A stretch of DNA of 64,000 nucleotides, taken from contig CAVXEP010000034.1 of the NCBI GenBank assembly GCA_963760795.1, positions 32,001-96,000 on the forward strand, read 5' to 3'. Below the pieces are notes generated by a model. The model was not told where the DNA came from and did no database searches. It worked only from the letters and a program-made list of their open reading frames with translations. Made by a program: the position numbers and the translations under genes. Position 1 is the stretch's first letter. Each line of letters starts with the position of its first letter. Positions 1 through 64,000 of this stretch are shown here, piece after piece. Origin of the DNA: an uncultured delta proteobacterium. Its GTDB lineage: Bacteria > Desulfobacterota > Binatia > UBA9968.

Positions 1-46
1 CAGCCGTAATGCGAATTTACCGGCCCGAATAACCAGGAGGAGTAAC

Positions 47-1021
47 GTGAAAACTAATATTTTAGATCGGATCGTGATGGCGATTGTGGTCGCCACTCTA
101 TCATCGGCAGGGGTCAGTATCGCCGCGGATGGCGATCGAGGACCGCGGGAAGAACAAAGGCGTGACCAGCGGGTGGCGCAACAAGATGAAAGACCGCGAC
201 AGCAACAAAAAGCGCCAAGCGCTCAGCAAGAACAGAAGCAAGACCAGCAGCAGCGCGAGCGCGCGCAGCAAAAATCGGATCAGGACCAGAAAGAACAGCG
301 AATGCGGCAACAGCAGCAGCAAGAACGGGTTGAGCGTCAATCGGAGCTGATGGAAAAACAACGGCGGGCGCAGCAAGCGCAGAGGCAAGAGCGAATTCAG
401 GAACAGAGACAACAGCAGCGTTTGTCGCAGCAGCGGCAACAAGAGCTGATTCGGCAACAGCAACAACGTGTCGAACAGTATCGTCGACATCTCGAACAGC
501 AGGAGCGCCTCGCACGAGAGCGTGCAGCGCTGCTGGAGCGGCAAAAGCGTATGGCGCAGTATCGATTCCAGCAGGAGTATTTAGAGCGTGTCCGGCAGCA
601 GCAAATCTATCTCCGCGACCATCGCTTCGATTACGATCATGACCCGTACTTCTACACGGCGCCGATCTATCGCTATAACCGTGGCGGCAGCTACCGCGAA
701 ATAAATGAATACGGTGCGAAGACGCTTCGGCAGGCGGTGAACTACGGCTATGAGGAAGGCTTTCGCGCCGGAAGGGCGGACCGGGACGACCGTTGGGGTG
801 CCAACTACGAAGACTCTTATGCCTATAGGGACGCAAACTACGGCTACAGTGGCTATTACGTAGACCGGGACGACTACAATTACTACTTTCGCGAGGGCTT
901 CCGGCGCGGTTATGAAGATGGCTACAATAGTCGCTATCGCTATGGTCGCTTCGCTGATGGAAACTCGTCGATCTTGGAAACCATCTTGACCCAAATCCTC
1001 AACTTCCAGTCGATTGGCTGA
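47..1021 (+). CDS. Secreted hypothetical protein with Gln/Arg/Glu-rich coiled coil and Tyr/Gly/Asp-rich C-terminal domain
   Basis: GTG start after AGGAGGAG RBS; N-terminal signal peptide; Q-rich middle; GYEEGFRAG / GFRRGYEDGY repeats. Confidence 0.8.
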   Translation: MKTNILDRIVMAIVVATLSSAGVSIAADGDRGPREEQRRDQRVAQQDERPRQQQKAPSAQQEQKQDQQQRERAQQKSDQDQKEQRMRQQQQQERVERQSELMEKQRRAQQAQRQERIQEQRQQQRLSQQRQQELIRQQQQRVEQYRRHLEQQERLARERAALLERQKRMAQYRFQQEYLERVRQQQIYLRDHRFDYDHDPYFYTAPIYRYNRGGSYREINEYGAKTLRQAVNYGYEEGFRAGRADRDDRWGANYEDSYAYRDANYGYSGYYVDRDDYNYYFREGFRRGYEDGYNSRYRYGRFADGNSSILETILTQILNFQSIG

Positions 1022-1040
1022 CAGGCGAAAGTCTCTCGCT

Positions 1041-1093
1041 AAACCAGCGCCCGGCCACTTACGAGAAAAGTGAGTGGATCCGGGCGCTGCTTT
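1041..1093. terminator. Hairpin between convergent genes (probable bidirectional terminator)
   Basis: cagcgcccgg..ccacttac / gtgagtgg..ccgggcgctg inverted repeat, with A-run on the left and T-run on the right. Confidence 0.55.
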
Positions 1094-1104
1094 ATTGGGG
1101 TTGC

Positions 1105-1545
1105 CTATTGCCAGCCGATTGGATCGTAGTTTTTCTCGCGCAAACAGCGATTGACGAAAGTCTTGTAAGCCGGACTCGGGCTTTGCTTGCGCGTCAGGCC
1201 GTGAATTACGCCGCGCGTGACACCGGCAGCTCCGCCGCCGGCAGCGCCCACCGCGGCGCCCGTCCCGGCGCGACCCACTACCGCGCCACCGGCTGCTCCG
1301 GCGGCGGCGCCTATGGCCGCTCCCGTGCCGCCACCCACCGCCGCCTGATCCAATGCTGTTCTGCCGGCAGCCGAGGAAACATATTCCTCGGCTCGTTGCA
1401 TGCATTCATTGATGTCCTGATCGGCCGCGCTGTTACCGACCCGCTGCAAGTGCTGATTGGGATAAAGTATCGGGCGCTGCGCTGCGCAGGCGATCAGAAT
1501 TAAGGAAAAAATCGCGGCGGCAAGAAAAGTTTTTATTGGTATCAT
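1105..1545 (-). CDS. Glycine-zipper lipoprotein
   Basis: Lipobox LIAC; GAAIGAAAGAAGGAVVG glycine zipper; C-terminal FVNRCLREKNY; ATG at 1545 preferred. Confidence 0.8.
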   Translation of the reverse strand: MIPIKTFLAAAIFSLILIACAAQRPILYPNQHLQRVGNSAADQDINECMQRAEEYVSSAAGRTALDQAAVGGGTGAAIGAAAGAAGGAVVGRAGTGAAVGAAGGGAAGVTRGVIHGLTRKQSPSPAYKTFVNRCLREKNYDPIGWQ

Positions 1546-1895
1546 GACGCAGTTTAGCTTTTGCAACCATAATCATGTCGCTCTCTTCTGCGCAATAAGA
1601 ACGTTTCGCCGGCATCTGCCGCCATGCGGCAAGGCCCCGTGGGCCGACTTTAGGCGATGGCAAATTGGCACTTCTTTATTGGTTTGAAAAACGCAATTGT
1701 GACTGGCGCTGAGGAACTTGAGGATGCTTCCAACGGATAAATTTACCGGCTGTACCAGCAGAATCGCTCATGCGCGAGCTCAACCGGTTGACCGCCTCCT
1801 TGTCATTTCGTATGTTACGCAGAGTAATAGGCTATTATTGGCAAAAGGCGAATTGACAAAATCCTTAACTCTCCAACTCAACAGGAGGTTTTCTT

Positions 1896-3593
1896 ATGGC
1901 TTATGATCTCGTGATACGCGGTGGACGGGTGGTTGACGGTTCCGGCTTGCCGTCCTACGTGGCCGATGTCGGTGTCAAGGACGGTAAGGTCGTCGAAGTG
2001 GGCAAGCTTAAAGACGGCGCCGCGAAAACCATCGACGCCGCCGGGTTGGCAGTGTCGCCCGGTTTCATCGATCATCATACCCATCTCGACGCGCAGATGC
2101 TCTGGGATCCCTATGGCACCTGTGAGCCGCAGCATGGCGTGACCTCGGTGGTGATGGGCAACTGCGGCTTGTCCCTGGCACCGGTCAGGCCGGGCATCGA
2201 AGACGCCATCGTCAAAAGTTTCGTGCGCGTCGAAGCGATCCCGCGCATTGCTCTTGAGCAGGGCGTGAAATGGAACTGGCATAGCTACGGCGAGTATCTC
2301 GACAACTTCGAAGGCAAGGTCGGTATCAATGTCGGCGGTCTGGTCGGCCACATCGCCGTGCGCCATCACGCCATGGGCGAAGAAGCCGTAGAACGCAAGG
2401 CTACCGGCACGGAAGTGCAAAAGATGAAAGGCCTCGTGCTTGATGCCATGGAAGGCGGCGCCCTGGGCATGTCGACCAACCGCAACGACCGCCATATGCG
2501 CGAGGACGGCAAGCCGGTGTCGAGCCGCTTGGCCGACGACGACGAATTTTTCGCGCTTTGCGATGTCTTGGGCGAGCGCAATGCCGGGGTGATCGAAACC
2601 ATTTTGGGCCGCAACAAGGTCGAACATTTCGAGTGGTACCATGAATTGGCCAAACGGACTCAAAGACCGATCCTGTGGCAGAGCCTGCAACATCGCTGGT
2701 CCGAACCCAATCTCTGGCGCGAGCAGTTGGCCGCCGTCGAGCCGATCTTCAAAGCCGGCTATCAAGCCTACGGCTTGACCCATACGGTGCCGCTGGTGCG
2801 CCACTTCACGTTGAAAGATTGCCAGATTTTCGACGAGTTCCCGACTTGGAAAAATTTGATGTTTCTGCCGGTGGAAGTGCGCAAACAGGCGTTCGCCGAC
2901 GCCGACACCCGGACCAAGCTGCAGTATGAGATCGATAACATGCGCTTGACCAATTATCACAAGCGTTGGGATATCCCCAAAGTCGAGAAATGCTTCAAAC
3001 CGGAAAATCAAAAATATGTCGGCAAGACCATCGCCGAGATGGCGGCCATGCGCAATCAAAAGCCAATTGACGCTTTCCTCGATCTCGCTCTCGATGAAAA
3101 TCTCGAGACGATTTTCTGGAACGCCAACAACGGCGGCGACTGGAACGCCATGGGCGAAATCTTGCGCAGCCCCTATGTGCTGATCGGCACTTCGGACGCC
3201 GGCGCCCATGTGCTGTTCGGCGCGGACTTCGGTTACGGCACGATTCTTTTGGGCCTGTGGGTGCGTGAGCGCCAAGTGATGTCGTTGGAACAGGCGATTC
3301 ACAAACTGACCTTCCATCCGGCGTCGATCTTTGGCTTGCAGGGGCGCGGTTTATTGCGGCCGGGCTATGCCGCCGATTTCGCGATCTTCGATCCCGCAAC
3401 AGTTAACGCCGAGGAGCCTACGTGGGCCAATGATTTCCCGGCCAACACCAAACGCATGGTGCAGCAATCGGTCGGCATGCACTACACCATCGTCAACGGC
3501 ACTGTGATCAACGATCACGGGCGCATGACCGGCGATCTGCCCGGCCAAGTGATGCGCGGGCCGCTGTACCGTCAACATAAGGCGGCTGCGTAA
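1896..3593 (+). CDS. Amidohydrolase, N-acyl-D-amino-acid deacylase family
   Basis: PGFIDHHTHLD metal motif, GVTSVVMGNCG, SDAGAH; AGGAGG RBS. Confidence 0.9.
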   Translation: MAYDLVIRGGRVVDGSGLPSYVADVGVKDGKVVEVGKLKDGAAKTIDAAGLAVSPGFIDHHTHLDAQMLWDPYGTCEPQHGVTSVVMGNCGLSLAPVRPGIEDAIVKSFVRVEAIPRIALEQGVKWNWHSYGEYLDNFEGKVGINVGGLVGHIAVRHHAMGEEAVERKATGTEVQKMKGLVLDAMEGGALGMSTNRNDRHMREDGKPVSSRLADDDEFFALCDVLGERNAGVIETILGRNKVEHFEWYHELAKRTQRPILWQSLQHRWSEPNLWREQLAAVEPIFKAGYQAYGLTHTVPLVRHFTLKDCQIFDEFPTWKNLMFLPVEVRKQAFADADTRTKLQYEIDNMRLTNYHKRWDIPKVEKCFKPENQKYVGKTIAEMAAMRNQKPIDAFLDLALDENLETIFWNANNGGDWNAMGEILRSPYVLIGTSDAGAHVLFGADFGYGTILLGLWVRERQVMSLEQAIHKLTFHPASIFGLQGRGLLRPGYAADFAIFDPATVNAEEPTWANDFPANTKRMVQQSVGMHYTIVNGTVINDHGRMTGDLPGQVMRGPLYRQHKAAA

Positions 3594-3594
3594 T

Positions 3595-3924
3595 ATGGGA
3601 GTGAGTTATATTCCAGTTGCCCGCATCGGTGAGCTCACTCCCGGTGCCATGAAAGAGGTCGACCTCGGCGGACGCCAAGTGCTCTTGGCGTTCGCCGAGG
3701 GCAAGTATTATGCGTTCGCGCGCCAGTGTCCCCATGAAGAAGCGGATTTGAAAGAGGCCGGGCAGCTGTTCAATGTCAATGGCACGCAGATTCGCTGCAA
3801 CAATCATAGCTACTGTTTCGATCTCAAAACCGGCGACTGCACGCTGCCCAAAGGCGGCGCGCCGCTGACCGTGCTGCCTACCGAAGAACGCGGCGAAGAA
3901 GTTTGCATTCGCCTCGAGTGGTGA
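3595..3924 (+). CDS. Rieske [2Fe-2S] ferredoxin
   Basis: CPH...CNNH ligands, FDLKTG. Confidence 0.85.
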   Translation: MGVSYIPVARIGELTPGAMKEVDLGGRQVLLAFAEGKYYAFARQCPHEEADLKEAGQLFNVNGTQIRCNNHSYCFDLKTGDCTLPKGGAPLTVLPTEERGEEVCIRLEW

Positions 3925-3992
3925 AGCTTCCGTGGATTGCCGGCGCGACCCTCACTTGTCGCTCATTGCCGGCTGCAACTGCAAGGAAACCG

Positions 3993-4892
3993 ATGCGATA
4001 TAATCGCCTGCTATCGATCGCGCACCCGCTAGCGCTCGCGCTGGTTTGTGCCGCGTTGAGCGGGCAATTCGACAAGCTTTCGGCGCAGGAGAAAAGTTTT
4101 CTCTGGAAGGCGCAGGGGAGTGAAAACACGGTTTACATTCTCGGTTCGATTCATTTGCTCAAACGCGAGAGCGCGGCGTTGAAACCGCTCGTTCAGGAGG
4201 TTTTCGGCAAAAGCAAACGTTTGGTGTTCGAAATCGATCTGCTCAAGGAGGGTCCGGATAAAGTTCAACAACTGTTGATGCAGAAAGGCGTCAATCTCGA
4301 CGGTAAGATGTTGCCGCAGCAGTTGTCGCCGGAGACTTACGAATTGGCCAGGCAGAAGGCCGGCGAGCTGGGCATCGATATCAAGCTTTTAGCGCCGCTC
4401 AAACCTTGGGTGGTCGCGCTGACGATGGTGGTGATGCAGCTACAGAAGCTCGGTTATGATCCGAGCCTGGGGATCGATCACCAACTGGCGCAGCGCGCCA
4501 AGCAAGAGAACAAGCCGGTGTCCGGTTTGGAAACCGCCGAGTTCCAAATGGATATTTTCAACGAATTGACGGCGCCGCAGCAGGATATGTTCCTGCGCCA
4601 GTCGTTGCAGGAAATGGACCAATTGGAGAAAGCTGTCGACGATATGGTCGGCGCGTGGAACAGCGGGGATGTCGCTCGCGGCGAGCGGCTATTTTTGGAT
4701 AGCATACGCGCTTACCCTGAGCTGAAAGACAAAGTTCTCGACGCGCGCAACCGCCGCTGGATACCGCAGATCGAACAGCTCTTGAAACAAAACCAGGATG
4801 TTCTCGTGGTGGTCGGTACGGCGCATTTGGTCGGCAAATCCGGCGTTATCGAGTTACTCAAAGATCGCGGCTACAGATTGGAGCAGATGTAA
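3993..4892 (+). CDS. TraB/GumN family protein
   Basis: YILGSIH, GLETAEFQ, RNRRW, VVVGTAHL motifs; signal peptide after ATG 3993. Confidence 0.85.
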   Translation: MRYNRLLSIAHPLALALVCAALSGQFDKLSAQEKSFLWKAQGSENTVYILGSIHLLKRESAALKPLVQEVFGKSKRLVFEIDLLKEGPDKVQQLLMQKGVNLDGKMLPQQLSPETYELARQKAGELGIDIKLLAPLKPWVVALTMVVMQLQKLGYDPSLGIDHQLAQRAKQENKPVSGLETAEFQMDIFNELTAPQQDMFLRQSLQEMDQLEKAVDDMVGAWNSGDVARGERLFLDSIRAYPELKDKVLDARNRRWIPQIEQLLKQNQDVLVVVGTAHLVGKSGVIELLKDRGYRLEQM

Positions 4893-5387
4893 ATGGCGGG
4901 ACAAAATCTTGAGTTCAAATCGATCCGGGTGGCGGACTGGATGACCGAGAACGTGTTGGCCGTGGAGACTTACGACAGCATCGCCATCGCCCGGCAGGTC
5001 ATGGCCAAACATCGGGTCAATCAGCTGCCGGTGCTCGACAACGATAATTTAGTCGGTATCGTCACCGACCGGGATCTGCGCGATGCCTATCCGACCAGCA
5101 TGATGATCGATCAGACCAAAGCGATCGACAGCTTTGCCGAAAAGGTTACCGTCGAAGAAGTTATGACGCACGATATCTTGATCGTCCGTCCGGAAATGCC
5201 GCTGGCGACGGCGGTGGCGTTGTTGCGGAAACACCGCATTGGCTCTTTGCCAGTGGTGAGAAACAAGAGTCTCGTCGGCATCATCACGCGTAGTGATATT
5301 CTCGATTTCGTGCTGGATGGTGGGCCGAAGCGTAAGCGACTGATCGCGAAAGCGCCGATTCGAAAGGCCAAGAAAAAGCGTAAATAG
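4893..5387 (+). CDS. CBS-domain protein (AcuB-like)
   Basis: Two CBS repeats (LPV...LVGIVTDRD; LPVV...LVGIITRSD). Confidence 0.85.
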   Translation: MAGQNLEFKSIRVADWMTENVLAVETYDSIAIARQVMAKHRVNQLPVLDNDNLVGIVTDRDLRDAYPTSMMIDQTKAIDSFAEKVTVEEVMTHDILIVRPEMPLATAVALLRKHRIGSLPVVRNKSLVGIITRSDILDFVLDGGPKRKRLIAKAPIRKAKKKRK

Positions 5388-5430
5388 TTGCGCCATTCGC
5401 GCTGCTGAAGTTATCCAAGGGGAGAGGGAT

Positions 5431-5925
5431 ATGCCGTCATTCGACATCGTCAGCCGCATCGATATGCAGGAGGTCGACAATGCGGTCAACATTACCAGTA
5501 AAACGATTTTGACCCGCTACGATTTCCGTGGCTCGAAGACTGAAATCTCGCTTGACAAGAAGGAAAAGAAACTCCTCGTCACCACCGAAGACGACATGAA
5601 AATGCGGGCGATCCAGGACACGTTGATCGAGAACCTGGTCAAGCGCAAAGTCGACCGCCGCTGTCTGGACCCCAAAACTACCGAGCCAGCGGCCTATGGC
5701 ATGATCAAACGTGAAATCGCGATCAAGGATGGCGTCGACTCGGACAACGCCCGAGCCATCGTGAAACTGATCAAGGACAAGAAACTCAAAGTGCAAGCCG
5801 CCATGCAGGATAACCAGGTGCGCGTGACGGGTAAGAAGATCGATGATTTGCAGGAAGTGATGCAGATGCTGCGCGGTTCGGATATTCCCATCCCACTGCA
5901 GTTCGTCAATATGCAGAGCCGCTGA
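5431..5925 (+). CDS. yajQ: YajQ family nucleotide/c-di-GMP-binding protein
   Basis: MPSFDIVS, RYDFRGS, VRVTGKKIDDLQ. Confidence 0.95.
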   Translation: MPSFDIVSRIDMQEVDNAVNITSKTILTRYDFRGSKTEISLDKKEKKLLVTTEDDMKMRAIQDTLIENLVKRKVDRRCLDPKTTEPAAYGMIKREIAIKDGVDSDNARAIVKLIKDKKLKVQAAMQDNQVRVTGKKIDDLQEVMQMLRGSDIPIPLQFVNMQSR

Positions 5926-5952
5926 GAAATATTAATTGAACAGGAGCCGGAC

Positions 5953-6348
5953 ATGGAGAAAATCAAAAAGAACGATGATGAGTGGAAAAAGCAGTTGAGC
6001 GACGAGCAATTCGAGGTCGCGCGCAAGAAGGGCACCGAGCGCGCCTTCACCGGCGCCTATTGGGACAATCACGAGAAAGGCACATACCGGTGCATTTGCT
6101 GCGGCAACGAGCTATTCAGCTCGGACACCAAGTTCGATTCCGGCACCGGTTGGCCGAGCTTCTATGCTCCAGTGGCGGCGGACAATGTCGAAACCGAGAC
6201 TGACAACAGCTACGGCATGCGCCGGGTCGAAGCGCTGTGCAGCAAGTGCGACGCCCACTTGGGCCATGTCTTCGACGACGGGCCCAAGCCGACCCAGCTG
6301 CGTTATTGCATTAATTCGGCATCGCTCAAGTTCGAAAAAGATAAATAG
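5953..6348 (+). CDS. msrB: Peptide-methionine (R)-S-oxide reductase
   Basis: [35 protein letters not shown]. Confidence 0.97.
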
Positions 6349-6349
6349 C

Positions 6350-6805
6350 GTGAGCGCGATCGCCTTTCAGGACCAAGGGTCGGTGCATCACTGCCATGGC
6401 TGCGGGTCGGCAAATGAAAAGGGGCTGCAGCTTAAGAGTTTCTGGAACGGCGACGAGGCGGTTGCCACCTGGCGCGCCCAGCCGCATCATTGCGGCGGCA
6501 CGCGGGAGAATTTAAACGGCGGCATCATCGCGTCACTGATCGATTGCCACAGTTTAAACCTTGCCATTGCCCACGCCTACCGCGCCGAGGCGCGCGCCAT
6601 TGGTAGCGCGCCGCGTATCGGCTATGTGACGGCGAATCTGAATGTTTCATACCGCAAGCCGACGCCGCTGCAAGAATCCATCGAGCTGCACGCGCGGATT
6701 CGCCAGCTTGAAGGACGCAAGGCCTGGGTCGATTGCACGTTGAGCGCCGCGGGTGTCATTTGCGCCACCGGAGAAGTGCTCGGCGTGCGGGTGGAGTGGA
6801 ATTGA
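6350..6805 (+). CDS. PaaI family thioesterase (hotdog fold)
   Basis: CHGCG...GL, NGGIIASLIDCH, TANLNVSYRKPTP; GTG start just after the msrB stop. Confidence 0.85.
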   Translation: MSAIAFQDQGSVHHCHGCGSANEKGLQLKSFWNGDEAVATWRAQPHHCGGTRENLNGGIIASLIDCHSLNLAIAHAYRAEARAIGSAPRIGYVTANLNVSYRKPTPLQESIELHARIRQLEGRKAWVDCTLSAAGVICATGEVLGVRVEWN

Positions 6806-6811
6806 ATGGGA

Positions 6812-6907
6812 AGGGTTCAAGCCGTTCAATAAGTTCAAGTCGTTCAAGACGTCTCGGAGGCTATCTGTCGATTTGAAAGGCTTTAACGATTTGAACGTTT
6901 TGAACCT
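6812..6907. repeat. Inverted pair of 9-nt-periodic GTTCAA / TTGAAC tandem arrays
   Basis: Four GTTCAA units, a spacer, then four TTGAAC-like units. Confidence 0.7.
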
Positions 6908-6918
6908 CTAGGAAGACT

Positions 6919-7863
6919 ATGGAATACACCACACTCGGTAAAACCGGATTGAAAGTCAGCGTCGCCGGGCTCGGCTGCGGCGGGCCGAGCCGGCTTGGCA
7001 TGCGCGGCGATGCCGGTGCGGAAGCTCATGCGGTTCGCCTGATCAAGCAGGCGCTCGATCTCGGTGTCAATTTTCTCGATACGGCGCAGAATTACGGCAC
7101 CGAGGGGGTGGTCGGCACAGCGATCGCCGGCACGCCGCGCGACCGCGTGGTGATATCGACGAAAAAAACTTTGCCAACGCCTGACGAGGCAAATCCGGAA
7201 GCGGCGATCATCGAAGGCGTGGAGAAGAGTTTAAAACTTCTTGGCACCGACTACATCGACATCTATCATCTGCACGGCGTCGAGCCGAAGGACTATGAAT
7301 TTGCGCAAAACCGCCTGATCGCGCCGATGCGGCGGCTGAAAGAGCAGGGCAAGATTCGCTTCATCGGGGTCACTGAAGGGTTTGTCGTCGACACCACGCA
7401 TACGATGTTGGCGGACAGCCTTAACAAAAACCTCTGGGACGTGGTGATGGTCGGCTTCAGCTTGCTCAATCCGTCGGCGCGCAAGAACGTCTTCCCGCTG
7501 ACCCTGAAGAGCGGCGTCGGCGTGCTCGATATGTTCGCGGTGCGGCGCGCTCTTAGCCAGCCCCAGCGGCTAAAAGAAATGTGTGCCGAGCTGGTCGAGA
7601 AACGCGCCATCGCGAAGGACGCGCTGGATCTCGACGCTCCGCTTGGTTTCCTGCTCAAAGAAACCGACGCCGCGACTTTGCCGGAAGCGGCGTACCGTTT
7701 TTGCCGCCACGAGCGCGGTGTCGACGTCGTTCTCACCGGCACCGGCAACTCCGATCACCTGAAAGAGAACATCGCCGCAATCTTGAAACCGCCGCTACCG
7801 CAAGCGTCGCTCGAGAAACTTGAGAAATTGTTCGGTGGCTTGGATTCTCTAACCGGCAATTAG
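6919..7863 (+). CDS. Aldo/keto reductase
   Basis: LGKTGLKVS, DTAQNYG, LGTDYIDIYHLH. Confidence 0.92.
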   Translation: MEYTTLGKTGLKVSVAGLGCGGPSRLGMRGDAGAEAHAVRLIKQALDLGVNFLDTAQNYGTEGVVGTAIAGTPRDRVVISTKKTLPTPDEANPEAAIIEGVEKSLKLLGTDYIDIYHLHGVEPKDYEFAQNRLIAPMRRLKEQGKIRFIGVTEGFVVDTTHTMLADSLNKNLWDVVMVGFSLLNPSARKNVFPLTLKSGVGVLDMFAVRRALSQPQRLKEMCAELVEKRAIAKDALDLDAPLGFLLKETDAATLPEAAYRFCRHERGVDVVLTGTGNSDHLKENIAAILKPPLPQASLEKLEKLFGGLDSLTGN

Positions 7864-7891
7864 TTATCGCATTCCGCGTTGAGTCATCGGC

Positions 7892-7926
7892 CCTTGCCCT
7901 CTCCCGCTGCTGCGGGAGCGGGCAAC
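7892..7926. repeat. REP-like hairpin (CCCTCTCCC...GGGAG family), possible terminator
   Basis: ttgccctctcccgc tgct gcgggagcgggcaa; a related copy lies at ~26917-26958. Confidence 0.5.
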
Positions 7927-7963
7927 CTGAAGAAAGGTTACGAATTAGAATAGACGCACGACG

Positions 7964-9073
7964 TTAGTTCGTCTGGAATAACTTCGAATACTGTTCCCAG
8001 GGTGCCGGGGCGAGGCGCGCTGTCTGCAAATTTTCCTCGACATGTTTCTGCTGTTTCATGCCGACTAGCGCCGTGGTGACGCCTGGCGTCGAGCGGACAA
8101 ATTGCAACGCGCGCTGAGCGTCAGTGTCGAGACCGGTAAAAGTCTCAGCTATGATCGGCGGCAGATCGTGGCTGAGCTGGCCTTGGAGGACCGAAGCGCT
8201 GCACATCACCGTGATGCCTAGATCCTGGGCGACTTCGAGCACGTTATGGCGATGGCCATGGGCCGGCTGATTGGCATTGGATAACGCTTCGCTCATGCCG
8301 AGATTGAGCGGCAGTTGAATGACTTTGAAATGATGATTCTTGCCGCCGGCTTTTTCGGCTAACTCGATGACACGAGTCAGGGACAGATAATCTCTAGCGT
8401 CGGCATCGTTGCGAAAGCAGTTCCAGGTCGCCATGCCGTACATGTGGATTTTGCCGCTATCGACGGCGCTTTCCAAAGCTTCGAATGCTTCGACAACCCG
8501 ATGCTCGAACACCTCGGTGCTCACTTTGCCGAGTTGGGTTTCCGGATTGTGCAGGTAGTAGATATCGATGGTTTCGACGTCGAGATTGCGCAAACTGGAG
8601 TCCAGTTGGTTGAGCAAATATTTCGGCGTCATGCAGTGGCAACCGCTGACGATGTCGGCGGAACTAGCAAGGCCGGTACTGATGAATGTCTTCTCGATGT
8701 ATTCGCGCGGATCCTTGGGTGGCGTGCCGTCGTAGGGGATGAAGCCGGCTTTGCTGGCGACGACGATTTCGTCGCGATTGTAACCGCGGCTGGACAACTC
8801 TTTTAGCGCCGTGCCAATGGACCGTTCGCTGCGCTGGAGGCGGTAATTGATGGCGCTGTCGACGACGTTGCAACCGGCGCCGACCGCCGTGACCACCGCC
8901 TGGTGATATTCTTGGTCGGTGGCGTCGTCATAGTTGCCGAGATAGGTTCCCAGGCCGATGGACGAAAGCCAGAGTTTTTGTGACTGGCGAAAATGCGCCT
9001 CGGGTAACTTGCCGGCGAAACGCTTGCGGTAGCGGTCGGTGCCGTCGAGAGTCGCAGATCCGGGGAGTTTCAT
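7964..9073 (-). CDS. Aldo/keto reductase
   Basis: IGLGTYLG, DSAINYR, IDIYYLHNPE. Confidence 0.9.
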   Translation of the reverse strand: MKLPGSATLDGTDRYRKRFAGKLPEAHFRQSQKLWLSSIGLGTYLGNYDDATDQEYHQAVVTAVGAGCNVVDSAINYRLQRSERSIGTALKELSSRGYNRDEIVVASKAGFIPYDGTPPKDPREYIEKTFISTGLASSADIVSGCHCMTPKYLLNQLDSSLRNLDVETIDIYYLHNPETQLGKVSTEVFEHRVVEAFEALESAVDSGKIHMYGMATWNCFRNDADARDYLSLTRVIELAEKAGGKNHHFKVIQLPLNLGMSEALSNANQPAHGHRHNVLEVAQDLGITVMCSASVLQGQLSHDLPPIIAETFTGLDTDAQRALQFVRSTPGVTTALVGMKQQKHVEENLQTARLAPAPWEQYSKLFQTN

Positions 9074-9552
9074 TTTGTGTTTTTCCCTTTCGTGCCGCCG
9101 CCGCGAAATAGTAAGCCGTCGAGACCGAGGGTGCGGCCGGGACCGGCCAGGACGAAAATCGCCAACGCGATGATGAAGGTCTGTTGTTGGGCCAACATCG
9201 CGCCGCCGCGTGCTGTGCCAGGGCCGAGATAATAGTTGGAGAGCATGAACAGCCCGACCAACGCGCTCAAGCGGGTGAACAATCCCAATAGCAGGCAGAC
9301 TCCCACGGCGATCTCACCGACCATGACTAGATAGCCGAATAGTTCGCTATGCGGTACCACGTAGTTTTGCAAGAAAGTTTTGTACCAAGGGTAAAGATCG
9401 AGACTGGCGATGTCGCCGATCTGCCGGCCGATCCAATCGCCCTTGGGAAAGTTGCGGTGAAATTTTCCGATCCCCTGAAAGAACAGATAGTAACCGACGT
9501 AGATGCGTAGGACGGAGAGATACCAGAGGTAAGTTCGTTCTTTGAGATTCAT
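9070..9552 (-). CDS. DoxX family membrane protein
   Basis: LRIYVG...GEIAVGVCLLLGLFTR...GLDG. Confidence 0.85.
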   Translation of the reverse strand: MNLKERTYLWYLSVLRIYVGYYLFFQGIGKFHRNFPKGDWIGRQIGDIASLDLYPWYKTFLQNYVVPHSELFGYLVMVGEIAVGVCLLLGLFTRLSALVGLFMLSNYYLGPGTARGGAMLAQQQTFIIALAIFVLAGPGRTLGLDGLLFRGGGTKGKNTK

Positions 9553-9800
9553 CGCGTCCCTTCAAACTCAATCTTGAGCCTTGTAGGCAGGGAAACTTCG
9601 CCGTCACGCGCAGTCCGCGCAGCTCACGATTGAGTGGGGCTAAGATAGCGTCGATGGCAAAGTGGATCAAGGCGGGAGATTGCCGCGCTGACATCCAAAT
9701 TTGGTGGAATCTGGTAAAGTTGATTTGACGGGAAAGCTTCGCGGCTATTGTGAATTGTCGCCGCTCATCCACGATGTTTCGCATGCGGGGAGGTCCGTCG

Positions 9801-11865
9801 ATGGTAAAACAACAGCGTAGATCAACGGCTCACTTAACCATATTGCTGCTCGGAACGTGGCTTTCCTTACCAGCGTCAGTCGACGCGCAAAACGCACCCG
9901 GACTCAAAGCGGAGATTAAAGGGATAAAGCTCAGCGCCGACCGTCGGCTCGTAGTTACGTTGAAGCTTAGCGACGGCCAAGGAAAGTCGGTGGAGCTGAC
10001 TGAGCTTGAACGCAACAGCATCAAATTCACCCTCGCGTCGATCAAAGAAGAAAAAAACGGCGCGACCAGCTACCACAATTACATTCTCACCAAAGTGAGT
10101 GGCAAAGAGTACGTCTTCAATGGCGAAGACTAAAAAACCCGCGCTCGTCGAAACGCTTCAGCCTGACTACGATCAAGGCGGCACACTCAAACAAGTTCGC
10201 CCCGGCGTACTCACCTATAATTTCAAAACGCCTTTACCGGTGAACTATGACCGCAGCGCCACTCATGTCGTCGTCGGCGAGATTAGCCGTGAGAACGGTA
10301 AATTCGTCGCCAATCCAATTTTTGAATTCGTCCCTAGCGGTGCAAAAGTTAAAGTTCAACGCGCGGTCGTCGAGACCGCTAGCTGCAACACCTGCCATGA
10401 TCCGCTCAAAGCTCATGGCGGCACAGCGCCGCGACGTGGGCGCTTGTGCGCTTTGCCACACCTCACAGTTAACTGATCCGGAAAGCGGCGAGAGTCTCGA
10501 CTTCAAAGTTTTCGTCCATAAAATTCACCGCGGCAAACTCTTACCCAGCGTGATAGAGGGCAAGCCTTTCTTCACGATTTCGCTGAATCAGCGGGTCAGA
10601 GATTTTTCGAAGATTATAATACCCCCAGGCCATGCTTCGGACGGCAGCTATTAAGGAACTGAGAAACTGCCAGGCCTGCCACGCCAACCCACAGAAAGAT
10701 TACTGGAAAACCAGTTGCCGAGTCGATCGCCGTCTGTACGTCCTGTCACAACAATGTCGATCTCGTCACCGGCAAAAATCATTCCACCAGACTCGGCGCC
10801 TTGCCCGACGGTACCTGCGTCGGTTGCCACCAACCTGAAGGCCCGGAGTTCGGACCGTCGGTGGTGGGGGCGCACACCGCTCCGGGGTTCTCCGCGCAAC
10901 TACCCGGCTTGGTCTTCGAGATTTGAAGATCGATGGCGGCAAGCCCGGCGAGAACCCAACCGTGGCGACCTTCAGCATAAGGACCAAAAAGGGCGAACCA
11001 TTGGATGCCGGCAAGATGGAGCAATCTGAGATTGGTCGTCGCATGGCCAACGTCAGACTATAAAGTCGATGTCGATGAAGACGTGCGGAAGGCTCGAACC
11101 CGCGGGCAACGGAGTTCACACATACAAATTCCTTTACATGATTCCTCCCGACGCCTCCGGTTCCGGCGCCATCGGTATTCAAGGGGTTCGGCGAATACGA
11201 TTTGCGGAAGTCCAACGGCGACGTCGATCAAGGGGCAGCGGGACGTCGGGGACAACATGGTTCGATATTTCCCGATCACCGACAAGGACGCCGAGCCGCG
11301 TCGACAAGCGGTCAAGGTAGAAAACTGCAATGTCTGCCACCTGAAGCTAGCGACCCACGGCGAAGCGCGGCGCAAGACAGAGTACTGCGTCATGTGCCAC
11401 AACGCAGCGCAGACGGACCAAGACAAGCGCAAAGTCGCCAACGGGCCGATGCCGCCGGAAAACGATTCACTACAAACGGCTGATTCATCGGATTCACACC
11501 GGCGCGGCGGCGGACGAGTCCTTAATCATCTATGGCGGCCCCCCGGTCAAACCCGGTCCCGATCGAAATGGGCGATGTCCGTTTTCCCGGCGACCTGCGC
11601 AATTGCGTCAAATGCCATGTGCCGGGTGCCAACCAGCCACCTTTACCGGTTGGCCTGTTACCAACTTTGATTCCGCAAACAGATGGCGGCGTCAAAGCGA
11701 TCCAACCGATCACTAGCGCCTGCATTTCGTGTCACACCAAAGAGCCGGCGAAAGATTCACATGGACACTATGACGACGACAAACGGCCAAGAAGCCTGCG
11801 TGGTGTGCCATGGCAGCGGTAGAGAGTTTGCCGTTGATAAGGTGCACCGCAAGGGCAGGGAGTGA
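9801..11865 (+). CDS. OmcA/MtrC family decaheme c-type cytochrome (split by about ten indels)
   Basis: Ten CxxCH motifs across frames (CNTCH, CALCH, CQACH, CTSCH, CVGCH, CNVCH, CVMCH, CVKCH, CISCH, CVVCH); FKVFVHKIH / YKRLIHRIH; signal peptide; GGGAGG RBS. Confidence 0.88.
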
Positions 11866-11949
11866 AGCATTGAGAATGGAGAATAGCGAGGTGAGTTTGA
11901 TCGGCAAAGCTTACGCTGATGGTAAGCGCCGGCCACGGATTAAGGATTT

Positions 11950-12717
11950 CTAGAACGCGTCTTTCATTTTTCGCACCGCGGCGAAAATCGATACCGGGTC
12001 GGCGCGGTTGCCGGAAGCGGCGGCTTTCACGCTGGCTTGGATCTCTTTGCTATCCCAGCGCAAAAACGGATTGGTCAGCTTTTCCTCTTCCATGGTCGAC
12101 GGCACCGTCGACGTGCCGCGCGCGCGCAGTCCTTGGACGCGCTCGTAACGCGCCGCCACCTTTGGATTGTTCCCCTCCACCGTCATGGCGAAGCGCAGAT
12201 TGCTTTCGGTATATTCATGGCCGCAATACACTTGGGTGTTGTCGGGGAGCGACATGAGTTTTATCAGGGAGCTGTGCATCTGCTCAGGAGTGCCTTCGAA
12301 GAGCCGGCCGCAACCCGCGGTGAACAGGGTGTCGCCGCAAAATAGATTATTTTCAAAAAGATAGGCGACATGACCGGTGGTGTGGCCGGGGATGAAGAAA
12401 ACGCTTCCCTTGAGCTCGCCGATCTGGATCGTGGCGCCTTCGTCGACGCCGTCGCTCATGCCATAAATTCGCTCCTGATCGCTTTTGTGGCCGTAAACTT
12501 TTAGCTTGTGGATCGCCAGCAGGCCTTGGTTGCCGCCAGTGTGGTCGCGATGATGGTGCGTGTTCAGGATCGCCACCGGCTCAACTCGTTCTTGTTCGAT
12601 GCGGCGCAAAACCGGGTCGGCTTCCGACGGGTCGACGATGGCGGCTTGCTTGGTTTTCTCACAGACGACTAGATAGCCGTAGTTGTCACGCAGAAGCGGA
12701 ATTTGATGTATCTTCAT
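11950..12717 (-). CDS. gloB: Hydroxyacylglutathione hydrolase (glyoxalase II)
   Basis: THHHRDHTGGN, PGHTTGH, GDTLFTAGCGR, CGHEYT, NPFLR. Confidence 0.95.
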   Translation of the reverse strand: MKIHQIPLLRDNYGYLVVCEKTKQAAIVDPSEADPVLRRIEQERVEPVAILNTHHHRDHTGGNQGLLAIHKLKVYGHKSDQERIYGMSDGVDEGATIQIGELKGSVFFIPGHTTGHVAYLFENNLFCGDTLFTAGCGRLFEGTPEQMHSSLIKLMSLPDNTQVYCGHEYTESNLRFAMTVEGNNPKVAARYERVQGLRARGTSTVPSTMEEEKLTNPFLRWDSKEIQASVKAAASGNRADPVSIFAAVRKMKDAF

Positions 12718-12963
12718 TAGTTTTCCTAAAAAGTGAGCACGAGCGGGGAAGGCTTTTTTATAAGGTTTAGTCGGAATTTGAGCTCTTTTCAAACCCCCTG
12801 TGTCCTCTTGTCTTTGTCCGGCGCTAATCGAGCCCAGATCGACACAAATGTTTCGTCAAAGTAACTGATGTTCAAAATAGTCTGATCCGAACCACTCTGG
12901 TTTGCTCAAGTCGTTTCCAATCTCGCTAACCCGTTGAATTATAACGGCTGACAATCGCTCCGG

Positions 12964-12980
12964 CTGGCATATGTTTCGCT
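12964..12980 (+). promoter_or_regulatory. Putative sigma-54 (-24/-12) promoter
   Basis: CTGGCATATGTTTCGCT with GG-N10-GC spacing; IHF-like site just upstream. Confidence 0.55.
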
Positions 12981-13120
12981 TTTATAGCGAACCTGGATCA
13001 TTCCGAGCAGTTGCTCTGATTGAGCGCTTTGTGGGCGGGTGTTGCCAACTCTCTGGGCAAACCACAACCAGGACCGATAAATAGTTTTGTCCAGTTACCC
13101 AATGGAAGGGATGTTCAACT

Positions 13121-13579
13121 ATGAATGTTGCAGCTTCACCAAAGGTCATCGAGGTCTTGTTGGTTGAGGATAATATCGGCGACGTGCGGCTTACTCAGGA
13201 GGCACTTAAAGAGGGCCGTTTGCTGGTGAATCTCACGGTCGCCAGAGACGGCATCGAAGCGATGGATGTATTGCAACAAAAAAACTCTTATGCCGGCGCG
13301 ATCCGCCCTGATCTGGTCTTGCTCGATCTCAATCTGCCGCGCAAAGACGGCCGCGAAGTGCTGCGGGAAATAAAAGCCGATCCCGCGCTCAAAACCATTC
13401 CCGTAGTCATTCTCACCACTTCCGAGGCGGAGGCCGATATCAGGGTCACTTACGGCGCCCATGCGAATTGTTACATCACTAAACCCGTCGACATGGACCG
13501 TTTTTTCGAGATCGTCAAGATGCTCGAAGAGTTTTGGTTCACGATCGTCAAATTACCCGATCATGAGCGCGCCTTGTGA
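13121..13579 (+). CDS. Single-domain response regulator (Rcp1-like)
   Basis: LLVEDN, LLDLNLPRKDG, LTTS, ANCYITKP. Confidence 0.93.
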   Translation: MNVAASPKVIEVLLVEDNIGDVRLTQEALKEGRLLVNLTVARDGIEAMDVLQQKNSYAGAIRPDLVLLDLNLPRKDGREVLREIKADPALKTIPVVILTTSEAEADIRVTYGAHANCYITKPVDMDRFFEIVKMLEEFWFTIVKLPDHERAL

Positions 13580-13692
13580 TGAGCGCTCTACGTTATTGCA
13601 CGGATACGATGCCGAGCATCGACGCTCACTTACACGCTTTCGAAACTCTTCGGCGAATCCGATTCCGCGTATTGGAAAGATAGGGGTTGAAA

Positions 13693-15778
13693 ATGGACGA
13701 TAGGTTGTCAACACCGGTTTCTCTTGCCGCACGCATCAGGAGTCTCTCGAGTTTCCTACCATCAGGCGGTTCGCTGCCGGAGGAGGTGTGGTCCGCGCGC
13801 CATCGTTTTCTTGTCGGGCTTACTTGGCTTCATGCTTTGGTGATTGCTCTCATTGGACCGATTTTTGGGTATAGCTGGGAGCTTAGCATTGGCGCCATTT
13901 TTCAGGATGACACGGTGCTCCACACCGTTGGAGAGGGGCTGATCGTGGCCCTCTTTGCCCTCCTGGGAGGTTGGCGCGTGGGTAGCCGGAAGCTTAGGGC
14001 GACTCTCGTCGGCTTTGGTTTGATGAGTTCGTCGGCGATATTCGTGCATCTCTCGGGTGGCTACATCGAGTTCCACTTTCATTTCTTCGTCATGCTAGTC
14101 TTCATCGCGCTTTACCAAGACTGGGTTCCTTACCTGCTCTCGGTCGTCTATGTAGCCCTCCATCACGGCGTGGTGGGAGTCCTGTGGCCTGAAGGAGTGT
14201 ATAACCACCCCGCGGCTATAAATGCCCCTTGGACTTGGGCCGGGATCCACGCATTTTTTGTGCTCTGGTCTTGCGTTGGCAGCGCTATCGCCTGGCGCTT
14301 CAATGAGATCGCCTTCGCACGGACTAAGCTGATTCTCGACTGTGCTGGAGAAGGCATCTTCGGTTTGGACCAGGAAGGGAAGGTCACCTTCATCAACCCG
14401 GCAGCGGAAAGTATGCTCCGCCTCGGTCCGAGCGCCAGCATCGGCAAACACCTGGGCCAGATCCTTCGGCACAACAGCGCTGATAGCGCCGACATTGCGG
14501 CGGAAGCGGACCCGATTCTGGCGCCGCTCAGAGATGGAAATTCTCGTACCAGCAGCGACGAGTTCTTTTGGCGCAATGATGGCACATAGCTTCCCGGTCG
14601 ATTACACCAGCACCGCTATGATCGAACGCGAGGAGCTGACCGGCGTGGTGACAACCTTTAGAGATGTCACCGAGCGCCATCGTAGGGAGCGGGACCTGCA
14701 ATTTAGCGAGGCGAAATTTCGCGCTTTGGCTGAGACCGCAAACGACGCGATCATTTCCGCCGACGGTGAGGGAAACATCATCTATTTCAACAAAGCGGCC
14801 GAACGGGCATTCGGGTATACGGAGACCGACGTTGCCGGAAAGCCGATAACTCTGCTGATGCCGAGGCGGTCTCAGGAGGCGTGCCGGCACGGGCTCAAAC
14901 GGTTTCTCTCTTCAGGCAAGTCCAGCGTGATCGGCAAGACCGTGGATTTGACCGCAATGCGAAAGGATGGAAGTGAGTTTGCCATCGAGATGTCGCTCGC
15001 GAGCTGGAAAGCAAATCGGCAAACGTTCTTTACATCAATTATCCGCGACGTTACGGAGCGCAAACAAGCGCAGGATGCCTTGACCAAGAAAGCAGCGGAG
15101 CTGGCGTTCTCAAACAAAGAGCTAGAGCAGTTTGCCTATGTGGCCTCCCATGATCTTCAGGAGCCGCTCAGGATGGTGGCGAGCTACACCACACTCTTAG
15201 CGAAACGCTACAAAGGAAAGCTCGACACGGATGCCGACGAATTCATCGGCTTCGCGGTGGATGGCGCCAAACGGATGCAAGGATTGATTCAGGACCTGCT
15301 CGCCTATTCGCGCGTCGGAACGAGAGGAAAGGATCTGGCACCGACGGATTGCGAAGCTGTTTTAGCCAATAGTTTGCAGGTTCTTCAGTTTGCGATTCAA
15401 GATGCATCTGCGACAGTCACCCATGATAAATTGCCCACCATGGTGGCTGATGAAACGCAACTCGGCCAATTGTTCCAAAACCTAATCGGCAACGCACTCA
15501 AATATCGTAATAGCAAGGCGCCGGTGATTCATTTCGGCGCCCGGCGCGACCGCGAGTCGTGGATTTTCTCGGTGCATGACAACGGTATCGGCATCGACTT
15601 GCAATACGCCGAGAGAATTTTTGTTATCTTTCAGCGTCTGCACACTCGAGAAGAATATCCCGGCACCGGTATCGGTTTAGCAGTGTGTAAGAAAATCGTC
15701 GAGCGCCATGGCGGCAAGATTTGGCTCGATTCGGAGTTGGGCAAGGGATCGACATTTTATTTTTCAATTCCGATGTAA
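13693..15778 (+). CDS. Membrane-bound PAS-PAS sensor histidine kinase (one frameshift near 14587)
   Basis: His-rich TM region, two PAS domains, SHDLQEPLR H-box, NLIGNALKY, DNGIG, GTGIGL. Confidence 0.88.
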
Positions 15779-15793
15779 TGGAGACATTGCAGC

Positions 15794-17449
15794 ATGGAAT
15801 CAGCCAAGAAAGTGCTATTAGTCGAAGACAACCCGGGCGACGCGCGCCTGCTCAAAGAAGCATTGATCGAGGTTCAACCGGCGCCGTTTGCTTTGGTCCA
15901 TGTCGACCGGTTCATCGCCGCCATCGAGTCGCTCAAACGCGAAACCTTTAGCGCGGTGTTGTTGGATCTCAGCTTACCCGACGCCAAGGGCCTGGACACG
16001 ATGGTGCGCATGCAGCGCGAAGCCGATGCCGTGCCGATCGTCGTGCTCACCGGCTTGGATGACGATTCGACGGCTTTGGAGGCCATGCGCGCCGGTGCTC
16101 AGGATTACCTGATCAAAGGGGAGATCGACGGCAAGCTACTGGTGCGCTCCTTGAGCTACGCGATAGAACGCAAACGGCTTCAGGAGACCACCGTGAAGCA
16201 GCTCAACCATATCGTCGTTCTCAAAGACATCAACGCCGCGCTGACCTCGACATTGGAGCTGTCTGAAGTCTTGGACACACTGCTGGAAAAGGTCACGGGT
16301 GTCATGCCGCAAGTCGCCGCCACGATTCGTTTGCGCGACAAAGAAAGCGGGCTATTGGAGCCGGTGGCCTGCCGCAATATCGACGAACCCGCATGGAGAG
16401 CCGCGATGCTACGCTGGCAGAGTAGCGGTATCATGTCCGACGCCGAGATGGCGCAGAAAGGCTTGCTGCTGATTAACGATCTAGCCAATGATCCGAGGAC
16501 GGGCGATCCTGAATTCTGCCGGTTGCACGGTTTCACCGCCTACCTCAGCATTCCCTTCATGGTCAATGACCAAATGCTGGGATTGCTCGCTCTTTATGCC
16601 AGGGAGCAGTGCCCTTTTAGCGACGATGAGTTCCAGTTTCTCAGCGCGCTTGCCGGTCAGGCGTCCGTGGCAATCCACAATTCGCAGGCGCACGGCGAGA
16701 TCATCAAGCTCGCCAAGGATCTGGAGCGCGCCAATCACGTTAAAGACGAGTTTTTGGGCGTTATGTCGCATGAGTTGCGCACGCCGCTCAATGTTGCCCG
16801 CGGTTACTTGGAGATGTTGCAGAGCGGTTTCTTCGGCGAGGTTTGCGCCGAACAGCGTGGGCCGCTCGACAAGATCGCCGCCCAACATCGCGTGCAGCTG
16901 GGCATGGTCAATAACATCCTGAATGCAATTGCTATGGAGTCGGAAGTCGCCGCGGCGCATTATGAACTGGTCGTGCTCAGCGATTTTTTCGGTGAATTAC
17001 AAAACGTTTATCCCCAGCCATTGGACGGCAAAGTGGAATTTTGCTGGGATTGCCCGCACGACCTGCCGATGGTCAAAAGCGATAAGACCAAACTCCAGTA
17101 CATCATGCAGAATCTTATCAATAACGCCATCAAGTTCACGCCGGAAGGTTCGATCACGGTTTCGGCCAAAGTCGAGGGGCTCGATGGCCTCGCCGCGCCG
17201 CCGGCGGCGAAGTGCAACTTGGTGATGTCGGTGACCGATACCGGTGCCGGCATCGCCGACGAGTTTCAGTCGGTGATTTTTGAGAAGTTTAGCCAGGTCG
17301 ACAGTTCGAATACTCGGGTGCATGACGGTATCGGTTTGGGTCTGCATATCGTCAAGCGCTGTACGGCGTTGTTGCAAGGAAAGATCAAAGTCGAAAGCGA
17401 GCTCGGCAAAGGCACGGTTTTTACGGTGTGTGTGCCCTGTGAGGTTTGA
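15794..17449 (+). CDS. Hybrid receiver-GAF-histidine kinase
   Basis: N-terminal REC, GAF, SHELRTPL, NLINNAIKFT, GIGLGL. Confidence 0.92.
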   Translation: MESAKKVLLVEDNPGDARLLKEALIEVQPAPFALVHVDRFIAAIESLKRETFSAVLLDLSLPDAKGLDTMVRMQREADAVPIVVLTGLDDDSTALEAMRAGAQDYLIKGEIDGKLLVRSLSYAIERKRLQETTVKQLNHIVVLKDINAALTSTLELSEVLDTLLEKVTGVMPQVAATIRLRDKESGLLEPVACRNIDEPAWRAAMLRWQSSGIMSDAEMAQKGLLLINDLANDPRTGDPEFCRLHGFTAYLSIPFMVNDQMLGLLALYAREQCPFSDDEFQFLSALAGQASVAIHNSQAHGEIIKLAKDLERANHVKDEFLGVMSHELRTPLNVARGYLEMLQSGFFGEVCAEQRGPLDKIAAQHRVQLGMVNNILNAIAMESEVAAAHYELVVLSDFFGELQNVYPQPLDGKVEFCWDCPHDLPMVKSDKTKLQYIMQNLINNAIKFTPEGSITVSAKVEGLDGLAAPPAAKCNLVMSVTDTGAGIADEFQSVIFEKFSQVDSSNTRVHDGIGLGLHIVKRCTALLQGKIKVESELGKGTVFTVCVPCEV

Positions 17450-17487
17450 GGCAAGAATGACGGACAGGATCGCAATGGGAACACGTG

Positions 17488-17644
17488 ATGCAACGGATTA
17501 TCAAGGACGCGCTGCCGCAACCGGCGAGGCGCGTCGGCATCAGCCAGCCAGGTTGGCAAAGGCTTGACCTTCCGCATCAGATTTCCCTGCGCCCTCATGA
17601 CGGAATACCCAGGCGCCAAGAGCTCGACTGACAAATCCACTTGA
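17488..17644 (+). pseudogene. Relic of a histidine-kinase ATPase C-terminus
   Basis: Reads IIK...RVGIS/SQVGKGLTFRIRFP across a frameshift; no upstream gene body. Confidence 0.4.
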
Positions 17645-17679
17645 CCCCGCGCGCTTAGGTTCTCTATAGTGCCGGCATT

Positions 17680-18858
17680 ATGATACGCGCCGGAGTCGGA
17701 CAATCGAGTAACTCTTCTACTGCACAAGCGGTTAGCGAAGCGGCCCAGCAAGCGATGGCGCAGGCGGGCATCGGCCGGGCCGACGGTGGAATAATATTTT
17801 TCACCGCCGATCACGCGGCTCATGGCCAAGAACTTGTCGCCACCCTTGCGCGGGTCATCGACACCGATTGCGTCACGGGATCGAGCGGCGCCGGAGTCTT
17901 GACCGGCGCCGGCGAGATCGAAGGCGACCATGGCGTTGCCGTGATGGTGTTTGCCACCGATCGTTTTTTTGCCCGGCCATTTATCTTCGAACCGCTGCGC
18001 GGCAATGAAGCGAAGCTAGGCGAAACCTTTGGCGGCTTTCTCGCCAAGGCGCAGGATGAAAAATCGCTGATGCTGCTGTTTCCCGACACCTACAACGGTA
18101 ACGCGCAAGAACTTTTGCAGGCGATCGAGGCACGCGCCGGGTTTCATCCAATCGCCGGCGCCGGCGCTTCTGAGAACGGCGCAGCTGGGGCAACCTATCA
18201 GCTATGCGGCGACAAGCTTGGCACCAATGCGCTAGCCGGTATGTATATTTCCGGCGCCCTCGAGACCCACATCGACATCACTCAAGGCTGCCAGCCGATC
18301 ACCCAGCCGATGACCATCACCAAGGCGAAAAACAATTTGATCCTTGAGATCGACAATCAGCCGGCGTTGGCCGTGTTCGCCAAGCTGCTCAAGGGGCCGT
18401 TGGCCGAAGATCTGCGGCGCGCGTTGACGGTCATATTCGTCGGCTTGCCGGCGGATCGCAGCGAAAACAGCGTTGCCCCGGGAAAATATCTGGTGCGAAA
18501 TATTATCGGCTTGGATCCGGACGCGGGCATCGTCGCGGTGGCCGACCAAGTGAGTGAAGGACAGTCGATGATTTTCACCATGCGCGACGGCCAGCGCGCC
18601 CGCGACGACTTGCAAGAGATGTTACAGCGCCAATCAGCGCGCTTGAACGGCAAAAAGCCCGCCTTCGGTTGCTACTTCAACTGCTGTGCCCGCGGCAGCT
18701 CGCTGTACGGCATCTCCGGCATCGACGCCGCTTACATCAAACAGGTGTTAGGCGACTTCCCGTTGATCGGCATGTTCGGTGGTTACGAGCTTGCGCCGCT
18801 AGGGCGGGCCAATCACCTATTCGCTTACACTGGGGTGCTCGTTTTGGTGACGGAATAA
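17680..18858 (+). CDS. FIST N/C domain signal-transduction protein
   Basis: GSSGAGV..EIE, TQGCQPI, LVRNIIG, FNCCARG, GMFGGYE. Confidence 0.9.
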   Translation: MIRAGVGQSSNSSTAQAVSEAAQQAMAQAGIGRADGGIIFFTADHAAHGQELVATLARVIDTDCVTGSSGAGVLTGAGEIEGDHGVAVMVFATDRFFARPFIFEPLRGNEAKLGETFGGFLAKAQDEKSLMLLFPDTYNGNAQELLQAIEARAGFHPIAGAGASENGAAGATYQLCGDKLGTNALAGMYISGALETHIDITQGCQPITQPMTITKAKNNLILEIDNQPALAVFAKLLKGPLAEDLRRALTVIFVGLPADRSENSVAPGKYLVRNIIGLDPDAGIVAVADQVSEGQSMIFTMRDGQRARDDLQEMLQRQSARLNGKKPAFGCYFNCCARGSSLYGISGIDAAYIKQVLGDFPLIGMFGGYELAPLGRANHLFAYTGVLVLVTE

Positions 18859-18983
18859 TGACTCCGTTCAAGGTTCAAGCGTTCAAGGTTCAATGACAGA
18901 GGGGCTGCGATTGCAGCTCTCAACTCGTTAGCGGTTTGGAATTTGCTGTCTGAAATTTGCGATTCGATAATCGCGCTTCGCGA

Positions 18984-20810
18984 TTACCGGCCGACGCGCT
19001 TTTTCTTGTTGTTGAGATAATCGACCATGATGTAGTTGCCCATCTGGTCGGGCGTCGTGTAGAAGACCCGTCCGATGTTCAAGCGCGATAGCTGGTCGAC
19101 GAATCCCTGGCGGTAGTAATCGGCGCCGAGCATGAAGGTGTTGATCTTGATGCCGCTCTGGGTGCAGCGTTTCACTTCTTTCAAGGTTTCGTGCACGATC
19201 CGGCCGTGCAGCATCGCCGAGCCCCAGCCGCTATGCAGCCGGCCACCGCGGTCGAGGGTTGCCGCTGTCGGCTCGCCGTCGGTGATCAATATTATCTGCC
19301 GGTTGGCGCTGCGATTCGATCCCAACAGCTGGCGCGCGTAGCGCAAGGCTTCTTTGATATCCGTGCCATGCTCCATGAAGTAGGTGAGCGAAACGATGGA
19401 CGGCAGATCTTCGGCTTGAATCAACTTGGCATTGGAACGAAATGCCACCAGGTGGAGCGTGTCCTGGGGATATTTCGTCTGGATCAGGCGATGCAGCGCC
19501 AGGGCGACTTTCTTGCCAGCGTGGAGCGCGTCGTTCATCAGCATCGAGTAGCTCACGTCGATCAACAAAGCGGTCTCGGCGACAGTCGAATACTCGACCC
19601 GGTGCACTGAGAAATCTTCCGGGTGAATTCTCAGCGGCTCGCCTTGCTTGCGTCTCTCTAACGCGTTGAGCACCGTCTCGCTGATATTGATGTTCATCGG
19701 GTCGCCATACTCGTAGAGCTTGGTTTCTTCCATGTGCTCGCCCTGGGAGCCGCGCGCGGAAGTGTCATGATTGCCCCAGCGGCTTTTGTTGAGCATCTGA
19801 AAGATTTCGCGGAGCGCCTTATCGCCGATCTTACGCATGCCTTTGGCGGTCAGCTTTAGGCCGTGGCTGCCGCGAACGATAAAGCCTTCCTCTTCGAGCA
19901 TCTGCTCGACATTCTGCAAATATTTTAGATTCTCGTAAGCTTCTTCGCCGAGGATCTCGCGCAGCTCGTCTAGATTCAAATCCGATGGATCGCCCATGCC
20001 GCGCTGGCCCCAGCGCAGAAAGCGTTCCAGGCCGCGCAACTGGCTCAACACCTGCCCGGCCTCGCCCATGCCCATGCGCTGGGAGCCCTGGAACGGGAAC
20101 TGGTTCATCAACTGTTCCAACTGCTGCATCTGATTCATCATGTCGCTCATCTGCTGCAGCTGTTCCTCGGTCATGTTGCTCATGTTTTCCAACATGCTTT
20201 CGAGGTTGTTGATGGCGTTGTCCATCATGCTCGGCAAGTTTTTGAGGAAGTCCTCGTTGTTCAATAGCTCGCTCATGCGGTCGAGCATGTCCATCAGCGA
20301 CTGCGGGTTCTGCTCGCCGCTCATGTTCGGCTTGCCTTGCATGCCGCGTTCTTGGATCTGCTGCTTCAAGCGTTGCTGCAGCTCCTGGTAGCGCTGGTAG
20401 GCCTCCGACATTTTCTGACCGAGTTCGTCCATGCGGTCGGCGAACTTGCCGGACATGCGCTCCATGAAGTTGCGCATCTGCTCATTGTAGGCTTCCATCT
20501 TGTCGGCGAGGTTGCCAAGCTTTTCACTGAGCTTTTGCTGCTCTTCAGGGGTCAGTTTGAAAGAGTCGGGGGAGTATTTATTGAGCAGCTCGCGGCGCTT
20601 CTCATCGGCCTGGCGCAGGAAATCGCGCATGCCTTTGACCGAGCGCTGGCCGTCTTCGGAGGTAAAGCCCCGCCGCATCATGTCGCGCAAGGCGCGGCGC
20701 ACGCCCTCTTCCTCTAGCAGATGGTCGGAGAGCTGGTTGATGATGTCGTCGGTAGTGGGAAAGAGAATTTCCTGCGTGCCATCCCACTGGGTGTAACGAT
20801 GGATTCTCAT
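18984..20810 (-). CDS. VWA domain protein with long coiled coil
   Basis: DVSYSM MIDAS motif, ITDGEPTA, LTAKGMRKIG. Confidence 0.88.
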   Translation of the reverse strand: MRIHRYTQWDGTQEILFPTTDDIINQLSDHLLEEEGVRRALRDMMRRGFTSEDGQRSVKGMRDFLRQADEKRRELLNKYSPDSFKLTPEEQQKLSEKLGNLADKMEAYNEQMRNFMERMSGKFADRMDELGQKMSEAYQRYQELQQRLKQQIQERGMQGKPNMSGEQNPQSLMDMLDRMSELLNNEDFLKNLPSMMDNAINNLESMLENMSNMTEEQLQQMSDMMNQMQQLEQLMNQFPFQGSQRMGMGEAGQVLSQLRGLERFLRWGQRGMGDPSDLNLDELREILGEEAYENLKYLQNVEQMLEEEGFIVRGSHGLKLTAKGMRKIGDKALREIFQMLNKSRWGNHDTSARGSQGEHMEETKLYEYGDPMNINISETVLNALERRKQGEPLRIHPEDFSVHRVEYSTVAETALLIDVSYSMLMNDALHAGKKVALALHRLIQTKYPQDTLHLVAFRSNAKLIQAEDLPSIVSLTYFMEHGTDIKEALRYARQLLGSNRSANRQIILITDGEPTAATLDRGGRLHSGWGSAMLHGRIVHETLKEVKRCTQSGIKINTFMLGADYYRQGFVDQLSRLNIGRVFYTTPDQMGNYIMVDYLNNKKKRVGR

Positions 20811-20957
20811 TTGCGTTGGACTATAGCGCAGTTCCTGCTCGTTTCAAACCCAAAATATTGCCGTCGCCTTGGACCCCGAGGAGGCCGCGAAAACTCCGAC
20901 CTAACCCTTTGGAAATGGCGCGGACTTCGTATAGAAATTAGAGAGCGATCAATTACC

Positions 20958-22083
20958 ATGAAACATTTTGCTTACGTCATTGTCGGCGCCGGTTTCGCCG
21001 GCGCCGCCACCGCTTACCATTTGGCTCGCCAGGGGGTTGCCGATGTCCTGGTTTTGGAACAGGAAAGCATCCCGGGATTTCACGCTTCAGGACGCAATGC
21101 GGCGATGCTGCGCCAGTGTATCGCCGAGCCCGACCTGACTAAGCTGGCGCTCGATGGCGCGGCGTTTATCCGCAACCTGCCGGCGGATTGGCCGGAGCCG
21201 GTGCTATTCAAGAACAACGGCTCGTTGTTACTCGGCAGCGGTGCCGGCTGGGAAAAGCTAAAACGGGATGGCGAGATTGGCCGGAGTGTCGGCGTTCCCG
21301 GTATCGCCGAGTGGTCGCCGGAACAGAGCGATCGGCCATGTGCCGGTGCTCAAAGAGGCTGAGTTCGACGGCGCGCTGTGGTGCGCCAGCGACGGCGTCG
21401 TCGACATTCATGCGCTCTTGTCAGGTTATCTAAAGTTCGCCGCCAGCCGGGGCGCGCAGATTCGCTACAGTGCCGGGCTTCGGGCCGTGCGCGCGCGTCA
21501 GGGCGCGGATATCGAGTTGGATACCGCCGAGGGCGTCGTGAGTTGCAAGGTCTTAGTCAATGCCAGCGGCGCCTGGGCGAACGTCGTTGCTGAGTTGGCC
21601 GGCGCACGGCCACTGCCGTTGCGCGCCTGCCGGCGCCACTTGTTTGTCTCGCCGCCGCTGGCGTGGATCGATCGCAGTTGGCCGTTTGTCTGGGACGTCA
21701 CCCATGATATCTATTTTCGCCCGGAGGGTGACGGCTTGCTGCTCTGTGCTTGCGACCAGACCGAATTAGCGCCGGGCGATCCGCCGGTGGATGAATGCGT
21801 TAAAGAAATGCTCGCCGAGAAAATCCAGCGCCATATGCCGGGCCTATCCGAAGTGTCCATCAGCCGCGGCTGGGCCGGATTGCGCACGCTGACCCCGGAC
21901 GGCCGCTTCGTCATAGGTTGGGACAAGAAAGTCGATGGGCTGTTCTGGGTCGCCGGCCTCGGCGGTCATGGCATGACGACCAGCGCGGCGGTGGGTGAGT
22001 TGGCGGCGGCGTTGCTGGTTGGCGGGCCGGGCCAGCGCTCGGCGCCGTTTGCGCCGGAGCGATTCGATGAAGAATTGGTGTAA
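20958..22083 (+). CDS. FAD-dependent oxidoreductase, DAO/glycine-oxidase family (frameshift near 21300-21330)
   Basis: IVGAGFAG, ASGRNAA, WAGLRTLTPDG, GLGGHGM. Confidence 0.85.
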
Positions 22084-22098
22084 TGGAGTTGTGCGTTA

Positions 22099-23049
22099 AT
22101 GGAGTACTGGAGAAGATCAAGTCATCAGTGGATCATTGTCCTGGTGGCGCTGCTTGCCGCCGTTTCGCTGGGTGATGCGGCGCAACCGACCAAAGTGCGC
22201 ATGTCCTACTCGAGCCGGAGTAACTCGAACACGCCGTTTGTCATCGCCTATCGCAAGGGCTTCTTTGCCGAGGAGGGGATGGACGTGGAGATGATCCAAG
22301 TCAATCCGCGGCTGGGCGCCACCGCGTTGCTAAACGGCGATATCGATTTTACCGCAACCTTCGGCAGCACGTTGCGCGGCATTGTCGGCGGCTTTCCGAT
22401 CAAGTTTGTCGCCGTGTCGGTGAAAAAGTCCGAACACTTCTTAATCGTCAGGCCGGAGATCAAAGAAATTCGCGATCTCAACGGCAAGAAACTCGGCGTC
22501 GCGACGCTGTTCGGTTCGGATCAAAAGGCCGCCGAAGAAATGATCCGCGCCAAAGGTTTTTCCCCGAACATGATCAAGCCGATCACGCTCGGCGAAGCGC
22601 CGGTGCGGGCGCAGGCGCTGCGCTCGGGGTTGGTCGATGCGATCTCGGTTTCCTCGCCCTTCGATTTGAGCCTGCAAACCGAGGGCTTTCGCGCCTTGGC
22701 CGGGCCCAAGGATATCGAAATTGCCTTGCCGACTTCCGGCATCGCGGTGGCCACCCGCTTGCTGCAACAGAATCCCCAGCATGTAAAACGAGTGGTGCGG
22801 GCGTTGATGAAGGCGCACCGTTTCGTTTTCGACAATCGCAAAGAAGTGGTGCCGCAGATGATCCGTTATCTGGAGCAGAGCCCTGAGGTGGCCGAACGGT
22901 CCTACGACCTGATAGTTAACTCGCTCAGCCGCAACGGCGAGATCACCGATCATGAGTGGGAAGTGCTGACCGAGAAAAAGAAGACGGCGGATGAGGTGCG
23001 CGATTTCACGCTGCTGCGCGAAGTGCAGAAAGAATTGAAGATTCGATGA
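22099..23049 (+). CDS. ABC substrate-binding protein, NMT1/THI5 family
   Basis: Signal peptide, KGFFAEEGMDVE, DLNGKKLGV. Confidence 0.88.
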   Translation: MEYWRRSSHQWIIVLVALLAAVSLGDAAQPTKVRMSYSSRSNSNTPFVIAYRKGFFAEEGMDVEMIQVNPRLGATALLNGDIDFTATFGSTLRGIVGGFPIKFVAVSVKKSEHFLIVRPEIKEIRDLNGKKLGVATLFGSDQKAAEEMIRAKGFSPNMIKPITLGEAPVRAQALRSGLVDAISVSSPFDLSLQTEGFRALAGPKDIEIALPTSGIAVATRLLQQNPQHVKRVVRALMKAHRFVFDNRKEVVPQMIRYLEQSPEVAERSYDLIVNSLSRNGEITDHEWEVLTEKKKTADEVRDFTLLREVQKELKIR

Positions 23050-23159
23050 CGGAGCACTAAGCGTTGGGACGTCTCCCAGCGTCAGCCTGGACAGGACGCC
23101 ACCTGACGCAATATTTCCGATGTTTTTGCCAGACGTACCGACCAGTCGCGAGGTGACAC

Positions 23160-23936
23160 ATGAACATTGCTATCGAACGAGGAAAAAAATATTCCTCACA
23201 GGAAGCCAAGGCGATCGTCGATGGACTCTATGCCAAAGTGCGCGAGCGCTGGGAGGCGCGGGTCAATCAAAAGCCGTTCATGCAGCAGTTGATGGCCGGC
23301 AGGCTGCCGCATAAAACCTTGCAGCTGTTTTTTCGCAACTGGGGCGCGTACACCATCGAGATCAACACGCTGACCGCTTGCACCTACCATCGCAATATCA
23401 CCTTTCTCAAGGTGAATCGCGATCTGATGGGGCCGATTGGCGAGAAGATCGCCGACGAGTTTATTCATCCCAAACCGCCGGGCCATTTTCTCGTCATGAT
23501 GGAAACGGCGAAAGCGCTGGGTCTCAGCGAAGACGAAGTTTTCACCTCCTCGATGCTGTCGGAATTTCGCGGCAAGATCGATTTCATGCGCACCATCGTT
23601 TACGAGGGTTCGGCGGCGGAGTGGTACTCGGCGGTGACCACCGAGGAGCAGATCGGCCACTGGTCGGCGGCCTGTTACCAAGCGCTAACCACGCATTATG
23701 GTTTTGACCGCGCCAAAGCCACTTATTTCGCCACTCATGTCGAAGCGGACTTGGAAGAGCATGAAGAGGGCATCATGGGCCACGCGAGTTTCAATCGCAT
23801 GGCGTTGCAGCGGCTGCTCGAAACCGGCATGGCTGAAGAGCGGCCGACCTATGGTTTGGAATACTGCGCCATGACTTCGGTGGACCTGCACGGCGCGATG
23901 CTGCGCTCGGCCATGGATGAAGCGGAGCGGGGGTAG
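23160..23936 (+). CDS. Heme-oxygenase-like diiron enzyme (TenA/PqqC/CADD fold)
   Basis: DE...GH, TTEEQ, YFATHVEAD...H metal-ligand pattern. Confidence 0.8.
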   Translation: MNIAIERGKKYSSQEAKAIVDGLYAKVRERWEARVNQKPFMQQLMAGRLPHKTLQLFFRNWGAYTIEINTLTACTYHRNITFLKVNRDLMGPIGEKIADEFIHPKPPGHFLVMMETAKALGLSEDEVFTSSMLSEFRGKIDFMRTIVYEGSAAEWYSAVTTEEQIGHWSAACYQALTTHYGFDRAKATYFATHVEADLEEHEEGIMGHASFNRMALQRLLETGMAEERPTYGLEYCAMTSVDLHGAMLRSAMDEAERG

Positions 23937-23941
23937 AAAGA

Positions 23942-24022
23942 TTCACCACGGAGGGCACAGAAATCACAGAGTGAAGATTCGGATTCGTAATGTTGGCCGC
24001 AAAGAACGCAAAAGGCGCAAAT
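23942..24022. repeat. Periodic repeat relics (CACGGAG/CACAGAG and CGCAAA units)
   Basis: ttcaccacggagggcacagaaatcacagag and ccgcaaagaacgcaaaaggcgcaaa. Confidence 0.5.
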
Positions 24023-24045
24023 GAAGAATACTTTCGGAGGTTTCT

Positions 24046-24970
24046 ATGAAAGAAGTTAGAGGCATGGTGTTACCGAGTCCGACGGTGTTTCGCGAGGATG
24101 GCAGGGTCGACGAGCCGCTCATGCGCGAGCTGACCGAATGGTTTGTCGCCAGCGGCGTACAGGCGTTTTTTATTCTGGGCTCCTACGGCCAGGGGGCGGC
24201 GATGCATCCGGAGGAGCGCAAAAACGTCGCCGAGATCGTGGTCCAACAAGTGAAGCATCGGGTGCCGGTGGTGGTGCATATCGGCGCGGTCGATCCCTTA
24301 TACCGCCATCGACCTCGGCCAGCATGCCAAGGCGATCGGTGCCGAGGCCATCGGCCATGTCGGGCCTTACTATTACGCTGACCGCTCGGAGTACGAGATT
24401 ATCGAGCATATTAAAATGGTCGACCGTGCCGTTGGCATGCCCATGCTCATCTACAACAACCCGCGCTATTCCGGCTATAACATTCAGCCCAACTTCATGG
24501 CGCGTCTGGTCGAAGCCGTGCCGAATATTTTCGGCGCCAAGCTGGCGATGGGCAGCGTCGATGAAGCGATGGCTTACATGAAGGCGGTCAAGGCACCTTT
24601 CGCGCCCTACGCGTTGGCGAGCAACTTGGTTGCAGCGATGTCGGTGGGCGTCGCCGGGACGATTAGTCCGCCCTTGGCGGTGACCCCGGAGATCGGCGTC
24701 GAGTTGGTCCGCGCCATCGACGCCGGCGACGCTGTGCGCGCCCTGGCGTTGCAGAAAGACGTGATCCGCATTCACGATATTTTCCTGCGTTTGGCCGGTC
24801 CATTTGGCCGGACTATCTATCGCGAAGCGATGCGGCTGCGCGGTTTCGACGTGAAAATGTATCCGCGTTGGCCGTCCAAGCCGCTCAGCCGCGAGGCCTA
24901 CGACGAGCTGCGCGACTTGCTCACCGAACTGAAAATTATCGCCGTGGCCGGTCAAGTGAGGAGTGCCTAG
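24046..24970 (+). CDS. DapA-like (dihydrodipicolinate synthase family) Schiff-base lyase/aldolase (frameshift near 24298)
   Basis: GSYGQG in place of GTTGE; LIYNNP Tyr; GAKLA Lys. Confidence 0.85.
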
Positions 24971-24975
24971 GCGGC

Positions 24976-25921
24976 ATGAAGATAAACCGTCTGCTTGGGA
25001 TCGTTACTATCTTAAGTTTCGGCTCGCTTGCCGGCTCCGCGGCCCGCGCCGAAGAGCGTGTGCGGGTCGCGTTGTCGGTGCGCAACGTGGTCTTTCTGCC
25101 TTTTTACTACGCCAAAGCGCTGCGCATTTACGATAAGCATGGGCTCAACGTCGAGCTGATTCAGATGCGCAGCGATTTGCAGTTGGCGGGCTTGGTGTCT
25201 GGTGAAATCGACTTACACGCCATCGGTGGGCCCGGCGGGAACGGCCATCGCCAACTCGCTGCCGATCAAGGCGCTGGCAATACTCTACCGGGCACCGCTG
25301 TTTTCTCTCGTCAGCCCGGCGGGCACCGCCAACGCGAAAGAGTTGGAGGGTAAGAAAGTCGCGGTGTCGCGCATCGGCTCGGAAAGCCATCGTTATGGTT
25401 CGCTAATGATCGAGAGTGCCGGCGCCGACCCGAAGAAGGTGACCTTCATCCAGACCGGCAGCACGACGATCAGCCTGGCGGCGATTCAACAGGGAACCGT
25501 CAACGCGGCGGTATTGAGCCCGCCGTTTACCGGTATGATGGCGGAAAAAGGTTATAAAATTCTTGCTCGAAGCCGGTCGTTGGCCGAAGCGCCCTGGCTC
25601 GGTCTGGTCGCCAATCGCCAGAAGATAGACAAACAGCCGGAGCAGGTGCGCAACATGCTGCGCTCCATGCGCGATGTGGTGGCGGTGATGCGGCGCGACC
25701 GCGCCGGCGTGATTAGCTATATCGAGAAGGATTTCAAAGTGAGCACGGCCAACGCCACCGAATCCTACGAGGACATCATGGGCGTGACCATGGATAATTT
25801 AACCCTGCGCGACGAGCAGATCCAAAAATATCTCGACAATTCCTTGGCCCGCGGCGAAATCGGCAAACGGCTTATGGTCAATGAAATGTTCGATTTTTCG
25901 TTGCTGCGCAGTTTGAAATAG
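24976..25921 (+). CDS. ABC substrate-binding protein, NMT1/THI5 family (frameshift near 25213)
   Basis: Signal peptide, KHGLNVELIQM, ELEGKKVAVSRIGS. Confidence 0.85.
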
Positions 25922-25952
25922 GTTTTTGCTGAATACCGCCAAAGGAAGAAGC

Positions 25953-26930
25953 ATGTCTGACAAACCGACTCTATCGCTTGCCGCCGGTTACCATTTGCGC
26001 GCCAAGGCGCTGTGCGATGGCCGGGTCGGGCTCAAGAGCTTCGACCTGCGCGCCATCGCTTACGAAAACGATGGCTTGGGCCACGACGAGTTCATGGCCG
26101 GCAAGTTCGACGCCGGCGAGTTCTCCCTGGCGATGTATCTGGCGCTCAAGAGCCGCGCCGCGCCGTATATGGCGATCCCGGTTTTCCCCAATCGCAAATT
26201 TCGCCAGTCCTATATTTTCGTGCCCGAGGGTTCGCCGCTGACCGAGGCGAAGCAGCTCAAGGGCAAGAAGGTTGGCATTCCCAGTTGGCTCAACACCGCC
26301 GGGCTTTGGGCGCGTGGTATCTTGAGCGACGAGTACGGCGTCAAGCCGGCGGATATTCACTGGGTAATGCCGCGCAAAAACAAAGTTGATGTGACGTTGC
26401 CGGCGGGGACGCGGCTCGATGTTGTGGCCAGCGGCGAATCCTTGGCGGCGCGCATGCTCAAAGGCGAATTCGACGCGATCATCGTACCGGACTTTCCCGA
26501 GGAGCGAGGTTGGCGTCGTTTGCTCGCCGATTCCAAAGCCGTGGAACAGGATTTCTTTCGCCGTACGGCCATCTTTCCGACCAGCCATGCGATCACTTTT
26601 CACGCGGCCTATCTGGAGAAACACCCCGGCGCGGCGCAAGAAATGTTCGAGGCTTGTGTCGCGGCCAAGAATCTGGCGCTGCGCGACGACGCCGATGCGA
26701 CCTATTCGAACTTCGTCTGGAATCGCCAGGTGTGGGAAGAGCAGCGCGCGGTAATGGGGGCCGATCCCTGGAAGTTTGGTATCAAGCATAACGAGAAGGT
26801 GTTGAGCACCATGGTCCGCTACGCCGGGGAACAAGGGTTGTTGGCGCAGTCGGTGACGATCGATGATTTGTTTATTTCGTATCAACGAGGCCGATTGAAA
26901 GAAAAGGCATTGAGTACCTTCTCATCCTAA
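25953..26930 (+). CDS. 4,5-dihydroxyphthalate decarboxylase-like protein (periplasmic-binding-protein fold, no signal peptide)
   Basis: FDAGEFSL, AIPVFPNRKFR, TAGLWARGIL, DPWKFG; the C-terminus may carry an indel. Confidence 0.8.
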   Translation: MSDKPTLSLAAGYHLRAKALCDGRVGLKSFDLRAIAYENDGLGHDEFMAGKFDAGEFSLAMYLALKSRAAPYMAIPVFPNRKFRQSYIFVPEGSPLTEAKQLKGKKVGIPSWLNTAGLWARGILSDEYGVKPADIHWVMPRKNKVDVTLPAGTRLDVVASGESLAARMLKGEFDAIIVPDFPEERGWRRLLADSKAVEQDFFRRTAIFPTSHAITFHAAYLEKHPGAAQEMFEACVAAKNLALRDDADATYSNFVWNRQVWEEQRAVMGADPWKFGIKHNEKVLSTMVRYAGEQGLLAQSVTIDDLFISYQRGRLKEKALSTFSS

Positions 26931-27018
26931 CCTTCTCCCGCGAGGGGAGAAGGGACAAGACGTCGGAATGGTCGGTTCAATGGCTAAAGTTTTTTCTAGA
27001 ATTCAAACTGTAAATTTC

Positions 27019-28488
27019 ATGGCGATCACGACACATGAGCATGGCGGCCACGGCGATCATGGGCATGATCATGAGGGCGCGGTGGGGCCGCATACCCATT
27101 TGACCAGCGTCGGCATCGATATCGGCTCGTCGACCTCGCACCTGATGTTCTCACAATTGCTGATCGGTTACCCGTCGGTGTTGCAGCGCAAACCGTTGGT
27201 GCTGGAGCGCAAGGTGATCGCGCGCTCGCCGATCCTGCTGACGCCATTTTCCGGCGACTGGAACATCGAGGCTGGACCGCTTAGAGAATTGATTGAGGAA
27301 ACCTTTGCCGCGGCGGGACTCAGTCGGAACGATATCGATACCGGCGCGGTGATTATCACCGGCGAGGCCGCGCGGCGTGATAATGCGGCGAAGATCGCCG
27401 AGTTGTTCGCCGATGAAACCGGTAAGTTCGTCTGCGCCACCGCGGGACCGGCGTTGGAAACCATCATGGCGGCCCATGGTTCGGGGGCGGTGCAGCAGAG
27501 CCGCGACCAGGGACTGACGCTGCTCAATATCGATGTCGGCGGCGGCACGACCAAGATCAGCGTCATCGAGGCAGGGCGGATTCGCGGTACCACAGCGGTC
27601 AATATCGGCGCGCGCTTGGTGGCGCACAACGGTGCAGATGAAATCGTCCGCTTGGAGAAAGGCGGCAGGCGCTTTCTTGCTGACCTCGGTGAAAACCTCG
27701 ACTACGGCGCGAGAGCACCTGTCGAACTGCGCGCGCGCTTGGCAAACCGGATGGCGCGAGCTTTGTTCGATGCAATCGCCAGCGGCGCGCAGCCTTGGGA
27801 TGACTTTTACGTTACCGCGGGATTGGGCGTGCTGCCGAAGATCGATGGCATTCTCTTCTCCGGCGGTGTGTCCGAATATATCTATGCGCGTGAAAGCGCT
27901 TCCTTCGGCGATCTCGGGCCGTTTCTCGGGCGCGCGATTCGCGGCGAAGCGGAAGCCCGCGGGTTCGATATTCTCGACGCCGGTGAAGGCATCCGCGCCA
28001 CGGTTATCGGCGCTTCGCAATACACGGTACAGTTGAGCGGCGAGACGATCTTCGTTCCTGACAGTCTCCATCTGCCGGTGCGTAACCTGCGCGTGTTTGT
28101 CGTGCATTGCGATTGGTCGACGCCGGTGACGGAGCGGATTGAAAAGGCGGTTGTGCAACTGCTCGGCGCGCGCGACCCGGAAGTGCGCGGCTCGCCTTTC
28201 GCTCTGGCATTTTCGACGCCGCCGTTCGTCGGCTACGGCGCGGCGCAAGATATGGCCAAGGGCATCGATGCGGCGTTGGCGCGCTTAGCCGCTGACGACC
28301 GTCCGGTCGCCTTGGTCTTCGGCCAAAACGTCGGCCAGGTGATCGGCGGCATGCTATCGGCCAAATGGAACATGCCGTGCATCGACGAAGTGGCGCTGTC
28401 CGAGTTGGATTTCATCGATGTCGGCGCAGTGGTGCCGGAAGAGGGTTTCGTGCCGGTGGTGATCAAGAGTTTGGCGTTCGGTGTGTAA
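27019..28488 (+). CDS. eutA: EutA-like ASKHA-fold ATPase (ethanolamine ammonia-lyase reactivase family)
   Basis: SVGIDIGSSTSHL, GAVIITGE, FVCATAGP.LE, IDVGGGTTK, FSGGV, IRATVIGASQ, VPVVIKSL; His-rich N-terminus. Confidence 0.88.
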   Translation: MAITTHEHGGHGDHGHDHEGAVGPHTHLTSVGIDIGSSTSHLMFSQLLIGYPSVLQRKPLVLERKVIARSPILLTPFSGDWNIEAGPLRELIEETFAAAGLSRNDIDTGAVIITGEAARRDNAAKIAELFADETGKFVCATAGPALETIMAAHGSGAVQQSRDQGLTLLNIDVGGGTTKISVIEAGRIRGTTAVNIGARLVAHNGADEIVRLEKGGRRFLADLGENLDYGARAPVELRARLANRMARALFDAIASGAQPWDDFYVTAGLGVLPKIDGILFSGGVSEYIYARESASFGDLGPFLGRAIRGEAEARGFDILDAGEGIRATVIGASQYTVQLSGETIFVPDSLHLPVRNLRVFVVHCDWSTPVTERIEKAVVQLLGARDPEVRGSPFALAFSTPPFVGYGAAQDMAKGIDAALARLAADDRPVALVFGQNVGQVIGGMLSAKWNMPCIDEVALSELDFIDVGAVVPEEGFVPVVIKSLAFGV

Positions 28489-28660
28489 GTTCGCTTGGAC
28501 GAGCGGGTGTAATACTTGGCGCATAAGAGCCCATTGGAAGAGGTCAACCGCTTATTGGAGCGCAAACTTGCATGTGTTAAAAATTGACGGGGAGTTGTCG
28601 GACCCGGATCAACTGGCCGCAAAGTACGCAAAGGGCTCAACTAAGAATCGGGAGTCAAAA

Positions 28661-29377
28661 ATGTCCGCGGGAGCGAATGGCTTGGATAATTTGTGGCGGG
28701 AGCTGGTGCGGCTGTGCAACGAGCAGTTCCAGTCCCAGCCGTTCAAGCGTCTGCTGAATAGTAAGATTACCAAACTGCGGGCCCAGCATTACTCGATCCA
28801 GATGGCTTACTATGTGCAGAATCGGCGTGACTGCTGGGGCTATGTGCAGGGTTCGTCGCCCTTGCCGGTCAAACAAATCGTCTGGCGCCATGAAGAGGAC
28901 GAGTTGGTCGGCCAGAAGGCCCAGGGCAAAGTGGATCACATCACCCTGGCAATCAAAGAAGGCGAAGTGTTCGGCCTGAACGCCGAGGCCTTCGAGAAGA
29001 CCGCGCGCTTGGATGGCGGCGAAGTTTGTTTTAGCGCCTGGATTCAGTTGGCGCAGAAATCTTGGCTCGAAGCGATCGCGGCCTCGGCGATCCTGGAAAT
29101 GCGCAATTCCGGCGAGCTTATCGAAGGCGGTTCGTTGTCGCGCCGCATCGCCGCGATCTTTGAGCGCGATCTTGGCATACCGATGAAAAAACAAATCAAC
29201 AATGCCGAGCATGTGGTGATGGACGTCGAGCATGCCCATCTGTTGATGCAGGTGGCCAAGCAGTACGCGACTACGCCGTCGGCGCAAGAGGCGATCCTGT
29301 GCGGCGCGCGTGAAAGCCTGATGATCGACCGCGTCTATCGCGGCCACTTGGCCGACATGTTGGATAGTCTGGACTAA
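28661..29377 (+). CDS. Heme-oxygenase-like diiron enzyme
   Basis: HEEDEL...DH, LEMRN, HVVMDVEH. Confidence 0.8.
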   Translation: MSAGANGLDNLWRELVRLCNEQFQSQPFKRLLNSKITKLRAQHYSIQMAYYVQNRRDCWGYVQGSSPLPVKQIVWRHEEDELVGQKAQGKVDHITLAIKEGEVFGLNAEAFEKTARLDGGEVCFSAWIQLAQKSWLEAIAASAILEMRNSGELIEGGSLSRRIAAIFERDLGIPMKKQINNAEHVVMDVEHAHLLMQVAKQYATTPSAQEAILCGARESLMIDRVYRGHLADMLDSLD

Positions 29378-29409
29378 CGATTCTGCAGCAGCATTCAGAC
29401 GGAGGAACG

Positions 29410-30114
29410 ATGAATCTAGTGAAGGATCTTTGTGCCGAGCTCGACCAAATGGTCAACGACCAGTTCGACAGTGTCGAGTTCAAGGCGTTACTCAACCTGC
29501 CGCTGACCATGGAGCGGGCGCGTTTTTACGTCGTCCAAAACGCTTTATACACAAGCAACCGGCGCGACTGCTGGGGCTACGTTCAAGGCGCTGCGCCTTT
29601 GGACGTGAAACGGGTGATTTGGGAGCATGAGAGCGATGAATTGATCAACGATCCGCGCGCCGGCATGGATCACTACAACCTGACCGTGAAGCAAGGCGAG
29701 GTCATCGGCCTCAAGCGCGAGGATTTTGACAACGCGCAGGTGCCGGCGATGGTGCAGGCGTGCTTTCATGCCTGGCATCATATCGCCATGCGCAGCCACT
29801 GGCTGACGGCGTATACCGCTTCGCATATGCTCGAGCGCCGCAACAACGGTAAGATCGTCAAAGGCGGCGGCATGTCGTTTCGCGTCGGCAAGAAGTTCGA
29901 GAATGAGTTGGGCATCAATCTCAAGCGCATGATCTCAATGGATGTCCATGTCGCTGCCGATATGGAGCACTCCGAAAATATTTCGGAAATGTTCGAGAAA
30001 TATGCGAAGACGCCGGCGGATTGCGAACGCGTGCTCGAAGGCGCTCGCGAGTCGATGGCCATCGACCGGGCTTACCGCGGCGCTCTGGGTTTTTACATGG
30101 AGCGGATCAATTAA
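29410..30114 (+). CDS. Heme-oxygenase-like diiron enzyme (paralog of the upstream gene)
   Basis: HESDEL...DH, LERRN, HVAADMEH; shares NRRDCWGYVQG with 28661-29377. Confidence 0.8.
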   Translation: MNLVKDLCAELDQMVNDQFDSVEFKALLNLPLTMERARFYVVQNALYTSNRRDCWGYVQGAAPLDVKRVIWEHESDELINDPRAGMDHYNLTVKQGEVIGLKREDFDNAQVPAMVQACFHAWHHIAMRSHWLTAYTASHMLERRNNGKIVKGGGMSFRVGKKFENELGINLKRMISMDVHVAADMEHSENISEMFEKYAKTPADCERVLEGARESMAIDRAYRGALGFYMERIN

Positions 30115-30148
30115 TTTTCGGTTGGCGGACTGTTAAGGAGAAGCAACG

Positions 30149-31241
30149 ATGAAGAACCTAAATTTGAACGAAGCTTCGGCATATTCGGTGAAGAGTCCCT
30201 ACGAGATTTATCAAGAGTGGGAAGGGATTCCGGTTCACAAGGGTTTCATCGTGCCGGATTTGTTAGCGTTGGAGTTGGGCGACTGGCAGCGTAGCGGCGG
30301 CAAGGCGGCATTCGTCAATCAAGACGGCGCCGGCGGCATGTGCGACACGGTGGTCGAAGAGATTGCTCGCCGGCGGACAACTTAAACCACAGCGTCATAT
30401 GTACGAAAAGGCGGTTTTTATCCTCCAGGGCCAGGGAGCGACGACGATCTGGAATGAAGGCGGCAAGAAACATACCCTCGAATGGCAAAAGGGCAGTCTG
30501 TTCTCGACGCCGATCAACACCTGGCACCAGCATTTCAACGCCCAGGGGAGCGAGCCGGTGCGGCTGATTTCCCTGACCGATGCGCCGGTGGTGATCAATC
30601 GTTACCGCAATCTCGATTATATATTTAATAACAGCTTCACCTTTACCGATCGTTACGAAGGCGGCGCCGATGCTTGGAGCGGCGCTGGCGGGCGCTATCT
30701 GGGGCCGGAGATCAAGCGCGGCCGGGTGTGGGAGTCGAACTTTATCTCCGATCTATGGGCCTTCGAGCCCAAGGATTACAAAGAGCGCGGCGGCGACAAT
30801 CGCACGACGCTGTTCGAGTTCGTCGATAACACCATGAGCGCTCATGTGTCGGAATTTCCCATCGGCAAATATAAAAAAGCCCATCGCCATGGCGCCGGCG
30901 CGCATATCGTTATGCTCACTGGCTCGGGTTATTCGTTCCTCTGGCCGGAAGGTGAGTATGGCGCCAAGCGGCGCGTCGAGTGGGGTAGAATGAGCATGTT
31001 CACGCCGCCGATGCAGTGGTGGCACCAGCACTTCAATGCCGGTGGCGAACCTGCGCGCTATCTGGCGCTCAAACCCTGGGGCTTCAAATTCAAAGTCGAA
31101 GAATTGAAGGATACCGGCGAGGACGTGAAAAACGGCGGCGCTCAGATCGAATACCAAGATCAGAATCCGGAGATCCATCAAGTGTTTCTCGCCGAGTGTA
31201 AAAAGTCCGGCGCCGAGCCCCGTATGCCGATGTTCGGCTAG
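30149..31241 (+). CDS. Bicupin protein (gentisate-dioxygenase-like fold; frameshift near 30367)
   Basis: QRHMYE..., WHQHFN twice, YKKAHRHG. Confidence 0.85.
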
Positions 31242-31381
31242 TGAATTTTCGGCGCGAGAAGTTAGCTAAGGGCAATCGAAGGATTCGTAAAGCGGCGCAC
31301 GCTCTTGGCATTGGTGATATTTTCTCGACAAGTTCAAGCCTGTGTAGTAAAATCCAGTGAAATTCGATTTAGTCGCCACTC

Positions 31382-31769
31382 ATGTTGAAGCATAAATCTC
31401 CCGCCCCATCGGCCTCGTGCCGGCAACGCCGGTTTCACTCTATTGGAACTGCTGGTTGTCATCGCCGTGTTGGGAATTTTAGCGGCCATCGCGATCCAGA
31501 ATTTAGCCACTCATCGGGCGCGTGCCGTCGACGCTTCGATGCGCTCCGATCTGCGCAACGCGGCCTTGGCGATGGAGAGCTATTACGGTGAGTTTCTCGC
31601 CTATCCTACCACCAGTAATGCGCTTTTATTGATAGGTTATCGTAAGACCAATCTTGTCACGCTGACGATTGGTCTGACAACACCGTCGACTTACACATTG
31701 ACGGCCGAACGTCCTGCCGGCAGCAAGCCAAGCTTCACCTTCGACAGCAGCACGGGATTGATCAACTGA
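31382..31769 (+). CDS. Type IV pilin (extra base just after the start)
   Basis: G|FTLLELLVVIAVLGILAAIAI prepilin motif; removing one A after ATGTTG gives MLSINLPPHRPRAGNAG|F. Confidence 0.85.
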
Positions 31770-31994
31770 TCGGCCCGACCCCTCGACTTCGAGGACTTTC
31801 TTCTCAGACCTTCTCATGGGCCGGCAGCCGGCAAGCGATAGTTTGCCGGCTGCGGTTGAAATGAATTTTTGTGACCGCACAGTTGCGGCGGCGTCACTGC
31901 TCCGCTCTTATTGATTGGCTTGATGCTTTTCGATCGAGAAATTCGCCTTAAGCCGCACGGTCATCGCCGTGCTGTACGGTCGGTCTCGATGCCG

Positions 31995-32726
31995 TTACTT
32001 TGGCGTGCGCAGGAAATAGGTTTGTCCGGTAATATATTTTGCCGGGTCGGATAGCAGGTAGCGCACCAGACCGACAATCTCGAACTTATGCGTCAGGCCG
32101 TCTAGCAGCGGCGGAATCTCTTCGCGTTTCTTGAATTGATCGTCGGTGAAGCCGATGCGCGACATCGGTGTGTCCGTGGCGCCGGGGCAAACGCAGTTGA
32201 CCGTGATGTTGTTGGGCGCCAACTCGACGGCGAGGGATTTGGTGAAGGCAATTACACCGGCCTTGGATGCGGCGTAATGAGCCGAGCGCGGCTGGCCGGC
32301 GACGCCGCGGCCCGAGGCGATACTGAGTATGCGTCCTTGGTTGCGCGGAATCATGTGCCTGGCGGCCGCTTGGGCGCACAGAAACACGCCCTTCAAGTTA
32401 ATCCGCATCAGCCGGTCCCACATCTCTTCCGGCATGTCGACGATCGCCACCCGATCCATGACCCCGGCGCCGCAAAAGATATGATCGACCTGGCCGAATT
32501 TCGCGACCGCTTGTTCCATCATCGATGCAACGCTCTTGGGATCGCCGACATCGACCTGTACGGCGATGGCGCTGCCTTTGGCATCGCGAATCTCAGCGGC
32601 GACTTTCTCCGCCCCGTCTTTGGCGTAGTCCGCGACGACGACGTTTAGTCCATCGGCTGCCAGGCCGCGGGAAATTTCCGAACAGATTCCGCCGGCGCCG
32701 CCGGTGACCAGGATTGTTTTTGCCAT
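31995..32726 (-). CDS. Short-chain dehydrogenase/reductase
   Basis: TGGAGGI, YAASK, VNCVCPG. Confidence 0.92.
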   Translation of the reverse strand: MAKTILVTGGAGGICSEISRGLAADGLNVVVADYAKDGAEKVAAEIRDAKGSAIAVQVDVGDPKSVASMMEQAVAKFGQVDHIFCGAGVMDRVAIVDMPEEMWDRLMRINLKGVFLCAQAAARHMIPRNQGRILSIASGRGVAGQPRSAHYAASKAGVIAFTKSLAVELAPNNITVNCVCPGATDTPMSRIGFTDDQFKKREEIPPLLDGLTHKFEIVGLVRYLLSDPAKYITGQTYFLRTPK

Positions 32727-32798
32727 GACTCGTCTCCCTCTTGTCTTATGGATAAGTTTGGCGAAGCTATCACCGCGGTTTCCCGGCGTCAACTTTTC

Positions 32799-34142
32799 TC
32801 AGTGGCTGCGCTGCCAGGCGGTACTGATGAAGCGGCCGATATTGGTCGCGGCGCGCCAGATCATGAGTGTGACGATGGCGAGCAAGATTCCCAGTAAGCC
32901 CCAGCCAAATTGCCGCGCCGACCAGGTGAGCGGAATCATGATCGCGGCACCGGCGACCATGGCCCACATGAGATAGCGGGTGTCGCGGGCGCCAATCAGT
33001 AGCCCGTCGAGGACAAAGACGATGCCGTTGAGCGGTTGGATCAGACAAACCAAGATCGTCGCGCCAGGTGTCAGCAGCGCCAGGACTTCGACGCTGGTGG
33101 TAAAAAACTTGACGATAGTCGCCCACGCGAGGGCGAAGCTCACTGCGAACAGCAGACCGGCGGTCACGCCGCAAAGCGTCAGGCTCACGCCCATGCGGTA
33201 GGCGCGCGCCCTTTCTCCCGAGCCCAAGTATTTGGCGACTAGGGCTTGGCCAGCGATGGCCAGGCCGTCGACGACATCGGAACAAAGCATAAAGAGCTGA
33301 AAGACAATTTCATAGGCCGAAAGAGTCGCCGCGCCCATGCGTGCGGCAGTGCTGGTGGCGAAGATTAGCGAGAGTCGCAATGCGCCGGTGCGGATGGCGA
33401 GCTCTTGACCGATGCGGAACAGCGGGCGCAGGCCAGCGATGGTGATGCGCCACGGTATCGCGCGGTAGGCGGCGGTCTGGGGTGAGTATAAGAATAGTCC
33501 GAAGTAAGCCATCGCGCCGATGAGTTGCGCACACCAGGCGGCCACCGCGGCTCCGGTCAGGCCCAGGGCCGGCAGGCCCAATCGTCCGTAGATCAGCCCG
33601 TAGTCGAGTATGAGTTGCATGGTGGCGATAGCCAACGCCATCACCATTGGCACTCGGGTGTTCTGAGTGCCGCGAAAGAAACCAACCGCGCAATATATGC
33701 TTAAGGTGAACGGTGCACTTGAGATGTAAATGCGAAAATAACTTGCGCCATGCGCGGCCACGCCAGCCTCCGCGCCCATAATCTGATAGAGCGGCTCGGC
33801 AAACATGGCCCCGCCGCATGCTATCAATAGGCCGCCGGCGAGCGCGAGAAACAGCGAGTGAATATAAGTATCGCCGCAGGCCCTGCAATTCCTGGCGCCG
33901 TAATGATGGCCGATGAGACTGGTGGTGCCGAAGGTGAGGAAAGCGAAGATCCAATACACCGTCCCTACAATCGCTGCGCCTACCGCACGGGCGGCCAACG
34001 CCTCGGCACTCAATCTGCCGATCATGGCGGTCTCGCCAATATTCAACAGTGGCTGGCCTGCTTGAGCAAGCATCGCCGGAATGCCGAGGGCGAGGATATC
34101 GCGCAGGTCGGAGCGGTATGATGTTTGTGACGAATCAGTCAA
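32799..34142 (-). CDS. MATE family efflux transporter (DinF-like)
   Basis: About 12 TM segments; ETAMIGRL, FLTFGTT, VFVLDG. Confidence 0.9.
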   Translation of the reverse strand: MTDSSQTSYRSDLRDILALGIPAMLAQAGQPLLNIGETAMIGRLSAEALAARAVGAAIVGTVYWIFAFLTFGTTSLIGHHYGARNCRACGDTYIHSLFLALAGGLLIACGGAMFAEPLYQIMGAEAGVAAHGASYFRIYISSAPFTLSIYCAVGFFRGTQNTRVPMVMALAIATMQLILDYGLIYGRLGLPALGLTGAAVAAWCAQLIGAMAYFGLFLYSPQTAAYRAIPWRITIAGLRPLFRIGQELAIRTGALRLSLIFATSTAARMGAATLSAYEIVFQLFMLCSDVVDGLAIAGQALVAKYLGSGERARAYRMGVSLTLCGVTAGLLFAVSFALAWATIVKFFTTSVEVLALLTPGATILVCLIQPLNGIVFVLDGLLIGARDTRYLMWAMVAGAAIMIPLTWSARQFGWGLLGILLAIVTLMIWRAATNIGRFISTAWQRSH

Positions 34143-34197
34143 GGTCGTTTCGGTACGTCAGGGCAGGTCGCGTCGTTGACTCAGTGGCAAATTCAAT

Positions 34198-34272
34198 CTC
34201 ACCACGAAGTGGACGAAGGACACGAAGGGTTCGAAAAACTTGATCTTCGAAGTTGGTGTGCTTCGTGGTCAA
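34198..34272. repeat. CACGAAG-periodic inverted-repeat element, copy 1
   Basis: tcaccacgaagtggacgaaggacacgaag ... cttcgtggtca. Confidence 0.65.
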
Positions 34273-34326
34273 GTCCCTTCCTTCTTTAGTGGCGGCGCTG
34301 CTGCTCGAATTTCGCAGTGCGCCACA

Positions 34327-35235
34327 TCAGTTGAATCGCGTTGCGTCGGTCGGCCCGAGGGACCATTCGACGGTATCGGGATGAATGATGCGCGCCAGAA
34401 TTTCGAGACCGTTGACTAGCCTCGGGCCGGGGCGGCTGAAGTAGGCGTTGCCGTTGAGGGCGAAGACGTTTTGGTTGCGCACGGCGGGCAGCTCGTTCCA
34501 GCCCGGCAGGGCGCGTAGCGGTGTCGACTCTTTCACTGTGCGCCTCACGTCGAAACCGCAGGGCATGAGCAACATCACATCCGGCTGTGCATCGACAACC
34601 TGGCGCCAGTCGATTTTTGCCGAAGGCTCACCGGCACGGCCGATGACATCGTGACCGCCGGCGAGGGCGACCATCTCGGGCACCCAGTGACCGGCGCTGT
34701 AGAGCGGCTCGAACCACTCCAAACAAACCACCCGCGGGCGGCGGCCCGGTTCGCGGCGACCGACCAGCTCGATGCGTTGGCGCAGATCGTCGACCAGGGC
34801 CATGGCGGCGCTGTTCCGTCCGGTGGCCGCGCCGACGCGGCGAATATCGTCGAGGATTTCCTGCATGCTATGGGGGTTCAAAGAAACGATCGCAGGCGGG
34901 CGTGACAATTTGCCGGCGGCTTTGACGACTTCGTCGTAGTCCAAGGCGCAGACCTCGCACAGACCTTGGGTGAGGATGACATCCGGCGCAGCATCGGCGA
35001 ACGCCGCATCATCGATGAAGTACAGCCCTTTGCCAGTTTGTAACAACTCGGCGACTTTGCGGTCGATCTCAGCACCGCTCATGCGTTTGTGGTCGAACAG
35101 GCTTTTGACCACGATGGGTTTGTCCTGCGCCTCTGCGGGGTGATCGCACTCATGGGTGACGCCGACAATTTGATCGCCAAGACCTAGAGCAAAAGCAATT
35201 TCAGTCGCGCCCGGCAGCAGGGAGCAGATACGCAT
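34327..35235 (-). CDS. Cobalamin/Fe-siderophore-type binding protein (BtuF-like, no signal peptide)
   Basis: MRICSLLPGATE, VTHECD, GHWVPEM, FSRPGPRL. Confidence 0.85.
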   Translation of the reverse strand: MRICSLLPGATEIAFALGLGDQIVGVTHECDHPAEAQDKPIVVKSLFDHKRMSGAEIDRKVAELLQTGKGLYFIDDAAFADAAPDVILTQGLCEVCALDYDEVVKAAGKLSRPPAIVSLNPHSMQEILDDIRRVGAATGRNSAAMALVDDLRQRIELVGRREPGRRPRVVCLEWFEPLYSAGHWVPEMVALAGGHDVIGRAGEPSAKIDWRQVVDAQPDVMLLMPCGFDVRRTVKESTPLRALPGWNELPAVRNQNVFALNGNAYFSRPGPRLVNGLEILARIIHPDTVEWSLGPTDATRFN

Positions 35236-35285
35236 GGTCGATGCATAGCGTATGCGCGGCGGTGCCGCAACCAAGTGGCAAAGAG

Positions 35286-35362
35286 TTTTCACTACGAAGG
35301 ACACGAAGAGCACGAAGTTCAAAACCTAAATTATCCGTACCTTCGTGTCGTCCGTGGTGAAA
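35286..35362. repeat. CACGAAG-periodic inverted-repeat element, copy 2
   Basis: ttttcactacgaaggacacgaagagcacgaag ... cttcgtgtcgtccgtggtgaaa. Confidence 0.7.
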
Positions 35363-35511
35363 TGGATTTTTCTCGTTGAGGCGACTACTTAGGACAACGG
35401 GTCAAGTGAATTTGCGCAAGCTACGCAAGCGTTGAACTTTAGCAATACAAAGGTCGCAAAAAGGTATCGGAACTGTGGGGAAGATCAACCCGAAACTCGA
35501 AACGAAACCAA

Positions 35512-38152
35512 TCACTCACCGTACTGCTGAATCAGTTTTGCCACCAGCGCGGTCCAGCCGGTTTGGTGGCTGGCGCCGATGCCGGCGCCGTTGTCGCCGT
35601 GGAAATATTCGTGGAACGGGATCAAGTCGCGCCAGTGCGGGTCGTTTTGGAATTTTTCCGTGCCGCCGAACACCGGGCGGTGGCCGTTTTGATCTTCAGT
35701 GAAGATACGCGTCAAGCGTTGCGATAGCTCCCCGGCGATCTCCCAGAGATTCATCTTGTTGCCGGAGCCGGTCGGACACTCGACTTTGAAGTTGTCGCCG
35801 AGAAAAAAATGGAATTTCTGCAGCGACTCGATGAGTAAATAATTGACCGGGAACCAGATCGGGCCGCGCCAGTTGGAGTTGCCGCCGAACATGCCGGTGG
35901 TCGATTCCGCTGGCTCGTAGTCGACGCGGTAGTCCATGCCGTTGGCTTTGAGCGTGTATGGGTGGTCGCGATGGTAGCGCGAGACGGCGCGGATGCCGTA
36001 GAGCGACAGGAATTCATTCTCATCCAACATGTAATGAAGCACGCGTTTCAGTCGATGCCGATTGACCAGGGAGAGAAAGCGGCGCGGACCGTCGTCGGTG
36101 GACTCGGTTTCGATGTTCTCGCTGAGCTCCGGGCGGTTCTCGATAAACCATTGCATGCGCCGTTTGAAGCCCGGCAATTTGTCGACCACCGTTGGGTCTA
36201 AAGTTTCCACGGCGAAGAGCGGGATCAAGCCGACGAGGGAGCGGACTTTCAGGTGCGAACGTTGTCCGTTCGGCAGCGACAAGACATCGTAGAAAAATCC
36301 GTCTTTGGCGTCCCACAATTCGATATTCTCGCCGCCGAGATTGTTCATGGCACTGCAGATGTAGACGAAATGCTCGAAGAACTTGCTGGCGACATCTTCG
36401 TAGGTGGGGTTGTCCTTGGCGAGTTCCAAGGCGATCGCCAACATGTTGAGACAATACATGCCCATCCAGCTGGTGCCGTCGGACTGCTCGATAAATCCGC
36501 CGGTGGGCAACGGCTTGCTGCGATCGAAGACACCGATGTTGTCGAGGCCGAGAAAGCCGCCCTGGAAAACGTTGCGCCCAGTGGCGTCTTTGCGGTTGAC
36601 CCACCAGGTGAAGTTCAAGAGTAATTTTTGGAAAATCCGTTCGAGGAATTTGCGGTCGCCTTCGCCGCGCCGTTTCATCTCGACTTTGTAGACACGCCAG
36701 GCCGCCCAGGCATGGACCGGCGGATTGACATCGCCGAAGGCCCACTCGTAGGCAGGAAGCTGGCCGTTGGGATGCATGTACCACTCGCGGGTCATTAACA
36801 ATAATTGTTCTTTGGCAAACGTCGAGTCGACGATTGCCAAAGCGACGCAGTGAAAGGCCAGATCCCAAGCGGCGTACCAGGGATATTCCCACTTGTCCGG
36901 CATCGAGATGACATCCGCGTTATAGAGGTGGCGCCATTCGTGATTGCGGCCGGCGGCGCGCTCCTTGGGCGGATCGGCGCTGCCTGGATCGCCTTTGATC
37001 CAACGATTGACGTCGTAGTAGTAAAACTGTTTGCTCCACAACAGTCCGCCCAAGGCTTGGCGCATGACGTTCTTCCGGTCCGCGGGCACGCCATCGGGAC
37101 TCACCATGGCGTAAAACTCATCCGCTTCATTGCGCCGTTGCGTGAATAACTCTTCGAATTTGCCGTCGAGGGCGTTCAGTTTGCCGGGCGCGCCGTCGCT
37201 AAGGCGCAATCGCACCGCGATCGTCTGGCCAGGCGCGACGGTCATCTGATAATGCGCCGCACCCTTGGTGCCGGTCGCCGCCGGATTGACCGCCTGCTTG
37301 GCGCCGTGAACGATGTATTCATTGATACCGTCTTTGACGTAGGCCGATTCGTTTGCCAAGCCAAAGAGGCGCTGCGCGTTGGTTTCGTTGTCGGTGAACA
37401 GCAACTCGGGTCTGCCTTCGCAGTAGAGCCAGCGGCTGCCGTAGTAGTTTTGATTGAGCTTGATCGCCGTCACTTGGCCGGCTTCCTCGCGGTTGAGTCT
37501 GGGCTTGCGCGCATCCAAGCCCCAGGACCAGGTGTTGCGGAACCAGACCGTTGGCAAGAGGTGCAAGGGCGCGGCCTCGGTGCCGCGATTGGTGGCCTCG
37601 ATACGGATCAAAATATCGTCAGTGCCGCCCTTGGCGTATTCGATCACAACGTCGAAATAACGATTGTCGTCGAAAACGCCAGTGTCGATGAGTTCGAACT
37701 CCTTATCGCCTTTGCCGCGCCGGCGGTTTTCTTCAACCAGCCGCCCGTAGGGAAATTCCGCTTGCGGGTACTTGTAGAGGAATTTCATGTAGGAGTGGGT
37801 CGGCGTCGAGTCGAGATAAAAATAATACTCTTTAACGTCTTCGCCGTGGTTTCCTTCGTTGCCGGTGAGGCCGAAGAGGCGTTCTTTCAAGATCGGATCT
37901 TTGCCGTTCCACAGGGCCAGGGCGAAGCAAATATACTGATGGCGGTCGGAGATGCCGCCGAGCCCGTCTTCGCCCCAGCGGTAGGCTCGGCTGCGCGCGT
38001 GATCGTGCGGGAACGAATCCCACGCGGTGCCGTAGGCGACTGTAGTCTTCGCGCACCGTGCTCCACTGGCGCTCGGACAAGTAAGGTCCCCAGCGTTTCC
38101 AGTTGGCTTTGCGGGCGCGGTCCTGTTGCAGGCGGAGTTCTTCCTGGGTCAC
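35512..38152 (-). CDS. MGH1-like / GH63 glucosidase (frameshift near 38040)
   Basis: [46 protein letters not shown]. Confidence 0.92.
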
Positions 38153-38231
38153 CGGTTTTTTATCCTAGATCGAGTGGCATACTTTTCAGCCATTTTAGCA
38201 CATCCTGTGTGAATCGGAGTTGCGGATTAAG

Positions 38232-38273
38232 AGTTCAAGCCGTTCAAAATGTTCAAATCGTTCAAACCGTTCG
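38232..38273. repeat. GTTCAA 9-nt tandem array
   Basis: agttcaagccgttcaaaatgttcaaatcgttcaaaccgttcg; related arrays at 18866-18893 and 40852-40887. Confidence 0.65.
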
Positions 38274-38297
38274 ATTTGGGCATGACCCGGAGCACCG

Positions 38298-38441
38298 TTA
38301 AGTGCGAAGTGCTGCTGTCAATTTTTCGACAGGAACGCGGAAATTGCTGCGCCAGCTCTCTGTGAGCACGACAAGATCGAGGCGTAACAAATCGGCCAGC
38401 GACCAGGCCTGGAAAGGACAGCCGCGCGGCCTATGCGGCAC
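38298..38441 (-). pseudogene. 3' relic of amylo-alpha-1,6-glucosidase (glycogen debranching enzyme)
   Basis: Translates VPHRPRGCPFQAWSLADLLRL...*, the family's C-terminal signature; no upstream gene body. Confidence 0.7.
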
Positions 38442-38606
38442 GCTAACGGTTCGGCACGGGCACTGTGTAACAAAATCGCCTCAGCAGGCTAACTAGCCTG
38501 GTGCTGTGCGGTCAAAGTCTCAGATGTTCTTGTGTGGGAGGAGCGCTCGCCGTAGAATTTAGCAATTCGGCTCATTTTGGTGGAGTACGAGGTTAGAGCG
38601 AGCATC

Positions 38607-39203
38607 ATGAACATAATTTTCGATCTTGGCGGAGTCGTCGTGCGCTGGGAGCCGGCGGCACTGCTGGCGCAGATCTTTGACGACCCTGCTAAATGTAAAG
38701 TTCTACACTCCGAGTTTGTCGGCCATGCCGATTGGCTTGAGCTCGACCGCGGCGCGATGGCGCCGGAAGATGCGGTGGCGCGGGCTGCGCGGCGCACCGG
38801 ACTCTCCGAGGCAGATGTGGGTCGCTTTCTAAACAACGTGCCCCCGGCATTGGTTCCCATTGACGACACAGTGGAACTGCTTTACCGGTTAAAATCCCAG
38901 AGCCATTCTCTCTACTGCCTGTCGAATATGCATTTCGCGTCCATCGAATATCTCGAACGCACCCATGGCTTCTGGGATATCTTCAGCGGCAAGGTAATTT
39001 CCTGCCGGGTGCACCTGTGCAAGCCTGAAGCAAGGATCTATGCTCACTTGCTGGAATCCTACAAACTCGACGCCGCGGAAACTGTTTTTGTCGATGATGT
39101 CGAAGTCAATTTAGCCGCCGCACGGCAATTCGGCATTCGGACGATCCGGTTCGAGAGTTCAGCGCAATGTGCTGGCGAACTCAGGGCCTTAGGTTGTATT
39201 TAA
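38607..39203 (+). CDS. HAD family phosphatase
   Basis: IFDLGGV, LSN, KP...IY, FVDD. Confidence 0.92.
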   Translation: MNIIFDLGGVVVRWEPAALLAQIFDDPAKCKVLHSEFVGHADWLELDRGAMAPEDAVARAARRTGLSEADVGRFLNNVPPALVPIDDTVELLYRLKSQSHSLYCLSNMHFASIEYLERTHGFWDIFSGKVISCRVHLCKPEARIYAHLLESYKLDAAETVFVDDVEVNLAAARQFGIRTIRFESSAQCAGELRALGCI

Positions 39204-39241
39204 GGATTCTGCCATCAACGTAGGGAAAGGAGCCTTTAGCT

Positions 39242-39634
39242 ATGCCTCGAAACATCATCATGGCCGCCGCGCTGCCGGCGCCTCCAGATAAACTTTTCGA
39301 CATGTATCTCGATGCCGAGGCGCACGCGGCATTTACTGGGTTGCCAGTGACTTTGGAGCCACGCCCGGGCGGCGTGTTTCGTGCCTTCGACGGCATGATT
39401 TCAGGCACTATCCTGCACGTTCTGCCGAAGTCGTTAATCGTGCAAACCTGGCGCTCGGCGAGTTGGCCGCTGACGGCGATGGACTCGGTGCTGACGTTGT
39501 CATTCTGGCCGGCGGACGACGGTGCGCGGATTGACCTGGTCCACATCAATGTTGAGGATGAAGATTTCGCCGGCGTCAGCCAGGGTTGGGAGAAGTATTA
39601 CTGGACGCCTTGGCGGGCTTATTTGACCAAGTAG
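39242..39634 (+). CDS. SRPBCC/AHSA1 domain protein
   Basis: HAAFTG, IVQTWR, GWEKYYW. Confidence 0.88.
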   Translation: MPRNIIMAAALPAPPDKLFDMYLDAEAHAAFTGLPVTLEPRPGGVFRAFDGMISGTILHVLPKSLIVQTWRSASWPLTAMDSVLTLSFWPADDGARIDLVHINVEDEDFAGVSQGWEKYYWTPWRAYLTK

Positions 39635-39662
39635 ATTTAGCGCTAAGTTCTCACCGCGTTGA

Positions 39663-39997
39663 TTGTTAACTTCTTCAAAAGCGGCTACCGGCGTGTTGGT
39701 GGCCTCCTTCGTCGCGCCGGCTTGTCCGGAACGCCATCAGTTCGTCAGCACTCATTCTGTCGTGATGACGATCCAGCGTAGCCTCAAGATCGTCACCTTC
39801 GTGCCTTTGGGCTTCGCCGTCGGTCGTTACCTTTCGCCTTTGATCGGGCTGGTCACTTTTAGCTTCATCGGCAGTTATGTCGGCAAGCTTTTGCTCAATC
39901 GCTTACCGGAGCGGAAATTGCGCGTGGCACTAAAGCGTCGCTAACCGTGCTGGCGTTGCAGCTGCATGATTCTGCCTTGCGCGAAACTCTCAGATAA
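39663..39997 (+). pseudogene. 5'-truncated TauE/SafE-family membrane protein
   Basis: ATG..VASFVAP..ERHQFVSTH..MTIQ.SLKI..GF...LLNRLPER resembles the C-terminal half only; frameshifted near the end. Confidence 0.55.
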
Positions 39998-40045
39998 TCG
40001 CCCGGTAGTTTGAAATCGCGAGATCCCAATTGTTTGCAATTCTAG

Positions 40046-40774
40046 CTAGCGCATTCCCGAGTAGCTGTTCACCGTGGCGTGCAGGTTGCGGGCGAAGTCG
40101 GTGGCGGCTTGGGTGCTGAGGCTGAACGCTGTGCGGGCATACTCTTTGACCGCGAGGACGGCGGCGAGCGGCATGGATTTGAAATGCTCGACTAGACGAT
40201 TGACGCTGGCGCTCAATTCGCCATGCGCTACCACGTCACTCACCAGCGCGTAGGTAAGCGCTTTGTCGGCGTCGATTTCTTGCGCCGAGTAGATCATGAA
40301 CGTGGCCGCCTTGCGTGGCATGCGGTCAACTAGAGCGGAGAAGGCGATGGTCGGCATGATCTTATGCGCGGTTTCCGGAAACGAGAACCGCGCCTTATCG
40401 CTGGCGATGGTAATGTCGCACAGCGCGGCGAGGGCGCAGCCCAAGCCGACAGCGCGACCCTGGACGACGCCGATGATCGGCACTTTGGCGTTGCGAAAGG
40501 CGCCGTAGAGGTTGAAGATCGTCTCGCTGCGCTCGCGCACGGCGTAGGCTTCCGGACCGGGAGTCGGTGGCGCCACACCCATGGAGTCGCGGCCCAAGCA
40601 GAAATCATCGCCGGCGCCTTTAAAAATGATTAGCCGCGACGACTTTGCCGCGTCGTCGAACATCTGCGTTACCTGTGCCCAGGTGGCGTCGCTCTGGCGG
40701 TTGCCGACCTCCGGGCGGTTCAACATGATGGTCGTGATGTCATTTTCTTTGGTTACGAGTACTGGATCAGCCAT
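40046..40774 (-). CDS. Enoyl-CoA hydratase/isomerase family protein
   Basis: LNRPEVGN, FCLGRD, GRAVGLG, FSFPE. Confidence 0.9.
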   Translation of the reverse strand: MADPVLVTKENDITTIMLNRPEVGNRQSDATWAQVTQMFDDAAKSSRLIIFKGAGDDFCLGRDSMGVAPPTPGPEAYAVRERSETIFNLYGAFRNAKVPIIGVVQGRAVGLGCALAALCDITIASDKARFSFPETAHKIMPTIAFSALVDRMPRKAATFMIYSAQEIDADKALTYALVSDVVAHGELSASVNRLVEHFKSMPLAAVLAVKEYARTAFSLSTQAATDFARNLHATVNSYSGMR

Positions 40775-40978
40775 GGTTCTTCCTCCAATGTTTAGTCGGG
40801 TCACTTTAGGAGAGGGGTGGCGCGACTGTCAACGGCTTCAGTTGCGCAGCGCGTTCCAGATGTTCCAAGGGTTCCAATCGTTTCAAGTGATTCTGCCGTT
40901 GGCAATTTGCCGTTGTTCTTGCGAAGCAGCGCATTTCAAAATAAACTTCCGGCCGATCGCCAACTTTAGGAGGATTTT

Positions 40979-41383
40979 ATGGCTGAGCAAACTTTAAAGG
41001 GAAGTTGTTTATGCAATTCGGTGCGCTACGAAGTGACCACGCCGTTCATGCGCTTCGGTCACTGCTATTGCTCGCGCTGCCGCAAGGCGACGGGCGGCGT
41101 GCGTTCGACCAATATCGCGGTGCCGATCGCGCAGTTTCGCTGGACTCAGGGCGAGAATCTGATTAAACGATTCGACCTGCCGGAAGCGAAAAGTTTTGCC
41201 CGGCAGATTTGCAGCAACTGCAACTGTCCAATCCCGCACGCTTCGCGTGACGGCACTCGCGCGCTGGTTCCTTCCGGTACCCTCGACGACGTCCCCCCGG
41301 GAAAACCTTCCGTGCACGGACATTGGAGCAGCCGGGTTAGTTTCGTCGAGAGCAACGAGTCGGAACTGCCGTGCGAAAATTAG
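40979..41383 (+). CDS. GFA (glutathione-dependent formaldehyde-activating) family protein
   Basis: GSCLC, CYCSRCRK, CSNC. Confidence 0.9.
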   Translation: MAEQTLKGSCLCNSVRYEVTTPFMRFGHCYCSRCRKATGGVRSTNIAVPIAQFRWTQGENLIKRFDLPEAKSFARQICSNCNCPIPHASRDGTRALVPSGTLDDVPPGKPSVHGHWSSRVSFVESNESELPCEN

Positions 41384-41384
41384 C

Positions 41385-41684
41385 ATGTTGACGACCGCGG
41401 TGGGGCGGCTGCGCGCGGTGGGAATGGTCGAAGCGGTTTCGTTTCTTCTGCTGCTGGGCGTGGCGATGCCGCTCAAATATTTCGCCGGCCTGCCGCAGGC
41501 GGTAAAGATCGCGGGTTGGATTCATGGTTTGCTTTTCATAGCTTTTGGCGTGTGTTTGCTGGTGGCACATGGCGAACGCCGATGGCCGTTGCGCTGGACC
41601 GCAACGGTATTCGTCGCGGCGCTGTTGCCGTTCGGACCGTTTGTCATCGACCGGCGGCTCAAGATTGAACAGTCGGAGCTTTGA
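41385..41684 (+). CDS. DUF3817 membrane protein
   Basis: EAVSFLLLLGVAMPLKY, HGLLF, LPFGPF. Confidence 0.88.
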   Translation: MLTTAVGRLRAVGMVEAVSFLLLLGVAMPLKYFAGLPQAVKIAGWIHGLLFIAFGVCLLVAHGERRWPLRWTATVFVAALLPFGPFVIDRRLKIEQSEL

Positions 41685-41734
41685 AATTAGCGGCTGTGGG
41701 CATTCGATTTTGCTGCGCTTCGCAGGATGAGATT

Positions 41735-42847
41735 TCAATGCAGCAGGATGTGGGCGACGACTTCGAAGGTGACGATCCCGAGGGTAACCACCGAGGTGGC
41801 GAGCACGAAGGTCGTGCGCCGCTTTTCCAGCGTCGTCATGGTCTTGAGCTGGACCGGAACTTTGGCGTCGGCACGTAGCTTTCTCGCATGGGCCAATGTG
41901 TAGAGATTGGCTAGAGCGGCGAGTGTCGTGAGCGCGAGCACAGGCACGCGCAAACTGCTTTGGTCGAGGAATGTCAGCAGACCGGCTAATCCGAACACGC
42001 TGCCGGCTCCTAACGCAACTGCCAATGGCCCGATCAGAGTGACCACGGCGCAGGGCGCGCCGAGGATGCCGAATATGATCGCGCCGATGCTGGTCGCTTC
42101 TCTAGACAAAGACTCGGGCGGATCGCCGATCAGGCGCGTGGCTTGATTGCCGCGCAGACGATAGGCGGTCACCGGCTCGCGAAATCCCTTAACCGCGACT
42201 TGCTCCGATTTCGCTTCGCCAAAGTCCGCTGGGTGTTTCGAAAAACTCTCTTCGCTGATGAGAATTTCACCGGCGCTGGCTTTGCCTTGCAGGCGTGCCG
42301 CCAGGTTGACCACATCGCCGATCGCCGTGTAGTCCTTCGAGTCGTCGGAACCTAAGCGGCCGACGCGGGCAAATCCAGTGGCGATGCCGATGGAGGCCTT
42401 CAGGTCCAGGTTAAAGTTCGCGCCGAGAGTCTTGAGTGCTGCACTCAATTCGGTTGCCGCTGCGACCGCGCGTAGGGGGTGGTCTTGGTGGCGAAGCGGC
42501 ACGTTGAATAGCGCCATGACCGCGTCGCCGACATATTTGTCGATGAACGCGCCATGCTTCACTAAGACTTCGGTGGCCATGCGCAGAAACGCATCGACGA
42601 CTTCGTGGGTTTTCTCCGCGCCCAATTCTTGGGTCAGCTCGGTGAACGACGACAGGTCGGCGAACAGCACGGTGATTTCCACCATTCTCCCTTCTTCGAC
42701 ATGGGTGCTACAGCGGGTGCAGATGTTTGGATTGCGCGGGCTCCGTTTGATGCCGAAGGTGCGGTAGACGGCGCTCAGCGCACCGGACAGCATGGTGCCG
42801 CAGACGCTGCATTGTGCCGCCAGTTGCGGGCTCGAATGAACATGCAT
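41735..42847 (-). CDS. Class III adenylate/guanylate cyclase with N-terminal Cys motifs and C-terminal TM helices
   Basis: VLFADLSSFT, IDKYVGDAVM, YTAIGDVVNLAARLQ, VKG. Confidence 0.9.
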   Translation of the reverse strand: MHVHSSPQLAAQCSVCGTMLSGALSAVYRTFGIKRSPRNPNICTRCSTHVEEGRMVEITVLFADLSSFTELTQELGAEKTHEVVDAFLRMATEVLVKHGAFIDKYVGDAVMALFNVPLRHQDHPLRAVAAATELSAALKTLGANFNLDLKASIGIATGFARVGRLGSDDSKDYTAIGDVVNLAARLQGKASAGEILISEESFSKHPADFGEAKSEQVAVKGFREPVTAYRLRGNQATRLIGDPPESLSREATSIGAIIFGILGAPCAVVTLIGPLAVALGAGSVFGLAGLLTFLDQSSLRVPVLALTTLAALANLYTLAHARKLRADAKVPVQLKTMTTLEKRRTTFVLATSVVTLGIVTFEVVAHILLH

Positions 42848-42945
42848 AAGACAAGCAGTAACGTAGGGCGAGCGACGATGTCAATGTGATTGCTTCGCGT
42901 GCCGTTTACGGGAATAATGCGGCGACTCTCAGGAGGATATGTTCA

Positions 42946-43297
42946 ATGTCGGATCACTATCATGACGAGAACGACTTGAAGTTGATGCGCGAGATGCGCA
43001 AGCTGGCGCCGGACGATTTTAACGCCTGGCTCGGCCTCGAGAAAACTGTCGGGCGCGATGGCGGTGCGATTCCCCGTAAGTACCGCGAGTTGATTGCTAT
43101 CGCCGTGTCGGCGACGACCCAGTGTCCGTACTGCATGGAAGCCCACGCCAAAGCGGCACACGCCGCTGGCGCGACGCGGCGAAGAAGTTGTCGAAGCGTC
43201 TTTTATCGCTGCGGCACTGCGTGCCGGAGCGGCAGCAACCCACGGCGCCATGGCGCTCAAGTTTTTCGACAGGCAGGCGGAGCAGAAGAAGGAATAG
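42946..43297 (+). CDS. Carboxymuconolactone decarboxylase/AhpD family protein (frameshift near 43180)
   Basis: KYRELIAIAV...QCPYC..H; AAALRAGAA. Confidence 0.88.
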
Positions 43298-43304
43298 ACT
43301 GTCC

Positions 43305-43784
43305 GTGCGGGTGTTCGCTAACTTGAAGCAGCAAGTTCTCTGGCTTCTCGCCGCGAGCGTTATAACTATGCCGCTATTTTCATGCTCCGGAACCAGACCT
43401 GCCGATTTGGGAGTCAAAGACGGCCACTTGCTTCCTTGTCCCGCGTCGCCCAACTGCGTGTCGAGCGATGCCCTCGACACTGGCCATTCGGTGGCCTCGT
43501 TTCGGCTGATTGTGCCGCCAACGGATGGCTGGCGCGCGGTTCAAGCTGCTATCGACGGACTACCCCGCACGAAGATCATCAGTGTGACGGACGATTATCT
43601 CCACGCCGAGTGCAGCAGCGCGGTGTTTGGTTTTGTCGACGATCTCGAACTGCACTTGCGGCCAGCGGAGAAGCTGGTCGCGGTGCGTTCCGCCTCGCGT
43701 CTCGGTCACAGCGACTTCGGCGTCAACCGCAAGCGGGTGGAGCAGCTTCGCTCGCTGCTGATCAAGCAACTCTTGGTGCGTTGA
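43305..43784 (+). CDS. DUF1499 domain protein
   Basis: CPASPNCVSS, FGFVDDLE, RSASRLGHSDFGVNRKR; start uncertain. Confidence 0.88.
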   Translation: MRVFANLKQQVLWLLAASVITMPLFSCSGTRPADLGVKDGHLLPCPASPNCVSSDALDTGHSVASFRLIVPPTDGWRAVQAAIDGLPRTKIISVTDDYLHAECSSAVFGFVDDLELHLRPAEKLVAVRSASRLGHSDFGVNRKRVEQLRSLLIKQLLVR

Positions 43785-43967
43785 GGTTTAATGACACAAT
43801 CGAAAGCGCAACAGATCGATCGGGCGAAATGCGGCGCGAGCTTGGGTTCGCCGTCGCGGTTGCTCAGCTGGTTCTCGTCGCTTAGGATTTCGGCGCTCGG
43901 CTGAATCCATAGACAGTGCTCAGCCGGACTTGCAAGATCGCTCCGGATGCCAAAAGTTGGAGACGCG

Positions 43968-44678
43968 ATGGCCCAAATTGAACTTACCGACAGCGTTAAT
44001 TTAGACATTGCATTGCGCTTGGTCGCCTCGCTGTTAATCGGCGGGTTGATCGGCCTCGAACGGAGCTATCACGGCCGGCCGGCCGGATTCCGCACTCACT
44101 CCCTCGTCTGTCTATCGACAAGCCTGTTGATGCTGGTGACGGTCTATGAAACGCATTGGTTTCCAAACCTTTCTGAAGGGCGGATTTCCCTCGATCCGAC
44201 GCGCATGGCGCAAGGAATCATGACCGGCATCGGTTTTCTCGGCGCGGGTACGATCATGAGAGACGGACTTTCGGTGCGCGGGCTCACCACCGCGGCCTCG
44301 ATCTGGATCACCGCCGCGATCGGTATTCTTATCGGCATCGGTTTTTACGTTCCCGCTGTGATCGCGACCCTGTTGACGCTGGGGACGCTGTCGGTCTTTA
44401 GATGGATCGAGAGCCGGATTCCGACACAGCTCTATTCTCAATTCGTCGTCCGCTTCGCGCGCGATAAGGCGATGCCCGAGGCGCAAATGCGCCATTTGTT
44501 AAGCGATTACGGTTTCACGGTCGCTAATCTAAACTATCGGCTCAACGTCGAAGCCGACTTCATAGAATATCAGATGATTATCCGCACCACCCAAGCGGAC
44601 AATGCGAGCAAGCTGACGCAAGGGCTCAACGCGATTGACGCGGTGAAGGAATATCGCGTCTCGCCCACCGGCGATTAA
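43968..44678 (+). CDS. mgtC: MgtC/SapB family membrane protein
   Basis: IGLER...AGFRTH, GIGFLGAG, GLTTAASIW. Confidence 0.9.
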   Translation: MAQIELTDSVNLDIALRLVASLLIGGLIGLERSYHGRPAGFRTHSLVCLSTSLLMLVTVYETHWFPNLSEGRISLDPTRMAQGIMTGIGFLGAGTIMRDGLSVRGLTTAASIWITAAIGILIGIGFYVPAVIATLLTLGTLSVFRWIESRIPTQLYSQFVVRFARDKAMPEAQMRHLLSDYGFTVANLNYRLNVEADFIEYQMIIRTTQADNASKLTQGLNAIDAVKEYRVSPTGD

Positions 44679-44782
44679 AGTGTCCGTGCCGAATCGATAA
44701 TTGAAACGATAAGCGCGACTTTTTGCTAAAACGGCGGGTCGTTGATCTCATAACTAAGTGATGACCAATTTGAGTACCTGAT

Positions 44783-45838
44783 ATGCTGAGCTACGATGTT
44801 GTCGAATGGGGCAAGCCGCTCGAGAAAATAGAGCGGGCAACGCCGATGCCGAAGAGCACGGAAGTGCTCGTCAAGCTGAAATACTGCGGCGTGTGCCACA
44901 GCGACGTGCATATCCGCGACGGTTATTTCGATCTCGGCGGCGGCCGGCGCTTGCACATGAGCGAGCGCGGCATGGCGCCGCCGGTCACCTTGGGCCATGA
45001 GCCGTACGGAACCGTCATCGCTGCTGGACCGGATGCCGGCGGTGTTCCCTTCGGTGAAGACCGCTTGATCTTTCCTTGGATCGGTTGTGGCGCCTGCGTG
45101 CGTTGCCGCGAAGGGCTGGATAATTACTGCATGGCGCCCAAGATGATCGGCATCCAGCGACCCGGTGGTTATGCCGATCACCTAATCGTGCCGCATCCAC
45201 GCTATTTGATCGATGCTAGCGGCATCGATCCGGTGTGGGCGGCGACGCTGTCCTGCTCGGGGCTGTCGACTTATTCTGCGATTTCGAAGCTAAAGCCGAT
45301 TCCTCGCGACGAATGGGTTGCCGTGATCGGCGCGGGTGGATTGGGGTTGTCGGCCATCGGCATGTTACGCGCGCTGGGACATGAGCGCATCGTTTCAATC
45401 GATATCGATGCCGCTAAATTGAACGCGGCGTCCGCAGCGGGAGCAGCTGCGACGCTCGATAGCCGCAATGAAGATGCGCTGCAGCGTCTCAAAGAAATTA
45501 CTGACGGCGCTCTCTGCGGCGCGGTAGATTTTGTCGGCAGCGCGGAGACGGCGCTGCTAGCGTTCGGCGGTTTGCGTAAAGGCGGCAGATTGGTTCTCGT
45601 CGGCTTATTCGGCGGCGAGATCAAACTATCGATCGCCAGCACCATACTGCGCGGCGATTCGGTTCAAGGTTCCCATCTTGGCAGTGTTGAAGAGTTGAAC
45701 GCGGTTGTTGCGCTCGCGCGGGAAGGGAAAATTAAACCGATCCCGATTGAGACGCGGCCATTGTCGGAAGTGAGCCGAACGTTGGATGAGTTGCAGGCGG
45801 GGACGGTGATTGGCAGAGTCGTGGCAGTAAATTACTGA
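44783..45838 (+). CDS. Zinc-dependent alcohol dehydrogenase
   Basis: GVCHSD, GHE, CGACVRC...C, GAGGLG. Confidence 0.93.
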   Translation: MLSYDVVEWGKPLEKIERATPMPKSTEVLVKLKYCGVCHSDVHIRDGYFDLGGGRRLHMSERGMAPPVTLGHEPYGTVIAAGPDAGGVPFGEDRLIFPWIGCGACVRCREGLDNYCMAPKMIGIQRPGGYADHLIVPHPRYLIDASGIDPVWAATLSCSGLSTYSAISKLKPIPRDEWVAVIGAGGLGLSAIGMLRALGHERIVSIDIDAAKLNAASAAGAAATLDSRNEDALQRLKEITDGALCGAVDFVGSAETALLAFGGLRKGGRLVLVGLFGGEIKLSIASTILRGDSVQGSHLGSVEELNAVVALAREGKIKPIPIETRPLSEVSRTLDELQAGTVIGRVVAVNY

Positions 45839-45883
45839 CTTGCGCTACGTTGCGTCGTAACCGGTTCGGATCGGGCATTCAGA

Positions 45884-47104
45884 ATGGCAGATAACCCTAA
45901 GAATATTTCCTGGCGCTACATCACCCTCGCCGCCGCGGCGATGCTGATGATCACCATGGGGGCGCGCCAGGCGCAGGGACTGTTCGTTTTCCCGATCAGC
46001 GGATCGACGGGGGTGAGTATTGTCGCGATTAGTTTCGCCATGGCGGTGGGGCAGTTTCTCTGGGGCGCGGTGGCGCCGGTGGCGGGTATGCTCGGCGATC
46101 GCTTTGGCGCCGCGCGCGTCCTCGTTGGCGGCGTGCTGGTGTTGGCACTGGGCACGGCGCTGACGCCCTTGTTTACCACTAGCGCGGGGCTGGTGTTTAC
46201 CATCGGTGTGCTCACAGCGGTGGGATCGGGCGCCGGCAGCTTTTCGATGTTGGTCGGCACGGTGATGCACCGTTTACCGCCGGCCCGTCGCGGCATCGCC
46301 GCCGGGATCATTACCGCAGGCGGTTCCTTCGGTCAATTCGTCTTTGCGCCGATCATTCAGGCGCTGATTTCTCTCTGGGGCTGGATGGGTGCGATGTGGT
46401 CCTTGAGCGTCATCGCGCTCGTGGCCTTGCCGTTGGTGCGGCCGATCAGCGGCCCCGCGATCGGAAATGGAGCGGTGAGTGCCAATCAAACGGGCGCCGA
46501 TTTGCGCGATATGTTGAAAAAAGCTTTCGCCGATCGCAGTTATTTGTTGCTGCATGGCAGCTTTTTGACCTGTGGCTTTCACATCGCTTTTCTCGTCACC
46601 CATCTTCCCGGCGAAGTGGATCTCTGCGGTTTGCCGGCATCGGTGGCGAGCTGGTCGCTGGCGATTATCGGTTTGTCGAATATTGCCGGCTGTATCACCG
46701 CCGGTTGGTTGCTCAATCGCTTCCGGGGCAAGTATGTTTTGTTCTGGATGTACGGCTCGCGGACGTTGCTGATTTTGCTTTATCTCGCCGCGCCCAAAAC
46801 CGAGTGGACGTTTTATCTGATGGCTGTCGGACTCGGCTTTTCATGGCTGGGAACGGCGCCGCCGACCGCAGGCGTGGTCGGGAAATTATTCGGCACCCGC
46901 TACCTGGCGACGCTCTACGGCCTGACCATGTTGTCGCATCAGACCGGCGCGTTCTTCGGCGCCTGGCTGGGCGGACTTGCCTTCGCGCACTACGGCAATT
47001 ATTTGTCGATGTGGTATGCCGATGCCTTGTTCGCCGCGGTCGCGGCGCTTTTGAATCTGCCGATCCGCGAACCGCGAGTCGAACCCGCCGCGCTGCCGGC
47101 ATAA
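45884..47104 (+). CDS. MFS transporter
   Basis: About 12 TM segments; [28 protein letters not shown]. Confidence 0.92.
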
Positions 47105-47133
47105 TTTTAGTTCGATCAGGAAGGATTTTTGCC

Positions 47134-47450
47134 ATGTCAGAATTCACCAATGTCACGGTCATCAAAAAGGCCAACGTTTACTTCGACGGCAAAGTGTCAG
47201 CCGCACGGTGGTTTTTGCCGATGGCGCCAAGAAAACCCTCGGGATCATGCAGCCGGGCGAGTACGAGTTCAGCACCGGCGACAAGGAGGTCATGGAAATC
47301 ATCAGCGGTGAATTGGCTGTCTCTCTCCCCGGCGCCGCCAGCGCCAGGCCGGTGAAAGCGGGAGAGTCTTTCGAGGTGCCGGCAAATTCTAAATTCCGCC
47401 TGGTGGTCAAAACGTTGACGGATTATTGCTGCTCTTTCATCGCATCCTAG
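47134..47450 (+). CDS. ppnP: Pyrimidine/purine nucleoside phosphorylase (frameshift near 47198)
   Basis: [38 protein letters not shown]. Confidence 0.9.
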
Positions 47451-47752
47451 CTATTGGCGTTGGCTAGTCGCTAATTACTAATTCCACTCCGAAAAATTTG
47501 CCCCGGGATGGCACGTCGACGGTGAGCCGTTCTCGCCTCCGGTGTCGACGTTCGTAAAATAATCTCAGAGTGCTGCAACCGCGGTTGCCTCTGCGGTTGC
47601 CTCTATTGTAACCTGCGGTTGCTTCGTGCCGCTCACTTTCGCACCGGGCACTTTCGTAATCCTCGTAATATCCTTTACTTACATCTGTTTCCGCTGCTGG
47701 CATTCAGCTTGCTCATTGGCTTGGGCAAAGACTTGAAAGCGAGGGTGTTCAA

Positions 47753-48436
47753 TTGCTGGCAGTAGGACAACGGTGCGAGGTTCCCGCGATAAAAGTTGAG
47801 CGCTATGCGGCCAAACCGGCGCGCTACTTTCCCTACGATCCCGAAGCGCCGCAGGTCGCCGCGCGCGTCATCGACGCGATTCTCGATTGTCGATCGACTC
47901 TTTATGTCGATCATATTGGCAGCACGGCGGTGCCCGGTTGCGGCGGCAAGGGGATCATCGATTTATTGGTATCTTATCCAGCGGGCGCGTTTTTCGTTGC
48001 CAGGGATGCCCTCGATCAGCTAGGCTTTCAACCGCAGGGCGGCCCTGAGCCATTTCCCGAATCGCGGCCGATGCGGGTCGGGGCGGCGACCTATCGTGGC
48101 AAGACGTATCTGGTTCATGCTCATGTGATCCGCAGCGGTGACCGCGAGGGACAGGAGCTCATCAGGTTTCGCGATCGCTTGCGTGCCGATGCCGAGCTAG
48201 TGCAAGCCTACCAAGTGGAGAAATTATCGATTCTCTCCAGCGGTATCACTGTTAGCACGGATTATTCGAAGGCAAAGAGTGAATTCATCCGTGGCGTGCT
48301 TGGCGAGGTTCATGGAACCAAGCCTGTTGCATCGTCTCGCACTGAATCGATTGCCAGTGCGCCGGCATCGCAGATATTTACTCGCTCGGTAGCCTTGCCA
48401 TTGAGAAGCACGCCTGCCCGTGCCTATAGTGACGGT
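47753..48436 (+). CDS. GrpB family nucleotidyltransferase-like protein (no stop before the helicase as assembled)
   Basis: HIGSTAVPG..GKGIIDL, FRDRLR...Y..EK, YSKAKSEFI; boundaries uncertain. Confidence 0.75.
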
Positions 48437-49645
48437 ATGCTATTTGCTAAGCTCGGTTTGTCCGACAAGGTTCTCGAAGGGGTTAAGTCGGCCGGTTACA
48501 CCGACCCGACACCGATTCAGCTGCGCGCGATTCCGTTAGCGCTCGAAGGGCGCGATCTCATCGGCTCGGCACAGACCGGCACGGGGAAAACCGCCGCGTT
48601 CGCCTTGCCGATCATTTCTAAACTCGGCCAGCATGGAAAAACCCGCGCTCTGATACTCGAGCCGACCCGCGAGTTGGCGGCGCAGGTTGAGACAGCGTTC
48701 CATGATTACTCGCGCTTTACCGACCTGCGTACGGTGGTGTTGTACGGCGGCACCGGATACGGCAAGCAAGATCAAGCGCTGCGCCGCGGCACCGATATCG
48801 TGGTCGCGACGCCGGGCCGGTTGCTCGATCAATTGCAGCGCCAGATGCTGCGCCTGAACGATATCGAATTTTTGGTGCTGGATGAGGCCGACCGCATGCT
48901 CGATATGGGCTTCATGCCCGACGTGCGCAAGATCGTCGACCGCGTGCCCAAATCTCGGCAGACCATGTTGTTCTCGGCGACGATCCCGCCTGAGATCGAC
49001 GCGCTGGTGCGCTGGGCGATGAAAAACCCCGAAACGATTCAGATCGGCCAGCGCCGTTCGCCCGCCGAAACCATCACCCACGCGCTTTATCCAGTCGATG
49101 TCGCGCAGAAACAAGAATTGCTAGCAGAGTTATTGGAGCGCACCGAATACGATCAGGTGTTGATCTTCTGCCGCACCAAGAACGGCGCCGACCGGGTGGC
49201 GCGCCGGCTCACTGAAAAGGGGCATTCGGTCGCGGTGCTGCATTCCAATCGCACCCAGCGCGAGCGTGAGCAGGCGCTCAACGGTTTCCGCAACGGACGC
49301 TATGAAGTTATGGTCGCCACCGACATCGCCGCCCGGGGCATCGACGTCGAGCAGATCAGCCATGTGATCAACTACGATGTGCCGCATCATCCGGAAGATT
49401 ACGTCCATCGCATCGGCCGCACCGGCCGGGCGCTAAGCGTCGGCGATGCCTTCACCCTGATGACCGCCGAAGATCTTCAGGAAGTCGCCGCCATCGAGCA
49501 TTTCATCGGCCAGAAGATTCCCAAGCTAAAACTAGAAAATTTCAACTACGCATTCACTCGTCTGCTCGATCCCAATCCCAAACCGACTTTCGGCGCCCGC
49601 GCCGGCTCCAAGCGTGCCTACGGGCCGGGCCGGGGACGCTGGTAG
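48437..49645 (+). CDS. DEAD-box RNA helicase
   Basis: PTPIQ, AQTGTGKT, PTRELA, TPGRL, DEAD, SAT, ARGID, HRIGRTGR. Confidence 0.95.
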   Translation: MLFAKLGLSDKVLEGVKSAGYTDPTPIQLRAIPLALEGRDLIGSAQTGTGKTAAFALPIISKLGQHGKTRALILEPTRELAAQVETAFHDYSRFTDLRTVVLYGGTGYGKQDQALRRGTDIVVATPGRLLDQLQRQMLRLNDIEFLVLDEADRMLDMGFMPDVRKIVDRVPKSRQTMLFSATIPPEIDALVRWAMKNPETIQIGQRRSPAETITHALYPVDVAQKQELLAELLERTEYDQVLIFCRTKNGADRVARRLTEKGHSVAVLHSNRTQREREQALNGFRNGRYEVMVATDIAARGIDVEQISHVINYDVPHHPEDYVHRIGRTGRALSVGDAFTLMTAEDLQEVAAIEHFIGQKIPKLKLENFNYAFTRLLDPNPKPTFGARAGSKRAYGPGRGRW

Positions 49646-49728
49646 CCCCTCCCTAGCCGATCGCACGACTCGCGTCACTGAGTGAAGCTAGCTGGTTGTG
49701 AGTTTTAAATTGCTGTTGACGAAGTAGT

Positions 49729-49806
49729 CCGTCATGCCGGTGAAAACCGGCATCCATCTTCGGCATCGGCAATGAGCCTGGATTCCCGCCTGCGCGGGAA
49801 TGACGG
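49729..49806. repeat. REP/dRS3-like palindromic pair
   Basis: ccGTCATgccggtgaaaaccggcATCCA ... TGGATtcccgcctgcgcgggaATGACgg. Confidence 0.75.
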
Positions 49807-49858
49807 AAATAGCATTGTGGTCCAACGGTGTTTAACTACAGACCTCCCACTCCAAGCA

Positions 49859-50911
49859 TTATTGTACGAACAATTTCTTGATCTGATCGGTCACTTCCGT
49901 CGGTTGCTTGATGATGTCGACGGCGGTTTTCTGCAATTGCTCACCGCGCAGGGGCGCGATTTCGATGGAAAGCTTTTTCGCTTCGGCGAGTAATTCCGGG
50001 TCTTTCGAAGCTTTTTCGTAGCCGTCGCGCAGGATTTTGACGCGGTCGGCCGGGGTCGCCGGCGGCGCGATTAGCGGCCTTGCCCACTCACCGCCTTGGA
50101 GCATCGCCTCGGCGACGCGCCGTTTGGTCGCCGCAGTTTTGTACTCATCCATCAATTCGTAGATCGTCGGCGCGTCGGGGATGCGCGGCGATCGCTTGTG
50201 GCCGCTCTGGGCGAGGAAACGGACGAACTTGTTTTTGAGCCAGCTTAAAAATGGCTCGCGGCCGTAGTACGTCGCGATCGTCAATCCCATGCAGGCGACC
50301 TCGCCGCGCTCCATGGCCAGAGCGATCTCGCTGCTGCCGGGATAGCCGGTGACATGGCCGACCTTCATGCCGACGGTTTCTTCGAGGATCTTCGACATGA
50401 CGTAATCCGAACTGCCGACGCCGGTGGAGCCGCATTTGGGTGGCTCTTTCGCGCGAATGATATCAGCGACGGATCTGAACGGCGCGTCGGCGCGGGCAAA
50501 CATGATCATGTCGTCGTTTTCCAAGGAGCCGATCCACTGAAATTTGGTCAGGTCGAACTTTACTTCCTTCTGGCCGGAGAGCTGGGCCAGGTAAAAATTA
50601 TTATGCGGCGCCAACAAAGTCAGTCCATCCGGCTTGGCCACTCCCCAAATATAGTTGGCGGCGGTAACCGAACCAGCGCCGGGCATGTTCTGCACGGTGA
50701 AGTCGGGATTGCCGGGGACGTACCTGCCCATGTAGCGGGAAACTAGACGGGCGGCGCGATCGTAGCCGCCACCGGTGCTGAGGCCGACAACGATGCGGAT
50801 CTGTTTGCCTTTGAAGAACGACTCCTGGGCGTGCAGGGCTTGCGACGGCCATGCCGCGGCCAACATGAGCATCAGGACAGCCCAGATCATTTTGTCGCGT
50901 CGTATCCTCAT
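49859..50911 (-). CDS. Tripartite tricarboxylate transporter substrate-binding protein (TctC/Bug)
   Basis: GGGYD..AR, NMPGAG, KPDGLT, GYPG..E..LAMERGE. Confidence 0.9.
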   Translation of the reverse strand: MRIRRDKMIWAVLMLMLAAAWPSQALHAQESFFKGKQIRIVVGLSTGGGYDRAARLVSRYMGRYVPGNPDFTVQNMPGAGSVTAANYIWGVAKPDGLTLLAPHNNFYLAQLSGQKEVKFDLTKFQWIGSLENDDMIMFARADAPFRSVADIIRAKEPPKCGSTGVGSSDYVMSKILEETVGMKVGHVTGYPGSSEIALAMERGEVACMGLTIATYYGREPFLSWLKNKFVRFLAQSGHKRSPRIPDAPTIYELMDEYKTAATKRRVAEAMLQGGEWARPLIAPPATPADRVKILRDGYEKASKDPELLAEAKKLSIEIAPLRGEQLQKTAVDIIKQPTEVTDQIKKLFVQ

Positions 50912-51087
50912 TTTTCCTCCGGGTCTTTAATAAGATCTCTCGCGCTGCAAATATAAAGTGTCGGCCGCGCAATGCAACCATGAATGGCAGCTCTGCTTGA
51001 CAGTGGATTCACCGCCGGGTGATATTTAGATCACGCTCGATATTTGCGCCGCGTTTCACCCAAACCAACCTAGTATGAAAGACTTGA

Positions 51088-51731
51088 ATGTACCTACCCA
51101 GATACTTTGAAGAAACTCGCGTCGAAGTCCTGCACCAGCTCATGCGTGAGCGTCCGCTCGCGACCCTCGTGACATTGGGGCCGCGGGACTCAACGCCAAT
51201 CATCTGCCCTTCGAACTCGACTCTGAGCCGCTGCCCAACGGCACGCTGCGTTGTCATGTCGCCCGGGCCAATCCGGTGTGGCGCGACTATTCCCTCGGCA
51301 CCGAAGCGCTGGTTATTTTTCATGGGCCGCAGGTTTACATTTCGCCGTCTTGGTATGAGACCAAGAAACAGAGCGGAGAAGTGGTTCCGACCTACAACTA
51401 TGCCGTCGTCCACGCCTATGGCGCGCTGCGAATTATCCAAGAGCGCGCGTGGCTGCGCGGCTTGGTGACGCGCTTGACGGAGCGCTTTGAAAGCGCCAGC
51501 GCGGCGCCCTGGCAAGTGAGCGATGCGCCGGAGGATTTTATCGACAAACAGTTGGGCGCCATCGTTGGCATCGAGATCACGATTACAAGATTAGCAGGCA
51601 AATGGAAGGTCAGCCAAAATCGCCCGGCGCTGGATCGCGTCGGTGTCGTCGAAGCCTTGAGCGCAACCGCCGGCGCCGACAGTTTGGCCATCGCGCAAAT
51701 GATTAAAGAACGTTCGTCGTCGTCGTCGTAA
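51088..51731 (+). CDS. paiB: FMN-binding PaiB family protein (frameshift near 51184)
   Basis: MYLP..F, HVARANP, YISPSWY, VPTYNY, KWKVSQN. Confidence 0.88.
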
Positions 51732-51808
51732 CTCGGGACAAACCATGCGAGGCATTGCAGCGCCGACGGTAGCGGAATAGAGTCCTGGCCAACCAGATTA
51801 GAACATCG

Positions 51809-52198
51809 ATGCTCTCTTCGGTTTACTTAATCCTTGGCGGTATCCTATTACTTGCCACCTTGGGCCGGGTGGTTGTTCGCGGCGGAGCCAAAGGAACTGA
51901 CTGGGCGCTTGAAACCGCATTTATCCGTCTCGACTTCCCGCCTGAGCATAGAGCCGTAGCGCAGCAACTCGCCGCCGGTCTCGCCGAAGTCGTCGGCATG
52001 AAGATCAAGCAGTTGACGCCGGACCATAATCTAACTCAGATCGCGGATTGGGCCGATGACCGGATCGACGCCAAGGATCTGATCACGCTATTCGTCGTCG
52101 CCTTTCACGTCAGATGCGATTCGAACACCACCTTTCGCGCTCTGGTCGAGAAGGTTGCCAATAAGAAGGCCGCGGATAGCGGTAAGAGGGCCGTGTAA
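51809..52198 (+). CDS. Hypothetical protein with N-terminal membrane anchor
   Basis: Clean 129-aa ORF, hydrophobic N-terminus, host-like codon usage. Confidence 0.65.
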   Translation: MLSSVYLILGGILLLATLGRVVVRGGAKGTDWALETAFIRLDFPPEHRAVAQQLAAGLAEVVGMKIKQLTPDHNLTQIADWADDRIDAKDLITLFVVAFHVRCDSNTTFRALVEKVANKKAADSGKRAV

Positions 52199-52325
52199 TG
52201 GACTGTTGGGCAAACTTTGGTTGTTCCTGAAGCTACGAACGGAGAATTTGACGGTTGGCAACGTTTACTTGCCGGCGACGTGTGCGATGCCATACTGATC
52301 GTCGACTCCTGACCACTATTTAACC

Positions 52326-52997
52326 ATGATCAAAGCACTGATCTTCGATTTCGACGGCATCATCATCGATAGCGAAAGTCCGGAACTATTGGCCTGGCAG
52401 GAAGTCTTCGCTGCCCACGGGAGGGAGCTTGACTTGGACGTCTGGGCCGATCTGGTCGGCCGGCCGGGCAACCACTTCGATCTCTACCGATACTTTCAAG
52501 AGCATATCGATCCCGTCGCCGACATCGATGCTCTGCGCATAGAGCGGCGTGCCCGGGTCATCGCGTTGACGGAAGCGCAGCCGGTATTGCCGGGAGTGGA
52601 GGATTACTTGCGCGGCGCTTTCGATCTCGGCTTGAAAATTGGCATGGCGTCGAGTTCTTCGGCGAACCATGTGCGCGGACACTTACAACGGCTCGAACTA
52701 CTACAATACTTCCACACGACCAAATGTTTCGAGGACACCGAAGCCCATAAGCCCGAACCGGCGCCCTATCGAGCGGTGCTCGACGAGCTCGGTGTCGCTC
52801 CTCATGAAGCCGTGGCGTTCGAGGATTCGCCCAACGGCGTGACCGCAGCGCGGGCGGCTGGCATCTTTTGCGTCGCCGTGCCCAATCCGGTGACCTGTCG
52901 CTTGCCGCTGGATCATGCCGATCATCGTTTGGCGTCCCTCGCCGATGAAGCGCTCGAACAACTCCTGATGCGGGCGCTGGCGAAGATTACATCGTGA
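52326..52997 (+). CDS. HAD-IA family hydrolase
   Basis: FDFDGIIIDSE, ASSS, KPEP, FEDSPNG. Confidence 0.92.
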   Translation: MIKALIFDFDGIIIDSESPELLAWQEVFAAHGRELDLDVWADLVGRPGNHFDLYRYFQEHIDPVADIDALRIERRARVIALTEAQPVLPGVEDYLRGAFDLGLKIGMASSSSANHVRGHLQRLELLQYFHTTKCFEDTEAHKPEPAPYRAVLDELGVAPHEAVAFEDSPNGVTAARAAGIFCVAVPNPVTCRLPLDHADHRLASLADEALEQLLMRALAKITS

Positions 52998-53134
52998 ACG
53001 GCGTAATTGGGCGCATGTTACTTTGGCCGGCAACTTCATGCCATATTGGTACCGTTGGAGTTGCGCCGGATTCGATCTGGTTGTTGCCGGTTATGTGCTG
53101 GGACGATTTGCCAAGTCATAGAAAAGGAAATGTC

Positions 53135-54130
53135 ATGCTCCACCTTTTCAGCTTCGTTGTCGCGATTCTTATCGGTCTTCTTTCCCTCATTGCTCCCGTG
53201 GCGGCGCAGCCTTTGGAGAAACTGCGCTTGGCCTACAGCGCCATCGCCGGTTCGCAGGCGTCATTTTGGATTCCCTACGAAGCGGGGGTTTTCCGCAAGC
53301 ATGGATTGGACGTCGAATTACTTTACGTTGGCGGCGGCGGGCGCGCGGCGCAAGTGGTGCAGTCGGGCGAAGTGCCGATCGGGACTTTTACCGGTGGTGC
53401 GGTCGTCAATGCCAATCTGGCGGGCGGCGACCTGGTCATCATCGCCAGCTCACTGAACGTGTTTACCTTCGTCGTCATGGCCAAGCCCGAGATCCGCGGC
53501 GTGGAAGATTTGAAAGGGAAAAAGATCGGCATCTCGCGCTTTGGCTCGGCAACCGACTTTGGCTTGCGCTTCGCGGAGAGCCAATGGCCGATCAAGCGGC
53601 AGCGGGATTTTGCCGTGATCCAGATCGGCGGCGTGACCGACATCTTGGCGGCGCTTCGAACCGGCGCCGTCGATGCCGGCGTGATCAACGCCGAGCTCGC
53701 CATCCTGGCGCGCCGGGACGGGTTTCGCGACGTTGCCGATATTTCAAAGATGGGTCTGAGCTTTCCCACCTCGTCGATTGTCAGCACTCGTTCCTACATC
53801 AAGCGCAATGAAAACACGGTCAGAAAATTCATCCGGGCATACGCTGAGGGCGTCCACTTCGCCAAGACGCAGCGCGCTTTCAGCGTCCAGGTCATGAGTA
53901 AGTATATGCGCAACAATGACGTCGCGTTGGTCAACGATCTCTACGATTTGTACATTGTGCAGAATATCCCGAGGATACCGCGGCCAACGCCGGAGCCGAT
54001 AAAAACCGTCCTCGACCAAATTGCCGAAACCGACCCGCGGGTTGCCAGCCTCAAACCGGAGCAGTTTATCGACGGACGGTTTTTTGCCGAGCTGGAGAAG
54101 GAAGGGTTTATTCAGAAGCTGTGGAAATGA
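53135..54130 (+). CDS. ABC substrate-binding protein, NMT1/THI5 family
   Basis: Signal peptide, GVFRKHGLDVEL, DLKGKKIGISRFGS. Confidence 0.9.
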   Translation: MLHLFSFVVAILIGLLSLIAPVAAQPLEKLRLAYSAIAGSQASFWIPYEAGVFRKHGLDVELLYVGGGGRAAQVVQSGEVPIGTFTGGAVVNANLAGGDLVIIASSLNVFTFVVMAKPEIRGVEDLKGKKIGISRFGSATDFGLRFAESQWPIKRQRDFAVIQIGGVTDILAALRTGAVDAGVINAELAILARRDGFRDVADISKMGLSFPTSSIVSTRSYIKRNENTVRKFIRAYAEGVHFAKTQRAFSVQVMSKYMRNNDVALVNDLYDLYIVQNIPRIPRPTPEPIKTVLDQIAETDPRVASLKPEQFIDGRFFAELEKEGFIQKLWK

Positions 54131-54145
54131 GAATGAGTCGAATGA

Positions 54146-54218
54146 GGTTAACTACTGTGCCCACCCGCAGCCGCGTGGTGGCAACGGCGCGGCTGTCGGG
54201 TGCAGCGGAGGGTTAGAC
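54146..54218 (-). other. attC site 4 (terminal, partly degenerate)
   Basis: Minus strand GTCTAAC..gctgcacccgacagccgcg / cgcggctgcgggtg..GTTAACC. Confidence 0.8.
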
Positions 54219-54221
54219 GGT

Positions 54222-55610
54222 TCATCGCAGGTCCGGATCTGGATCTCGGGTAACGGGCTTCAGGCCGATGTGGTCGGCCATTTCAGCGCCCGTGAAGTTC
54301 TCCGTGAAACTTGCCGCTGTTTCCGGGAGCATCGTCGCGTTCCACGTGTTCCACTCGCCAACGAGTCGATCGTATATGTCGCGGTGGCGGTCCCTGAGGT
54401 TGGCACGTTCGAGCGGATCGGCGACCACGTTGAACAAGAACGTGTTGTCGAGAATCTTGAGGTATTTCCAGTCCCCAATGCGAGCCGCTCGCTGCCACAA
54501 CGACTTGTAACGCCAGAACAGCCTACGCTCCACGATCGGCACCCCTTGGGCGAGATGAGGTAGAAGGTTCATCCCGTCTGACGGATAGCCCGGATCGGCG
54601 TCGACGCCCGCGGCGCCTAGCAAGGTGGGAAGCCAGTCCATGTTGACCGTCACCTGCTCGCTGACGCGCCCGGCGGCAATGCGCGCCGGCCATGACACGA
54701 TCGCGGGAATCCTTAGACCACCTTCAAGTAACTCCATCTTCTTGCCAGTGAATGGCCAGGTGTCGGAGAAGCGCTCGCCCCCGTTGTCGCTGGTGAAAAT
54801 CACGATCGTGTCCCGGTTGATGCCGTTCTCCTCCAGGGCGACAAGTACCCGGCCGATTTGCGTGTCCATCGCCACAACAATTCGACGGTAGGTCTCCTGC
54901 GACCCGCCGTCCCAGTGGATCAGATCGCGGCCACGCAGGCGCTCCGCCTCTGCCTGATCCCCCGGCGCTTCCCATGGCCAATGCGGGGCGTTGAAGTGCA
55001 GACTAAGCAGGAACGGCCGTCCGGTCTGCGCATAGTCCCGGATGACAGTGACAGCCCGATCGCCGAACAGGTCCGTACTATACCCTTCTTCCGAAATCGG
55101 CGTGTCCTTATCCCAGAAGTCGGGCGCCCCCCTACGCCCCGTGTGGAAGTAGTAATCCAGGGTTCCACCGCGGTAACCGTAGAAGTGGTCGTAGCCGCTC
55201 TTGAGCGGGCCGAAATCTGGCAAACCGCCCAGATGCCACTTGCCAATCAACGTGGTGCCGTAACCGCCCTTCCGCAGCAGCGAGGGGAGTGTTGGGTGCT
55301 CGGGTGGTAGGCCGACGCCGGGCGGGCTGTTGGCCGATAGCGGCTCCTCCAGACCGACGGGCATTCGAAGTTGGTAACGACCGGTGATGATCGCCACGCG
55401 CGACCCCGTGCATACGGGCGAGCTCGCATAGCCCTGTGTGAATCGCACGCCTTGCGCAGCCAACCGATCGATGTTCGGCGTGACCAGATCACGACGACCG
55501 TAGCACGACACGTCTGCGTAACCCATGTCGTCAGCAATGATGAACACGATGTTCGGCCGTCGGGCTTGCGGCTGCACGCGACGCGTGATTTCGTCTGTCA
55601 TCGGTCCCAT
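54222..55610 (-). CDS. Sulfatase (arylsulfatase A-like), cassette 4
   Basis: PNIVFIIADDMG, CTGSR, GKWHLG, APHWPW, SDNGG, EGGLRIP. Confidence 0.93.
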   Translation of the reverse strand: MGPMTDEITRRVQPQARRPNIVFIIADDMGYADVSCYGRRDLVTPNIDRLAAQGVRFTQGYASSPVCTGSRVAIITGRYQLRMPVGLEEPLSANSPPGVGLPPEHPTLPSLLRKGGYGTTLIGKWHLGGLPDFGPLKSGYDHFYGYRGGTLDYYFHTGRRGAPDFWDKDTPISEEGYSTDLFGDRAVTVIRDYAQTGRPFLLSLHFNAPHWPWEAPGDQAEAERLRGRDLIHWDGGSQETYRRIVVAMDTQIGRVLVALEENGINRDTIVIFTSDNGGERFSDTWPFTGKKMELLEGGLRIPAIVSWPARIAAGRVSEQVTVNMDWLPTLLGAAGVDADPGYPSDGMNLLPHLAQGVPIVERRLFWRYKSLWQRAARIGDWKYLKILDNTFLFNVVADPLERANLRDRHRDIYDRLVGEWNTWNATMLPETAASFTENFTGAEMADHIGLKPVTRDPDPDLR

Positions 55611-55659
55611 CGTGATCCTTTACGTGGAGTAGTAGTAGTCCTCGCGGTCCCAGGTTGCC

Positions 55660-55744
55660 GTCTAACGCGATGCCGCTGAGCCGTCGTCGCGGATATACCA
55701 GTCAAGTGCCATAGCCAATTATCGGCTCAAGCTACGGGTTAGGG
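55660..55744 (-). other. attC site 3
   Basis: Minus strand (G)CCCTAAC..gcttgagccg / cggctcagc..GTTAGAC. Confidence 0.85.
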
Positions 55745-56172
55745 CTATCGGCTCGCACCAGAAACCGCCTGTTCAACAAAAGAGACAATCTCAGCTACTG
55801 AAACGTTGAAAACACCACCTTTTGCGCTCTTCCAGTCGGCGTAACCAGGCTGGAAATCTGGAAACGACACGTTCGACGTAGATAGTTTGGTAACACTCTT
55901 CTCCAACGCCACTCTGGCAACGGGCGCGTGCGGTAGTTCAATCAGAATGCCTTTCGGACCTTTAACCTTCACTCCAACGATACTGATATGAAAAACGTCT
56001 CCAAGCTTCGGAGCGCGATCTACTTTTGCGATCCTTAGCAGGGAGCCAGTCTCACCGGGGCGGGTCTTATATTCCCACACCGGCCCTCGGCAAAGCACTG
56101 CGCGGAAACTTGACCGGAACCAAGAAACCCCAAACCAATCAAAGCCAATCCCCAGAGTTTCATCTTCGTCAT
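55745..56172 (-). CDS. Secreted hypothetical protein, cassette 3 (frameshift near 56083)
   Basis: MTKMKLWGLALIGLG... signal peptide continues after one indel into VWEYKTRPGE...HAP...GY..WK..KGGVF. Confidence 0.75.
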
Positions 56173-56174
56173 AG

Positions 56175-56261
56175 CCCTAACGGCATGCGGCCAAGCCGTG
56201 GCAAACAAGCGAGCCTGAAAGGCGAGCGCTCTCGACATCAGACTTAAGCCGCGGGTTAGCC
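56175..56261 (-). other. attC site 2
   Basis: Minus strand GGCTAAC..cggcttaag / cttggccg..GTTAGGG; the upstream gene's TAA stop lies inside R''. Confidence 0.8.
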
Positions 56262-56681
56262 AGCCGCCCAAGAACTTCGAACGCTACCCGGCGGAACTCG
56301 TGTTTCAATGTATCGAGCGACAGCTCCCAGTTCCGGAAACTGCGACCTCCCGAGCGTGAGGTGCGCAGAGCCACGGTAAACGGCGATGCCAGGGATTGTT
56401 CCCGTGCCACTCAGATGTGCCTCTGTGATTTCTGTCCAGATCCACTGCTGCCTCCCCCGAATCGTTATGAACGAGACGCCCTCATCAGAAATCCGAACCA
56501 TCGACTGAAAAATACTAGTGACGATAACCCAGCAAGCGAACAGTACGAGCATGGCCGCGAAGACACCGAGGCCGTCACTTATTAGAAGGGTTAGCCCAAG
56601 AGCACCGGCCACGGCGCCGACTACGCATGCCACGATAGGTGATCGAGTTCGAAACTCATTCATTGTCATCGGATAGGGCAA
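56256..56681 (-). CDS. Hypothetical membrane protein (two TM helices plus a PH-like beta domain), cassette 2
   Basis: Fills the space between attC1 and attC2; hydrophobic N-half; VRISDEGV...W.W.EI pattern; alternative ATG at 56669. Confidence 0.7.
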   Translation of the reverse strand: MPYPMTMNEFRTRSPIVACVVGAVAGALGLTLLISDGLGVFAAMLVLFACWVIVTSIFQSMVRISDEGVSFITIRGRQQWIWTEITEAHLSGTGTIPGIAVYRGSAHLTLGRSQFPELGAVARYIETRVPPGSVRSSWAAG

Positions 56682-56691
56682 TTGTCAGCCT

Positions 56692-56748
56692 GGCTAACGC
56701 TGTGCCGCTGAGCGATCTTATCAGATTCGCTCAAGCGGCGGGTTATCT
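56692..56748 (-). other. attC site 1
   Basis: Minus strand AGATAAC..ccgcttgagcga / tcgctcagcgg..GTTAGCC, 57 bp. Confidence 0.88.
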
Positions 56749-56760
56749 CGATGGGAACGT

Positions 56761-57117
56761 TCACGCAAGGACGTTCAAAGTAGCCGCTGCTCTCCGGAAC
56801 GGCTTGTCCAACGTCCAAATTGCGCACCTTGTGAGCAACGTCGAAGCGAGAAGATGAGCATCCACCCAACCGATACCCCGCCCGTATAAACGCTGCGCTT
56901 CTATGAACCTCATGATTTCCTCATGTTCCAGCAAATGAGCCTCGGGCAAGGCTTTCAACATGCTCAAAATCTCGACCCGTTTGTGTAACGTTCCGCAAGC
57001 CAATTCACCTATAACGAACGGATGGCAAAGAACTTGTTCGTCAAGTAGCAGACCTCTTAGACGATCACTTCCCGCTCGGAAATGCTCGACCCAGACCGAG
57101 GTGTCAACGAGAATCAT
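56761..57117 (-). CDS. vapC: PIN-domain toxin VapC, cassette 1
   Basis: ILVDTSVW, HPFVIGELACG, GIGWVDAHLLAS, WTLDK. Confidence 0.92.
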   Translation of the reverse strand: MILVDTSVWVEHFRAGSDRLRGLLLDEQVLCHPFVIGELACGTLHKRVEILSMLKALPEAHLLEHEEIMRFIEAQRLYGRGIGWVDAHLLASTLLTRCAIWTLDKPFRRAAATLNVLA

Positions 57118-57320
57118 GCAAAGCGGCGGGGACGACGTCTCCGAATACTGCGAAGCCGCTTCTCCGTACCCCCGAGATTGGCTAAACGGCGGGCACTCTC
57201 TTTGGCAATGAGAGCCTCAAGCCCCAAGCGTACCAAGGAAGTCTTTTCCTCGACTCCAGTCAGCTTGGCAGCGTCCCTTAAAAGAGAATCATCAATGTTG
57301 AGCGTTGTTCTCATATGCAT
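57114..57320 (-). CDS. vapB: Antitoxin VapB, cassette 1
   Basis: MRTTLNIDD.LL..A, KT.LV..GL.AL, ARRLA.LGG; 4-nt overlap with vapC. Confidence 0.92.
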   Translation of the reverse strand: MHMRTTLNIDDSLLRDAAKLTGVEEKTSLVRLGLEALIAKESARRLANLGGTEKRLRSIRRRRPRRFA

Positions 57321-57323
57321 ATT

Positions 57324-57352
57324 AGGATGCCCGAATCATGCATACGGGTCAA
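57324..57352 (-). promoter_or_regulatory. Putative vapBC promoter inside the cassette
   Basis: TTGACC-17-CATCCT, with ATGCAT palindromes in the spacer and at the start codon. Confidence 0.55.
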
Positions 57353-57361
57353 GTGTGGAAG

Positions 57362-57385
57362 AGATAACTATTGAGTGAACTGATC
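57362..57385 (-). other. Putative attI site
   Basis: GTTATCT core complements attC1 R'' (AGATAAC); no attC hairpin upstream. Confidence 0.65.
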
Positions 57386-57419
57386 TCGTATATTGGATAT
57401 CCAACAATCATCAATTCGA

Positions 57420-57449
57420 AATTTACTCCTGCAATCAACAGGTTGTCAA
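57420..57449 (-). promoter_or_regulatory. Putative cassette promoter Pc
   Basis: TTGACA-18-TAAATT pointing into the array, about 50 nt upstream of the attI core. Confidence 0.55.
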
Positions 57450-57525
57450 TTGTCACTGCCGCTCGTATAGCCAATATCGCTGGTCACGTATATTCAATAT
57501 ACGAGCACTGCGGACCCGTTGCTTG

Positions 57526-57615
57526 CAGTCCGTCGGCCTGAGTACGCACGTCCTAGCCGCCACGATTTAGCGTATGCGCGTAGATCATCGTCGTGCCAAC
57601 ACCGCGCTGCACAGT
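57526..57615 (-). pseudogene. intI: 3' relic of an integron integrase (tyrosine recombinase box II and tail)
   Basis: Reads TVQ-RGVGTTMIYAHTLNRGG*DVRTQADGL versus the IntI pattern TVQELLGHxDVSTTMIYTHVLNRGGxGVRSPxDxL. Confidence 0.82.
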
Positions 57616-57711
57616 TAGTTCCGGGGCAGAGACGAAGGCGATTCTTCTAACTAGAATCGGCTCCATTGTGATACTTGACAACACAGCGAATTTGAGGAGA
57701 GTTTCTATCCC

Positions 57712-58305
57712 ATGAGTAATTTGAACGGGCGAATCTGTGTGTTCACTGGTTCCCGCCATGGGCTTCGTCCGGAATATGCCGCCGTCGCCAAGCAACTCGG
57801 CCGCGAACTGGTCGCGCGCGGCTACGGCCTTGTCTATGGCGGCGGCAAAGTCGGTTTGATGACGGTGATCGCGGACATGGTTCTGGAATTGAAAGGACAT
57901 GTCACCGGTGTGATTCCCAATTCGTTGGTTGGCAAAGAAGTTGCGCACTTGGGCTTGACCGCTTTGCGCGTGGTCGATTCGATGCACGAGCGTAAGGCGC
58001 TGATGGCGGAGTTATCCGACGGTTTTATCGCCATGCCGGGCGGTATCGGCACCATGGAAGAGTTGTTCGAGGTTCTTAGTTGGGCGCAGTTGGGGTTGCA
58101 TGAGAAGCCCTGCGCATTGTTGAATGTCGCGGGATACTACGATCCGCTGATTCAGTTTCTCGATCGTGCTGTCGAGCAGGATTTTATTAAGGCGAAGCAT
58201 CGCGCGTTGCTGATTGTGGAAAGCGACCCGGGCGCGTTGCTCGATGGATTTGCCAAACTGATTGTGGTTCATGCGGCGAAAATATTCGACGCGAAGGTGA
58301 CCTAG
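57712..58305 (+). CDS. LOG family nucleotide monophosphate nucleosidase (TIGR00730-like)
   Basis: LVYGGG.VGLM, MHERK, PGGIGTMEE. Confidence 0.93.
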   Translation: MSNLNGRICVFTGSRHGLRPEYAAVAKQLGRELVARGYGLVYGGGKVGLMTVIADMVLELKGHVTGVIPNSLVGKEVAHLGLTALRVVDSMHERKALMAELSDGFIAMPGGIGTMEELFEVLSWAQLGLHEKPCALLNVAGYYDPLIQFLDRAVEQDFIKAKHRALLIVESDPGALLDGFAKLIVVHAAKIFDAKVT

Positions 58306-58346
58306 CGCACTAAGAAATCGCAGCGGTCGCAGGACAGGGAGGAATC

Positions 58347-59366
58347 ATGTCATTTTTCCTTTGTTTGGCCCTCTTGTTTGGTTTCGGTGTTCCTTGGCCA
58401 TTTGTCACTGAGGCCGGCGCACAAACCGCGGCGTCGTCCGCCGCATTGATCGAGGCCGCTAAAAAAGAAGGCCAGGTGGTTTTCTACACACCGCTCAACA
58501 TCAACGACTCCCGGCCGCTGTTGCAACGCTTCGAGCAGAAATATCCGTTTATCAAAACCGATCTATTGCGCATGAGCGCCGAGCCGCTGCTCAACCGCAT
58601 TGTCACCGAAGACCGCGCCGGGCGGAACGTCGTCGACGTGATCAACAATACCGTGATCACCGCCTTGAAGAAGGCGCGTTTGCTGCAGCCCTATCGTTCG
58701 CCCGAGTTCCCCGCGTACCTCGATCAGTTCAAAGATCCCGAGGGCTCTTGGGCCTCGCTCAACAACAATTACTACGTGCTTGGCTACAACACCAAGCTGG
58801 TGAGTGCCAAGGAAGCACCGACGGACTGGCAGGATCTGCTGCATCCCAAGTGGCGCGGTAAAATCGGCATGGACCAGGAAGAATTTGAATGGTTCGCCGC
58901 TACCACGGATGTTTGGGGACGGGAGCGCGCGGGCAAATATCATCGCGCCCTGGCGCAGCAACAGATCAACTGGCGCAAGGGACACACTTTGATCTCCCAG
59001 CTGATCGCCGCCGGCGAATTTCCCATTGGCGTCGTTTACGCGCATCGCATCGAGTCGATGAAGAAAGCCGGCGCGCCCATCGAGTGGGTCAAGACGGTGA
59101 ATCCAGTGTTCGTATCACTTGCGCCGGTGGCATTGGCAGCAAAAGCGCCCCATCCCAACGCGGCGCGTCTGCTGCTCGATTTCTTACTCTCGAAAGATTC
59201 CCAGCAGTTTTTGCGCAACTCCAATCGCATTTCCGGACGCGCCGACGTCGAGCCGCTGGTGCCGGAAATGCATCATAGCAAACTGAAACTGACCGCCATC
59301 GATCCGCAGATCGCCGAGGATTTGAATCGCCACGCCAGCGAGTTCCGCGAGATTTATTTTCGCTAG
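58347..59366 (+). CDS. Extracellular solute-binding protein (Fe3+/thiamine ABC type)
   Basis: AKKEGQVVFY, YNTKLV, DLLHPKWRGK, APHPNAA. Confidence 0.88.
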   Translation: MSFFLCLALLFGFGVPWPFVTEAGAQTAASSAALIEAAKKEGQVVFYTPLNINDSRPLLQRFEQKYPFIKTDLLRMSAEPLLNRIVTEDRAGRNVVDVINNTVITALKKARLLQPYRSPEFPAYLDQFKDPEGSWASLNNNYYVLGYNTKLVSAKEAPTDWQDLLHPKWRGKIGMDQEEFEWFAATTDVWGRERAGKYHRALAQQQINWRKGHTLISQLIAAGEFPIGVVYAHRIESMKKAGAPIEWVKTVNPVFVSLAPVALAAKAPHPNAARLLLDFLLSKDSQQFLRNSNRISGRADVEPLVPEMHHSKLKLTAIDPQIAEDLNRHASEFREIYFR

Positions 59367-59391
59367 TCCGCATAGCTCGGATTCGGAAATT

Positions 59392-59504
59392 TCTCTCGCA
59401 AAGGCGCAAAGACGCTAAGTTCGGAGGGGAGTTATAGAGCGTTCTTGCGAACGCTCCACAACCGTGTTTTCCGAACTTTGTGGCCCCGGCGTTTTTGCGG
59501 GAGA
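59392..59504. repeat. CGCAAAG-periodic inverted-repeat element
   Basis: tctcgcaaaggcgcaaagacgctaagttcgga ... tccgaacttt...tttgcgggaga, with an internal gagcgttc/gaacgctc hairpin. Confidence 0.65.
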
Positions 59505-59607
59505 CACTCCGAAATTTCGCTGCTAATTGCTGTGCAAGCGCTACCGTTTTACTTGCGATTTCTGCTATTCAGATGAGATACATGAAGAGAAGGAGCGGCT
59601 TATTTGA

Positions 59608-60111
59608 ATGGACTCGCATGCAAGGGTTTTGACCAATCTTGAGCGCCGAACTCTCGAAGCGATCGCCGAGCGGATTTTTCCCAAGACCGAGAGTCCCGGC
59701 GCGATCGAAATCGGCGCGGTGGATTATATCGAGATCGCCTTGGCCGGCGATTACGCGCCGTTGTTGCCGCTCTATCGCGCCGGTGTGAAATCGCTCAACC
59801 GCCACGCCAAGACGAAGTGCGCTGGACAGTTCGCCCGCCTCGACGAGAAACAGCAGGATGAGGTTCTCAAAGACTGCGAATCCGGCGCGGTGGCGGGATT
59901 CAAAAAAGCCGCGGAGTTTTTCGACATGGTCAAATATCATGTCTTCGAGGGACTGTTCTGCGAGCCGCACTATGGCGGCAATAAAAACATGGACGGTTGG
60001 CGGGCGGTGGGATTTCCCGGCCAACAGTGGGGTTACCCAGATCCCTATGTCAATAAGCCGGTCGACATCGCGCCGGTGGCGGTGGACTACACCAAGGCGG
60101 AGATGAAATAA
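59608..60111 (+). CDS. Gluconate 2-dehydrogenase subunit 3 family protein
   Basis: RIFP...PGA, EGLF..P.YGGN..M.GW...GFPG; no clear Tat signal. Confidence 0.88.
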   Translation: MDSHARVLTNLERRTLEAIAERIFPKTESPGAIEIGAVDYIEIALAGDYAPLLPLYRAGVKSLNRHAKTKCAGQFARLDEKQQDEVLKDCESGAVAGFKKAAEFFDMVKYHVFEGLFCEPHYGGNKNMDGWRAVGFPGQQWGYPDPYVNKPVDIAPVAVDYTKAEMK

Positions 60112-60112
60112 C

Positions 60113-61814
60113 ATGGCGGATTCCATCGCGGATGTTTGTATTGTCGGGGTCGGCGGCATGGGCGGTATCATGGCCAAGGAGTTGGCCTCCGCCGGTTTGA
60201 AAGTGGTCGGTTTCGAGCGCGGTCCGGCGCCGAAAAAAGAAGACTACGCGCCGCGCGACTCGATCCGTTTTCTCATCCGTCCCGAGCAGCTCGAATGGGT
60301 GCGTCATGAGCCGACGACGACGCGGAAAAAGGCCGGACAGAAAACCAACTTGCAGTATCGCACGAGTCCCTTGAACGTGTTGGGCGGCGCTTTGCTGCAT
60401 TGGACCGGACAGTCGTCGCGCTACATGCCCGGCGACTTCAAGATTTACAGCAATGAAATCGCCAGCGGCGGCGCCGAGCGCGCCAAGGCGGATCTCACCG
60501 GCTACGATATCATCGATTGGCCGCTCAGCTATGACGATCTCGAACCGTATTACGAAAAGTTCGAATGGGAGTTCGGTGTCTCGGGGCAGGCCGGGCTCAA
60601 TCCCTTTGCCGGGCCGCGCCAGCGCGGTTTCCCGCTGCCGCCGCTGCGCCATAGCGGCAAGATGCAGCTGTTCGCCGAGGCGTGCAGAAAACTCGGCTAT
60701 CATCCCTACGACACGGCCGCCGGCATCGCGTCGCAGCCCTACAAGCCGGCGGCGCCCTTCGACACGCGCATCGATGAGCGGCCGGCCTGCGTTTACTGCG
60801 GCGCACTGCAACTTCTACGGCTGCCATGTGCACGCCAAATCGGCGTCGCTCTACATCACGATTCCGGTGGCAGTGAAGACCGGCAACTTCGAGCTCAAGA
60901 CCAATGCCAAAGTTTGCCGCATCAACAGCGACGCTAGCGGCCAAGTGACTGGAGTAAGTTACTTCGATGCCGATGGCCGCGAGCATGAGCAGCGAGCGCG
61001 GGTGGTGATCCTGAGCGCGTTTATCTTCGAGCATGCGCGTTTGCTGCTATTGTCGAAGACCGATTCGGGGAAATTCGCCAAAGGCTTGGCTAACTCTAGC
61101 GGTTATGTTGGCCGCAATATTCTTGCTCATGGCGATGTCCGGGCCATGGGCGCCTTCGACGATTTTATTATCAATGGCTACATCGGCCCGGGCTCGGCGG
61201 CCATGCGCATCGACGATTTCAACGGCAATAACTTCGATCACACCGGCCTGGGCTTTATTCGCGGCGGCACCATCGGCACCAGCGGCGATGGCACGCCGGT
61301 GACGCGGGTCGACGTCTTGCCGCCGGATGTGCCGACCTGGGGCAGGGAGTTCAAGGAGTTTTACCAACGCTATTACAACCGGATCATGGATCTGAATATG
61401 CAACCGGAGACCTTGCCGCACAAAGCCAACCGCATCGATCTCGATCCCCGCGCGCGCGACCGCTGGGGATTGCCGCTGCCCCGGGTGACCTTCGATTTCC
61501 ATCAAAATGAACACCGGCTGCAAAAATACCTCGCCGGAGTGGGCGATCGCATCATGCGCGCCACCGGCGCGAGCAAAGTTTGGACGGAAGAAAAAGGCCG
61601 GCCCAACCGCTGGGCCGGCGGCACGCGCATGGGCGCCGACCCGAAAAATTCGGTCGTCAATCAATACTGCCAGACTCACGATATTGCGAATCTCTTCGTC
61701 GTCGGCGCCTCGGTGTTTCCAACCATGGCCGGTTATCCGCCGACTGCGACGGTGGCGGCGTTGAGTTATCGAACCTCGGAGTTTATCTTGCAGCAGAAAG
61801 ATTGGTTCAAGTAG
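60113..61814 (+). CDS. GMC family flavoprotein, gluconate-dehydrogenase-like (frameshift near 60803)
   Basis: VGVGGMG, GG..LHW, WPLSYDDLEPYY, CVYCG.CNFYGC, GGTRMG. Confidence 0.9.
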
Positions 61815-61835
61815 TATACGAGAAAAAAATCAAGT

Positions 61836-61886
61836 GATGGAATATTGGGCTTATGAACCCAACACTCCAATACTCCATCAGTCCAG
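61836..61886. repeat. GGAGTA / TACTCC-type periodic inverted element
   Basis: tgatggaatattggg ... cccaacactccaatactccatca; related half-copy at ~22080-22110. Confidence 0.5.
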
Positions 61887-61903
61887 TCTTACAGGGAGGT
61901 CTT

Positions 61904-62926
61904 ATGAAACGCATTGTCATTTGCTTCGATGGGACGTGGAACAGGCCGGCGGAGGAATCGATACCGGAAGCTCAGCAGGTGGAGACCAACGTGCGGCGTT
62001 TCTACGAATCGGTGCGCCCGCAGTCTGCGGATGGGGTCAAACAAGTCAAATGGTATGACGAAGGAGTCGGCACCAAATGGTACGACCGGGTGATCGGCGG
62101 CGGTATCGGCGCCGGGTTGGAAATAAATATCGTCCAGGGCTACGAATTCTTGGCCAAGGAATACCAGGAAGGCGACGAGATTTATGTGCTCGGTTTTAGC
62201 CGCGGCGCGTACACGGCGCGCAGTTTAGTAGGCATGGTGCGCAACTGTGGTCTGATTTACCCCAAGCATCTCGGACTTCGCGCCTTGATGGCTTACGGGA
62301 TCTATCGCACGCGCGACGACAATGTCGATTCCGCGACGGCGAAGCTGTTTCGCTCGTCCTATTGCCGCGATGTGACGATCAAATTTATCGGGGTTTGGGA
62401 TACCGTCGGGGCTCTCGGCGTGCCCCTCGACATTCTCAAAGATGTGCACATGAAGTTTTACGAATTCCACGATACCAATCTCAGCAATATCGTCGAAAAT
62501 GGCTATCAGGCGATGGCGGTTGATGAGCATCGAAACGACTACGACGTCTGCCCATGGAGCCCGGCGGAGAAGCTGCAGCAAAATCTTGAGCAGCGCTGGT
62601 TCATCGGAGCGCACTGCGATGTTGGCGGGGGTTATCCTGACCGGCGCTTGTCCGACTTGCCGCTGCGCTGGATGCAGGACAAGGCAAGCGCGCTTGGCTT
62701 GGCGCTCGACCCCGTCGCCATCGACGGCAAGAGTCATCTCGGCGCATCCACCGACTCCTATGCCAAGTTTCTCAAAGGCGTCTACGCCAAGCGCAATGCC
62801 CGGCACTACCGCGCCATCGGCGCAACCAAGTTCGGCAATGAAGTGGTCGACCCGTCGGTGCAGCAGCGTCGCAAAGACGACCGCGACTACGAGCCGCAAA
62901 ATAACGGGTTGCCGAAGCTGGTGTGA
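61904..62926 (+). CDS. DUF2235 alpha/beta hydrolase (Tle1-like)
   Basis: CFDGTWN, GVGT, GFSRGAYTAR, GVWDTV, AVDEHR, WF.GAHCDVGGG. Confidence 0.92.
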   Translation: MKRIVICFDGTWNRPAEESIPEAQQVETNVRRFYESVRPQSADGVKQVKWYDEGVGTKWYDRVIGGGIGAGLEINIVQGYEFLAKEYQEGDEIYVLGFSRGAYTARSLVGMVRNCGLIYPKHLGLRALMAYGIYRTRDDNVDSATAKLFRSSYCRDVTIKFIGVWDTVGALGVPLDILKDVHMKFYEFHDTNLSNIVENGYQAMAVDEHRNDYDVCPWSPAEKLQQNLEQRWFIGAHCDVGGGYPDRRLSDLPLRWMQDKASALGLALDPVAIDGKSHLGASTDSYAKFLKGVYAKRNARHYRAIGATKFGNEVVDPSVQQRRKDDRDYEPQNNGLPKLV

Positions 62927-62938
62927 TATACTCTGAGG

Positions 62939-63787
62939 ATGGGGATTGGGCTACGGCAGCTTTTTGTTTGCGCTTCGCTATTCGCGCTCGGCTTGGGCTT
63001 GTGGGCATTTTGGCTCGAGCCGGCGAGTCTTAGTAACGAAGACCATGAACTGACACTGCCAGGATGGCCAAACAGCTGCGATGGCTTGCGTGTTGCAGTC
63101 TTGGCGGATCTGCATGTGGGCTCGCCGTTCAACGGCGTCGATAAGCTGGAGCAAATTGTCGATCTAACGCTCAAGGCCAAACCCGAGCTGATTTTGCTCG
63201 CCGGCGATTACACGATCCATGGAGTGGTCGGCGGCAATGTCGTTGCGCCGGAAATCATTGCCAAAGGGTTAAGCCGCTTGACCGCACCGTTAGGCGTTTA
63301 CGCCGTGCTTGGTAATCATGATCATCGAGAAGGGGCCAGGCGGGTTCGCACGGCGCTGGAGTCCAACGGCATCAAGGTTCTCGACGACGATTCGATCCCG
63401 TTGAAATTGGCGGAATGCCGGATTTGGCTGGCCGGCTTGAGCGATTTATGGAACGGCAGGCGCGCATACCAAACGGCATTGGCGCTCATCCCACAGGACG
63501 CTCCCGCCATCGTATTCACGCATAATCCGGACAGCTTTCCGGTACTGCCGAAGCCAGTCACTCTGACCATTGCCGGGCACACCCATGGCGGCCAGGTTCG
63601 CGTGCCGTTGTTGGGGCGACTTATTGTGCCGTCGGATTATGGCGAGCGTTACGCCGTCGGCCACGTGGTGGAGAACGGACGGCATCTGTTCGTCAGTCCG
63701 GGACTCGGCACAAGTATTTTCCCCGTGCGGTTTTTAGTCCCGCCGGAAGTGTCGATGTTGACGCTGCGCTCTGAGAAACATAAGTAA
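62939..63787 (+). CDS. Metallophosphoesterase (YkuE-like)
   Basis: DLH, GD, GNHD, HNPD, GHTHGGQ. Confidence 0.93.
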   Translation: MGIGLRQLFVCASLFALGLGLWAFWLEPASLSNEDHELTLPGWPNSCDGLRVAVLADLHVGSPFNGVDKLEQIVDLTLKAKPELILLAGDYTIHGVVGGNVVAPEIIAKGLSRLTAPLGVYAVLGNHDHREGARRVRTALESNGIKVLDDDSIPLKLAECRIWLAGLSDLWNGRRAYQTALALIPQDAPAIVFTHNPDSFPVLPKPVTLTIAGHTHGGQVRVPLLGRLIVPSDYGERYAVGHVVENGRHLFVSPGLGTSIFPVRFLVPPEVSMLTLRSEKHK

Positions 63788-63813
63788 GTGTCCAGCAGCT
63801 TAGAACCGGCTCA

Positions 63814-64000
63814 ATGACAACGTCACTCGATATTTTAGTCACCGGCGGTACCGGCTACATCGGCCATCATTTGATCCCGCTGCTGATCGCGCGCGGCCAT
63901 CGGGTGCGCGTGTTGGCGCGCGATCAATCACTGAACCGCGTGCCGAGCGGCGCGGCGGGAGTGAAGGGCGATGCGCTGAACGCCGATTCCGTGGCAAGCG
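63814..64000 (+). CDS. NAD(P)-binding epimerase/dehydratase-like protein (runs off the window)
   Basis: MTTSLDILVTGGTGYIG...GHRVRVLAR...GDAL. Confidence 0.8.
   Translation, partial: MTTSLDILVTGGTGYIGHHLIPLLIARGHRVRVLARDQSLNRVPSGAAGVKGDALNADSVAS

Follow-up and report, generated by a model that had tools for sequence, protein, structure and literature searches.

A probable chromosomal integron platform with a lost integrase and four attC-ended cassettes in an uncultured soil bacterium

Four cassettes lie between two chromosomal genes

The window, by which we mean the whole stretch of 64,000 nucleotides analysed here, belongs to a metagenome-assembled genome (MAG) of an uncultured delta proteobacterium (G000; 88.9% complete, 6.15% contamination). 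On its minus strand, between a LOG-family gene and an NMT1-type solute-binding protein gene, we found in succession a remnant of an integron-integrase gene (intI), an attI region and four cassettes, with an attC site at the end of each (Table 1). The initial annotation had described the four cassettes, and both the attC positions (read on the minus strand) and the cassette sizes, measured from TT to G, proved to be exact. The intI stump, attI, the same-strand ('inverted') architecture and the absence of an intact integrase from the assembly were missed at that stage.

Table 1. Features of the array and its surroundings (positions in the window)
Feature	Position	Strand	Description	Evidence or remark
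NMT1-type solute-binding protein gene	52994..54130	plus	flank	Pfam NMT1 2.4e-22
attC4	54218-54146	minus	73 nt	divergent
Cassette 4	54152..55665	minus	1514 bp; sulfatase-family gene 55610-54222, attC4	Pfam Sulfatase 7.4e-65
attC3	55744-55660	minus	85 nt	
Cassette 3	55666..56180	minus	515 bp; secreted-protein gene, apparently frameshifted, attC3	R2 52.4 bits
attC2	56261-56175	minus	87 nt	
Cassette 2	56181..56697	minus	517 bp; predicted 141-aa membrane protein 56681-56256, attC2	R2 51.0 bits
attC1	56748-56692	minus	57 nt	
Cassette 1	56698..57367	minus	670 bp; vapB 57320-57114, PIN-domain vapC 57117-56761, attC1	R2 43.2 bits
attI	57365..57522	minus	158 nt	homology to attI regions of intact integrons
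Promoter-like TTGACA-18-TAAATT	57420..57449	minus	inside attI, facing cassettes; candidate Pc	10/12 positions match
intI pseudogene stump	57523..57640	minus	last ~36 codons	..PELTVQRGVGTTMIYAHTLNRGG*DVRTQADGL
LOG-family gene	57712..58305	plus	chromosomal neighbour, integrase side	Pfam Lysine_decarbox 1.9e-43; syntenic in genus

The vapBC pair of cassette 1 matches the Pfam families VapB_antitoxin (8.1e-16) and PIN (3.8e-10). For the cassette 2 protein there is no Pfam family above the cut-off, and the only protein-cluster lead is to bPH_6-like clusters. Cassette 3 has a signal-peptide frame at 56172-56035 and a main frame at 56098-55745; look-alike clusters of its protein are 128-143 aa long, and neither a Pfam nor an NCBIfam family was found for it. 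At the far end of the array, the stop of the NMT1-type gene lies 16 nt from attC4. Base composition is no discriminator, the GC content being 0.48-0.63 in the array and 0.54-0.62 in the flanks. There are no antibiotic-resistance genes among the cassettes, and the array has no clinical bearing.

Three attC sites share one consensus and the fourth is divergent

Every attC starts with ..TAAC right behind a stop codon and ends in GTTA, so that the inverted R''/R' cores are present in all four sites. The degenerate core 7-mers of attC sites are RYYYAAC and GTTRRRY, and this full consensus fits only one of the four R'' boxes and one of the four R' boxes. Sites attC1-attC3 have a single common consensus, roughly YTAACCCGYNGCTTGAG ... 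CTCAGCSGCAYNGCGTTAG. In the covariance-model alignments these three sites show an L''/L' stem whose '' arm has an extrahelical base, and site 4 bulges on the same arm in a different register. The extra L'' base had been described as apparently T or G on the top strand; it is T in sites 1-3, as it is in 17 of 18 same-family sites elsewhere, while at site 4 another register applies.

We searched the whole window, with filters off, using an in-house covariance model (R2) trained on 18 attC sites, all of them outside the window. Sites 3, 2 and 1 ranked first at 52.4, 51.0 and 43.2 bits, and the next match below them scored 12.8 bits. The claim of four attC sites is thus borne out for sites 1-3 (43-52 bits) and is marginal for attC4, which came sixth with 11.7 bits (E about 1 over the whole window); the homologue of attC4 in a related genome, G019, reaches 31.7 bits. 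This test is not fully independent, because the training sites had been chosen with a model (R1) derived from sites 1-3 of the window. R1 itself did not return attC4 among its matches at E<=10, and its two additional matches in the window, at 43150-43230 (21 bits) and 35746-35839 (15 bits), were discarded as chance, being reduced to 8.9 bits or gone under R2.

Bottom-strand folding gave z-scores of -3.5, -1.8, +0.05 and -3.9 for sites 1 to 4, so that the predicted hairpins of sites 1 and 4 are significantly stable and those of sites 2 and 3 no better than shuffles; top-strand folds behave like those of the bottom strands. An Rfam scan of positions 52000-60000 at E<=10 returned three chance-level matches (all with E above 5), none at the attC sites, and so speaks neither way. 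Scanned for hairpins with strict, hand-made criteria, the genome yielded attC1 alone of the four window sites; the scan also pointed to sites on another contig (C32).

The cassettes are chained head to tail

Each cassette start had been said to complement the cassette's own end over 8-11 nt, and this holds exactly, the complements being GTTATCTC, GTTAGCCAG, GTTAGGGCTAT and GTTAGACGG (8, 9, 11 and 9 nt). The window contains 4 distinct start/end pairs of at least 8 nt (8 over both strands), against a mean of 6.8 in block shuffles counted alike. Complements of 8 nt were therefore dropped as evidence in themselves, as shuffles yield as many, and since single complements occur at chance frequency only their chaining is informative. 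Head-to-tail chained couples number 3 per strand against a shuffle mean of 0.01, and none of 200 shuffles reaches 3.

Contigs from four metagenome studies cover cassettes 1 and 4 and turn into unlike sequence at 56694, at 57368 and at 55665-55667, the first two being the breaks for cassette 1. Four sequencing runs gave no coverage of the bins at 55776-56177 and 56312-56579, the coding parts of cassettes 2 and 3, which proves nothing; the share of sampled words present in a run never exceeded 0.29. Two joints were set aside, one from 55684 to 57365 (X9) and one from 55685/55689 to 56729 with 35-39 other letters between them (X9, X10): we draw no cassette order from these, because their sides are short and may reflect the common attC consensus.

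The first cassette abuts an attI region behind an intI stump

The stump carries an in-frame TAG at 57555-57553, and its normal stop is gone. Its match to TIGR02249 (positions 290-313, 11 bits, E 0.85, 1 TAG) is weak alone; at the DNA level, the stump aligns with intact intI genes at their 3' ends. Together with attI, it is 81-87% identical to copies in G013:C15, where intI is intact and encodes a protein of 364 aa, and in G000:C32, and 74% identical to an intact-intI copy in G005. For attI, the identity to G000:C32:400498-400729 is 86.6%.

Three direct repeats (57385-57401, 57462-57478 and 57485-57501) lie within attI, and the crossover GTT is at 57368-57366. In a 5-locus attI alignment identity ends directly after CAATRGTT, and all 8 attI matches in the genus among the matches listed start at window positions 57363-57366. 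The promoter-like site inside attI is a candidate Pc: a scan for such sites gave 2 against 1.8 expected in shuffles, and the TTGACA is invariant across the five attI regions.

No intact intI was found in the 88.9%-complete G000 assembly: none of its 15 TIGR02249 matches scored over the 265-bit cut-off, which the intact IntI of relatives exceeds with 465.6 bits. Three intI remnants are present in G000. A whole-genome R2 search gave 14 matches at E<=1, nine of them in two clusters, each lying downstream of, and on the same strand as, an intI remnant; a different contig carries the genome's larger array, which is downstream of lexA.

The same cassettes and the same attC family recur in relatives

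The vapBC cassette (90% identity) and the sulfatase cassette (97%) are both present in an array of another species, G019:C30, and in each case homology stops at GTT on both sides, that of cassette 4 ending at GTTA. The vapBC cassette is preceded there by an attC and not by attI. No match to the coding regions of cassettes 2 and 3 turned up in 60 family genomes. Cassettes 1 and 4 are thus discrete units with complementary ends found in different contexts, and cassettes 2 and 3 have only the complementary ends and the attC family to mark them as gene cassettes.

The consensus of attC1-attC3 recurs beside intact integrases in congeneric genomes. Matches lie on the strand of intI in 22 of 24 cases with R1 and in 29 of 29 with R2 (44 IntI loci), and 74-91% matches to attC2 and attC3 occur in 15 of 60 family genomes and in 14 of 23 genera, the window's own genus counted; the genomes concerned include G093, which is unpublished. 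The suggestion that the cassettes were gathered from different sources is only partly supported, and not as worded, the attC consensus being lineage-wide and cassettes 1 and 4 occurring within the genus. The consensus shared with congeneric integrases, the spread of attC2 and attC3 across genera and the distribution of cassettes 1 and 4 within the genus make the cassette pool look lineage-internal.

Both flanks of the locus are syntenic across the genus. In G011 the site is empty, with about 20 nt between the stop of the NMT1-type gene and the start of LOG, and in G003 a larger intI stump adjoins LOG. G013:C14 has the truncated platform and the distal flank of G000, with a collinear intI-attI-LOG alignment of 941 nt at 83% identity, and carries different cassettes. 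Another contig of G013 bears two intact intI genes, and there are two tandem intact integrons in this genome. Because G019, the closest relative by flank identity, has no platform at the locus, the insertion history was not simple. Conflicting labels are attached to the records whose IntI is closest ('uncultured delta proteobacterium', 'Candidatus Binatia bacterium' and 'Chloroflexota bacterium' among them), and a literature search for integron and Binatia found no paper.

The array is best read as an integron platform without its integrase

We read positions 54146-57640 (minus strand) as a chromosomal integron platform whose integrase has been lost: a stump of intI, deleted at its 5' side, is followed by an attI that looks intact and by four attC-ended cassettes. 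We put the probability of this reading at about 0.9. A functional intI beside the array, as in a complete integron, is lacking, and attI, recognised by homology, is at its head. Three sites at 43-52 bits and a marginal one under R2 lie on one strand with no intact intI nearby, and the stump is on the minus strand, as are the cassettes. With attC sites called by our in-house model R2, the array classifies, in the terms of Cury et al. 2016, as a CALIN next to an intI pseudogene, and its layout is of the 'inverted integrase' type. Elements of this kind are already known, and the array is a well-documented instance and not a new kind.

The initial view of an integron array whose units had integrated as circles is supported. 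By established integron biology, the cassettes would have entered as circles through IntI-catalysed recombination, in which the folded bottom strand of attC would recombine with attI at GTT. A G/TT crossover is signalled indirectly by the homology of cassettes 1 and 4 to G019, which ends at GTT, and by metagenome contigs that break there. Expression may come from the promoter-like site in attI together with cassette-borne promoters, and the vapBC pair may stabilise the array. Since the integrase is absent in cis and none is intact in the assembly, the array is probably static now, unless IntI is supplied in trans.

The main alternative is a platform that has stayed active. In this view an intact IntI, encoded on incoming DNA or in a portion of the genome missing from the assembly, acts in trans, and cassettes are still gained and lost. 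On one hand, the truncated intI-attI-LOG segment and distal flank shared by G000 and G013 hold entirely different cassettes, G013 has intact intI genes, two in number, on a different contig, the G000 assembly is only 88.9% complete, and the attI repeats and crossover are conserved. On the other hand, no G000 match among the 15 passes the TIGR02249 cut-off, the cassette differences could come from homologous exchange between arrays or from separate acquisition of the platform, and the frameshifted look of cassette 3 and the drift of attC4 from its G019 homologue fit decay. Continued activity seems to us rather unlikely. The remaining explanations are very improbable. A mis-assembled or mis-binned contig could be suspected in a MAG of this completeness with 6% contamination, but the same stump-attI-LOG order is found in the independent genome of another species (G013:C14), a larger stump adjoins LOG in G003, and the synteny of both flanks extends across the genus. 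An integrase acting elsewhere could have inserted the cassettes at a secondary site other than attI, giving a CALIN with no resident platform, a route listed among the CALIN origins by Cury et al. 2016 (PMC4889954); it is contradicted by the first cassette, which abuts a 158-nt attI homologue behind an intI 3' end. Least credible of all is a chance resemblance to attC, the hairpins being ordinary palindromes (REP-like repeats or terminators) between normal chromosomal genes, a view with which the unremarkable folds of sites 2 and 3 and the chance frequency of lone 8-nt complements would agree, but not the non-random tiling, the 29 of 29 sites on the intI strand in relatives, the cassette homology stopping at GTT, the empty site of a relative or the conserved attI homology.

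Significance and comparison with known integrons

Reading the locus as an integron platform without its integrase adds to the catalogue a cleanly delimited platform in which attI and its crossover point are defined, as are the attC family and the cassette boundaries, from uncultured soil bacteria, in which such elements are usually known only from PCR amplicons or software calls. G000 and G013 form a natural pair for asking if an integrase-less attI still takes cassettes, and the lineage-specific attC consensus with its bottom-strand A bulge could tag the group's cassettes in soil metagenomes. It is possible, and we suggest it tentatively, that the intI 3' end and attI constitute a detachable docking module in this lineage, integrase-less copies of which outlast species at secondary chromosomal sites and go on exchanging cassettes by means of integrases acting in trans. 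If this were true, one genome would run several cassette docks from one integrase or none, and the idea would cover the G000/G013 platform pair, the three intI remnants of G000 and the two tandem integrons of G013.

The superintegron of Vibrio cholerae is a sedentary chromosomal integron with lineage-specific attC repeats and toxin-antitoxin cassettes. Our array resembles it in its lineage-wide conserved attC family, the toxin-antitoxin cassette and the chromosomal location, whereas it is small (4 cassettes) and secondary.

A CALIN is defined as a cluster of attC sites lacking an integron-integrase, and 15 of 279 CALINs were reported to have an intI remnant nearby (Cury et al. 2016, NAR, PMC4889954). 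As in CALINs with an intI pseudogene described there, at least two attC sites lie on one strand, a functional intI is absent nearby and a recognisable remnant adjoins; a further likeness is that most cassettes have no known function and that antibiotic-resistance genes are absent from them (PMC4889954). In contrast to the CALINs of that account, attI is kept here and can be delimited by comparison, and the truncated platform also occurs in another species with other cassettes. Integrons with an 'inverted integron-integrase' have been described, e.g. in certain Treponema spp. (PMC4889954; PMC3607928), and in these, as here, intI is oriented as the attC sites and cassettes are, with attI just past the intI 3' end. 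The host here, unlike those described, is represented by uncultured soil MAGs and the integrase is only a stump.

In class 1-type attC sites, as characterised in PMC3053210, the bottom-strand extrahelical bases are T-N6-G. Our sites share with these the AAC/GTT cores of R''/R', a variable centre and an L''/L' stem in which one base of the '' arm is unpaired (PMC3053210), but the single bulge of their L stem is a bottom-strand A (top T), in 3 of the 4 window sites and in 17 of 18 related ones. Because non-canonical extrahelical bases exist (attCdfrA1, A-N7-8-C) and integrases vary in their tolerance according to the same source (PMC3053210), we regard the A bulge as a variant and not as a new principle.

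Four chained cassettes occupy the minus strand

The minus strand from 57368 to 54146 is made up of four units, each starting with GTTA and ending in an imperfect palindrome that runs from ..TAAC to GTTA. The positions of the four hairpin sites and the cassette sizes proposed in the initial annotation proved exact (see the table), and its claim that each cassette start complements its own R'' end over 8-11 bp was borne out as well, since the two ends of each unit are reverse complements of one another over 8, 9, 11 and 9 nt (units 1-4). Single complement pairs of at least 8 nt are not rare in themselves, as the window holds 4 distinct ones (8 over both strands) against a mean of 6.8 by the same counting in block shuffles. 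It is the chaining of units, rather than the single pairs, that cannot be chance: we found three head-to-tail couples per strand, where 200 shuffles averaged 0.01 and none reached three. Folding of the bottom strands, suggested earlier as a check, gave a mixed picture, with z-scores of -3.5 and -3.9 for sites 1 and 4 versus -1.8 and +0.05 for sites 2 and 3 (top strands alike). In sites 2 and 3, pairing is confined to the R and L boxes, with a long unstructured centre between them.

Features of the window array and of the main array on C32, another contig of the source genome (L009 = C32:396000-414000)
Feature	Position	Strand	Length	Content	Terminal site
Cassette 1		-	670 bp	vapB and PIN-domain vapC (Pfam VapB_antitoxin 8.1e-16, PIN 3.8e-10)	57 nt
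Cassette 2		-	517 bp	141-aa predicted membrane protein; no Pfam family above cut-off	87 nt
Cassette 3	gene 56172-55745	-	515 bp	small secreted protein; no family	85 nt
Cassette 4	gene 55610-54222	-	1514 bp	462-aa sulfatase-family protein (Pfam Sulfatase 7.4e-65)	73 nt
LOG-family gene (flank)	57712-58305	+
NMT1-type solute-binding gene (flank)	52994-54130	+
lexA	L009 3370-3978
intI fragment, 5'-deleted	L009 about 4131-4570
attI	L009, crossover about 4728

An NCBIfam search added no family for cassettes 2 and 3 beyond the Pfam result. In cassette 3 a one-base offset near 56100 divides the gene into a signal-peptide frame (MTKMKLWGLALIGLGFLGSGQVSA..) and a main frame (..VWEYKTRPGETG..), which makes it either a pseudogene or the product of an assembly indel. 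Type I sulfatases usually carry C-x-P-x-R; the protein of cassette 4 has C-T-G-S-R at that place and no obvious signal peptide, and may follow an unusual maturation route. Two ATGCAT palindromes just upstream of vapB (57330-57290, minus strand) could be a candidate operator for toxin-antitoxin autoregulation.

Covariance models recover the attC sites

As no Rfam family matched the four sites, we built in-house attC covariance models. The first (R1), made from window sites 1-3 and run with filters off, matched 8 further sites at E<=10 in L009, all on one strand, and many sites in relatives. The second (R2) was trained on 18 sites, none of them in the window (L009 and loci of the relatives G013, G014 and G019). 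With filters off and the entire window as target, R2 gave 52.4 bits at site 3, 51.0 at site 2 and 43.2 at site 1, the next best match reaching 12.8, in a test that is not fully independent because the training sites had been selected with R1, though their position beside intact integrases is independent of it. Site 4 came at rank 6 (11.7 bits, E about 1). Its copy in G019, with three differences within the site, scores 31.7 bits, and site 4 is therefore a real attC, divergent or drifting.

Across the source genome, R2 gave 14 matches at E<=1: the 3 of this array, 6 in C32:401610-418884 and 5 single sites of 24-37 bits (C1:204757-204820, C25:2132-2219, C9:102336-102395, C32:68891-68960 and C12:356768-356832). 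Together with another from a hand scan (C3:23226-23276), these single sites, all distant from the two arrays, may be lone cassettes or chance matches.

A truncated integrase gene and an attI site precede cassette 1

Directly upstream of cassette 1, on the cassette strand, the translation ..PELTVQRGVGTTMIYAHTLNRGG*DVRTQADGL is the C-terminal end of an integron integrase; this intI stump and the attI site next to it had been missed in the initial annotation. The integrase profile TIGR02249 matches the stump weakly (positions 290-313, one TAG, 11 bits, E 0.85). DNA identity is the stronger evidence: window 57365-57596 matches C32:400498-400729 at 86.6% identity, and intact intI genes in G013:C15 and G005, taken from their 3' end into the downstream DNA, match it at 81% and 74%. 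In a five-locus alignment the sequences stay alike to the end of intI and for a further 158 nt, then diverge completely directly after CAATRGTT. Among the matches listed in the genus, 8 of 8 start at window 57363-57366. We thus defined attI with its crossover at GTT 57368-57366. It contains three direct repeats of 17-21 nt and a promoter-like TTGACA-18-TAAATT oriented toward the cassettes, which has no statistical weight by itself.

The main integron of the genome lies on another contig

No intact intI was found in the source genome (assembly 88.9% complete), where none of the 15 TIGR02249 matches at E<=10 exceeded the 265-bit cut-off; it is possible that an integrase is encoded in the missing part. 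The highest-scoring one, on C32, is a larger intI fragment located shortly after lexA (LexA identity was confirmed) and ahead of a homologous attI and a larger array, with at least 15 R2 matches at E<=0.5 on the plus strand after attI. L009 3370-16500 is the main integron of this genome. The other matches are, by our own reading of their context, XerC-/XerD-like genes. In the C32 fragment, the ..ELLGH and ..DVSTTMIY codons are separated by about 135 nt of foreign DNA. Within the C32 array (L009 10770-10850) sits a third and more diverged intI C-terminal remnant (EVSTTMIYTHVLNRNGKEVRSPADGL) with an attI-like stretch after it, which suggests two integrons in tandem.

The platform is shared between species and its cassettes vary

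Cassette content varies among relatives. The site is empty in G011, where the solute-binding gene stops ~20 nt from the LOG start, and G013:C14 shares the stump-attI-LOG structure over 941 collinear nt at 83% identity, and the distal flank too, with other cassettes, one bearing a DUF2283 gene. G019 has a small plus-strand gene at the locus; in G003 a somewhat longer stump lies beside LOG, attI is missing and other genes fill 11.9 kb; G029 has one R2 match (26.4 bits) and, by our own reading, a sensor-kinase-like gene. The truncated platform is therefore older than at least two species, with variable content. The platform is absent from the relative with the highest flank identity, and we therefore claim no simple history for it.

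Two cassettes recur in an array of another species

The sulfatase cassette (window 54149-55667) matches a stretch of G019:C30 at 97% identity, and the vapBC cassette (56694-57368) has a match of 90% identity 8 kb away in the same G019 array. In both alignments identity stops at GTTA on both sides, and vapBC is preceded by attC in G019 versus attI in the window. Logan contigs from four metagenome runs of four studies cover both cassettes at 90-99% identity and turn into unlike sequence at 56694, 57368 and 55665-55667. Contig depth is very high at 54704-54837 (up to 1177 in run X9), which we read as a conserved sulfatase motif of many organisms and not a property of the cassette.

No match to the coding part of cassette 2 or 3 turned up in 60 family genomes, 15 of which (one, G093, unpublished) do match the attC sites of these cassettes at 74-91%. 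An origin of the cassettes from different sources, as proposed initially, finds only partial support, because two of the cassettes, like the attC family, are lineage-internal.

The unpaired base of the L stem is a probable lineage variant

In sites 1-3 the 5' arm GCNGC-T-TGAG faces CTCA-GCNGC, so that one top-strand T (bottom-strand A) is left unpaired, as in 17 of 18 related sites. Of the earlier proposal that the extra L'' base is T or G on the top strand, the T therefore stands for these sites. According to Larouche and Roy 2011 (PMC3053210), the usual bottom-strand pattern is T-N6-G, other extrahelical bases exist and integrases differ in tolerance. We read the A bulge as a variant of this lineage rather than a new mechanism.

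Strand layout and comparison with known integrons

TIGR02249 matched in 21 of 60 relatives at E<=1e-30, 11 of them over the cut-off (19 of 58 and 9 without the unpublished G004 and G035), one intact IntI of G013:C15 scoring 465.6 bits. On the integrase strand lay 22 of 24 R1 matches (three loci) and all 29 R2 matches at E<=0.001, about 25 of which are downstream of intI by position; the latter count covers 44 IntI loci, a subset of 68 leaving out the shortest and most distant. In G013:C15:166000-205000 (L024/L025), two intact intI genes share a strand at a distance of 18 kb, and each has an attC array of its own behind it. The distal gene follows lexA and a 23S_rRNA_IVP-family gene, a setting shared with the broken copy on C32. 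IntI proteins with 45-84% identity to that of G013 are found in MAG records (L033-L100) under many different phylum labels, among them Nitrospira, Elusimicrobia, Acidobacteria, Verrucomicrobia and Thermoanaerobaculia, and attC matches, where found, are always on the intI strand.

The four-cassette array reported initially is confirmed: it is a true array of integron cassettes, and its platform lacks an integrase. Sites 2 and 3 (56261-56175 and 55744-55660; loci L102-L104) represent two separate types of repeat, each about 85 nt long. Many genera of the family conserve the centres of these repeats as well (74-91% identity), a trait reminiscent of lineage-specific repeats such as VCRs. The attC sites on the integrase strand in relatives correspond to the 'inverted integron-integrase' layout noted in Cury et al. 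2016 (PMC4889954), and in the terms used there the window array is a CALIN of the inverted type that has kept its attI and lies beside an intI pseudogene.
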